From a virus: 38,638 nt of DNA. A program made the translations under genes and the position numbers. The notes beneath the pieces were generated by a model. It had not been told where the DNA came from, searched no databases, and saw only the letters and a list, made by a program, of their open reading frames with translations. Positions 1-38,638 of the stretch are shown here, piece after piece; the stretch's first letter is position 1, and the number at the start of each line of letters is the position of its first letter. The DNA is taken from the UHGV virus genome UHGV-0037385; one strand, written 5' to 3'.

Positions 1-88
1 GTATCTCTTCGGAGTTACTAAAGCACATTGGCGTGTGCTTCCCCAGTTGACCGTTCCTGTTGGCGCAGGAGCGGTTTCTTTTTTGGTA

Positions 89-718
89 TTAATTAAAAGA
101 AAGTCTGCGAACTTCATTTGCAGTATTGGTATTACATTTGATTTCCTTTTGAACTCTCGTTCCTGTTTCTGTAGATTCGAATACTAAAAATGCAACGGTA
201 TCTAATTCCTGCTGTTTTGTCGTAGTAGTTGTGTTGACTTTTGTTTTCTTTCCGAGGGATGCGCCGACGACGGCACCGACAGGTCCAGCAACTGCAGCAC
301 CAATTAGTGCGCTGCCAGCACGACCGTGAGTTTTATTATTTCCGGTTGTTTTGCTGATTAAATTGTATTGAGGACCATCCCAAATAAAATCAACCAGTTT
401 AAAGTGTCCAGCGCCTTCCTGAAAAGAATTTCCGAAATAGTATAAACCATTTCCATCTTTACGGAATTTTAAACCACCTATATTGTATTGTGTTTCAGCT
501 TTTTTTAAGGCTTTGATGCGATCGCGCTCAGCCTTTTCGGCTTGTCGCTTCTCCCAGTCAGCTAAATGTTCTTCTGGAGTCTTTTTGGCAGTGGCTTCAA
601 AGAAGCTGCGGTCGTCTTCAGTCAATGTAGAAATTTCATTATTTTCTATTTTTTGCCTTAAGTCAGCATATCTAGAAGCGTTATCCCAGCTTCCTTTTAA
701 TTTGTCTAAAAAACCCAT
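89..718 (-). CDS. Hypothetical protein with a C-terminal glycine-zipper segment (GSALIGAAVAGPVGAVVGASLG). Accessory moron between the integrase and the repressor module, possibly superinfection exclusion.
   Basis: 209-aa ORF with ATG at 718 and a GAGAGGG Shine-Dalgarno about 10 nt upstream. A charged, coiled N-terminal region is followed by a Gly/Ala zipper typical of membrane-inserting segments. It sits between int and immA/immR, where lysogenic-conversion genes usually lie. No family recognised. Confidence 0.5.
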   Translation of the reverse strand: MGFLDKLKGSWDNASRYADLRQKIENNEISTLTEDDRSFFEATAKKTPEEHLADWEKRQAEKAERDRIKALKKAETQYNIGGLKFRKDGNGLYYFGNSFQEGAGHFKLVDFIWDGPQYNLISKTTGNNKTHGRAGSALIGAAVAGPVGAVVGASLGKKTKVNTTTTTKQQELDTVAFLVFESTETGTRVQKEIKCNTNTANEVRRLSFN

Positions 719-803
719 GTTTTTTTATCCCTCTCTTTCTTTTGCGAGACCTGTTCCTTACGAGCCACCACTGCTCGTATATATAATCCCTTGTGAGGTT
801 ATA

Positions 804-1268
804 TCACATCATTTCAACTACTACCAGATTCGGAATGAAGTATATAATATAGTTATCAACGGTAGTATATACTCCATACTTATCACGGTAGCAGCTGATA
901 CATTCTTCTAGATATTCTTCTGTAACATCCAGAAAGTCTGCAATTTCATATTTATTTTGACATCCAGCATTGAATGCGTGGATGATTCCAACAAGTCCGA
1001 TCAGGCGGTTGTAGCCGTGCAACCGGGCTTGACGTTCCTGTTTCCGGTTCTGTACGGAATTTATATCTATAATATCACCAACGGATGTGTGGTGATGTCC
1101 AAGTTCTTCAGCCAGTGTACAGGCTTTTTGAACTGTATTCATATTTTTTCTGATTGCGACAGTACCGTCACAATACAATCCTTTTATTCGATCGCTGTGA
1201 AATGTATAATCTATAACATCTATACCGTCCCCGCAGGCTTCGTCTTGTAAACATTCGTATGTGTTCAT
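804..1268 (-). CDS. immA: ImmA/IrrE-family Zn-metallopeptidase, the anti-repressor protease partner of the XRE repressor.
   Basis: It carries the HEXXH-type motif LAEELGHHH and the conserved ImmA/IrrE core. It lies directly downstream of the XRE repressor on the same strand, as in the ICEBs1 ImmR/ImmA arrangement. The start was moved to ATG 1268 (MNTYEC...), which has a GGGAGGTG Shine-Dalgarno 7 nt upstream; the track start at 1286 is GTG. Confidence 0.8.
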   Translation of the reverse strand: MNTYECLQDEACGDGIDVIDYTFHSDRIKGLYCDGTVAIRKNMNTVQKACTLAEELGHHHTSVGDIIDINSVQNRKQERQARLHGYNRLIGLVGIIHAFNAGCQNKYEIADFLDVTEEYLEECISCYRDKYGVYTTVDNYIIYFIPNLVVVEMM

Positions 1269-1321
1269 ATGTATAGCACCTCCCACTACAGCATATCCGT
1301 TTATCTATTCAATAAAACGTT

Positions 1322-1630
1322 TTATTTTCTTCTGCTCTTTACAAATGCAGCGAAGTTTTTGATTTCTTCCATTTCAGACTCAGTGTATTCTTCACCGTCA
1401 AAGTGGGCGGCGAGAGTAGTTGGCTCAGCTTCAAGTCCGAGTAGCATATCGGCAGAAACATTTAATTCAGACGCTATTTTTTTAATCGTATCTACATTTG
1501 GTTTGCGTTTTCCACTTTCATATAAAGAATATGTTGATTTTGCAACACCTATATTTTCTGAAAGATCTTTCTGAGATAGCCCAGATTTTAGTCTTGCTTC
1601 TTTTAAATTTTCATTGAAGTGCTCACCCAT
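1322..1630 (-). CDS. XRE-family helix-turn-helix transcriptional repressor (CI/ImmR-like) with a short acidic C-terminal tail.
   Basis: The N-terminal HTH reads LKEARLKSGLSQKDLSENIGVAKSTYSLYESGKRKP. An AGGAGG Shine-Dalgarno lies 8 nt before ATG 1630. It is divergent from the cro-like gene and upstream of immA. Confidence 0.85.
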   Translation of the reverse strand: MGEHFNENLKEARLKSGLSQKDLSENIGVAKSTYSLYESGKRKPNVDTIKKIASELNVSADMLLGLEAEPTTLAAHFDGEEYTESEMEEIKNFAAFVKSRRK

Positions 1631-1715
1631 ATTTTAGTACCTCCTGTTAATTAAGATTATAGTTGCGTATTGAAAAAGTGTCAATAAAAAATTTTGCAAA
1701 ATGAAAAGAAAACTG

Positions 1716-1744
1716 TTGACAAGTTTGTGATAAGCAATTATAGT
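1716..1744 (+). promoter_or_regulatory. Sigma-70-type early rightward promoter, TTGACA-17 bp-TATAGT, running into TATAAT.
   Basis: TTGACA occupies 1716-1721 and TATAGT 1739-1744 with a 17-bp spacer. A perfect 12-bp palindrome ATTTTGCAAAAT at 1691-1702 just upstream is a candidate operator. Confidence 0.55.
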
Positions 1745-1775
1745 ATAATTAAAGTTTGTAAAATGCAAATTTGAA

Positions 1776-1989
1776 ATGCGGACTGCATTGGAGAGAGGTT
1801 GGCGGTTACTGGAACACTAAAGTTCCTTTTCAAGGTGGAATGCTAACGGAGTTTCTCCGAAACAACCAGTATAAGACAGAGCGACTATCTTATAACCGAG
1901 TTTTATCCACTTATCAGCTAATGTTTTGGAATAAGTAATTCGTTTTATAGTACCACCTCCTTTCATAGAGGCGATTTGCAGTCCGCATT
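1776..1989 (+). other. Structured region of about 215 nt in the 5' leader of the early operon, closed by a 13-bp perfect inverted repeat (AATGCGGACTGCA / TGCAGTCCGCATT).
   Basis: The two arms lie at 1776-1788 and 1977-1989. Internal hairpins are visible, including GGAAC-ACTAAA-GTTCC and AGGTGG...CCACCT. The region sits between the rightward promoter and the cro ribosome-binding site. A 49-aa minus-strand ORF (1817..1966) lies inside it but has a poor ribosome-binding site. Confidence 0.45.
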
Positions 1990-2019
1990 AATATTATAGC
2001 AGAAGGGAGTGAAAAAAAA

Positions 2020-2220
2020 TTGTTCAAAAATTTAGATGCCGAACAGGCAAGACATTCTTACACAAATCAGCGAATGGCAGATATGATTGGAATTTCGAGA
2101 GTATCTTATGAGAATAAGAAAAAAACGGGGAAATTCACTGCACTCGAAGCAAAGAAAATGTGCAAGATATTCAAAGTAAAATTTGATTACCTGTTTGAAA
2201 CAGAAGAGAAAGTGAGGTGA
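2020..2220 (+). CDS. Cro-like small HTH regulator of the XRE family.
   Basis: 66 aa with the HTH motif QRMADMIGISRVSYENKKK. It is the first gene of the rightward operon, divergent from the repressor. It uses a TTG start with a GGGAGTG Shine-Dalgarno upstream. Confidence 0.6.
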   Translation: MFKNLDAEQARHSYTNQRMADMIGISRVSYENKKKTGKFTALEAKKMCKIFKVKFDYLFETEEKVR

Positions 2221-2224
2221 GGAG

Positions 2225-2518
2225 ATGAAAAAAATACATATGTTTGAACTAAGAGACGGACATATCGCCCTGGATGGAATGGCAATCAATGGAATCCGAG
2301 AGTGCGAATTTTCCATAAAAGAAAATGACAGTCTTGCAGAACTGTCATTAAAGATGGATGTTCGAATATTTAATGATGAGTTTACTGCTCAATTCGATGG
2401 CGGAGCGGATAAAACCAGGAAGATTGGAAAATACAGTCGAAATCAGTTGAGGCCGAATTTCCTTCCAAATAGCAGACTTAGAAGTATTTTCGATAAATTG
2501 ATACCCAGCAAGAGATAA
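2225..2518 (+). CDS. Hypothetical early protein.
   Basis: A strong Shine-Dalgarno (GAGGTGAGGAG) sits immediately before ATG 2225. The last 57 codons or so overlap the convergent DUF2513-like ORF and look low-complexity, so the 3' end is uncertain. Confidence 0.4.
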   Translation: MKKIHMFELRDGHIALDGMAINGIRECEFSIKENDSLAELSLKMDVRIFNDEFTAQFDGGADKTRKIGKYSRNQLRPNFLPNSRLRSIFDKLIPSKR

Positions 2519-2749
2519 ATCCTTTATGCGTGGAAGTGGTTCATCAACGTATTTTCTACCAGCGATTAAGATTTCGGAATCCATTAATTGGCGTATCCAG
2601 TATAGTGTTTCATTCCTAGAATATTGAGAAAGTTTTGTTTCTGCCAATTCAATTGGGTAAATGGGAGGAATATCACCATATTCATCTGGAACAAGAGATT
2701 CTGAAACAGCAATTAAAATATCACGGATTAAATCAGGATTAAGTTTCAT
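2348..2749 (-). CDS. DUF2513 (YjcQ-like) family phage protein.
   Basis: The N-terminus MKLNPDLIRDILIAVSE resembles DUF2513 starts. An AAGGAGA Shine-Dalgarno lies 8 nt before ATG 2749. It is probably driven leftward from the repeated element at 2776-2810. The C-terminal 35 aa or so may be an over-extension. Confidence 0.5.
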   Translation of the reverse strand: MKLNPDLIRDILIAVSESLVPDEYGDIPPIYPIELAETKLSQYSRNETLYWIRQLMDSEILIAGRKYVDEPLPRIKDLSLAGYQFIENTSKSAIWKEIRPQLISTVFSNLPGFIRSAIELSSKLIIKYSNIHL

Positions 2750-2775
2750 ATCAAAGTCTCCTTTCTTTTTTACTC

Positions 2776-2810
2776 GGCATGGCAGTGCCTGTATCTAAAG
2801 TATAGGAGAA
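2776..2810. repeat. Copy 1 of a 33-35-bp repeated regulatory element, GGCATGGCAGTGCCTGT-N4-6-AGTATAGGAGAA.
   Basis: It is near-identical to 3933-3965. Both copies sit in divergent intergenic regions, between a leftward gene start and a rightward gene start. The reverse strand carries a TATACT -10 element with a TTGTAA or TTGCTA -35 element 17 bp upstream. Confidence 0.6.
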
Positions 2811-2851
2811 ATGAATAGCTATTACAAGAGAAAGAAGGGAAAGAAAGCGAG

Positions 2852-3079
2852 GTGAGGAATGTGAAACTAAGAAAAATAATTGGTTGGATACTGGTTTTTG
2901 TGCCATTACTTCTTGTGACTGTTGGCGAACGTTATTTTCCAACAGACATAAGTATTATGTTGATGCGGATATTGATGGCGCTTGGTTTATTAAGCATCAG
3001 TGTTGTAGGAACGTGCCTTGTATCAAATGAATTGCCGATAAGAATAATTGTCGAGAGGAACGAACAGGAGGATGAATAA
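2852..3079 (+). CDS. Small membrane protein with two predicted transmembrane helices.
   Basis: 75 aa, with the hydrophobic stretches IIGWILVFVPLLLVTV and ILMALGLLSISVVGTCLV. The start is GTG. Confidence 0.4.
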   Translation: MRNVKLRKIIGWILVFVPLLLVTVGERYFPTDISIMLMRILMALGLLSISVVGTCLVSNELPIRIIVERNEQEDE

Positions 3080-3083
3080 GAAA

Positions 3084-3587
3084 ATGAGATTTTGTAGCAC
3101 AGACGTTATCGAAAGAATCGGATACGACTTCTATTGCGATATCGCAAACAACATCGTCAAAGGAAGAAAAGCTACTGGGCTTACACAAAGAGAACTTGCT
3201 GAGAAAACTGGAATTAAAGAGCGTAGATTATCCGATATCGAGCTGGTAAGAATCAGAATCAATCAAGAAGATGTGAAAAAGCTATCTGATGCACTTGGGA
3301 TATCAATTGATTATCTGATTGATGCTGAAATAGAAGCTTCCGGAAAAGAATGCTTATATCTTGTTTGGACGGAGAACGTACCGGATATGAAGATCTACAT
3401 TCAAGCAACTAGCAAAAGAAGAGCTTTTCTGGATTTTGACAATAGGTTAAAAAGATGTGGTGTGAAATACAGTTCTCCGAGAGAAAGAATCTTCGTTAAG
3501 TTAGTTGGCGTTCCGGTAGAAAGTGAAGAGATTCGAGCAAAGTTTCCTTTAAGAACAGAGGAAGATGTTCCTTTGGAACCAGATTAG
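3084..3587 (+). CDS. XRE-family HTH protein with a C-terminal domain of about 100 aa of unknown function, a possible second regulator.
   Basis: The HTH reads GRKATGLTQRELAEKTGIKERRLSDIE. The start was moved to ATG 3084, which lies 12 nt after an AGGAGG at 3066-3071. The track starts at TTG 3048. Confidence 0.6.
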   Translation: MRFCSTDVIERIGYDFYCDIANNIVKGRKATGLTQRELAEKTGIKERRLSDIELVRIRINQEDVKKLSDALGISIDYLIDAEIEASGKECLYLVWTENVPDMKIYIQATSKRRAFLDFDNRLKRCGVKYSSPRERIFVKLVGVPVESEEIRAKFPLRTEEDVPLEPD

Positions 3588-3601
3588 GAGGTGACGGAAT
3601 A

Positions 3602-3760
3602 ATGGCTGAAGGGATATCAATCGTAGCAGTATCGATAGCCGCATTTTTAACGGCTATCAATCAGATATCCATAATTATTACAGCAAAGCAATTATGGCGG
3701 CAACAGCAGCAACTACAGCGGCAATTAGAGAAGCTACAGAAAGAATTGTCTGGACGATAA
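3602..3760 (+). CDS. Small hypothetical protein of 52 aa with an N-terminal hydrophobic helix and a Q-rich tail.
   Basis: A GGAGGTG Shine-Dalgarno lies 8 nt before ATG 3602, directly after the previous gene. It is below the length cut-off of the ORF track. It overlaps the 3' end of the convergent ORF 3678..3905. Confidence 0.3.
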   Translation: MAEGISIVAVSIAAFLTAINQISIIITAKQLWRQQQQLQRQLEKLQKELSGR

Positions 3761-3905
3761 AACGTTTTGTTTCTATCTGGGATTCTTTTTTAGAATCCGC
3801 TTGCATTTCCAAAAGCATATTATGAGTTTCCTTCAATAAGTTATCGCGCTCGCTTTGCTTATTGATTTCGTCAACCATTAGTTGGGCGTGCCAGTCGGAA
3901 TTCAT
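3678..3905 (-). CDS. Small tail-anchored membrane protein with a coiled-coil N-terminus and a C-terminal transmembrane helix.
   Basis: An AGGAGG Shine-Dalgarno lies 8 nt before ATG 3905. The C-terminus reads TILSVASLIAAVVAAVAAIIALL. A leftward promoter-like TTGCTA-17-TATACT sits inside repeat copy 2 upstream. Confidence 0.5.
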   Translation of the reverse strand: MNSDWHAQLMVDEINKQSERDNLLKETHNMLLEMQADSKKESQIETKRFIVQTILSVASLIAAVVAAVAAIIALL

Positions 3906-3932
3906 ATAATATCGCCTCCTTAATTTATATTT

Positions 3933-3965
3933 GGCATGGCAGTGCCTGTTTAGAGTATAGGAGAA
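3933..3965. repeat. Copy 2 of the repeated regulatory element GGCATGGCAGTGCCTGT-TTAG-AGTATAGGAGAA.
   Basis: See copy 1. It lies in the divergent region between the gene at 3678..3905 (-) and the gene at 3997..4236 (+). Confidence 0.6.
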
Positions 3966-3996
3966 GAAATAGAAAATAGCAAGAGAGGAGAACGCA

Positions 3997-4236
3997 ATGA
4001 AGAGAAGTATAAATCACAAGAGATACAGTGGATATCCAGAAGAATTAAGCCTATTGAAAGGGTTTAAGGTTGTTGGAGTCGGATGTGGAGATATCGACAA
4101 AGAGGGTGCAACAAGCATCATGCTGATGAACGATCACAATGTTGCTGTCGATTTGAACATCACAGATGAAGGAACATACATCAGCGAGTTCTACGCACTG
4201 ACAGAGGACCTGATCCCACGTACTTATGATGACTAG
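3997..4236 (+). CDS. Hypothetical protein.
   Basis: 79 aa, with an AGAGGAG Shine-Dalgarno before ATG 3997. Confidence 0.45.
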   Translation: MKRSINHKRYSGYPEELSLLKGFKVVGVGCGDIDKEGATSIMLMNDHNVAVDLNITDEGTYISEFYALTEDLIPRTYDD

Positions 4237-4250
4237 AGAGGTGAGAAGAG

Positions 4251-4499
4251 ATGCCAAAATTAAAAATATCTGACAGGGAAAGGCAGAACAGAATACTTCT
4301 TGCAATCATTGAGTCAGGAAAGACCATGACAGCTATTGATACTCAGAAGCTTTCAAAACTGACCGGTATCCCGCCGAGCACTCTGTATCAAAGATTAAGT
4401 CAGCCGGATAATATCCGAATCAGTGAATTAAGAGAAATCCTAAGGGTACTCAAAATCACTGATGAGGAAAAGGCGAAGATTGGTAGGGAAGTGATATGA
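4251..4499 (+). CDS. Small HTH-like DNA-binding protein, a phage early regulator possibly of the DUF739 type.
   Basis: 82 aa. The HTH-like segment reads TQKLSKLTGIPPSTLYQRL. The Shine-Dalgarno before ATG 4251 is GAGGTGAGAAGAG. Confidence 0.45.
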   Translation: MPKLKISDRERQNRILLAIIESGKTMTAIDTQKLSKLTGIPPSTLYQRLSQPDNIRISELREILRVLKITDEEKAKIGREVI

Positions 4500-4642
4500 G
4501 AGATTGTAGTTACTGCAAAAAGAGAAACAGATGCATGGAAAGAAGCAGATGTATTCCGTGTGCATCATTTAAGAAAGAAGGCGAGAAAAATGAACCAGAT
4601 CGATATGATCGACATCCAAAGAAGAGCAATCCAGATAGTTGA
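4496..4642 (+). CDS. Cys-rich mini-protein of 48 aa, a possible Zn ribbon.
   Basis: It has an ATGA start/stop overlap with the previous gene and a GGGAAGTG Shine-Dalgarno. The sequence is CSYCKKRNRCMERSRCIPC. It is below the track cut-off and overlaps 4590..4772 in another frame. Confidence 0.25.
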   Translation: MRDCSYCKKRNRCMERSRCIPCASFKKEGEKNEPDRYDRHPKKSNPDS

Positions 4643-4772
4643 TATCAAGAGACAGCCAAGAAGAATTGAGCATGATGACAGAGAAGAAACAACGTCAGCG
4701 GTTATGACAGTAGTTGCGATGGGATTGGTAATCTTCTTAAGTATCGCAACATGGGTTATCTTCGGATATTAA
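4590..4772 (+). CDS. Small membrane protein of 60 aa with a C-terminal transmembrane helix.
   Basis: An internal ATG at 4590 with a GAAGG Shine-Dalgarno 9 nt upstream was preferred to the track start at GTG 4560. The C-terminus reads VMTVVAMGLVIFLSIATWVIFGY. Confidence 0.35.
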   Translation: MNQIDMIDIQRRAIQIVDIKRQPRRIEHDDREETTSAVMTVVAMGLVIFLSIATWVIFGY

Positions 4773-5056
4773 AAAAGAGTGCCCAGAAAAGGCGGCAACC
4801 TTCGGACACTCGGAAATTAGTCAATTACATTATAAGAAAAGAAAGGAAATTAGTCAAACGATTGAAGCAACAAGAATAAAAACAAACGATAAGGATGGTT
4901 GTCAGGTAGAAGCAAGTGGAAGTATTGGTGATCTTATGATGGAGTATAAAGCAATAACGGAAGCTCTCTTCAAAACGGTCAGTAGAGAGGCTGGATTAGG
5001 ACTCGCAGAGGAACTCTTTATGAACGCAATAAGAATGACAATTGAGGGAGAGAAGA

Positions 5057-5716
5057 ATGAACGATCCGTTTGAAGTATTTGATTTTAAGGACGAAAAGGA
5101 CTGGTTAAGTGGAAGAATGAACGGCATCGGTGGAAGCGATGCGAGCGCAGTGGTCGGGATGAATCCTTACAAGAGCAACATCAATCTGTTTGAAGAGAAG
5201 ACTGGAAGAAGAATTCCGGAAGATATTTCTGGAAAAGCCTGTGTGATCTATGGAAAATACGCAGAAGGACCAATCAGGGAATTGTTTAAGCTGGATTATC
5301 CGGAATATGTGGTAGAGCATCATGAGTTCAGGATCCTGCGAAGCATCCGATATCCATTTATGCAGGCGTCACTGGATGGGGAGCTGACTGATCAGGACGG
5401 CAGACGAGGAATTCTTGAGATCAAGACAACCAATATTCTGCAGAGTATGCAGAAAGAAAAGTGGAGAGACCGGATTCCGGATAATTATTACATACAAGTT
5501 CTGCATTACCTGCTGGTTACAGGATATGAGTTCGTTGAATTGTGTGCCCATCTGAGAACAGAATGGGTCGGAGAGAAGCGAACGACAGTGAAACATTATC
5601 ACATAGAAAGAGCAGAGGTTCAGGATGATCTGGACATGCTGCTAAGAGAAGAACAGAAATTCTGGAATTATGTAGAGAGTGGCAGGAAGCCACCGCTCAT
5701 ACTTCCAGAGATATAA
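5057..5716 (+). CDS. YqaJ-like viral recombinase-domain exonuclease, a lambda Exo / PD-(D/E)XK family 5'-3' exonuclease.
   Basis: The N-terminal pattern W..GR..GIGGSDA.AV.G.NPY.S is characteristic of YqaJ. It is immediately upstream of the DUF1351-RecT pair. The start was moved to ATG 5057, which has a GAGGGAGAGAAG Shine-Dalgarno. Confidence 0.75.
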   Translation: MNDPFEVFDFKDEKDWLSGRMNGIGGSDASAVVGMNPYKSNINLFEEKTGRRIPEDISGKACVIYGKYAEGPIRELFKLDYPEYVVEHHEFRILRSIRYPFMQASLDGELTDQDGRRGILEIKTTNILQSMQKEKWRDRIPDNYYIQVLHYLLVTGYEFVELCAHLRTEWVGEKRTTVKHYHIERAEVQDDLDMLLREEQKFWNYVESGRKPPLILPEI

Positions 5717-5733
5717 ATACAAGGAGGAATAAA

Positions 5734-6609
5734 ATGGAATTAAGAATTACTAATCCGGAAGAAAATGGATTTTTGAAAGAAATCCAGTGGAACCAAGAGG
5801 AAGTCAAATCATGGGTTGCTGCAAGAGTGCAGGATTATAAGACAATCGCATATACTGCAGATCAGGCGAAAGACATGAAGAGAGATCGTGCAGATCTTAA
5901 TAAGTTAAAAGCTGCATTCGAAGACGAGAGAAAGCGTCTGAAGAAAGTGTGTATGGAACCGTATAACCGGTTTGAACAGCAGGTGAAAGAAATCACAGCA
6001 CTGATTGATGAACCAATCCAGTTAATTGATTCTCAGCTGTCTGAAATCGAAGAAAGACGCAAGCAGCTGAAACAGAAAGAGATAGAAGAACTTTTTGAAA
6101 CAATCGGATTTCAGGACTTCATTACACTGGAAAGAATCATGGATCCGAAGTGGCTGAATGCAACGGTATCTCTTAGCAAGATTGAAGAGCAGATGAAGAA
6201 CTTGCTGTTTAGAGTCGGTACAGAAGTTTCTACGATCAATAGTCTCCCGGAGTTTAGCTTTGAAGCACTGGAGAATTACAAGAAGACGCTTGACTTAAAT
6301 ATGGCCATTGCAGAAGGAAAGAGACTTGCAGACATTCAGAAGCGGAAACAGCAGTATGAAGAAGAACAGAAACGTATTGCTGAAGAAAAAGCAAGACAGG
6401 AAGCAGAAAAACTTACAGCTAAACAGCAGGAAGGTGATGTGACAGTCAAAGAAGCTACACCGGTTAATGAGACTGTTATTGTAAGAGAAGAGCCAGTTGC
6501 TGCAGACCTGATCCAGTTAGACTTCCGTGTATTCGGAACAAGAGAGCAGATCATGGCATTACGTAACTATATGATTGAGAATCAGATTAAATTTGGAAAG
6601 GTGGAATAA
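5734..6609 (+). CDS. Phage protein, DUF1351-like, commonly found between exo and recT.
   Basis: 291 aa with a coiled-coil centre. An AGGAGGA Shine-Dalgarno precedes it. The call rests on synteny with recT modules of Firmicutes siphophages. Confidence 0.55.
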   Translation: MELRITNPEENGFLKEIQWNQEEVKSWVAARVQDYKTIAYTADQAKDMKRDRADLNKLKAAFEDERKRLKKVCMEPYNRFEQQVKEITALIDEPIQLIDSQLSEIEERRKQLKQKEIEELFETIGFQDFITLERIMDPKWLNATVSLSKIEEQMKNLLFRVGTEVSTINSLPEFSFEALENYKKTLDLNMAIAEGKRLADIQKRKQQYEEEQKRIAEEKARQEAEKLTAKQQEGDVTVKEATPVNETVIVREEPVAADLIQLDFRVFGTREQIMALRNYMIENQIKFGKVE

Positions 6610-6612
6610 AAG

Positions 6613-7527
6613 ATGGCAGTACAGAACAGTTTAGCAAACAGACAGACGAAAACAGGAATGGCTGCATACCTGACGCAGGATGCAGTAAAGAAACAGATCA
6701 ACAGTGTGGTTGGTGGAAAGAATGGGACAAGATTCATTTCCAGTATCGTATCAGCAGTTCAGACAACACCAGCTCTGCAGGAGTGTACAAATCCAAGCAT
6801 CCTGTCAGCAGCATTACTCGGAGAAGCATTGAACCTTTCCCCATCTCCTCAGCTTGGCCAGTTCTATATGGTCCCGTTCGATAACAAAAAGAAGGGACGC
6901 AAGGAAGCGCAGTTTCAGCTTGGCTACAAGGGATATATTCAGTTGGCAGAACGTTCCGGATACTACAAGAAATTAAATGTTCTTGCAATCAAGGAAGGGG
7001 AACTGATTCAGTATGATCCTCTGAATGAAGAAATCGAGGTGGAACTGATTGATGATGATGTGGTTCGCGAAGAGACTCCGGCAATGGGATATTATGCTAT
7101 GTTTGAGTATGAGAATGGGTTCCGCAAGACCATGTACTGGTCCAAGAAGAAAATGCTTGCACATGCGGAGAAGTATTCCCAGGCATTTAAGAGAAATGGT
7201 GGAGCAAAGTCCTTGGAGCTTCTGGAACAGGGAAAGATTCCGGAAAAGGAACTTTGGAAATATTCTTCCTTCTGGTTTAAAGATTTTGATGGAATGGCGA
7301 TGAAGACCATGCTCCGCCAGTTGATCAGTAAATGGGGAATCATGAGCATTGATCTGCAGAATGCCATCGATAAGGATATGGCAGTGATCCATGAGGATGG
7401 AACTACAGAGTATGTAGATAATCAGCAGGAACAGGACAATGTTGTTGCTGATCAGGAGCTGCAGGAGGTAAAAGAGAACAAAAAGGAACAGCCGGCAGGA
7501 AGTATTGAAGAGGAGTTCTTCCAATAG
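6613..7527 (+). CDS. recT: RecT-family single-strand annealing recombinase.
   Basis: It has the RecT core (LGYKGYIQLAERSGYYKKLNVLAIKEG... MGYYAMFEYENGF) and an acidic C-terminal tail. It follows the exonuclease. Confidence 0.8.
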   Translation: MAVQNSLANRQTKTGMAAYLTQDAVKKQINSVVGGKNGTRFISSIVSAVQTTPALQECTNPSILSAALLGEALNLSPSPQLGQFYMVPFDNKKKGRKEAQFQLGYKGYIQLAERSGYYKKLNVLAIKEGELIQYDPLNEEIEVELIDDDVVREETPAMGYYAMFEYENGFRKTMYWSKKKMLAHAEKYSQAFKRNGGAKSLELLEQGKIPEKELWKYSSFWFKDFDGMAMKTMLRQLISKWGIMSIDLQNAIDKDMAVIHEDGTTEYVDNQQEQDNVVADQELQEVKENKKEQPAGSIEEEFFQ

Positions 7528-7635
7528 AAAATAGTTATTTCCTTATAAATTGAACATATGTCACACACGTAACTTATAAACAATGTTTCTCCTGTACTGG
7601 ATACGCTGGTCCGGTACAGGAAGAAAGGGGAAGGA

Positions 7636-8076
7636 ATGAAATCAGTAATATTTCATGTCCCTGGCAAACCGCAGGGAAAGGCAAGAGCCAGGACTGTTTA
7701 CAATAAAAACTTAAGTCACTCAGTTAGCTATACACCTGAGAATGATCTGCTGTATGAGAATCTGATCAAAGCAATGTATATCACTGCTGCCAAAGGAACA
7801 AAATTTGACAAAGACATACCGGTAGCTCTTCGAATCGTAGCAAGGTTTGAACCGCCGAAGAGTACCTCTAAGAAAAAAGTGCAGCAGATGCTGGCAGGTG
7901 AACTTCATGTCATGAAGAAACCGGATATCGATAATATAGTAAAGGTTGTAGCGGATGCGCTGAATGGCGTGGCCTACAAAGATGATACTCAGATCGTATT
8001 TGTCGCTGCAAAGAAAGCATATTCAGCAGATGAAGGACTGGATGTGATCGTGGAGGAATATAAAGCAACAGAATAA
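7636..8076 (+). CDS. rusA: RusA-family Holliday-junction resolvase.
   Basis: It carries the PGKPQGKARAR and KPDIDNIVKVVADALNGVAYKDDTQI motifs typical of RusA. It is 146 aa. Confidence 0.8.
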   Translation: MKSVIFHVPGKPQGKARARTVYNKNLSHSVSYTPENDLLYENLIKAMYITAAKGTKFDKDIPVALRIVARFEPPKSTSKKKVQQMLAGELHVMKKPDIDNIVKVVADALNGVAYKDDTQIVFVAAKKAYSADEGLDVIVEEYKATE

Positions 8077-8087
8077 ACAGGAAGGCG

Positions 8088-8933
8088 GTGACAGCGTTGC
8101 CAAGACCAAGAAAGAATGGGTTAGACTACTTTCCGCTTGATGTTGATTTCCTTGACGATCCTAAAATAAAGATACTGAAAGCCAGGTATGGCAGAGACGG
8201 TATCGTATTTTATATCTACCTGTTATGCGAGATATATAAGCAGGGATATTACCTGCAGGTAGATGAAGATTTTGAATATATTATATCTGATGATCTAAAA
8301 ATTGATCAGAACAAGGCGAAGCAGGTCTTGAACTTCTTGCTGTCACGGTCACTGTTCGATAACACACTTTTTCAGTCGGACAAGGTCTTGACCTCTGCCG
8401 GAATACAGAAAAGATTTCAACTTGCAGTCAGAGAACGAGCAAGGAAAAATCCGATAGAAGTTGGAAGGTACTGGCTTTTAAAAAAAGAAGAAACAGAACC
8501 TTTTATTAAGTGTACCCATTTTAGTGATTTATCCGAGATAAAAGAGAGTTATTCCCGGAAAAACGATTGTAATTCCACGGAAAAATCCCTAAAGAAAAGT
8601 AAAGTAAAGAATATAGATAATATATTAGGATTTAGCCCGGAACTTGAACAGGCATTTCAGATGTATATTCTTGTCCGTTCTAATAATTATGGAGACATAA
8701 TACCGGAACAGATCCAGGCACTTCGAGAGGATTTGATCCAATTGAGTGATTCAGAAGTTGAACGCATTGCTATTGTTAAGAAGGCAACAGCAGGAGGATG
8801 GAAATCATTTTATAAGACACCAGGCAAGGAGAAGCAGAGCAGAACCAAGAAGGCAGCAGTTAAGGACAATAACAATTTTAAGAGAAGGCAGTATGATATG
8901 GATGATCTTGAGAATCGACTGTTGGGAAGGTAG
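8088..8933 (+). CDS. Phage replisome organizer / DnaD-domain replication protein with a DUF4373-like N-terminus (GLDYFPLDVDF).
   Basis: The N-terminus RKNGLDYFPLDVDFLDDPKIKIL matches the Lin1244/Lin1753-type N-terminal domain. The C-terminal region is DnaD-like. The start may be TTG 8097 rather than GTG 8088. Confidence 0.65.
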   Translation: MTALPRPRKNGLDYFPLDVDFLDDPKIKILKARYGRDGIVFYIYLLCEIYKQGYYLQVDEDFEYIISDDLKIDQNKAKQVLNFLLSRSLFDNTLFQSDKVLTSAGIQKRFQLAVRERARKNPIEVGRYWLLKKEETEPFIKCTHFSDLSEIKESYSRKNDCNSTEKSLKKSKVKNIDNILGFSPELEQAFQMYILVRSNNYGDIIPEQIQALREDLIQLSDSEVERIAIVKKATAGGWKSFYKTPGKEKQSRTKKAAVKDNNNFKRRQYDMDDLENRLLGR

Positions 8934-8939
8934 AGAAGA

Positions 8940-9146
8940 ATGGGTGAAAGTAAAATAAGAAAATGTATTATCTGCGGACGGCTCATCACGGCATCAAGAA
9001 GATATGCATACTGCAGTGATGAGTGTGCAGGTTATGCTAGCAAAGAGCGTGCTAGAGCAAAGATGCGTGAAATACAAGAGGAACATAGAAAATTTATTAC
9101 AGAGACCAGGCAAAAGAAAAATATGAAGAAGCCGGGAAGAAAGTAA
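8940..9146 (+). CDS. Small Zn-ribbon protein with the motif CIICG...CSDEC.
   Basis: 68 aa and basic. The frame stays open and protein-like after the TAA stop. Confidence 0.45.
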   Translation: MGESKIRKCIICGRLITASRRYAYCSDECAGYASKERARAKMREIQEEHRKFITETRQKKNMKKPGRK

Positions 9147-9270
9147 AAGCAGTACAGAAATGAGCTCATAAGAATAGCAGCGGAAGCAAGAGAGCATGGT
9201 ATGAGCTATGGACAGTACGTGGGATTAATGTACTGCGAAGAAAGAGACGAGATGGAAAGAAGGAGAAGAT

Positions 9271-9471
9271 ATGACAGAAAAAGACGCGAAAGATTTGGTT
9301 GACTGGCTGGAACAGGCAGAAGAGGAAACAAAAGCAACAATTGCAGAGCATGAAAGAATCGATCCTTTTTATGACGGAGTACTTTCAACGATCCAGACGG
9401 TTCGAGAATATATCAAGAAAATGCGTAAGGTGGATGAAGCAGAAGGAGAGAAGAAAGAGAATGATAGATGA
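9271..9471 (+). CDS. Small acidic hypothetical protein.
   Basis: An AAGGAGAAG Shine-Dalgarno lies 6 nt before ATG 9271. It is 66 aa. Confidence 0.45.
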   Translation: MTEKDAKDLVDWLEQAEEETKATIAEHERIDPFYDGVLSTIQTVREYIKKMRKVDEAEGEKKENDR

Positions 9472-10117
9472 GATCGTCAAGAAGATAACTGAAATCTCTG
9501 GAACATACTCAGGGTATGAAATATTTTCTGACTGGATAAAGGCTTTAGCATTATCTATAAGCAATTCAACCGATATTGTACATGGTAAAATATGGCAAGA
9601 CAGGGAACAGCAGTATTTAGAAATAGCGAAAAAGCATGGAGCAGATACAATGAAATCTTTTGCTGAGCTTGGCGGTATGCTAGTAACTGCACTGGACGAA
9701 GAAATACAGGATGTGCTAGGTGCGGTATTCATGAAAGGATCGTGGGGCTCAAAGCAAACTGGACAGTTCTTCACTCCATTCAATGTGTCATTGCTAACAG
9801 CATCAATAAGCATCCTGGACGATGTGAGCGAAGAAAATCCGCTGATAATCAATGAACCGTCTACAGGTGGCGGTGGAATGATGATAGCAGCTGCAAGAGT
9901 ACTAAAGGACAGAGGGATAAACCCACAGAGGTGCATGAAAGTTACAGCACAAGACTTGGACTGGAAGTGTGTATACATGACTTACTTGCAATTAAGTTTA
10001 CTTGGAATAAAAGCAACTGTAGTACAAGGAGACACATTAAGCACTCCGTATATTGACGGAATTTACCCGCAAGAAAGAGTCATGTACACTCCAGCAGAGA
10101 AAGGAATGCTTTTTTAA
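9461..10117 (+). CDS. HsdM-like N6-adenine methyltransferase N-terminal / SAM-binding domain protein. It ends before the catalytic NPPF/Y motif, so it is a catalytically incomplete methyltransferase-like protein.
   Basis: 218 aa. The HsdM_N-like segment reads DVLGAVF...GQFFTPFNVSLL. Motif I reads INEPSTGGGGMMIAAARVL. The helper-region motif reads TAQDLDWKCVYMTYLQLSLLGIKATVVQGDTL. A stop then follows and no NPPF/NPPY motif is present. The start was moved to ATG 9461 (GGAGAG Shine-Dalgarno) within the longer track ORF 9299..10117. Confidence 0.65.
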   Translation: MIDEIVKKITEISGTYSGYEIFSDWIKALALSISNSTDIVHGKIWQDREQQYLEIAKKHGADTMKSFAELGGMLVTALDEEIQDVLGAVFMKGSWGSKQTGQFFTPFNVSLLTASISILDDVSEENPLIINEPSTGGGGMMIAAARVLKDRGINPQRCMKVTAQDLDWKCVYMTYLQLSLLGIKATVVQGDTLSTPYIDGIYPQERVMYTPAEKGMLF

Positions 10118-10128
10118 AGGTTGAAGAG

Positions 10129-11196
10129 ATGGAAGGAACAATAGATTGCAGAGAAGATGTGCTGAATAATTTGATTTCATGGGCAGCATCGCACGGAATT
10201 GATCCATCAGAAGCAAAATATGATTTTTACATGATGCTAAACAATGTTGAAATCACAAGCAGATGTACAGAGATTGCACAGATCGAAGAGAATAGAAACG
10301 AATATCTCCTAAAAAAATTCCTTATAGCGAAGAAAGTAAAAGGATGTACAGACAGAACACTTCAGTTCTACGGAACGAGCATAAAATCAATTCTTCAGAG
10401 GATAGGGAAAACGGTAGACGATATCACAGCAGACGATATCCGATTTTACATGGCAGTAAGAATCCGACAAGACAAGGTATCAAAAACAACTGTCGGAAAT
10501 GAAACGAGAAATCTCGGAAGCTTTTTCACATGGTTGTACCTGGAAGAAGAAATCAAGCGGAATCCAATGTCGAAAGTCGATAGAATCAAGAAAGAAAAAG
10601 TGAAGAAAGAAGCACTCACAGAACTTGAGATTGAACAGTTAAGAGCATCGGCAGAAGGCGAACGTGAAAAAATGATTGTCGAAGTGTTACTGTCAACCGG
10701 ATGCAGAGTGAGCGAACTGGTACAGATCCTAATATCTGAAATTGACGGAGATAAAATTTTGGTGCATGGGAAAGGAAAGAAAGACAGATATGTTTACCTT
10801 AACGCAAGAGCAAAGTTCTCGATGCAGAGATATTTGGAATGCAGGAAAGACTCAAATCCTTACTTACTCCCACGCAGTGTATCTATAAAAAACATGGAAG
10901 GATGCGAAAGAGCAAAGTTGAAAGAGTGGTGGAAGAATCCACAAAACGTATCCGAAGGTCATTCTGATAAAGGAACAATAGAATGCATGATGAGAAAGAT
11001 GGCGGAAAGAGCAGGGGTTGATAAGGCGAACCCACACAAGTTCAGAAGAACGTGTGCAACAATGGCACTCAGAAGAGGAATGCCGATCGAACAGGTCTCT
11101 AAGATGCTAGGACATGAGAGCCTGGAAACAACACAAATCTATTTGGATCTGGAAGAAAACGAATTGGAACAGGCACATAAAAAGTATGTAGTGTAG
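10129..11196 (+). CDS. Tyrosine site-specific recombinase (XerC/D-like, phage-integrase family), the second recombinase of the element.
   Basis: It has a SAM-like core-binding domain and the complete catalytic set: R in TGCRVSEL, K in HGKGKKDRYV, H-x-x-R in HKFRRT, then LGHESLETTQIYL with the Tyr nucleophile. It starts 12 nt downstream of the methyltransferase-like ORF. Confidence 0.85.
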   Translation: MEGTIDCREDVLNNLISWAASHGIDPSEAKYDFYMMLNNVEITSRCTEIAQIEENRNEYLLKKFLIAKKVKGCTDRTLQFYGTSIKSILQRIGKTVDDITADDIRFYMAVRIRQDKVSKTTVGNETRNLGSFFTWLYLEEEIKRNPMSKVDRIKKEKVKKEALTELEIEQLRASAEGEREKMIVEVLLSTGCRVSELVQILISEIDGDKILVHGKGKKDRYVYLNARAKFSMQRYLECRKDSNPYLLPRSVSIKNMEGCERAKLKEWWKNPQNVSEGHSDKGTIECMMRKMAERAGVDKANPHKFRRTCATMALRRGMPIEQVSKMLGHESLETTQIYLDLEENELEQAHKKYVV

Positions 11197-11208
11197 GAAG
11201 GAGAAAAT

Positions 11209-11538
11209 ATGGCAAGGTTTGAGTATATCGAAGAAATTAAGCCGTTTTTCTGGTGGACAGGAAGTTTGAGCATAGAGCAGGCAATCACACACTTGACAAA
11301 GCGGTACGATGAAGAGGAAGCGCACAATCTGTTGGATGAAAAGTTAGAATTTGTATCTGACTACATGAGAAATAATCACGGAGCTGTCGAGCAGTACGGA
11401 ATCTACCTCATTCCGGAATTTATGCTTGGATATGATGACATAGAGATTGTGATTGTAGCGGCATCCGAAAACGAGAGGGCTACGGTGGTATTCTCGGATA
11501 TTCCGGTAGTTAAGAGAGGTGAGAGAGATGAAAGATAA
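11209..11538 (+). CDS. Hypothetical protein.
   Basis: 109 aa, with an AAGGAGAAAAT Shine-Dalgarno before ATG 11209. Confidence 0.45.
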   Translation: MARFEYIEEIKPFFWWTGSLSIEQAITHLTKRYDEEEAHNLLDEKLEFVSDYMRNNHGAVEQYGIYLIPEFMLGYDDIEIVIVAASENERATVVFSDIPVVKRGERDER

Positions 11539-11911
11539 ATGTCCAATATGTAATTACGAGTTGAAAATGTGTCAGTGTTTATTTGCCGGAGACTGTCATC
11601 CAGACAGAACAAAAATCAGAGAGGTTGTACTTGACCACTTGTATCTTTTGACAGATGAGCAAATTAAACATATTCAGTATTTGGAAAAACATTGGAATAT
11701 GTCGTATGATGACGAAGAAAAAGAAGAGATTAAATGCAAGTTGAAAAGGGTGGAAGAGGAGAATGTGCATGGAGCAGATCAAGGTAGGTGGAAAATGACA
11801 AGACAAGAGAAAGAGGATCAGGCGCAGATTGAGTACCCGAGACGATGGAAAGAGAAGAAACAGAAGAGAAAAAATCTGTTAGAAAAACTGAGAAAGAGAG
11901 GCACGAAATGA
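11528..11911 (+). CDS. Cys-rich protein with an N-terminal Zn-finger (CPICN...CQC...C) and a basic coiled-coil C-terminus.
   Basis: The start was moved to ATG 11528, which lies 9 nt after AGAGGTG. Confidence 0.45.
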   Translation: MKDKCPICNYELKMCQCLFAGDCHPDRTKIREVVLDHLYLLTDEQIKHIQYLEKHWNMSYDDEEKEEIKCKLKRVEEENVHGADQGRWKMTRQEKEDQAQIEYPRRWKEKKQKRKNLLEKLRKRGTK

Positions 11912-12366
11912 AATACGAAGCAGGAGATAAAGTAAAGGTTAGAAGTGACTTAAAAACATCGGTGCCGTATGGTGGCTTATGTGTAATTGATGAAATGTTA
12001 AAGAAAAAGATTGTAACGATTACATCCGTGCATGAAGGTTACTACAAAGTTGTAGAAGATGACTATGCGTGGACAGATGAAATGCTTGAGGGATTAGTAG
12101 AGGACGAACTGACAGCGGAAGAAGCAATTATACTTAGAGGCGAAATGTGTGAGGGAAGGAGTTGCAGTCGTTGCAAGCTGAGTGCCTATAACAATGGCAC
12201 GGGTATTACCTGTAATGAATTAGCGGTAAAACATCCTGAACGATATATCGAAGTCCTCAAACAGTACAAGAAAGACCATGAAAAGAAAGAAATTGAAGTT
12301 GTGAAGAAAACCTGTTGCCTTGTAATAGACGAAAAAAAGAACGGTTGTTCACGAAGAGGAAATTGA
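11908..12366 (+). CDS. Hypothetical protein.
   Basis: The start was moved to ATG 11908 (AGAGAGG Shine-Dalgarno, ATGA overlap with the previous gene). It is 152 aa with Cys pairs CSRC and TCC. Confidence 0.4.
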   Translation: MKYEAGDKVKVRSDLKTSVPYGGLCVIDEMLKKKIVTITSVHEGYYKVVEDDYAWTDEMLEGLVEDELTAEEAIILRGEMCEGRSCSRCKLSAYNNGTGITCNELAVKHPERYIEVLKQYKKDHEKKEIEVVKKTCCLVIDEKKNGCSRRGN

Positions 12367-12468
12367 CAATCATGATTCTTGCGAGGAAGTGCTGAAAAGA
12401 TATTGCGAAGAGCATGATGGAAAATTCTTTGCTATTGCGGAATGTAGATATGAGGTAAAGGAGTAGGC

Positions 12469-12684
12469 GTGAATGTTGGAGAAAAGATAGATTACATGAT
12501 TCAATGCTTACAGGTGGCGAAAGCTGAGTGTGAGTATTTGGACGAATGGAATGCCAAAGACTGGGAGGATGACCGAGACATGCAATGGTTGTGTTCCAAC
12601 AGACAGCCAAATAAGTCGCTGATTAAGGACAACCTTAGAAATGCAGCGAGAATGGGATTCCAGCTTGCGAATGAGGTGAAGTGA
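12469..12684 (+). CDS. Hypothetical small protein.
   Basis: An AAGGAG Shine-Dalgarno lies 9 nt before GTG 12469. It is 71 aa. Confidence 0.4.
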   Translation: MNVGEKIDYMIQCLQVAKAECEYLDEWNAKDWEDDRDMQWLCSNRQPNKSLIKDNLRNAARMGFQLANEVK

Positions 12685-12842
12685 TGATGACGGTAAGAGA
12701 AGAACAGGTACTTTGCAAACTGCATGAATTTATCGATGCAAACGATATTAATTGTGCAGAAGATGTGACGCAGCGAGATAGCATAAGTGAACAGTGCGTA
12801 GATCTTGTGGCAGAGTTGGTTGATACGCTTTGCTATAAATAA
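12684..12842 (+). CDS. Hypothetical mini-protein of 52 aa.
   Basis: It overlaps the previous stop (TGATGATG) and has a GAGGTG Shine-Dalgarno. It is below the track cut-off. Confidence 0.3.
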   Translation: MMTVREEQVLCKLHEFIDANDINCAEDVTQRDSISEQCVDLVAELVDTLCYK

Positions 12843-12907
12843 CATTAAATTACAGAAAGGAGACGGAGCTCCGGCCGGGCAAAGATATATCGGCTCCTTT
12901 CGAGAAG

Positions 12908-13945
12908 ATGTATATACAAGAAGATGACTTGAAACTAAATGACTGGCAGTTCTCACAAAGAAAATATCTGCCATATGAAACAAAGCTACGGCTTACAGAA
13001 ACCCGTATAAGAGAATGGCATTACAACTGGGAAGGGCAAGTGTATTTAAGCTATTCTGCTGGACTTGATAGCACAGTGCTACTACATATGATCCGAAAAA
13101 TATTAGGAAATGATGTCCCGGCTGTATTCTCCAATACAGGTTTGGAATTTCCGGAAATCGTGAGATTTGCAAGGAAAGCACCGGGAGAGTTTGTAGAGAT
13201 ATATCCGAGAGAAAAGGATGGAAAGAGGATTACATTTAAACAGGTCGTTGATCAATACGGATTCCCGCTTGTGTCGAAAGAAACGGCATTGAAAATACAT
13301 AAGTTGCGACACGGGAACTTATCAGATCGGTATAGAAACTATCTGCTGAACGGGGACGAGCGTGGAAAGTTCGGAGTTTTGGCAAAAAAATGGAAGTTTC
13401 TGTTGGACGCAAAATTTGATACATCTGAGAAGTGCTGTCACATTATGAAGAAGAAACCATTTAAAGAATACGAAAAGCGCACCGGCAGAAAACCATATAT
13501 CGGCACAACACAGGATGAGGGATTCATGCGAGCGCATCTATACGCAAGCACAGGATGTAATGTGTATGACGGGAAGAAAATTAAATCACAGCCGTTAGGA
13601 TTTTGGAACAGACAGGATGTATTAAGATACGCGGTCGAAAATGATGTGGAAATATGCTCTGTGTACGGAGATATTAAGCAAGATCAGCAAGGCAACTATT
13701 ATACGACAGGAGAACAACGAACAGGATGTATGTTCTGTGGATTCGGAGCGCACCTGGAAGAAGAGCCAAACAGATTCCAGAGAATGTCCATAACACATCC
13801 GAAATGTTATGAAATCTGCATGAACCTTGAAAACAACGGGGTGAAGTATAAAGATGCGTTAGAAACATGCGGAATTGGTACAGAAACATGGGAGCAGATG
13901 GGGCAAATGGATATATTTGATTTTATTGGAGGTGCGGAATGCTAG
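12908..13945 (+). CDS. Phosphoadenosine-phosphosulfate-reductase-family (PP-loop ATP pyrophosphatase, DndC-like) protein with a Cys-rich DUF3440-like C-terminus.
   Basis: The PP-loop SYSAGLDS is a variant of SGGKDS. The C-terminal Cys cluster reads CMFCGFGAH...CYEIC. This kind of PAPS_reduct/DUF3440 protein is typical of phages. Confidence 0.7.
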   Translation: MYIQEDDLKLNDWQFSQRKYLPYETKLRLTETRIREWHYNWEGQVYLSYSAGLDSTVLLHMIRKILGNDVPAVFSNTGLEFPEIVRFARKAPGEFVEIYPREKDGKRITFKQVVDQYGFPLVSKETALKIHKLRHGNLSDRYRNYLLNGDERGKFGVLAKKWKFLLDAKFDTSEKCCHIMKKKPFKEYEKRTGRKPYIGTTQDEGFMRAHLYASTGCNVYDGKKIKSQPLGFWNRQDVLRYAVENDVEICSVYGDIKQDQQGNYYTTGEQRTGCMFCGFGAHLEEEPNRFQRMSITHPKCYEICMNLENNGVKYKDALETCGIGTETWEQMGQMDIFDFIGGAEC

Positions 13946-14643
13946 ATTTCGGATATTACAACATGGATTGTATGGATGGCATGAAAGAATTTCCAGATAA
14001 ATATTTCGACATCGCCGTTGTAGACCCGCCATATTTTAGCGGACCGGAGAAAAGAGGATTTTACGGGAGACGCATAAGCCCGATTGGAGTTCAAAGAGTG
14101 TATCAGAAATCTGCAGAATGGACAATTCCAGATAAAGCGTATTTTGATGAATTGTTTAGGGTCTCCAAGAATCAGATCGTTTGGGGATGTAACTATTTTG
14201 ATTATCATTTCCCTCCGGGTAGGATTGTATGGGATAAATGCAATGGCAATACAGATTTTTCAGATTGCGAAATCGCATTCTGCAGTTTCCATGATAGCGT
14301 GAGGCTATTTCGGTATATGTGGAACGGAATGTTCCAAGGAAAGAGCATACAGGAGGGGCATATCCAGCAAGGAAACAAGAAAAAGAATGAAAAGCGGATA
14401 CACCCTACTCAAAAGCCAGTGATGTTGTACAGATGGTTGTTTGACAGATACACAGAAAGAGGAATGAAATTACTGGACACGCACGTTGGGAGCGCAAGCA
14501 GTCTGATAACAGCGCATGATGCAGGACTGCAGTATGTTGGATTTGAATTGGATAAGCACTATTATGAACTTTCTAAGAAAAGGTTGGAAGAGCATACAGC
14601 GCAAATGAGTTTAAGTGATTTCCTGGAGGTGAAAACAAAATGA
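13939..14643 (+). CDS. Orphan beta-class DNA N6-adenine/N4-cytosine methyltransferase (N-4/N-6 methylase domain).
   Basis: Motif IV DPPY (VVDPPYF) precedes motif I (LLDTHVGSAS), which is the beta-class order. HPTQKP is also present. It overlaps the PAPS-reductase-like gene by 7 nt. Confidence 0.8.
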   Translation: MLDFGYYNMDCMDGMKEFPDKYFDIAVVDPPYFSGPEKRGFYGRRISPIGVQRVYQKSAEWTIPDKAYFDELFRVSKNQIVWGCNYFDYHFPPGRIVWDKCNGNTDFSDCEIAFCSFHDSVRLFRYMWNGMFQGKSIQEGHIQQGNKKKNEKRIHPTQKPVMLYRWLFDRYTERGMKLLDTHVGSASSLITAHDAGLQYVGFELDKHYYELSKKRLEEHTAQMSLSDFLEVKTK

Positions 14644-15029
14644 AAATCGAATTAAAAGAAATAGATAGAGATTCTCTGAAAGTTGGAGATGTAGTAGGAG
14701 TAGCGAGAAAGATTCAATGTGGATGGCATTGGTTCCGACATGACAAGATTATTCCGGCGAAGATTGTAAAAATCACTCCGAAGAGGACAAAGATTGTAAC
14801 TGATAAATTCGGAGAACATGATAAATACGAAAAGTTCTATGAGCTGAATGAGGACGCTGCACAGGAAACGATACTGGCAGAAGCTTTTAAGACACTCCAA
14901 GATGGAATATACGAACTTGGAGAACTGCGAAGAAATGACCGTATAAAAAATATAAGTGACGAAGATATCCTTGAAGCATCAAAGCTCATGAAAGCAATTA
15001 TGGAAATTATGGAGAAATACAAGGAGTAG
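14640..15029 (+). CDS. Hypothetical protein.
   Basis: It has an ATGA overlap with the methyltransferase stop. It is 129 aa. Confidence 0.45.
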   Translation: MKIELKEIDRDSLKVGDVVGVARKIQCGWHWFRHDKIIPAKIVKITPKRTKIVTDKFGEHDKYEKFYELNEDAAQETILAEAFKTLQDGIYELGELRRNDRIKNISDEDILEASKLMKAIMEIMEKYKE

Positions 15030-15031
15030 CA

Positions 15032-15169
15032 ATGTTTGAAGAATTATATAAATTCATATCCAGATTGCATTACGGGATAAAGTTCATGCCGGAAAAGGAT
15101 TTTGACGAGCTTTTATCTCGGTGCGACTGGGAGCAAAAGATGTATGCATTGTGCTTTAGATATTGGTAA
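15032..15169 (+). CDS. Hypothetical mini-protein of 45 aa.
   Basis: An AAGGAG Shine-Dalgarno lies 6 nt before ATG 15032. It is below the track cut-off. Confidence 0.25.
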   Translation: MFEELYKFISRLHYGIKFMPEKDFDELLSRCDWEQKMYALCFRYW

Positions 15170-15221
15170 ACGTGGAGAAAAAACATGAGAGTACCTTGAC
15201 AATTGAATATTGATGGTTGGA

Positions 15222-15236
15222 GTGGTATAATTTTCG
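15222..15236 (+). promoter_or_regulatory. Extended -10 promoter (TGgTATAAT) upstream of the Zn-finger mini-gene.
   Basis: The sequence gtgGTATAATttt contains a TGn-TATAAT extended -10 element. Confidence 0.4.
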
Positions 15237-15264
15237 TATCAAATATGCGAAGGAGGATATCGAT

Positions 15265-15465
15265 ATGAGAACTTGCTTTTGGTGTGAAGGAACCGGGAAA
15301 TTCAAAAAACCTAGAGATGAAGAAAAATATTCAGAAATATTTGACAGGTATGATGCTCCTGGAACGTTATCAATGGGAGAGTGTAGAAAAAGAGCTCTCG
15401 AGGAAGTTGGATACGACTTGGTAAAATGCAAGCATTGCAACGGAACTGGAATTCAAAAAGATTAA
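15265..15465 (+). CDS. Zn-ribbon mini-protein with CxxC...CxxC (CFWCEGTG ... CKHCNGTG).
   Basis: The start was moved to the internal ATG, which has an AGGAGG Shine-Dalgarno 8 nt upstream. Coordinates follow the ORF track. The printed sequence differs from the track by one A and one G in homopolymer runs in this region, so these coordinates may be off by 1. Confidence 0.45.
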   Translation: MRTCFWCEGTGKFKKPRDEEKYSEIFDRYDAPGTLSMGECRKRALEEVGYDLVKCKHCNGTGIQKD

Positions 15466-15475
15466 AATTGTTCTT

Positions 15476-15510
15476 GCCAACCATCAATATTCGGTGGTTG
15501 GTATTTTTTT
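15476..15510 (+). terminator. Rho-independent terminator: GCCAACCA, an 11-nt loop, TGGTTGG, then a T-run.
   Basis: The hairpin CCAACC...GGTTGG is followed by TATTTTTTTACGCTTTTTT. The 5' arm plus loop is the right arm of the 16-bp inverted repeat. Confidence 0.55.
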
Positions 15511-15539
15511 ACGCTTTTTTAAGGAGAAGAGGTGAGGGA

Positions 15540-15866
15540 ATGAAAGAGAGATTAACAACATACCACTGCGGAAAAGCAGTGATTAAGGACAGGAATAAGC
15601 TGTCAGAAGCTATGGAGAAGTTAGCTGAGTTTGAGGAAAAAGAAAAATGTGGAGAATGGCTTGACGCTATTGAACTTGCGAAAATTGCTATTGCGCTGCA
15701 AAGCCAGAAGCACATTCCAGTAAAGCCGATTATCTTAGATGTACTGAACGGAGATATCGACTATGTATGCCCTTTATGCGATAAAGAGGTAATGTCGGAT
15801 GCGGAAAGCAGAAACAACTATTGTGGCGAATGCGGTTGTAAATTTGATTGGAGTGATGAACAGTGA
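15540..15866 (+). CDS. Hypothetical protein with a C-terminal Cys cluster (CPLCD...CGECGC), a Zn-ribbon.
   Basis: The start was moved to ATG 15540 (GAGGTGAGGGA Shine-Dalgarno) inside track ORF 15426..15866. Confidence 0.45.
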   Translation: MKERLTTYHCGKAVIKDRNKLSEAMEKLAEFEEKEKCGEWLDAIELAKIAIALQSQKHIPVKPIILDVLNGDIDYVCPLCDKEVMSDAESRNNYCGECGCKFDWSDEQ

Positions 15867-16132
15867 AAAGAAGTACAGACACACGCTGGAGTCCTGCAGA
15901 GATCCAGCAGAACCAAAAAGAACATTATGCTGCTATGGCAGAACATCAGACGGATCAGAAAGCCAGCAAGGACTTTCATCGTCCGGCATACCAAGCAGGC
16001 AATCTGATCAAAGCACAGGGGCAGCAGTTGTGGCATGGAGATGTTACTGGATATATAGCCAGAAAATACAAGATAGGGAGTGATACCATTGGAGACAATG
16101 ACGAAGGAGAGGCTGGAAGCATACAGAAATAA
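15863..16132 (+). CDS. Hypothetical protein.
   Basis: The GTG start overlaps the previous stop (CAGTGAAA). It is 89 aa. Confidence 0.35.
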   Translation: MKRSTDTRWSPAEIQQNQKEHYAAMAEHQTDQKASKDFHRPAYQAGNLIKAQGQQLWHGDVTGYIARKYKIGSDTIGDNDEGEAGSIQK

Positions 16133-16526
16133 CAAGACAGAAATATTGTCATTGAAATATATTTTAAATAACCGATGGCAATCAGAAACAATGATAGGGA
16201 ATGATGTGATTTTAGATTATAGCAAAGGATATCCAATTCCACAGAGTATTATTGGCTTTGATCAAGAAAAGTATGAGAGGCTTCAGGAGCGTGATCTGAA
16301 GAGAAAAGAGCGTCTTGAGAAGGAGTGTGAAGAAGTGGAGAAATTTGTTGAAGACATAGAAGACACACAATTACATAGTATTTTCAGAATGTATTACATA
16401 GATGGTGTTCATCCGGTAAACCAGATGCAGGTAGCGGAACAGATGCATCTGGAGAGAAGCACAATCAGCAAGAAAATAGACAAGTATCTTCAACTTTCAC
16501 ACAAATCACATCAATCACAGTTATAA
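16080..16526 (+). CDS. ArpU/RinA-like phage late-gene transcriptional activator with a sigma-70 region-4-like HTH.
   Basis: The C-terminal HTH reads PVNQMQVAEQMHLERSTISKKIDKYLQ. It is about 145 aa and lies immediately upstream of the packaging genes. The true start is probably TTG 16089 (8 nt after GGGAG) or ATG 16098. Confidence 0.6.
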   Translation: MIPLETMTKERLEAYRNNKTEILSLKYILNNRWQSETMIGNDVILDYSKGYPIPQSIIGFDQEKYERLQERDLKRKERLEKECEEVEKFVEDIEDTQLHSIFRMYYIDGVHPVNQMQVAEQMHLERSTISKKIDKYLQLSHKSHQSQL

Positions 16527-16592
16527 TGATAATTGAGCCAAAGGCGGAAAACCGACGGCTCGTTAAAACTCCATAGACAAAAACCTAGAGAG

Positions 16593-16620
16593 GACAACCT
16601 GGCGACAGGTTGTCTTTTTC
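16593..16620 (+). terminator. Rho-independent terminator: GACAACCTG, loop GCGA, CAGGTTGTC, then TTTTT.
   Basis: A perfect 9-bp stem and a 4-nt loop are followed by a T-run, directly after the ArpU-like gene. Confidence 0.75.
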
Positions 16621-16621
16621 G

Positions 16622-16650
16622 TTGCACAATGTTGAAAATAGGGATATAAT
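16622..16650 (+). promoter_or_regulatory. Sigma-70 promoter TTGCAC-17 bp-TATAAT.
   Basis: TTGCAC occupies 16622-16627 and TATAAT 16645-16650 with a 17-bp spacer. It is about 50 nt upstream of the gene at 16699. Confidence 0.6.
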
Positions 16651-16698
16651 GAATGTAGGTGTAGTGCTTTAAGGATTGGGCGGATAGGAGATAGGAAA

Positions 16699-16986
16699 AT
16701 GAATAAGGAATTAATTGAATCATTATCACTTCCAGCGAGTGAAATGATGAAAGGAGTAATAGTTTCGGCTATAGTGATTATAGCGTACATGGTAATATTA
16801 TTTATAGGGAGTAAGTATCAAAAAGTTGATTGTATTCAAAAAATAGCAAATATATTAGCTGCGTTTGCAGTATGGATAGAATTGTTATTTGGGGATATGT
16901 ATGAGTTGTTCGGAAATCACGATTTGACATATTTTTTGATAGCAGGAACATTAATTACATTAATTAATACTATGTGGTCGAAGTAA
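16699..16986 (+). CDS. Small integral membrane protein with 3 predicted transmembrane helices. It has its own promoter and terminator, a moron.
   Basis: 95 aa with three hydrophobic helices. A GGATAGGAGATAGGA Shine-Dalgarno precedes it. It is bounded by a terminator and promoter upstream and a terminator downstream. Confidence 0.55.
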   Translation: MNKELIESLSLPASEMMKGVIVSAIVIIAYMVILFIGSKYQKVDCIQKIANILAAFAVWIELLFGDMYELFGNHDLTYFLIAGTLITLINTMWSK

Positions 16987-16993
16987 TTGTTTG

Positions 16994-17018
16994 AAGGCAC
17001 CCTCCGGGGTGCTTTTCT
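16994..17018 (+). terminator. Rho-independent terminator: GCACCC, loop TCCG, GGGTGC, then TTTTCT.
   Basis: A 6-7-bp GC-rich stem and 4-nt loop are followed by a T-run. The conserved motif TAATACCCAAAAT follows. Confidence 0.65.
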
Positions 17019-17033
17019 AATACCCAAAATCTT

Positions 17034-17105
17034 GGACCATTAGTTCAGTGGTAGAACATTCGCCTCATAAGCGAAATGTCGTAGGTTCGATCCCTGCATG
17101 GTCCA
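17034..17105 (+). tRNA. tRNA with a CAT anticodon: elongator tRNA-Met or lysidine-modified tRNA-Ile2. It is not an initiator, because G1 pairs with C72.
   Basis: The cloverleaf folds by eye: acceptor GGACCAT / ATGGTCC, D-arm GTTC-AGTGGTA-GAAC, anticodon arm TTCGC-CTCATAA-GCGAA, and T-arm GTAGG-TTCGATC-CCTGC with canonical GTTCGATC. The CCA end is not encoded. Confidence 0.85.
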
Positions 17106-17121
17106 TCAATAATAAACAGGA

Positions 17122-17634
17122 ATGGAAGGTGGTGAAGTGGCAGGTTATGAAAACATAAGAGATAAAGGATTTGATAAGCGAAGTACGGAAGAACTACGGG
17201 AAATACAATCCCGTGGAGGTAAGAAAAGTGGCGAAGTAAGACGTAGGAAGGCAGACTTCCGGAAGACGTTGAACCTGCTGCTTACTGCGGAAATAGATAA
17301 TGAAGAATGGAAGCCGGTTTTAGAGTCGCTTGGTGTTGAGTGTACTCTGGAATCGGCTTTGCTTATGGCTCAGATCAAGGAGGCAATGCGGGGAAATACA
17401 AAGGCTGCATATTTTGTTGCCCAGTATGCTGGACAGAATGCACAGACTGCTGCGGATGATAAAGAACAGCAACGCAGGACAGAACGGATGGAAGCTGATA
17501 CAGAGAAAATTCGTAGAAGCTCTGGAAATGCTGAGAATGAGGATGAAGGAGTAGAGATTATAAATGATGCGCCAGAAGAAACAAGTCAGGATATCGGATA
17601 TAGTGATTCCGAAGTACCTGCCGATATTCAATAA
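17122..17634 (+). CDS. terS: Terminase small subunit.
   Basis: 170 aa. It lies immediately upstream of and overlaps terL. The motif GNTKAAYFVAQ is typical of Firmicutes phage TerS proteins. It has an acidic C-terminus. Confidence 0.6.
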   Translation: MEGGEVAGYENIRDKGFDKRSTEELREIQSRGGKKSGEVRRRKADFRKTLNLLLTAEIDNEEWKPVLESLGVECTLESALLMAQIKEAMRGNTKAAYFVAQYAGQNAQTAADDKEQQRRTERMEADTEKIRRSSGNAENEDEGVEIINDAPEETSQDIGYSDSEVPADIQ

Positions 17635-18970
17635 CCGAAGTATCAAGCATATCATCCTGACATCTGGTCGTGCCGGGACGAAATCCAGTTATGCAGCTAT
17701 CAGGTCAGATTATCAACTTGTATCAGATGCCAATGGCTCTGTGGTTGTGCTGCGTAAGCATCATAACAAGCTGCGGAAAACAGTTTACAAGGAGATGCTC
17801 CGAGGAATCAACCGTTTGGAGATTTCGAAAAGTAAGTTCCGGATCACAAAGTCTCCAATGGAGATCACTTATAAGAAGTATGGAACAACGATGTATTTTG
17901 CCGGATCAGATGGCATTGATGATACGAAAGGTATTATTGATGAGGATAAACCGATCAAGTTGGTTGTGCTAGACGAGTTGACAGAATTCTTTGATGACGG
18001 TGAGGGTGAGGATGAGTTAAGTAATATCGAAGCTACTTTCGTTCGTGGAAATAAAGGTGGTTTCCAAATGATTTATCTGTATAACCCACCGAAGAATCCA
18101 AATGCACCGATCAACCAGTGGTGTAAGAAGATGGAAAAACGTCCTGACTGCGTACATATCCATACAGATTACAGAGATGTACCTGCTGCCTGGCTGGGAC
18201 CGGATTTGATTGCTTCGGCCAAGGCAATGGAGGTTGCTGATCCGAAAATGTACAGATGGGTTTGGCTTGGAGAATCAGTAGGAGTAGATGAGCTGATTTA
18301 TTACATGTTCGGAGAAAGGCACAGACAGAAACCGGATCCAGATAGAAGATACGGAAGAATCTACATTGGTGGTGACTATGGACAGCAGAATGCAACAACA
18401 TTTCAGGCATTTGGTCTTGATACTTACAGAAAGAAGTTTCCAGGACTTGGAGAGTATTATCACAGTGGTCGAGAGACTGGAAAACAGAAAAGTCCGTCAG
18501 AATATGCGCAGGATCTGGTTGAGTTCATGAATGAGCTGCATGAACAGTATGAGAACCGGATTTTTTATATTTTTCTGGACCCATCTGCCAAAGGTCTGGC
18601 GGAAGAGGTGAAGAGAGCTACCAGTAACGGATTGGATTATCAGGTATTTCTGCGGGATGCGGAAAATGATGTGGCTCTGGGAATCAGCCGGGTACAGAAG
18701 GTACTGGTATTTGATATCCTGTCGATTTCTCCGAAGCAGGAATATGCGGTGCAGGAGTTTGGAACATACGAGTATGATAAAAAATCCATCGAAAAGGGAA
18801 AAGAAGTGCCAGTGAAAGAAAGTGATCACTGCATGGACGCAATCCGTTATGTGGTTATGGGAGCCTGGAGCAAGATCAAACATTGGCTGCCCTTAGATAC
18901 AGTCGGAGATAACGTGAGTGTAGGCGATATCAGCAGCACGGAGGTGAGAGAAGAGGATGAATATCTTTAA
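17564..18970 (+). CDS. terL: Terminase large subunit (PBSX / Terminase_3-like ATPase-nuclease).
   Basis: 468 aa. It has a Walker-A-like ILTSGRAGTKS, an ATPase core and a C-terminal nuclease. It sits between terS and the portal gene. Confidence 0.8.
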   Translation: MMRQKKQVRISDIVIPKYLPIFNNRSIKHIILTSGRAGTKSSYAAIRSDYQLVSDANGSVVVLRKHHNKLRKTVYKEMLRGINRLEISKSKFRITKSPMEITYKKYGTTMYFAGSDGIDDTKGIIDEDKPIKLVVLDELTEFFDDGEGEDELSNIEATFVRGNKGGFQMIYLYNPPKNPNAPINQWCKKMEKRPDCVHIHTDYRDVPAAWLGPDLIASAKAMEVADPKMYRWVWLGESVGVDELIYYMFGERHRQKPDPDRRYGRIYIGGDYGQQNATTFQAFGLDTYRKKFPGLGEYYHSGRETGKQKSPSEYAQDLVEFMNELHEQYENRIFYIFLDPSAKGLAEEVKRATSNGLDYQVFLRDAENDVALGISRVQKVLVFDILSISPKQEYAVQEFGTYEYDKKSIEKGKEVPVKESDHCMDAIRYVVMGAWSKIKHWLPLDTVGDNVSVGDISSTEVREEDEYL

Positions 18971-20372
18971 TTATTTCAGAAAGAAGGGAATCGATACGGT
19001 AGATGCTTCATTCTATCGTAAGATTGATGAGTGGATCAGCTGGTACAATTCCAATGTCCGGCAGTTTACATTTTACAAGGTATATACCGGACGCGGTACA
19101 AGTAAACGATGCCGCAGAAAGAGCATGGGAATGGCAAAGAAGCTGTCTGAAGACATTGCAGATCTGCTTCTGAACGAGAGAGTTATGATTACACTGGAAG
19201 ACGAAGCAACACAGGAATTTGTACAGAAGGTTCTAGATAATAATCATTTTCTGGTTATGGGAAATGATTACCAGGAACGGAAGGCGTATTCTGGAACAGT
19301 GGCGTATATTCCTTATCTGTATAATGCGGTTGTACAGGAAGACGGAACGATATCGGCAGGGGAGATTGGGATCAACTATGTGGATGCCAAGAACATTTAT
19401 CCGGTCAGTTGGAATAACGGAGAGGTTACGGAGTGCATTTTTACGTTTGTACACACAGTTCGCCAGAAGAAATACGTGCAGATCCAGTTCCACCGAATTG
19501 AAGAAAATGGAATGTATGTGATAGAGAACAGCGTCTTGGAATGCACGAAAGGTAGTACGGAGGGACGTGAACTGACAGAGCAGGAATGGAAACAGCTGAA
19601 ACCATTTGTGAATCTGGCCGCCAGAACAGAGACTGGTTCTACAGAACCGCAGTTTGTTATCGACAGACTGAATATCACAAACAATGCAGCTGAGTGCAAT
19701 CCAATGGGAATTGCGATTTTTGCAAATGCAATCGATACTCTGAAAAAGCTGGACATGGAATTTGATTCTTACTGCAACGAGTTTGATCTTGGAAGAAAAA
19801 GAATCTTTGTTGCTCCAGAAATGCTGACGAACGAAGATGGATCTCCAACCTTTGATCCAGATGACAGCGTGTTCTATTCGCTTCCGGAAGATTACGATAA
19901 GAACCAGACTGGTCTGATCAAAGAAGTGGACATGAGTCTTCGGGTAGAGCAGCACAGCAAGGCAATCAATGATGATCTGAATTATCTGTCTCTGAAATGT
20001 GGATTCGGTACAGAAAGATACCGGTTTGATGGGGCAGGAGTAAAGACTGCGACAGAGATCATTTCTGAGAACTCAGATATGTACCGGATGCTGAAAAAGC
20101 ATGAGACGATTCTGGAAGATGTCCTGGAGCGGCTGATCAGAATCATTATCCGACTCGGGATTGTGACAGGGAACGCACTGGATATAAATACAGATATTGT
20201 GATTGCTTTTGACGATTCTATTATCGAGGATAAAGGCGCAGAGCGGCAGCAGGACCGTCAGGATGTCAGCATGGGAGTGATGCGGCATGAAGAATACCGT
20301 GCAAAATGGTATGGAGAGACCGTGGAGCAAGCAAGGCAAAATCTACCGGAGCAGAATCAGGTGATGGAATAA
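18957..20372 (+). CDS. Portal protein (SPP1 gp6-like).
   Basis: 471 aa, directly after terL. The size and position support the call. Confidence 0.75.
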   Translation: MNIFNYFRKKGIDTVDASFYRKIDEWISWYNSNVRQFTFYKVYTGRGTSKRCRRKSMGMAKKLSEDIADLLLNERVMITLEDEATQEFVQKVLDNNHFLVMGNDYQERKAYSGTVAYIPYLYNAVVQEDGTISAGEIGINYVDAKNIYPVSWNNGEVTECIFTFVHTVRQKKYVQIQFHRIEENGMYVIENSVLECTKGSTEGRELTEQEWKQLKPFVNLAARTETGSTEPQFVIDRLNITNNAAECNPMGIAIFANAIDTLKKLDMEFDSYCNEFDLGRKRIFVAPEMLTNEDGSPTFDPDDSVFYSLPEDYDKNQTGLIKEVDMSLRVEQHSKAINDDLNYLSLKCGFGTERYRFDGAGVKTATEIISENSDMYRMLKKHETILEDVLERLIRIIIRLGIVTGNALDINTDIVIAFDDSIIEDKGAERQQDRQDVSMGVMRHEEYRAKWYGETVEQARQNLPEQNQVME

Positions 20373-20373
20373 T

Positions 20374-22050
20374 ATGCGAGATGATTACAAGAATCAGATG
20401 GCCAGTAAGATTGCTGGAAGATATCAAGATTTAGAACTCCGAATCATGAAGGATATTGTCCGGCGAATCAAGAAAACCGGAAAGATTACAAGCGCAGCAG
20501 ACTGGGAGATTAATAGGCTACGGATTTTAGGATATTCTTCAGAGGATATTGAACGAGAAATCAAGAAGACATTGAATGCTTCTTATCCAGAAATGTTTGA
20601 GTTGTATGATAAGGTGATTGATTGGGAATATGTCAGGAATAAGGATATATATGAACAAATCAACGTAGAGCACATACCATTTGACCAGAACGAGCAACTT
20701 AAACAGATCACAGATGCAATTATTGATCAAAGTTTTGCAGATATGGAAAATATAACAAATTCGCTCGGTTTTTACTTAGATTATGGAGATGGTAAAAAGG
20801 TTATAACACCACTGGTGCAGGTTTATACAAATTATCTTGATTCAGCATGTTTCGATATTGTAACCGGAGCATTCGATTACAACAGTGTGTTGCGTAGAGT
20901 TGTGACTCAGCTCACCAATAGTGGACTTCGACAGATCGATTATTCCTCCGGAAGAGCCAATCGGGTTGATGTAGCTGCAAGGAGAGCTGTCATGACGGCA
21001 GTCAGCCAGATTACCGGAAAGATATCAGAGTACAATGCAAAAAAGCTTGGAACAGAATATTTCGAAGTTGAGTGGCATTCCGGAGCACGTCCAACTCATT
21101 CCGTGTGGCAGGGAAGAGTTTGGAAGGAAGAACAGTTGTATTCGGTATGTGGTCTTGGAACAGTAACGGGTCTCTTGGGTGCTAACTGTTATCATACATA
21201 TTATCCGTTCTTTCCTGGTATATCTGAGCGTAATTGGTCTGATGATTGGTTGGACGCAAAGAATGAGGAAGAGGCAGAACCTAAGATATTTGCAGGCAAG
21301 AAATATACTCTGTATGAAGCAAAGCAGAGACAGCGTCAGATGGAAACAGCAATGCGAGCACAGCGTGAAAAAGTGTGTTTACTGCAACATGGTGGCGCTG
21401 ATCCGAATGAAGTAATACTTCAAAAAGCAAAATATCAAGGACAGCTTAATGAGTATTCCAGATTCTGCCGGAAGATGAGCCTTACAGAAGAACGTGAGCG
21501 TATCTATCTGGATATGCGTGGAAGAATAGCAACTAATTCGAAGCAACAGAATTCTATGTTTCCACCGGAGATGATTCAAAATGCATCAAGTGATATTGCT
21601 CAGTATAAGAAATACAAGGAAATTCTGGGAGATTCTATCGGATCACTTGTAAAGTTTGGTCAGTTAAAATATAATGATAGTGAGAAATGGGAAAAGGTTC
21701 AAAGCAAATTTTTCACATATCTTGAGATTGACAAGAAAGATTGGTCTCAAGAGTTCAAGATTAAATCCAAACAAGCATATGATAGATTCAGAGAGCAAGG
21801 AGAAGAATTATCAGTTCATGCTTTGAGTCGATTGCCAAGATTGAATAAGCCAGGATATGAAGTGATTCACGAAAAAGATGTTCTCGAGCTGGTAAAAACA
21901 AAGTCGAATTATTCTGAAGGAGAAGAAAAAATAATTTGGTTCAGTCCAAGCAAACAGCTTGTAGTTATAAAAAATAAAAACTCTGGTGATATAGTTAGTA
22001 TTGTTCGGAGAAAAAACAAGAAGGAAGGATGGACAGATGCAGGTTTTTAG
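20374..22050 (+). CDS. Minor capsid / head-morphogenesis protein of the Phage_Mu_F (SPP1 gp7) family with a C-terminal extension of about 150 aa.
   Basis: The MuF core reads EVEWHSGARPTHSVWQGRVW, with the conserved distal helix TLYEAKQRQRQMETAMRAQ. The last 150 aa or so are unrelated to the MuF core. Confidence 0.75.
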   Translation: MRDDYKNQMASKIAGRYQDLELRIMKDIVRRIKKTGKITSAADWEINRLRILGYSSEDIEREIKKTLNASYPEMFELYDKVIDWEYVRNKDIYEQINVEHIPFDQNEQLKQITDAIIDQSFADMENITNSLGFYLDYGDGKKVITPLVQVYTNYLDSACFDIVTGAFDYNSVLRRVVTQLTNSGLRQIDYSSGRANRVDVAARRAVMTAVSQITGKISEYNAKKLGTEYFEVEWHSGARPTHSVWQGRVWKEEQLYSVCGLGTVTGLLGANCYHTYYPFFPGISERNWSDDWLDAKNEEEAEPKIFAGKKYTLYEAKQRQRQMETAMRAQREKVCLLQHGGADPNEVILQKAKYQGQLNEYSRFCRKMSLTEERERIYLDMRGRIATNSKQQNSMFPPEMIQNASSDIAQYKKYKEILGDSIGSLVKFGQLKYNDSEKWEKVQSKFFTYLEIDKKDWSQEFKIKSKQAYDRFREQGEELSVHALSRLPRLNKPGYEVIHEKDVLELVKTKSNYSEGEEKIIWFSPSKQLVVIKNKNSGDIVSIVRRKNKKEGWTDAGF

Positions 22051-22309
22051 AAAATATATGAATTATATAAAGGATTTTCTTGAAAATACTCCAGAAGATA
22101 TATATGAGTTTTCTATTATCCTTGAAGATGCGTTAGTTGATGAGTATGATGCAATGCATGCGGAACAGCCGAGAGCAACTGAAATATTGGCAGAAGAAAC
22201 CCCGGACATTTGCGCATCAGCAGAACCGGGGATGAAACCAAAAGAAATTGAAGAATTCAAACGTAAATTGGAAATTGAATACAACAAAGCATTAAACGCA
22301 GTTGTGTAG
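22037..22309 (+). CDS. Small acidic protein downstream of the MuF-family gene, a candidate immunity or partner protein.
   Basis: The start was moved to ATG 22037 (GAAGGAAGGA Shine-Dalgarno) within track ORF 22001..22309. It is 90 aa. Confidence 0.4.
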   Translation: MQVFRKYMNYIKDFLENTPEDIYEFSIILEDALVDEYDAMHAEQPRATEILAEETPDICASAEPGMKPKEIEEFKRKLEIEYNKALNAVV

Positions 22310-22367
22310 CTACCACCAGTCAATATGGCCGGTGGTATTTTTGTACTCGTTTTCAGGAGGTGATCCA

Positions 22368-22655
22368 GTGATTGAAATAAGAATAGCTTCAAATAGTATC
22401 CACATGACGGGACATGCCTGCCGGAAAGGTGCAGACGGCATTGACAGGGTGTGTGCCGGAGTATCTGCACTTACCTGTAATCTGATCAATTCGCTCAGAG
22501 ACCTGACGGGAGACCGGATCAGAGCCGATACTGGAAGTGGAATAACGAGGATCGAGTGGGAGCAGCTCTCAGATAAAGGGAAGCTCCTGATTGATTCGTG
22601 GGTTCTTGGGTTGACGGATATCAACCGGGAATATAATTGCATAACATTTTTGTAA
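22368..22655 (+). CDS. prp: Prp-family cysteine protease (ribosomal-processing / phage prohead protease, DUF464).
   Basis: The Prp signature MTGHACRKGADGIDRVCAGVSALTCNLINSL carries His and Cys in the conserved context. The start is GTG 22368, which lies 6 nt after AGGAGGTG. Confidence 0.75.
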   Translation: MIEIRIASNSIHMTGHACRKGADGIDRVCAGVSALTCNLINSLRDLTGDRIRADTGSGITRIEWEQLSDKGKLLIDSWVLGLTDINREYNCITFL

Positions 22656-22656
22656 G

Positions 22657-22679
22657 AGACATCCTTTGGGATGTTTTTC
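22657..22679 (+). terminator. Rho-independent terminator: ACATCC, loop TTTG, GGATGT, then TTTTTCTT.
   Basis: A perfect 6-bp stem and 4-nt loop are followed by a T-run. The conserved motif TTATGCCCAAAAC follows. Confidence 0.6.
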
Positions 22680-22745
22680 TTATGCCCAAAACGTGAAGGC
22701 GTGAAAAGCTCGAGAGCCTGTCGAGGCAAAACGGAGGTAAGTACG

Positions 22746-23357
22746 ATGTACAAAAAAAGAATGATGTTACAGCTCTTTGAAGACGGCGCAGGAGCTGGCT
22801 CTGGTGGACAGGGCGGAAATGCCGGGACTGGAAACGGCAGCCAGGGATCTGCTGGAAATGCATCCGGAGCACATGGAACCGGAACATATACTTATGAACA
22901 GTTGGAAGAAATTGCAAGTTCACGAGCCAAGAAGTCTGAAAGAGTTGCATTGGCGAACTTCTTCAGGGGTCAGGGCATGACAGAAGAGGAAGTTACCCAG
23001 GCAATTACTAAATTTAAAATAGACAGAGCTGCGAATCAGCCCAATGTGGCACAGCTGCAGCAGGATCTGGAAGATTCAAGAAATGAAGTCCAGCAGATGA
23101 AGAACGAGAAGTTCTTATCCGGCAAAGGTGTCAAGGCTGATGATCTGGACTATGTGACTTACAAGGTTTCCAAAATGGTAGATGACAAAACGACATTTGA
23201 AAAGGCAGCAGAGAAGTTTTTAGAGGAGAATCCGAAATTTGCCGGTGGAGGTTCTTACCGGATTGCAGATTCTTCTGCGGGTAATGCCTCAAATGGTTCC
23301 GGTGGGAACATGAACGCTTCCATCAATGACCGGATCAGAGCTGCCGCGCGAAGATAA
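22746..23357 (+). CDS. Scaffolding protein.
   Basis: The start was moved to ATG 22746 (GGAGGT Shine-Dalgarno). It has a Gly/Ser-rich linker and a coiled-coil body. The N-terminus MYKKRMMLQLFEDGAG carries an L27-like Prp cleavage motif. It lies between prp and the major capsid gene. Confidence 0.65.
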   Translation: MYKKRMMLQLFEDGAGAGSGGQGGNAGTGNGSQGSAGNASGAHGTGTYTYEQLEEIASSRAKKSERVALANFFRGQGMTEEEVTQAITKFKIDRAANQPNVAQLQQDLEDSRNEVQQMKNEKFLSGKGVKADDLDYVTYKVSKMVDDKTTFEKAAEKFLEENPKFAGGGSYRIADSSAGNASNGSGGNMNASINDRIRAAARR

Positions 23358-23371
23358 CGGAGGTAGAGTAA

Positions 23372-24352
23372 ATGCAGAATAGAAGAATGAATTTAAGATT
23401 GTTTGACACAGATGCAAACATCATTGATCGTACCGGAGCAGAGGCTCTGATTCCAATTCAGGAATCCAATGAGATCATCCAGGGAACAATCGCACAGTCA
23501 GCTGTACTGTCAAGGGGGCGTAAGCTGGCAAACATGACAAGCAAGCAGTATAAAATGCCGGTACTGGATATGCTGCCGATTGCTTATTTTGTAAATGGTG
23601 ATAACGGACAGAAGAAAACTACGAAACAGGCATGGGATAAGAAATTTATCACTGCCGAAGAGATTGCAGTTATTGTTCCGATTCCGGAAGCAGTCCTGGA
23701 TGATTCCGAGTACGACATCTGGGGAGAGGTAAAGCCAAGAGTAACAGAGGCGTTTGGAAAGGTTATCGACAGTGCGGTATTATTTGGTGAAAATAAACCG
23801 TCTACATGGAGAGATGATGTGGTTGCAACCGCAACAAAGGCAAATGCTGTTATCACATTAGGAGCGGCTGACAGTCTGTATGACAAGATCATGGCAGAAG
23901 ACGGAGTGATTGCACACGTTGAAGACTGTGGATACTTTGTGAACGGCCATATGGCAGATATTTCCATGAGAGCTAAACTCAGAGGTCTGAAGAATACGAA
24001 TGGAGATCCACTGTTCAAACAGGATTTGCAGGGAACTACACAGTATGCACTTGATGGATCCCCAATGAACTTCCCAAACAACGGTGCGTTTGACAAAACA
24101 AAAGCTCTCATGATCTCCGGAGATTTCTCACAGCTTGTATATTCTATCCGTCAGGATATTACATTTAAGCTGTTCACAGAAGGTGTTGTCCAGAATACGG
24201 ACGGAACCATCGCATACAATCTTATGCAGAACGATATGGTTGCGCTTCGTGCAGTGATGCGTCTTGGATGGGAAATCCCGAACCCGATCAATTCACTGAA
24301 GACAGACAAGACCAAGAGATGTCCGTTTGCAGTTCTGAAATCCGGTGAGTAA
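23372..24352 (+). CDS. Major capsid protein (HK97-fold).
   Basis: 326 aa. The N-terminus MQNRRMNLRLFDTDAN carries a Prp-type cleavage motif. The position and size are typical. Confidence 0.8.
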   Translation: MQNRRMNLRLFDTDANIIDRTGAEALIPIQESNEIIQGTIAQSAVLSRGRKLANMTSKQYKMPVLDMLPIAYFVNGDNGQKKTTKQAWDKKFITAEEIAVIVPIPEAVLDDSEYDIWGEVKPRVTEAFGKVIDSAVLFGENKPSTWRDDVVATATKANAVITLGAADSLYDKIMAEDGVIAHVEDCGYFVNGHMADISMRAKLRGLKNTNGDPLFKQDLQGTTQYALDGSPMNFPNNGAFDKTKALMISGDFSQLVYSIRQDITFKLFTEGVVQNTDGTIAYNLMQNDMVALRAVMRLGWEIPNPINSLKTDKTKRCPFAVLKSGE

Positions 24353-24368
24353 GGGAAGGTGATGATCC

Positions 24369-24782
24369 ATGCAGGTCACGTATGGATATTATGCAGACGA
24401 ATATGGAGGAAGAACCATTCCGGAACAGGACTTTCGAAAAGCCGAAAGGCAGGCGGAAGCCTATATCCGGCATTTGACTTATGTGAAAGGTGATATCTTT
24501 GCTGTGGAAAATGACGCGGTAAAAGATGCTGTTTGCGCTGCAGCAGAGGTTTATTACAAATACAATGCACAGCAGCAGTCAGAAACCCCGTTGGTGAAGT
24601 CAGAAAATAATGACGGATACAGTGTCACTTATGTTACAGAGCAGACGGATGGAAAGACAGCAGAAGAGATTGTGAAGAAAAAGGTATATGATGCGGTATA
24701 TCCTTATCTTCTTCCTACTGGATGGCTGTCAAGAAAGGTGGGGATGCGTTGTGATCACAAATATGGATGTGACTGTTTATAA
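24369..24782 (+). CDS. Head-tail connector / DNA-packaging gp6-like adaptor protein.
   Basis: 137 aa, directly after the major capsid gene. The N-terminal helical segment FRKAERQAEAYIRHL is typical of gp6-like adaptors. Confidence 0.55.
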   Translation: MQVTYGYYADEYGGRTIPEQDFRKAERQAEAYIRHLTYVKGDIFAVENDAVKDAVCAAAEVYYKYNAQQQSETPLVKSENNDGYSVTYVTEQTDGKTAEEIVKKKVYDAVYPYLLPTGWLSRKVGMRCDHKYGCDCL

Positions 24783-25152
24783 CAGGAAATACGATGAGAC
24801 CACTCATTTTGATACCTGGTCCCGGACAGTCTTGCACGGCGTTCATGTTTATGTAGATCATAAGACCGCAGTTTCAGATAACGGTCTGAACAGTGCGGAA
24901 GTCTATAAGATTCGTATTCCTGCGGATATTCCAGAAGCAGATCAGTATCTCCCGCCGGAAGAGTATGCCTGTTGTGGAGGCTTCGGAAACTGGACTATAC
25001 AGAACGGGGATCAGATTGTCCTGGGAGAGTGTCAGATTGAGATTGAAAGACCTGCAGATCTGAAAGCCGTGTTCCAGAAGCACTGCAAGGTGTTGAGCTG
25101 GTCAGACAACCGGTTTGGTACGACTCCGCACTGGCGGATCGGAGGCGAGTAA
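24763..25152 (+). CDS. Head-closure / head-tail joining protein.
   Basis: The start is ATG 24763 or GTG 24751; the upstream part of the track ORF is not credible. It is about 129 aa and sits in the connector gene position. Confidence 0.5.
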   Translation: MDVTVYNRKYDETTHFDTWSRTVLHGVHVYVDHKTAVSDNGLNSAEVYKIRIPADIPEADQYLPPEEYACCGGFGNWTIQNGDQIVLGECQIEIERPADLKAVFQKHCKVLSWSDNRFGTTPHWRIGGE

Positions 25153-25153
25153 G

Positions 25154-25537
25154 ATGGCAGGAAAGAAAGAATTCCGGATCACAACTCCGAGAGGCAGCGT
25201 ATTTACGGTGACTGGCAAGAATGGTTCTACCACGGCACGGCTGGAATGGGCTCCGGGATTCGCACAGAAAAAAGCGGAGGGATTTTCAAGGGCGCAGGCA
25301 TTTGTGGATTCAGAGTGCCTGCGCTATATGAATCCACTGACTCCGAGAAGAACCGGGATGCTGATCAAGTCCGGGACACTTGGAACTGTGATCGGTTCCG
25401 GATCTATTGAATACCTGGCACCATATGCCCGCCGGCAGTATTACGAGCACAGATCAAAAGCACGATGGTTTGAAACCATGAAGGCGAGCAAGAAAGATGT
25501 GATTAGGGAAGGAGCTGAGAAACTTGCAGGAGAATAA
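25154..25537 (+). CDS. Minor capsid / tail-completion protein (HK97 gp10-like family).
   Basis: ATG 25154 has a GGAGGCGAG Shine-Dalgarno. It is 127 aa. Confidence 0.5.
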   Translation: MAGKKEFRITTPRGSVFTVTGKNGSTTARLEWAPGFAQKKAEGFSRAQAFVDSECLRYMNPLTPRRTGMLIKSGTLGTVIGSGSIEYLAPYARRQYYEHRSKARWFETMKASKKDVIREGAEKLAGE

Positions 25538-25946
25538 GAGAAAGCCGATTATTGAAAGCATTCGTGAATATGTGATGACTTATCCGGATATTGATAACCG
25601 GAAGATCAATATTGATTATCTTGGTGATGGAATGGAATATTCCATTGATCCGATCGGAGCAGATCCCATTTATAAGAAATATGTGGATGGAAGCTGCCTG
25701 AAGCAGTTCCAGTTCGCTCTGACAAGCAAAGAAGCTTATGACGGTGATGCCCGGACGGGAATCGCCAACAGCGGATTTTATCAGCAGTTTGAAGAGTGGA
25801 CAGAACAGAATAATTTGAATGATATTGTCCCGGAGCTGGACGATCACGATGCCATCAGGGTGGAAGTGATGCAGTCCGGCTATTTGTTCAGCACAGAGGT
25901 TGATCTGGGACGGTATCAGATGATATGCAGAGTGATATACAAGTAA
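25524..25946 (+). CDS. Minor capsid / tail-terminator-like protein.
   Basis: 140 aa, in the connector gene position upstream of the major tail protein. The start is TTG 25524. Confidence 0.45.
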   Translation: MQENKRKPIIESIREYVMTYPDIDNRKINIDYLGDGMEYSIDPIGADPIYKKYVDGSCLKQFQFALTSKEAYDGDARTGIANSGFYQQFEEWTEQNNLNDIVPELDDHDAIRVEVMQSGYLFSTEVDLGRYQMICRVIYK

Positions 25947-25959
25947 GGAGTGTGACGAA

Positions 25960-26460
25960 ATGTCAGGAGAAAAGCAGAAATTAGTAGGCCGTCATCAGAG
26001 AGTGGCATTCATGGGAACCGGCGGCAGTACATTCAGCAGGATGACAGGCTTTACATCCCTGTCAGATGGCAAGAATGCGATTGAGTATACAAGGCAGTAT
26101 GTGGATGAAGCGGCAGAAAGATCGGACGTAGTAGGATACGCTACAAGTTACGATTATGAATTTGACCGTTATACAGACAATCCGGTACATGAGAAACTGG
26201 CGCAGATTACAGATGATGAGATCATGGGTACAGATGCTCAGATCGATATTGTTGTTGTAGATCTGTTTGAAAAGTCAGCCAGTGATTCTTCCTGTACAGC
26301 AAGGAAAAGAACATACAGCGTGATCCCGGACACAGAGGGAGACGGAACAGATGCCCTGATCTATAAGGGAAGTTTGAAAGCTGCATCTGATATTGTAAAG
26401 GGTACATGTACATCCAATGACAACTGGCAGACCTGTACATTTACTGAGGCAAGTGAGTAA
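25960..26460 (+). CDS. Major tail protein (TP901-1 / phi13-type).
   Basis: 166 aa, followed by two chaperone ORFs and the tape-measure gene. The sequence RMTGFTSLS...YDYEFD is typical. Confidence 0.65.
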   Translation: MSGEKQKLVGRHQRVAFMGTGGSTFSRMTGFTSLSDGKNAIEYTRQYVDEAAERSDVVGYATSYDYEFDRYTDNPVHEKLAQITDDEIMGTDAQIDIVVVDLFEKSASDSSCTARKRTYSVIPDTEGDGTDALIYKGSLKAASDIVKGTCTSNDNWQTCTFTEASE

Positions 26461-26481
26461 GAAGAGTAGGAGAGTGAGCCA

Positions 26482-26925
26482 ATGAGCCTTTGGAAGTTTG
26501 GAAATTTTGAAGCAGAAGTGGATTTTACAGATGCTGATTTCCTGGATACGCTGGATGAAGCGAAAGAAGTTATGTGGGAACAGCAGAAAGCAGTTCCTGT
26601 GGTTGGGAAAAACGCGGATATTATCCGTGCACAGTGTGCCTGCTATTATGCATTCTTCGATGCACTTTTCGGAGATGGCGCAGGAGACCAGATCTTATGC
26701 GGAAGGAACAGCATTAACTTCTGTAATGAAGCAGCGGAGTCCCTGATGGAATTTGAAGAGAATGAAACAAAGCGGCTGGAGGAAAGATATGCAAAATACG
26801 AAGTTCAGCCGCATGGTCAGATGCCGGTGTATCCGCAGCAGCCAAAAGGCAACCGGCAGCAGAGAAGAGCGTATCAGAAGAATCAGGGAAGAAAGCAGAA
26901 CTATGCACAGAAATTTAACAGGTAG
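26482..26925 (+). CDS. Tail assembly chaperone (gpG-like).
   Basis: It lies between the major tail protein and the tape-measure gene and has an acidic N-terminus. Confidence 0.55.
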   Translation: MSLWKFGNFEAEVDFTDADFLDTLDEAKEVMWEQQKAVPVVGKNADIIRAQCACYYAFFDALFGDGAGDQILCGRNSINFCNEAAESLMEFEENETKRLEERYAKYEVQPHGQMPVYPQQPKGNRQQRRAYQKNQGRKQNYAQKFNR

Positions 26926-26931
26926 CATACA

Positions 26932-27495
26932 ATGAATATTCTTTATGAAAGATTTCCGGAGTCTGTTGCAGTGAATGGAAAGGACTATCCGGTAGTGACA
27001 GATTTCAGAGAATGGATCCGTTTTTCAGAACTGGTAGAGGATGAGACAGTTCCCTGGCAGATTAAGTGCCGGCTTTTGCTTCAGTGGTATGCGGAGCAGA
27101 TCCCGGAGGATATTGAAAGTGCTGTTTATGCGCTGGGCGATTTCTTGATGTGCAGGAAAGATAATGATCAGGAAACAGAAGAAAAGAAAGGCAGGATAAA
27201 GCCGGTGTTTTCGTTCACAGAAGATGCCGGCTGTATTTATGCAGCATTCCGGGAAGCGTATGACATTGACCTGCAGAGTGTGGACTATATGCACTGGTGG
27301 GAATTCCGCAATCTGTTCGACTGGCTGCCGGAAAATACCGAGATTAAGCAGCGGATCCTGTATCGTGGCATGGATCCACGGACAATAAAAGATAAGAATG
27401 AGCGCAAACGGATCCGGCAGATTCAGAGCGCGATAGCTTTGAAAAAGAAGCAGAGAAAAATGACGGATTATGAGATTGGAGATGTGTTCGCATGA
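26932..27495 (+). CDS. Phage Gp15-family protein, the second tail-assembly chaperone.
   Basis: 187 aa. The segment DFREWIRFSEL and its position before the tape-measure gene support the call. Confidence 0.55.
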   Translation: MNILYERFPESVAVNGKDYPVVTDFREWIRFSELVEDETVPWQIKCRLLLQWYAEQIPEDIESAVYALGDFLMCRKDNDQETEEKKGRIKPVFSFTEDAGCIYAAFREAYDIDLQSVDYMHWWEFRNLFDWLPENTEIKQRILYRGMDPRTIKDKNERKRIRQIQSAIALKKKQRKMTDYEIGDVFA

Positions 27496-27641
27496 TTAAA
27501 ATACCGACACGGAGAGAGTGGTACCGGTGTCCACATTGCGGACAGAAGTTGTTGGTATATACGGACATCACTGTGTGCAGCGGCTTATATATGAAATGCC
27601 GCAAATGTCGGAAAGAGGTAGAGATAAAGATTAAGAGTTAA
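27492..27641 (+). CDS. Cys-rich Zn-ribbon mini-protein of 49 aa (CPHCG...C..C...CRKC).
   Basis: It has an ATGA overlap with the previous stop. Small Cys-rich proteins commonly precede the tape-measure gene in Clostridia phages. It is below the track cut-off. Confidence 0.4.
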   Translation: MIKIPTRREWYRCPHCGQKLLVYTDITVCSGLYMKCRKCRKEVEIKIKS

Positions 27642-27685
27642 GCACTTGTGAGCCATTGAGCCGTGCTATCAGAAAGGATGATAGT

Positions 27686-30343
27686 ATGGCAGATGGATAT
27701 TTGAATTTTGATACCAAGATTAACGAAAAAGGGTTCAATGATGGAATCAACAAGCTGGGGAAGCTTGGAAAGAGTGGATTATCCGTAGTAGGTAAGGCAA
27801 TGACAGGAGCAGTTGCAGCGGTTGGAACAGGAGCAGCTGCAATAGTAAAGTCATCTCTTGGTGTGGTTGCCAATATGGAACAGCAGGTTGGTGGTGTGGA
27901 GACACTGTTTAAAAATAGTGCTGATACAGTGATAAAGAATGCCAACCGAGCGTATACGACAGCACAGTTATCCGCTAATAATTACATGGAAACAGTTACA
28001 AGCTTTTCCGCTTCGTTATTGCAGGGACTTGGTGGAGATACTGCAAAGGCTGCAGAGATTGCAGATATGGCCATTATTGATATGGCTGATAATGCCAATA
28101 AAATGGGTACTAACATGCAGGATATCCAGAATGCATATCAAGGATTTGCAAAGCAGAACTACACTATGCTTGATAACCTGAAATTAGGTTATGGCGGTAC
28201 TCAGTCGGAAATGATCCGACTAATCAATGATTCGGGTATCCTGAATGAAAAAATCAGTGATCTGGACAATGTGACATTTGATCAGATGATTCAGGCTATT
28301 CACAAAATACAGGATAATCTGGGAATCACAGGAACTTCAGCAAAAGAAGCATCAACTACGATTGAAGGATCTGTAAATTCCGCAAAGGCTGCCTGGGAGA
28401 ACTTTGAAGCCGGAGTGATCAGTGCAAATGATCTTGTAGATACATTCTGGACGGCTGCACAGAATATTTTAAATAATCTCGGTCAAATGATTCCGCGTCT
28501 GGGAAAGACTGGGATGGATGTGGTGGAATCCTTATCCGGAAAAATTGGGGATGCGGTTCCGCAATTAAAGGGACTTACAGATAGTGTCGGAAAATTAGCA
28601 GATAAGTTAAAGAACATGAGTACGGATGAACTCATGAACCTTGGTAAGACCGCAGCAGTGCTTGCAGGAGCTGCTCCTGCGCTTGGAATACTTGGAAAAA
28701 GTGCGGGAACGTGCGGTGTTATTCTGAACAGCTTAGGCGATATAAGCGGAGGCGTTTTTGCAAAGCTTGGCAAGATGCCGGGCAATCTGAAAAGCCTTGG
28801 CGCGAGCATGAAATCTGGGGCAAAAGTATTTGGAAATGTGAAGGATGCAATCCTTCTTCCGTTTAATGATTTAGCCCCGAAGCTTACCGGAGTATTCCAA
28901 AAGGCTTTAGGAACAGTCAGTACTGGTCCAATCGGAAAGATTGTAAGTGATTTTGCTGAGATACCGAAAGGGATTATTTCTGCTTTTGGAAAAATCGGTC
29001 CTGGATTAGCCAAAACATTCCCGAAAGCTACAGCTGCACTGAAAAGTTTTGGAAGTTCTATAAGCAGTACCTTTGGTGTGATCGTAAACGGCGCAAAAGG
29101 ATTCGGTTCGCTTCTTGGCGGTGCGTTTGGTTCTGTTTTGTCGAAAGTGTCTGGATTTGGAAGCCAGCTTATGAGCTATCTCGGAATCATTGGAAATGCG
29201 TTTGTACCAATTCTTTCAAAAGTAGCCGGTTTCATTCCATCATTTATTAGTCTTCTTAATTTCGGTGCAGTTGCAGCCGTTGTGGTAGCCGGTCTTGGAC
29301 TGGTTTACAGTCAGTTTGGTACACAGATTGATCAAATCCTGCTTATGGTGCAGACCAAAGGACCGGAGATCATATCCAACTTTGGAGCCGGGATCACAGC
29401 AGCGCTTCCGGGATTGATTTCATCTGGAGAAACCCTGATACTGGGATTGATGAATGCGATTACAGCAAATCTACCATCGCTTATTTCTGTAGGCGCAAGC
29501 ATCATAGCAACATTAGTAAGCAGCCTGGGCGCACAACTTCCGCAGTTAATTCCGGCAGCGGTACAGATGATCCTGACTCTGGTTGAGTCGCTGATCAGTA
29601 ATCTTCCGCAGTTAATAACTTCCGGATTACAGTTAATGGAAGGCTTGGCACAGGGAATTGCAAACGCGATTCCGCAGGTGGCAGCGAAAGCACCGGTTAT
29701 CATCGGCAAGCTGGCATCTACGATTATCACGAATTTGCCACAGATCTTGCAGACAGGTGTGAAGATTATCACTCAGCTTGCTGTAGGACTGGTACAGGGA
29801 ATCCCTTCCTTACTCGGAAAGATTCCGTCTATGATAAGTCAGATCAAGAGTGCATTTACCAGTGTAAACTGGGGCAGTGTTGGCCTCAATATTATTAAAG
29901 GGATTGCGAGCGGTATTGCAGGTGCTGTAGGACATCTCATAAGTGCAGCAACTTCAGCGGCAAGTAGTGCGTTAGACGCAATTAAGTCAAAACTTGGCAT
30001 TCATTCACCGTCCCGTGTATTCCGGGATCAGGTTGGTAAGATGATGGCACTTGGAATGGGAATCGGATTTGAGAAGAATATCCCGGTTGGATCCATGAGT
30101 GCCGGAGTGCAGAAGGCAGTTCAGAGCTTACAAAGAAGCGTACAGATTACAACATCGGTCAACCCGGATAAGACGGTTGGAGGAATCAACAGTAATCCAC
30201 TCTATAAGAGTCAGGGATTTGACTACGACAGATTGGAACGTATTCAGAGGAAGATAGCGAAAGAAAATGGCAATAAGCCAATCTTCCTGGATACGAAACG
30301 GATAGACAGACCATTACCGAAAGGAGCAGTACCACAGGTATGA
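27686..30343 (+). CDS. Tail tape-measure protein.
   Basis: About 885 aa. It has long Gly/Ala/Ser-rich hydrophobic repeats, a helical N-terminal region and a transmembrane-like central block. It lies after the chaperone pair. The start was moved to ATG 27686. Confidence 0.85.
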   Translation: MADGYLNFDTKINEKGFNDGINKLGKLGKSGLSVVGKAMTGAVAAVGTGAAAIVKSSLGVVANMEQQVGGVETLFKNSADTVIKNANRAYTTAQLSANNYMETVTSFSASLLQGLGGDTAKAAEIADMAIIDMADNANKMGTNMQDIQNAYQGFAKQNYTMLDNLKLGYGGTQSEMIRLINDSGILNEKISDLDNVTFDQMIQAIHKIQDNLGITGTSAKEASTTIEGSVNSAKAAWENFEAGVISANDLVDTFWTAAQNILNNLGQMIPRLGKTGMDVVESLSGKIGDAVPQLKGLTDSVGKLADKLKNMSTDELMNLGKTAAVLAGAAPALGILGKSAGTCGVILNSLGDISGGVFAKLGKMPGNLKSLGASMKSGAKVFGNVKDAILLPFNDLAPKLTGVFQKALGTVSTGPIGKIVSDFAEIPKGIISAFGKIGPGLAKTFPKATAALKSFGSSISSTFGVIVNGAKGFGSLLGGAFGSVLSKVSGFGSQLMSYLGIIGNAFVPILSKVAGFIPSFISLLNFGAVAAVVVAGLGLVYSQFGTQIDQILLMVQTKGPEIISNFGAGITAALPGLISSGETLILGLMNAITANLPSLISVGASIIATLVSSLGAQLPQLIPAAVQMILTLVESLISNLPQLITSGLQLMEGLAQGIANAIPQVAAKAPVIIGKLASTIITNLPQILQTGVKIITQLAVGLVQGIPSLLGKIPSMISQIKSAFTSVNWGSVGLNIIKGIASGIAGAVGHLISAATSAASSALDAIKSKLGIHSPSRVFRDQVGKMMALGMGIGFEKNIPVGSMSAGVQKAVQSLQRSVQITTSVNPDKTVGGINSNPLYKSQGFDYDRLERIQRKIAKENGNKPIFLDTKRIDRPLPKGAVPQV

Positions 30344-31122
30344 TTGTGTATTATGAAAATGTAAATGGTGAAAAATTAAATCTTTTAAAAGCTCCTTTTA
30401 GGACAACGAAAACCGACTGGTTCGATGCGGACTGGTCGGAGTCATCGGAAGGATATGAGAAGACTGTAACGCTTGACGTCTTTGGAAAGCGGGAAGAATT
30501 TCAGAAAAATATGGAACAATTATATCGGATCATTGCGGTTGATGCAGAAAGTGATTCCTATGGCAGATTATATGTAAATGGAGCTTATTTACGATGCAGG
30601 ATATTAAAATCGGCAAAGGAAGGATGGAAAGGTTACGTCTATTCCGAGGTGGAACTTACCTTTCAGGCACCGGAGCTTGTGTGGGTGGTAGAAACTGGAA
30701 AACAATTCTTTCCACAGCCCGAAGAAGAGGCAGCTGCAGGTATTGATTTTCCGTATAATCATCCGTTTGACTTTGCAGGAGTGAAGCGCGGGACCGCTGT
30801 GTGGGAAGTAGAGCATATTATTCCGAGTGATTTCCAGATGATTATCTACGGACCATGCGTGAATCCAAGAATCTTAATCAATGATTATCCTTATGAGGTA
30901 TTTGTGACACTGGAACGAAATGAATATCTTGTGATCGACAGCAGATCTTGTAAGGTTATGAGATATTTATCAAATGGAACTGTGCAGAATGCATTTAATG
31001 AGAGAGCGCTGGAACATAGCATATTTGAGAAAATTCCTTCCGGGCTTTTAAATATCAACTGGTCGGGAGACTTTGGTTTTGATTTGACCTTATTTTTGAA
31101 CAGGAGGGAGCCGCCGTGGTAA
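30340..31122 (+). CDS. Distal tail protein (Dit, siphovirus tail-component family).
   Basis: 260 aa, immediately after the tape-measure gene with an ATGA overlap. Confidence 0.6.
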   Translation: MIVYYENVNGEKLNLLKAPFRTTKTDWFDADWSESSEGYEKTVTLDVFGKREEFQKNMEQLYRIIAVDAESDSYGRLYVNGAYLRCRILKSAKEGWKGYVYSEVELTFQAPELVWVVETGKQFFPQPEEEAAAGIDFPYNHPFDFAGVKRGTAVWEVEHIIPSDFQMIIYGPCVNPRILINDYPYEVFVTLERNEYLVIDSRSCKVMRYLSNGTVQNAFNERALEHSIFEKIPSGLLNINWSGDFGFDLTLFLNRREPPW

Positions 31123-32105
31123 CACTGGCAGATAAGAATCTACATGAGATTGGATATGTGAAAGATGCTAATTTTACTGCAGATGTGAATGGAGAGTACG
31201 AGTTTTCAGTTCAGATCGCAAGATCAAACTGGTATCCGGAATTGAACTTTTCCAGTTATATATACATTGTTGGTACAGAATATGGTGGAATTATCGGTGA
31301 GATCCTGACGGATACCACACTTGATTATGTGGAAGTGAAAGGGATCACCTGGCGTGGATTTTTGCAGTACAAAGTGATTGAGCCGCCGGCAGGATCTGAT
31401 TACAAGAAAGTAACAGGGGAAATACATCAGGTTATGAAAGCATTGATTGAACCGGAGTTTAGTGGCTTGTATGTAGTGTCTTCCAAGAATACAGAAATCA
31501 CGGTCAGTAATTATCTGTTTGACCGCTACTGTACCTTGCTTGCAGGGATTAGCAAGATGCTGAAAAGCAAAGAGTATAGGTTGAACATCCGGTTCCTTCG
31601 GGAGCAGGGAGAACCGGGATATCTGCTGATAGAAGCAGTTCCTGTTGTAGATTATTCAAAAAAACTGGAACTGTCGAAAGACATGCAGCTGAATTATACA
31701 ATGGATGATAAGCGGAATGGAGTGAATCATCTGATCGTAGCAGGAAAGGGAGAACTTCAGGAAAGAAATGTATTCCATCTGTATGTACAGAAAAACGGTA
31801 GTATTGGAAAAGAAAAATATTATACTGGGCTGGATGAAATCACGGAGGTGTACGAAAATACATCAACGGAGACGGATGAACTTGAGAAAAATGCAATTGA
31901 ACGACTTCAGGACCGAATGAATAAGAAGACATTCAAAATGGATGTTGCAAGTCTTGGACTTCAGGTCGGTATTGGAGATATCGTAGGAGGCAGAGATTAC
32001 CTGACCGGGATGTATATGTCAAAGCCTGTAAAGAACATCATCTATGAAATCACAAATGATGTAGAATCAATTACTTATAAATTGGAAGGAGAAGATGAAG
32101 AATGA
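31116..32105 (+). CDS. Tail-tip / baseplate protein (Gp37-like / tail-associated protein N-domain).
   Basis: 329 aa. It overlaps dit by 7 nt. Confidence 0.5.
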   Translation: MVTLADKNLHEIGYVKDANFTADVNGEYEFSVQIARSNWYPELNFSSYIYIVGTEYGGIIGEILTDTTLDYVEVKGITWRGFLQYKVIEPPAGSDYKKVTGEIHQVMKALIEPEFSGLYVVSSKNTEITVSNYLFDRYCTLLAGISKMLKSKEYRLNIRFLREQGEPGYLLIEAVPVVDYSKKLELSKDMQLNYTMDDKRNGVNHLIVAGKGELQERNVFHLYVQKNGSIGKEKYYTGLDEITEVYENTSTETDELEKNAIERLQDRMNKKTFKMDVASLGLQVGIGDIVGGRDYLTGMYMSKPVKNIIYEITNDVESITYKLEGEDEE

Positions 32106-32914
32106 AAATTGTATCTGGAAGAACCGGATCACCCCATGTGACTTCGCAGCAGTTCCGGCAGATGCTGGAAGGAATACTGGGACAGGACAGTTATATTCTC
32201 ACGAGCGGAGAAAATTTAAAGCCGGAATTGAGTTCCAATAATCTGCTCAAGATCCGGAGCGGGATGATGTGCCATCATGGATGTATTTCCTGTGTGGAAA
32301 TCGGAACTTATGATGAGGTCACTCTGACGAATGGATCACATGGAATGCAGAGAATTGACCTCGTGGTAAACCGGTATACCAGGAATGCGGAGACAGAGGT
32401 TGAAAAATGCGAATGGAAGGTGATCACCGGGACAGCAAAGGCGAGCAGCCCAGCAGTTCCGACATATACGAAGGGCAATCTTCAGGAGGGAGATCTTGTA
32501 GATGAGTGTCCGGTATTTGAAATTCACTACAATGGAATCAATGTTACGGAGGTGAAGAGCCTGTTGAGTGTAGCGGGATCACTTGCTGAATTAAATGGCA
32601 AATCTATAGTTGACTTTGGAAGCAACTATATGAAATACGGCAACGGTCTCCTTATTCAGTGGGGAACAGCTAGATTTCCAGGTGAAGCATCTGGAGGAAA
32701 AGGATTTGCTACAATCAATTTCCCAAAAACATTTGCAAATACATCATATACATTGATTGCAACAGCTAAATATCCCGGAAGTGCACTCCCAGCCTTTCTC
32801 ATATCAACGGATGTCAACAGTGCCTCAAAAGCATATGTATATGCGAGAACTACAAGTATGTCTGCGGTTACTGGTGCAGGATGCAGCTGGCTGGCTATTG
32901 GACAATGGAAATAA
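32102..32914 (+). CDS. Tail fibre / receptor-binding-like structural protein.
   Basis: 270 aa with an ATGA overlap. The position suggests a host-recognition module. Confidence 0.4.
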   Translation: MKIVSGRTGSPHVTSQQFRQMLEGILGQDSYILTSGENLKPELSSNNLLKIRSGMMCHHGCISCVEIGTYDEVTLTNGSHGMQRIDLVVNRYTRNAETEVEKCEWKVITGTAKASSPAVPTYTKGNLQEGDLVDECPVFEIHYNGINVTEVKSLLSVAGSLAELNGKSIVDFGSNYMKYGNGLLIQWGTARFPGEASGGKGFATINFPKTFANTSYTLIATAKYPGSALPAFLISTDVNSASKAYVYARTTSMSAVTGAGCSWLAIGQWK

Positions 32915-33051
32915 AATAACTGTCAGATTTTAACAATATTCAGTCTGCAATCACCAGAGGTTTTGAATTCACATCCGGCGCAGGTCGGGTGCTTTTGTTA
33001 TGCGCTTTTATATATGAAACACAGAAACATGATTCAGAGAAAGGAAAAGCT

Positions 33052-33423
33052 ATGAAAATTATATTCAATGATGGTCAGGAGCTGACCGTGCAGGATGTAT
33101 CTATCCAGACTGATGGAGGTCTTCTGGTCAAAACAATCTCAGCAACGGAGGAGCAGATCAAAGCAATTTTTTCAGACTCCATGACAACAAAGAAGATGAC
33201 AGTCCAAGAGCGGGGAGCAGAACTTGCATGTTATGAAAATTATACGAAGTTTGATGCTGTTGTAAAGTATACAGCGGGCATTCTTGGAATTGTCATGTAT
33301 CAGGAAGAGCAGGCGCCGGAAGACCGGATCAAGGCTCTTGAGAAAGAAAAGGCAGATATGAAGGAGAAGATCAACCAGTTAGAGGGCTGCCTTCTGGAAA
33401 TGTCCGAGATGGTATATCAGTAG
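33052..33423 (+). CDS. XkdW-like small tail-associated protein with a coiled-coil C-terminus.
   Basis: The start was moved to ATG 33052. It is followed by an XkdX-like mini-gene, as in PBSX-type tail-fibre modules. Confidence 0.4.
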   Translation: MKIIFNDGQELTVQDVSIQTDGGLLVKTISATEEQIKAIFSDSMTTKKMTVQERGAELACYENYTKFDAVVKYTAGILGIVMYQEEQAPEDRIKALEKEKADMKEKINQLEGCLLEMSEMVYQ

Positions 33424-33479
33424 TGGTAACTCTATTAACCAATTTATTCATAATATTACAAAACAATGGAGGTAAAGAA

Positions 33480-33623
33480 ATGATGGCAATGTTATGGGCA
33501 CAGCAGATCATGATGGGAAAGAAAACATATGGGCAGGTTCCAAGACTCTTGAGAGATAAGGTGAAAGAGATTTTGGAAGATTCCGGAATGGGCGAACTTG
33601 TTACAGATGAGACACAGAAGTAG
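33480..33623 (+). CDS. XkdX-like mini-protein of 47 aa.
   Basis: A GGAGGT Shine-Dalgarno lies 7 nt before ATG 33480. The sequence W...I..G..TYGQVP...V.EIL resembles the XkdX family. Confidence 0.4.
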   Translation: MMAMLWAQQIMMGKKTYGQVPRLLRDKVKEILEDSGMGELVTDETQK

Positions 33624-33635
33624 AGGTGAAAACAG

Positions 33636-34520
33636 ATGGCAGTAAAAACAGCACAGTATATATTTAATGGTCGGACGATTAATCTGACATATAATTCAAC
33701 ATCAGGAAAATGGGAAGCAACGGTAACGGCACCAAGTAAATCCAGTTATAACCAGACGGACCACGTTCTGGGCGGTACGGTAAAGGCTACAGACGTAGCA
33801 GGAAATACAACGACTGTTGATCAGAGTCATGCGACACTTGGATCATCTTTGAAGATCAGAGTCAAAGAGAAGGTAGCTCCGGTAATCAGTATCACGGCAC
33901 CGACAGCTGGATCTTATATTACCAATGCAACACCAACCATCAAGTTTACAGTAACAGATGCGGATTCCGGTGTGAATTCCGGTACAATCGTGATGAAACT
34001 GGATGGTACAGCGGTTACGGTTACAAAGACAGCAATCACAGGCGGATATGAGTGCAGTTATACACCTACTACCGCACTGAAGGACGGAAGCCACACGATT
34101 TCTGTTACAGCATCAGATAATGATGGAAATGCAGCTTCAGCGAAGACAGCAACCTTTACAGTAGATACAGTACCACCGACTCTGACGATTACAGCACCTG
34201 CAGAAGGTCTTGTAACAAATAAGACAACCATTACTGTTTCAGGTAAGACAGATGACGCAACATCCAAGCCGGTTACAGTTACTGTAAACGGTGCAGCGGC
34301 TACGGTTGGAACAGATGGATCCTTCAGCAAGGATGTAACACTGACTAATGGAGCAAACAAGATTACGATCATTGCCAAGGACAAAGCAGGTAAGACTACA
34401 ACGATCACGAGAAATGTAACGCTTGATACAGCCGCTCCGGTGATCAAGTCTATCACGCTGACTCCAAATCCGGTTGACTGCAGCAAGACCTTTGTGATTG
34501 CTGTAGAGATTACGGACTAG
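33636..34520 (+). CDS. Structural protein with three tandem Ig-like (Big-type) domains, a putative fibre/adhesin.
   Basis: A unit of about 95 aa recurs three times (APVISITAPTAG..., PPTLTITAPAEG..., APVIKSITLTPNP...). It is Thr/Val-rich and beta-strand-like. Confidence 0.55.
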   Translation: MAVKTAQYIFNGRTINLTYNSTSGKWEATVTAPSKSSYNQTDHVLGGTVKATDVAGNTTTVDQSHATLGSSLKIRVKEKVAPVISITAPTAGSYITNATPTIKFTVTDADSGVNSGTIVMKLDGTAVTVTKTAITGGYECSYTPTTALKDGSHTISVTASDNDGNAASAKTATFTVDTVPPTLTITAPAEGLVTNKTTITVSGKTDDATSKPVTVTVNGAAATVGTDGSFSKDVTLTNGANKITIIAKDKAGKTTTITRNVTLDTAAPVIKSITLTPNPVDCSKTFVIAVEITD

Positions 34521-34531
34521 GAGGCTGCATT

Positions 34532-34825
34532 ATGGTTGTGAAAGCAACCGGCAAGGTAGACGGAAAAGAGGTTATCTTTGAACGTGCAGAAGGGGATCTG
34601 TGGAAAGTCACGATCCCCTATGATCTTGACGGGATGTATGTGGTAGAAGTGACAGCAGAAGATGAGGCAGGAAATATAGCATTCTGCACAAAGTTACTGT
34701 TAATTGTGGATCCAGCTACTTTATGCATCCATCTCATACCATATGAGTATACCGTAGAAGTAGTTCAGGAAGAATTTTGTGTGGATGTGATTCATCCGTG
34801 TCATGGGAGGTGCTGCTGTGAATAG
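34532..34825 (+). CDS. Hypothetical structural protein, a possible Ig-like continuation.
   Basis: 97 aa, with an AGGAGG Shine-Dalgarno before ATG 34532. Confidence 0.4.
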   Translation: MVVKATGKVDGKEVIFERAEGDLWKVTIPYDLDGMYVVEVTAEDEAGNIAFCTKLLLIVDPATLCIHLIPYEYTVEVVQEEFCVDVIHPCHGRCCCE

Positions 34826-35087
34826 AGTAAGATTTATCCAGGGAGAAGACAAGCATGTTAAGCTACTGGTGAGAAGTCCTAATAATGAACCATTTACCAT
34901 TCTGACAGCATCTTACAGCCTGTCACGGTTCGGAGAAGTTGAAGCAGAGGGAGAATGTGAAATCAATGGGCATTATCTGGATATCAAGATTGCACCGGTA
35001 CAAAAGGCGAAGTCTTATATACTGGAAGTTACCTATGTGGTTGCGGATTCAACAAGAAAAGTAAGGATAGAAGTAGAGGTGGTATGA
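34818..35087 (+). CDS. Hypothetical protein.
   Basis: The GTG start at 34818 lies 6 nt after GGGAGGTG. Confidence 0.4.
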   Translation: MNRVRFIQGEDKHVKLLVRSPNNEPFTILTASYSLSRFGEVEAEGECEINGHYLDIKIAPVQKAKSYILEVTYVVADSTRKVRIEVEVV

Positions 35088-35248
35088 TGCTGACAATCAC
35101 GGAAATCAAATTAAGCAAGAATCCTGTTGGGACAGGGGAAAAGTTTACCATATCTGTGCAGATTCAGGAGACAGCAGATTATCCGTATGACTATCCTTAT
35201 GATTTCCCGGTAGCCTGCACGGTCACAGCGAAACCGAAAGAAACATAA
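35084..35248 (+). CDS. Hypothetical mini-protein of 54 aa.
   Basis: It has an ATGA overlap with the previous stop. It is below the track cut-off. Confidence 0.25.
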   Translation: MMLTITEIKLSKNPVGTGEKFTISVQIQETADYPYDYPYDFPVACTVTAKPKET

Positions 35249-35406
35249 AAATGATTTTCAGAGGGACTGAATATTGTATCATCAAATTACCCTGAGCTGT
35301 TTAAATAAGAAGAAACTCGTTTGAATTAACTGACAACCGTGATATACAGGTGGTACACAAAAACACCGAAAACCCCGGAGTTTATGCGGCTCATGGAGGT
35401 ATTGCT

Positions 35407-35640
35407 ATGGCAGCAGGAGCTATCATTATAACGTTATTGGAGTTGATTGTCGGAACTATTGTAAATATCATATTGGGATGGAATGTATGGGATTATAGTA
35501 ATCTGCCAGGTGATTTATGGGGACAGATCTGTCCGCAGTTTACAGTATTATGGTTCTTCCTGTCGGCTGTAGCCGTCTATCTAGATGATTGGATAAGATA
35601 CTTGCTGTGGGGAGAAAAACGGCCAAAATATAAATTTTAG
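35407..35640 (+). CDS. Small two-transmembrane-helix protein upstream of the holin (DUF1113-like), a possible holin accessory.
   Basis: The start was moved to ATG 35407 (GGAGGT Shine-Dalgarno). Two hydrophobic helices are present, and the motif W..LPG.LWGQICP matches the family. Confidence 0.4.
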   Translation: MAAGAIIITLLELIVGTIVNIILGWNVWDYSNLPGDLWGQICPQFTVLWFFLSAVAVYLDDWIRYLLWGEKRPKYKF

Positions 35641-35655
35641 AAAGGAAGGATTGAA

Positions 35656-36120
35656 ATGATGGATAAGATTATTACATTGCTGTCAAGCAATTCATTTGTA
35701 AAAATTTTGCTGATAGTGGTTGCTTTAGATACGATACTTGGTGTACTCAGAGCAATTAAAGAACACAAATTCAACAGCTGCGTAGGAATCGACGGAGCAA
35801 TTCGGAAAGCAGGAATGCTCCTGTCAGTAGGATTCCTTATGGCAACGGACGTGATTATGCATATTAATGTATTAGGCATGGTACCTGAGAAATATGTACA
35901 GATTCTTGGAATTGATAAGATGGGAATCTGCGAATTCTTCAGTCTATTATTCATATTGTACGAACTGGTTAGCATCCTCAAGAATATGACATTATGCGGA
36001 CTTCCAGTACCAACCAAAATCAAGAAATGGATTCAGAAATTCCTCGATGATATGACAGAAGAGCTTCCGAAAGAAGCAGCCAAGGAATTGCACCAGTGCA
36101 AGAAAGGAGAAGAATCATGA
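35656..36120 (+). CDS. Holin (Phage_holin_4_1 / TcdE-like family).
   Basis: 154 aa with three transmembrane segments. The sequence ALDTILGVLRAIKEHKFNSCVGIDGAIRKAGMLLSV matches the family. It is followed by the endolysin gene. Confidence 0.75.
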   Translation: MMDKIITLLSSNSFVKILLIVVALDTILGVLRAIKEHKFNSCVGIDGAIRKAGMLLSVGFLMATDVIMHINVLGMVPEKYVQILGIDKMGICEFFSLLFILYELVSILKNMTLCGLPVPTKIKKWIQKFLDDMTEELPKEAAKELHQCKKGEES

Positions 36121-36293
36121 CAGAACAGACAATTAAAGAAACAATTAAGAGTTTCGCTTACGGACTTTCAGCAAAGGAAATCTCCGATAACGAAGGAACA
36201 TCACTTGAAGTTATGGAGAAGTTCGCAGAGGAACACGCTGCGGAGATTGAGCAGAAGAAAGCAGAATTGAAGGAAGGTGGATGGTATGAGTAA
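36117..36293 (+). CDS. Small hypothetical protein of 58 aa between the holin and the endolysin.
   Basis: An AAAGGAGAAG Shine-Dalgarno precedes ATG 36117. Confidence 0.35.
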   Translation: MTEQTIKETIKSFAYGLSAKEISDNEGTSLEVMEKFAEEHAAEIEQKKAELKEGGWYE

Positions 36294-37356
36294 TCTGATT
36301 ATTGACGTATCTTATCATAATGGAGTCATCAACTGGGAAAAGGTAAAAGCATCTGGTTGTGCCGGAGCTATTCTCCGCTGTGGATATGGAGATGATATCG
36401 CATCACAGGACGATAAGCAGTGGATTCGCAACCTTGCAGAGTGCGAAAGACTTGGAATTCCGGTAGGAGTCTATCTGTACAGCTACGCTACTTGTGACAG
36501 ACAGGCGCAGAGCGAACTTGATCACATCTTGAGATTGATTAAAGGGCATACATTCCAGTTACCAATTTTCATTGATGTAGAAGAGCCGGGAACACAGAAC
36601 TATGCTCCTAGATGCTGTGAAATCGTCTGCGAAGGACTTAAGGCGAATGGATATATTCCGGGAATCTACGCTTCACTGAGTTGGTTTAGCAACCATCTTG
36701 GAAGTGTACGTGGCAAGTATATTGAATGGATGGCAAGATACAAGAATCTTCCGGAAGATACATACAAGGGACAGTACGCAATTTGGCAGTATTCCTCAGA
36801 TGGTTATGTAGATGGAGTCAGCGGAAGAGTAGATGTGAACCATTGCTACATGGAGTTTGGTGGAACTGTTCAGCCTGTTACACCGTCAGCACCTTCTAAG
36901 CCAGCAGAGAAGAAAGACTTAGGACAGGTCGATATTACATATCAGGCTTTCACGGATAGATGGTGGCCACCAGTAGTGAACAAGATTGATTGGGCTGGAA
37001 AAGGTGATAATGTTCCAATCAAGTGGCTTGCGATCAAAGTTAGCAAGGGAAGTATCCGTTGTCGAGTATACACAAGAAAGAGTGGTTGGCTTCCGTATCT
37101 TACATTCGGCAATAGCTATGATCTGAATGATAAAAAGAACGGAATCCTCGGAGATGGTTCAGAGATTCTTGCTATTGAGCTGTACTACATCACACCGGAG
37201 GGATATAAGTACAAGATGGTGCACTACAGAGCTTCTGTTAGAGATAACGCAAACTTCTACAGTGAGCAGATCGACACGTTAAAAACCAACGGTGCAGACG
37301 GTTATGCGGGGGACAAGAAGAGATTCGTGGATAAGTTCCAGGCTTGGATTGAGTAG
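36286..37356 (+). CDS. Endolysin: an N-terminal GH25 muramidase with a C-terminal cell-wall-binding domain.
   Basis: The GH25 signature reads IIDVSYHNGVINWEKVKASGCAGAILRCGYG...YLYSY. The start was moved to ATG 36286, which lies 5 nt after GGAAGGTGG. Confidence 0.8.
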   Translation: MSNLIIDVSYHNGVINWEKVKASGCAGAILRCGYGDDIASQDDKQWIRNLAECERLGIPVGVYLYSYATCDRQAQSELDHILRLIKGHTFQLPIFIDVEEPGTQNYAPRCCEIVCEGLKANGYIPGIYASLSWFSNHLGSVRGKYIEWMARYKNLPEDTYKGQYAIWQYSSDGYVDGVSGRVDVNHCYMEFGGTVQPVTPSAPSKPAEKKDLGQVDITYQAFTDRWWPPVVNKIDWAGKGDNVPIKWLAIKVSKGSIRCRVYTRKSGWLPYLTFGNSYDLNDKKNGILGDGSEILAIELYYITPEGYKYKMVHYRASVRDNANFYSEQIDTLKTNGADGYAGDKKRFVDKFQAWIE

Positions 37357-37400
37357 AAAAGATGCCCCAGAGCAGTTCGCTTTGGGGCTTTAATATTGTA

Positions 37401-38513
37401 TCATTTTCTTCTATTTTCGTGTTGCATTTCGTGTTGCATAGACTCAAAATAGTCGATTGCAATCTTATTCATTTTATCTTCCATGTCCGGAAGAGTGTGA
37501 CGGTAGACTTCTTTCAGTACCGAATCATTTCCCCATCCACCAGATTGCATGATATATGCATCTGGTATACCAAGTGCATGCTGGACAGAAGCGTTGTAAT
37601 GCCTTAAGTCATGGAAACGAAAGTGCGGTATCTCTAATTTCTTAAGCAGATTTCCAAACGATGTTGTTAATGTATTCGGATTCATGTTTACAGTGTCGGT
37701 TGAAAGTTCCAAAAACTTCTCGATTACGAATGATGGATAATTCACATATCTGTCACCAGCATAAGACTTAGGTGCTTTCACAATCCATTCGCCCTCATCA
37801 TTCATAACCATTGTTTTTGTAACGTGTATCGTGTGATTCTTGATGTCGGACTTCTGTAATGCACAGATCTCACCTCTTCGCATAGCTCCAAACGCTGCGA
37901 GGAGAATTGGCACTTCCATGATAGTTCCTTCTGATGCACGAACAATCTTCTTAATGTCCACTTCTGTAGGAATGTAAATGTTGCTCCTGAGTTTTTTTGG
38001 AAGAGTGATATTGATTACAATTCCCGGACGAAATCTTTTCATTACCGCGCTGATCAGTCCATTCATGTCACGAACAGACTTAGGTGACAGCTCTGTAGAT
38101 GCCTTATTAATCACCTTTTGAATTACGCTTTGTGTGATTTCCTTTAGCTGATACTCTTTGAGCGGTACCATGCAATTACGTTGCATACTCTTGTACTTTC
38201 TGATACTGGACGGAGAGAGGACAGCGGACCGTTCCTGTATATACTTTTCCAGTGCATCACCGAAAGTCATTTGCACTTCTTCATCTTTCTTGATTTCTTT
38301 GTTATCTGCCCATTCAGCAGCCATTGCTTCAACTTTTCTTTTTCCTCTTGCCGATGGATCATCACAAGTGAAAGACTTATAGATTCTTTTCTGCTTTTGC
38401 TTGTTAGTCTTTGGATCTATAACAGGATTTCCGTCTTTATCAACCACATCTTCGTAATGTGAAAAGACAAGACATCTCCATGATCCGGAAGGTAACTTCT
38501 TAGCTGTTGCCAT
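37401..38513 (-). CDS. int: Tyrosine integrase (phage-integrase family) with an N-terminal AP2-like arm-binding domain.
   Basis: The N-terminus MATAKKLPSGSWRCLV is AP2-type. The catalytic residues are present (R...HDLRHY...GH...Y). An AAGGAGATGATTATAT Shine-Dalgarno precedes the start. The C-terminus contains the tandem repeat MQHEMQHE, encoded by the DNA tandem repeat TTCGTGTTGCAT x2. Confidence 0.85.
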   Translation of the reverse strand: MATAKKLPSGSWRCLVFSHYEDVVDKDGNPVIDPKTNKQKQKRIYKSFTCDDPSARGKRKVEAMAAEWADNKEIKKDEEVQMTFGDALEKYIQERSAVLSPSSIRKYKSMQRNCMVPLKEYQLKEITQSVIQKVINKASTELSPKSVRDMNGLISAVMKRFRPGIVINITLPKKLRSNIYIPTEVDIKKIVRASEGTIMEVPILLAAFGAMRRGEICALQKSDIKNHTIHVTKTMVMNDEGEWIVKAPKSYAGDRYVNYPSFVIEKFLELSTDTVNMNPNTLTTSFGNLLKKLEIPHFRFHDLRHYNASVQHALGIPDAYIMQSGGWGNDSVLKEVYRHTLPDMEDKMNKIAIDYFESMQHEMQHENRRK

Positions 38514-38638
38514 ATAATCATCTCCTTAAAAAATGGTATAAAAATAACAGCCTAGCAATAGAACAAGAGTTCTGATTGATTGACTGCTCCGAAGATGATA
38601 CAATATTCATTGTATGAAGTGCATATAGCACATTTAAG

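Follow-up and report, generated by a model that had tools for sequence, protein, structure and literature searches.

In Type I restriction-modification enzymes the C-terminal region of HsdM binds HsdS, and in phase-variable Type I loci (for example SpnD39III with creX) hsdM and hsdS are found together with a tyrosine recombinase and an inverted hsdS'. Enzymes or enzyme-like proteins can assist or activate tyrosine recombinases in a non-catalytic capacity, as is the case for PepA and ArgR at cer and psi and for the gamma domain of FtsK. The Cre recombinase of phage P1 acts in cyclisation and multimer resolution, has a lox site adjoining its gene and employs no accessory protein. To our knowledge, an accessory protein resembling a methyltransferase has not been described for any tyrosine recombinase, and our literature searches returned no description of the ORF1 family presented here or of its pairing with a recombinase.

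The DNA analysed in the current study (hereafter the window) is a stretch of 38,638 nucleotides from virus genome UHGV-0037385, a phage of gut bacteria. Its early operon contains, downstream of genes for RecE-like, RecT and RusA proteins and a replication initiator, two adjacent genes, ORF1 and ORF2 (Table 1). The pair, which recurs in more than 100 related phages and prophages, is conserved and translationally coupled in temperate phages of Lachnospiraceae, where it lies in the early operon, and the pairing of ORF1 with a recombinase represents a conserved mobile module that moves between unrelated phage backbones.

Table 1. Location of the module, its genes and their sequence features in the window
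Feature	Position	Strand	Description
Four-gene module	9184-11522	+	Mobile, all coding (66-aa ORF, ORF1, ORF2, 109-aa ORF)
66-aa ORF	9271-9471	+	End overlaps ORF1 start by 11 nt; travels with the module
ORF1	9461-10117	+	218 aa, ATG start; half of a gamma-class N6-adenine methyltransferase, non-catalytic; PHROG 5696 family
Motif X, GQFFTP, aa 101-106	9761-9778	+	Read from sequence
Motif I, EPSTGGGGM, aa 132-140	9854-9880	+	SAM-binding glycine loop; read from sequence
Motif II region, AQDLDW, aa 163-168	9947-9964	+	Acidic residues ending strand 2
Motif III, QGDTL, aa 189-193	10025-10039	+	Read from sequence
Fourth strand and YTP, aa 207-211	10079-10093	+	Predicted place of motif IV (NPPF/Y), motif lost
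C-terminal tail, AEKGMLF	10094-10114	+	Clade consensus TP[AK][KR]MG[VA]L[IL]
T6 run	10110-10115	+	Over the TAA stop
ORF2	10129-11196	+	355 aa, Xer-like tyrosine recombinase; conserved N-terminal extension of ~60 aa; insertion at about aa 250-280
ORF2 catalytic-residue span	10705-11142	+	Six residues, R-K-H-R-H-Y
ORF2 catalytic residues	R193 10705-07; K215 10771-73; H303 11035-37; R306 11044-46; H329 11113-15; Y338 11140-42		
109-aa ORF	11209-11538	+	Last gene of the shared module; no family match
Integrase	37401-38513	-	Ordinary integrase of the phage, outside the module; phrog_1 5.5e-48

ORF1 and the PHROG 5696 family

The initial annotation had recognised ORF1 as methyltransferase-related on the basis of motif I and the QGDTL block, and this assignment was borne out by direct reading of the motifs and by the Pfam profile N6_Mtase (E 4.5e-9, above the cut-off), of which positions 22-128 of 311 are covered. 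The SAM-pocket motifs X, I, II and III occur in the gamma order, and their conservation extends over 49 close and 25 distant homologues. Among the 49 close homologues, invariant residues were found in motif X (G101, Q102, F103, F104 and T105, with G, Q and the second F still invariant in distant long forms), motif I (E132, P133, G136 and G138), motif II (D165 and D167, the strand being modelled at residues 159-165) and motif III (Q189 and G190, with T192 and L193 nearly invariant). Motif I aligns with its counterparts in EcoR124 HsdM and PacII M, and QGDTL aligns with RGDTL of the latter.

The AlphaFold2 model of ORF1 (pLDDT 93.9) contains four strands, the fourth at residues 207-209 and followed by YTP in place of the (N/D)PP(F/Y/W) of gamma-class enzymes. 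Judged from the order of the modelled fold, YTP would occupy the motif IV position; in the 49 homologues P211 never varies and T210 hardly does, and the protein ends 7 aa after TP. The earlier estimate that ORF1 stops some 15 aa short of the NPPF point consequently had to be abandoned, as the model has strand 4 and TP there, with 7 aa more. Strands 5-7 of the seven-strand class I fold, with motifs V-VIII, are missing, the chain ending at aa 218, and the catalytic motif IV is absent from every ORF1-family member examined. A six-frame search of the window for NPP[FYW] or DPP[FYW] retrieved a single instance within a real ORF, DPPY at nt 14023, which lies in a separate and complete beta-class methyltransferase (13939-14643), so that nothing in the window supplies the missing half of ORF1, as had been stated from the outset. 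Taken together, these data show that ORF1 is related to methyltransferases and has kept the motifs of the SAM pocket, yet is itself no methyltransferase: with the NPPF loop and strands 5-7 lost, binding of SAM or of some similar ligand is the most that it could do, and it cannot methylate.

ORF1 does not present the features of a Type I HsdM subunit. Among the Pfam families proposed earlier as checks on the two proteins, N6_Mtase and Phage_integrase gave matches, while HsdM_N was not detected in ORF1; TIGR00497 (hsdM) scored 16 bits against a cut-off of 243, the HsdS-binding C-terminus is lacking, and no hsdS or hsdR was found among the scanned early- and middle-region ORFs, which form part of the ORFs of the window. 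Identity to solved HsdM structures is 10-15%. PADLOC returned for ORF1 generic Type I methyltransferase matches alone (3.5e-9 or weaker) with no system-specific model, and nothing meaningful for ORF2, while matches in the viral structure library were confined to unnamed or methyltransferase-annotated proteins.

The PHROG 5696 profile matches ORF1 at E 5e-63, aa 3-211 aligning with profile positions 21-224 of 250. ORF1 has 1651 homologues, the best 120 of which are 210-260 aa in length, and the family comprises 1088 clusters at 50% identity with E<=1e-30, the best 150 of these being 150-340 aa. The short length of ORF1 is the norm of its family and does not represent a truncation; a truncated pseudogene was ruled out by this family-wide length, by purifying selection (dN/dS = 0.10) and by the confident model. 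This large, uncharacterised family of roughly 5000 members is distributed over many phyla and mobile-element types. In annotated phage records, relatives of ORF1 appear under the names hypothetical protein, Type I methyltransferase subunit or N-6 DNA methylase; since these proteins lack the catalytic half, the methylase labels must be wrong. Cultured phages gave no nucleotide match and only distant protein matches (<=38% identity); in phage FP_Taranis the ORF1 homologue comes after a gene annotated as encoding an FtsK DNA-binding-domain protein. In early or leading regions, family members are accompanied by Lar-like, SprT-like and PcfJ genes, and one of them (at locus L149) adjoins an ORF which, by eye, we take to be DUF2958-like.

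C-terminal beta-clamp-binding motifs of the form Q-L-x-L-F are known from replication and repair proteins and from transposases (PMC4549789). Long-form relatives of ORF1 end in QLSLF, QLALF, QMSLF or similar after a tail modelled at low confidence, and QLxLF was found in 19 of 53 long representatives where 0.02 would be expected; these termini are predicted to be clamp-binding motifs. None of the nine strict-motif proteins, in a set of 160 loci, adjoins a recombinase, and the clamp-binding-type tail and the recombinase are mutually exclusive, in that the clade without the tail is the clade with the recombinase. The tail of the window ORF1 is aligned by MAFFT under the QLSLF of the long forms, and AEKGMLF is non-canonical as a clamp-binding motif. 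It is modelled as packed (pLDDT about 91), and as EKGMLF directly follows the fold with neither a Gln nor a linker, clamp binding is not predicted for the window ORF1.

ORF2 and its coupling to ORF1

ORF2 matches the Pfam families Phage_integrase (2e-29) and Phage_int_SAM_4 (1.6e-12) and exhibits the core-binding and catalytic domains of a tyrosine recombinase. The initial annotation described a complete second recombinase, and indeed all residues of the R-K-H-x-x-R-H-Y signature are present, with no variation at any of the six among 26 homologues (58-84% identity). The dN/dS of ORF2 is 0.04, and PDB matches include the XerC-like 4a8e (2e-22) and XerD (1a0p). NCBIfam models were matched by ORF2 (XerA 2.7e-58; XerC/XerD about 1e-40), all below their curated cut-offs, with scores of 197.6 against 220 for XerA, 149.9 against 335 for XerC, 138.9 against 330 for XerD and 76 against 267 for XerS; in view of these scores and of the lack of a dif-type site, ORF2 does not qualify as an equivalog of any of the four. 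ORF2 is predicted to be a catalytically competent Xer-type recombinase, present in addition to the integrase of the phage. A different integrase is located at the prophage end in related prophages (some 130 bp away from a tRNA array in the case of L010), and since a separate integrase is thus present at the prophage end beside tRNA genes, ORF2 is not the integration enzyme, in agreement with the original assignment of this role to the distal integrase gene.

Co-oriented tyrosine recombinases were found within 400 bp in 114 of the 126 loci encoding ORF1 relatives of >=45% identity, which constitute the Lachnospiraceae clade, as opposed to 4 of the 25 loci with enough flank among relatives below 45%. 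The partner recombinases belong to at least three types, namely ORF2-like proteins with a SAM_4 N-terminal domain, proteins of 309-314 aa with SAM_5 or SAM_3, and a 270-aa type, and they are positioned upstream or downstream of ORF1, singly or as a tandem pair. This pattern is one of non-orthologous replacement with preserved adjacency. The two genes overlap in 55 of 92 distinct ORF1/recombinase junctions, mostly by a 4-nt ATGA and in many more by GTGA or TTGA. Each gene is also found alone: L176-L178 carry an ORF2-like recombinase (59% identity) but no ORF1, and ORF1-family members of other phyla occur without a recombinase, so neither protein strictly needs the other.

It had been noted that the -1 frame runs from the T6 tract into the recombinase, and this frame (LKVEE-MEGTIDC) is indeed open into ORF2 without a stop; the slippage or phase-variable fusion derived from it did not hold. 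The T6 run is present in one of the 92 junctions, so there is no conserved slippery site, and the -1 relation of the genes exists because of the usual 4-nt ATGA/GTGA/TTGA overlap. No ORF1-recombinase fusion was detected among the 240 closest homologues (120 per protein). A frameshift fusion at T6 was rejected on these grounds. In one MAG locus (L152) aa 1-154 of ORF1 are fused in frame to the recombinase C-terminus; half of each protein is missing from this fusion, which has the look of a deletion or of an artefact of assembly.

The mobile module and the search for its target site

The module is 98.4% identical over 2339 bp to that of L179-L183 and L013, the flanks of which are unrelated to the window (their replication module is of the REP_ORF2-G2P/PcfJ kind, and their terminase and capsid differ), and similarity drops sharply at both ends. 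Both ends fall at gene boundaries, and on the left the similarity fades gradually, in the manner of homologous mosaic exchange. The 66-aa ORF gave no Pfam or PHROG match, and the 109-aa ORF is not conserved 3' of the recombinase in other lineages. ParA/ParB genes adjoin the module in some related phages. Neither the short length of ORF1 as a family norm nor the pairing as a conserved mobile module had featured in the initial annotation.

Searches for inverted repeats, both window-wide and local, yielded only short chance-level or hairpin-type repeats (six of the latter in the window against 0-3 in shuffles) and none flanking a segment, including near the recombinase; the previously suggested inversion system within the phage is thus left without credible inverted repeats. 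Direct or inverted repeats of >=9 nt were not found at the module ends in three lineages, where no 9-mer is shared in the window or in L007 and the matches in L179 do not exceed chance (at least one also arose in 34 of 200 shuffles). The possibility that the recombinase is the integrase of a nested element with its own att sites accordingly received no backing from the ends of the shared module. Synonymous-constraint scans of both genes (126 and 74 sequences) revealed no suppressed window and no peak beyond the ORF2 start, and among known RNA elements only tRNAs were identified. A scan of about 175 loci for a shared site with 11-bp arms and 5-9-bp spacers revealed no common site and no hairpin adjoining the window pair. 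Lineage-specific hairpins lie 3' of some modules, for example TAACACTTCCG-N6-CGGAAGTGTTA in L015-L019 and GTCCTACATG-N8-CATGTAGGAC in L012, L022 and L027. No dif-like or lox-like site tied to the module was found. Since the module contains neither non-coding DNA nor an embedded conserved site, the recombination target is probably located outside it, either in the backbone of the phage or in the chromosome of its host.

Interpretation and comparison with known systems

We tentatively favour, as possible rather than probable, the reading that ORF1 is a non-catalytic partner of ORF2 in site-specific recombination which is separate from integration and has its target elsewhere. ORF1 is a derivative of a gamma-class N6-adenine methyltransferase, retaining the helical N-terminal domain and strands 1-4 with motifs X and I-III, and the two proteins would be made early in lytic growth and act jointly, with ORF1 possibly contacting ORF2 as an accessory or regulatory subunit, much as PepA, ArgR or the FtsK gamma domain help XerCD. 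The different recombinase subfamilies beside close ORF1 variants argue against a tight co-evolved interface, and the linkage could in part represent the inheritance of one mosaic module.

It is also conceivable, if rather unlikely, that the two proteins function independently: ORF1 would fulfil an early mobile-element role at the replication fork or in anti-defence, its family being tethered to the beta sliding clamp in most lineages; ORF2 would act like Cre in cyclisation or multimer resolution; and mosaic inheritance would have made them neighbours. The excess of QLxLF termini among long forms without a recombinase argues for such independence, as do the lack of an adjacent recombinase for every strict-motif protein and the low-confidence tails, as expected for a disordered linear motif. 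The Lar-like, SprT-like and PcfJ neighbourhoods of family members and the existence of ORF2-like recombinases without ORF1 are further in line with it, and the ParA/ParB genes beside some modules fit the resolution of plasmid-like replicons. However, adjacency has outlasted both recombinase replacement and reversal of gene order, which passive co-inheritance does not predict, start/stop overlap predominates at the junctions, and the clade that lost the tail is the very clade that bears the recombinase. Quite improbable is a role of ORF1 as an HsdM decoy that sequesters host Type I HsdR (or HsdS) or blunts SAM-dependent restriction, the recombinase being unrelated or secondary. The nearest relatives of ORF1 in sequence and structure are indeed Type I, IIB and IIG gamma-class methyltransferases, its SAM-pocket motifs persist without catalysis, and early expression and the proximity of Lar-like restriction-alleviation genes in some relatives agree with anti-restriction; yet its low identity to HsdM structures offers little foundation for mimicking that subunit in many different hosts, the region which would bind HsdS is absent, HsdM_N was not detected and the PADLOC matches are weak and generic, and a decoy leaves the recombinase linkage and the clamp-binding tails of relatives unexplained.

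A nested element spanning roughly 9184-11522, with the recombinase as its integrase and ORF1 as cargo, would account for a module that is 98-99% identical in unrelated phages and loses similarity sharply at both ends, but we consider it very improbable given the absence of end repeats in three lineages, the gene-boundary ends with the gradual, mosaic-like fading on the left, and the lack of non-coding DNA for an att site or of an embedded conserved site. A phase-variable switch, whether by T6 slippage or -1 frameshifting that fuses ORF1 to the recombinase or by recombinase-mediated inversion of a phage segment, has the open -1 frame of the window and the L152 fusion in its favour; with the T run confined to a single junction, no fusions among the closest homologues, L152 resembling a deletion or an artefact and the inverted repeats of the window few and weak, it is hardly to be entertained. 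A speculative combination of low probability would regard the PHROG 5696 half-methyltransferases as a widespread class of non-catalytic SAM-pocket adaptors of mobile elements which work only when tethered to DNA, in most lineages through the host clamp via QLxLF and, in Lachnospiraceae phages, through the recombinase. In the latter phages the tail would have been lost and the co-translated Xer-type recombinase would have replaced the clamp as the DNA-bound partner; host-directed or replication-linked recombination might then be coupled to SAM or methylation state, for example in scrambling a host Type I hsdS locus or acting at dif.

The two mutually exclusive features of the family, the clamp-binding tail and the coupled Xer-type recombinase, provide testable handles. 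Should ORF1 and ORF2 indeed work together, as in the reading that we favour, ORF2 would be the first tyrosine recombinase whose partner descends from a methyltransferase, and temperate phages infecting Lachnospiraceae of the human gut would commonly possess a second, non-integrative recombination activity. Should ORF1 instead be anti-restriction or clamp-directed, the repertoire of phage counter-defence or host takeover would be enlarged by a new fold.

Compared with gamma-class N6-adenine methyltransferases (EcoR124 HsdM, 7bst; PacII M, 7vru/7vs4; BsaXI, 8w0p; HsdM, 3lkd/3khk), ORF1 lacks NPPF/Y, strands 5-7 and the HsdS-binding C-terminus, measures 218 aa as against about 470-530 aa, and has no hsdS or hsdR nearby. 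With SpnD39III-type loci it shares the co-location of an HsdM-type gene and a tyrosine recombinase, unlike which it has no hsdS and no inverted repeats, is predicted to be catalytically dead and resides in a phage early operon. Likeness to proteins with clamp-binding motifs is held by the long-form relatives, the window ORF1 being devoid of the motif. ORF1 has no homology to PepA, ArgR or FtsK gamma, to which it would correspond only through its putative interaction with ORF2. In contrast to Cre/loxP no site is linked to the ORF1/ORF2 module, while ORF2, like P1 Cre, is a second, non-integrative tyrosine recombinase of a temperate phage. ORF2 differs from Xer proteins in falling under every curated cut-off, in its extra 60-aa N-terminus and insertion and in its location in a phage early operon; it nevertheless shares the two domains and the R-K-H-R-H-Y active site of archaeal XerA, XerS/difSL, XerH/difH and XerC/XerD, and the tandem pair of different recombinases in some related loci resembles XerC with XerD.

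Genomic setting of the pair

ORF1, which encodes a methyltransferase-like protein, and ORF2, which encodes a tyrosine recombinase, both belong to a long early operon on the plus strand, with genes for a RecE-like exonuclease, RecT, RusA and a replication initiator on their 5' side and a PAPS-reductase-like gene followed by a complete beta-class DNA methyltransferase gene on their 3' side. Promoter-like and terminator-like sites were sought around the pair and none was conspicuous. The integrase was located on the minus strand, which upholds the description of ORF2 as a second recombinase, and the complete N4/N6 methyltransferase is the phage's real methyltransferase. Its start overlaps the PAPS-reductase-domain gene by 7 nt (12908-14643), and the product of the latter gives weak matches to BrxP and SspD. 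Further along, a tRNA gene lies just 5' of a small ORF that precedes the packaging genes.

Positions of features in the window
Feature	Position (nt)	Strand	Remarks
GGCATGGCAGTGCC intergenic repeat	2743-2844, 2767-2792, 3924-3949		immunity/early-control region
Inverted arms	7590-7621		TCCTGTACTGGA-TACGCTGG-TCCGGTACAGGA; 12-bp arms, one mismatch, 8-bp spacer
Module	9184-11522		66-aa ORF, ORF1, ORF2, 109-aa ORF
ORF1	9461-10117	+	218 aa, ATG start
ORF2	10129-11196	+	355 aa; begins 11 nt past ORF1
31-bp element	12855-12884		5' of PAPS-reductase-like gene
Beta-class DNA methyltransferase	13939-14643		complete; DPPY at nt 14023
tRNA gene	17034-17105		
Small ORF	17122-17634		PHROG 2412 (family of unknown function)
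Integrase	37401-38513	-	separate from ORF2

A methyltransferase fold without catalysis

ORF1 matches Pfam N6_Mtase (4.5e-9) only across profile positions 22-128 of 311, and nearly end to end PHROG 5696, a family of unknown function (5e-63); Pfam HsdM_N, the N-terminal domain initially read in it, was not detected. Motifs X (GQFFTP), I (EPSTGGGGM), II (AQDLDW) and III (QGDTL) are present; their key residues do not vary among 49 close homologues, and most are also kept in 25 distant ones. Strand 4 (aa 207-209) is followed by an invariant T210-P211 where the catalytic NPPF is expected, and the protein ends 7 residues later, which leaves a degenerate catalytic loop and no strands 5-7. The initial annotation, which had ORF1 stop 15 aa before NPPF, was thus slightly wrong as to position but right as to the loss of catalysis; moreover, no other frame of the window supplies the missing half, as it had stated. 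We conclude that methylation by ORF1 is impossible, while the cofactor pocket is kept.

Truncation was rejected as an explanation, since short homologues occur family-wide and ORF1 has a dN/dS of 0.10 (ORF2, 0.04) relative to a Schaedlerella MAG prophage. The best 120 of 1651 homologues measure 210-260 aa, and an exhaustive profile search returned 1088 clusters at 50% identity (E<=1e-30), the best 150 of which measure 150-340 aa. Cultured or annotated phages (FP_Taranis, Dulem virus 37, Vibrio phages) have homologues of 241-297 aa that lack NPPF too and bear the annotation of a Type I methyltransferase subunit or of a hypothetical protein. The FP_Taranis homologue (L001, 4239-5846; 297 aa) ends in TGQLTFF and has an annotated FtsK DNA-binding-domain protein and a RuvC resolvase directly 5' of it. 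No description of the ORF1 family or of its pairing with a recombinase was found in the literature or database entries searched.

Long-form members of the family (about 245-340 aa, many phyla) carry a disordered, low-complexity tail ending in QLSLF, QLALF, QMSLF, QLDLF and similar, a type that corresponds to the consensus beta-clamp-binding motif, which is usually C-terminal (PMC4549789). The strict motif occurs within the last 12 residues of 19 of the 53 long representatives, where shuffled tails would give 0.02, and in 1/96 short forms (clamp-motif long forms include P0308, P0310, P0354, P0389, L149 8001-8768, L151, L155 and L160). One modelled long form has the same core as ORF1 plus an extra helix, its tail being of low confidence (pLDDT 50-58). 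The tail of ORF1 itself, AEKGMLF, immediately follows the fold and is not a canonical clamp-binding motif. Across 160 loci, none of the nine strict-motif proteins adjoined a recombinase and none of the 116 recombinase-paired proteins carried the strict motif; among ORF1 relatives, the canonical tail and an adjacent recombinase are mutually exclusive. In L145, a Bacillota prophage, two further small early proteins next to the ORF1 homologue (8831-9076, 9670-9936) also end in QLSLF or QLSLFED, a hint that a single phage makes several early proteins directed at the clamp.

Conservation and mobility of the pair

ORF2 contains Phage_integrase and Phage_int_SAM_4 domains; among NCBIfam models it fits XerA, XerC and XerD best, every score falling under its curated cut-off, and the nearest solved structures are a XerC-like protein, XerA and XerD. 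The claim of a complete XerC/D-like recombinase was confirmed, as R193, K215, H303, R306, H329 and Y338 are all present and invariant across 26 homologues, in which parts of a 60-aa N-terminal extension are also invariant. The closest 120 homologues measure 318-405 aa (mostly 341-370) and none (0/120) has a methyltransferase domain. That ORF2 looks like an active recombinase, and that it is not the integrase, can be taken as firm.

At nine metagenomic places from three lineages, in phages with differing neighbours and a separate integrase, a recombinase of about 350 aa lies immediately 3' of ORF1. A further survey covered 160 loci (80 viral contigs and 80 genomes): among ORF1 relatives of at least 45% identity, 114/126 loci have a tyrosine recombinase in the same orientation at most 400 bp away; below 45% this holds for 4 of the 25 with enough flank. 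Hosts are chiefly Lachnospiraceae and other Clostridia. The partner varies (309-314 aa with a SAM_5 or SAM_3 N-domain in some loci, 270 aa in some others), as does the arrangement, with tandem recombinases in some loci and a recombinase 5' of ORF1 in others. Distinct junctions overlap in 55 of 92 cases, mainly as ATGA, under an ATG-first rule by which many scored gaps actually show GTGA or TTGA. Exceptions comprise a few loci with ORF1 and no recombinase (L031, L083, L086) and one lineage (L176-L178, 4001-5074) in which an ORF2-like recombinase (59% identity) stands without ORF1. The latter is almost the first early gene past the repressor, and an HSDR_N-domain gene adjoins the integrase of that prophage. 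The data establish ORF1/ORF2 as a functional, conserved and co-translated pair.

The proposed fusion by slippage at the T6 run overlapping the ORF1 stop was largely excluded: no stop interrupts the -1 frame between the run and ORF2, but the run is unique to this lineage, and the -1 relation is the one that a 4-nt overlap gives. A single 416-aa in-frame fusion in L152 (8001 onwards; Lachnospiraceae UBA5895 MAG) consists of ORF1 aa 1-154 and a C-terminal portion of the recombinase, half of each protein being missing, and is probably a deletion or assembly artefact.

The module is 98.4% identical to a segment in L179-L183 and L013 despite unrelated replication, terminase and capsid genes, which indicates that it was recently exchanged whole; the pattern recurs in a second lineage (L007 vs L009, 2120 bp common at 99.3%). 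Both ends of the module fall at gene boundaries, with a gradual loss of similarity on the left, and repeats sought at the ends were not found. The spread looks like ordinary mosaic exchange and not site-specific insertion, and a nested integrative element is on these grounds largely excluded.

Recombination sites and possible roles

Inverted-repeat searches, local and across the whole window, returned chance-level pairs and a few hairpins only, which largely excludes the inversion system initially envisaged. No recombination site common to all loci emerged from a scan that gave lineage-specific hairpins, and a synonymous-constraint scan (126 ORF1 and 74 ORF2 sequences) detected no embedded element except at the ORF2 start. 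Since the module consists wholly of coding sequence and functions in backbones unrelated to one another, we infer a target outside it, perhaps on host DNA.

Several repeats were recorded in passing. The inverted arms in the 108-bp RecT-RusA gap have lox-like geometry and could equally be an RNA hairpin; they were absent from the results of a general inverted-repeat scan of related loci. The 31-bp element GAAAGGAG(A/G)CGGA(A)GCTCCGGCCGGGCAAAG recurs at 93% identity 5' of ORF1 in L007-L009 (5945-5975), and forms a hairpin in which AAAGGAG pairs with a downstream CTCCTTT; the z-scores are weak (-1.2 and -1.6), and there is no Rfam match. The GGCATGGCAGTGCC repeat, possibly with an operator or regulatory role, is also found in L004 (three copies: 4266-4319, 4863-4926, 5461-5564) and L008 (639-726).

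The best-supported reading, which we advance tentatively, is that the two proteins cooperate in non-integrative recombination: ORF2 would recombine and ORF1 would assist in an accessory or regulatory capacity. Its main rival, somewhat less likely, is that each protein has a function of its own and that the genes stay linked because the module is inherited whole. That ORF1 acts as an HsdM decoy is a weak idea, which we consider improbable.

The original observation is real and more general than was realised, although its more exotic interpretations fail. The pair is built from known superfamilies, the variant itself being new, and its value lies in a large ORF1 family and two clear experimental handles. 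In L004 (6669-8634), L173-L175, L020, L074, L079, L085 and L096, a tandem of two unlike tyrosine recombinases, one of 309 aa and the other of 341 aa, comes after ORF1, and in L173 ParA and ParB lie a few genes 3' of these; the tandem arrangement resembles that of XerC and XerD.
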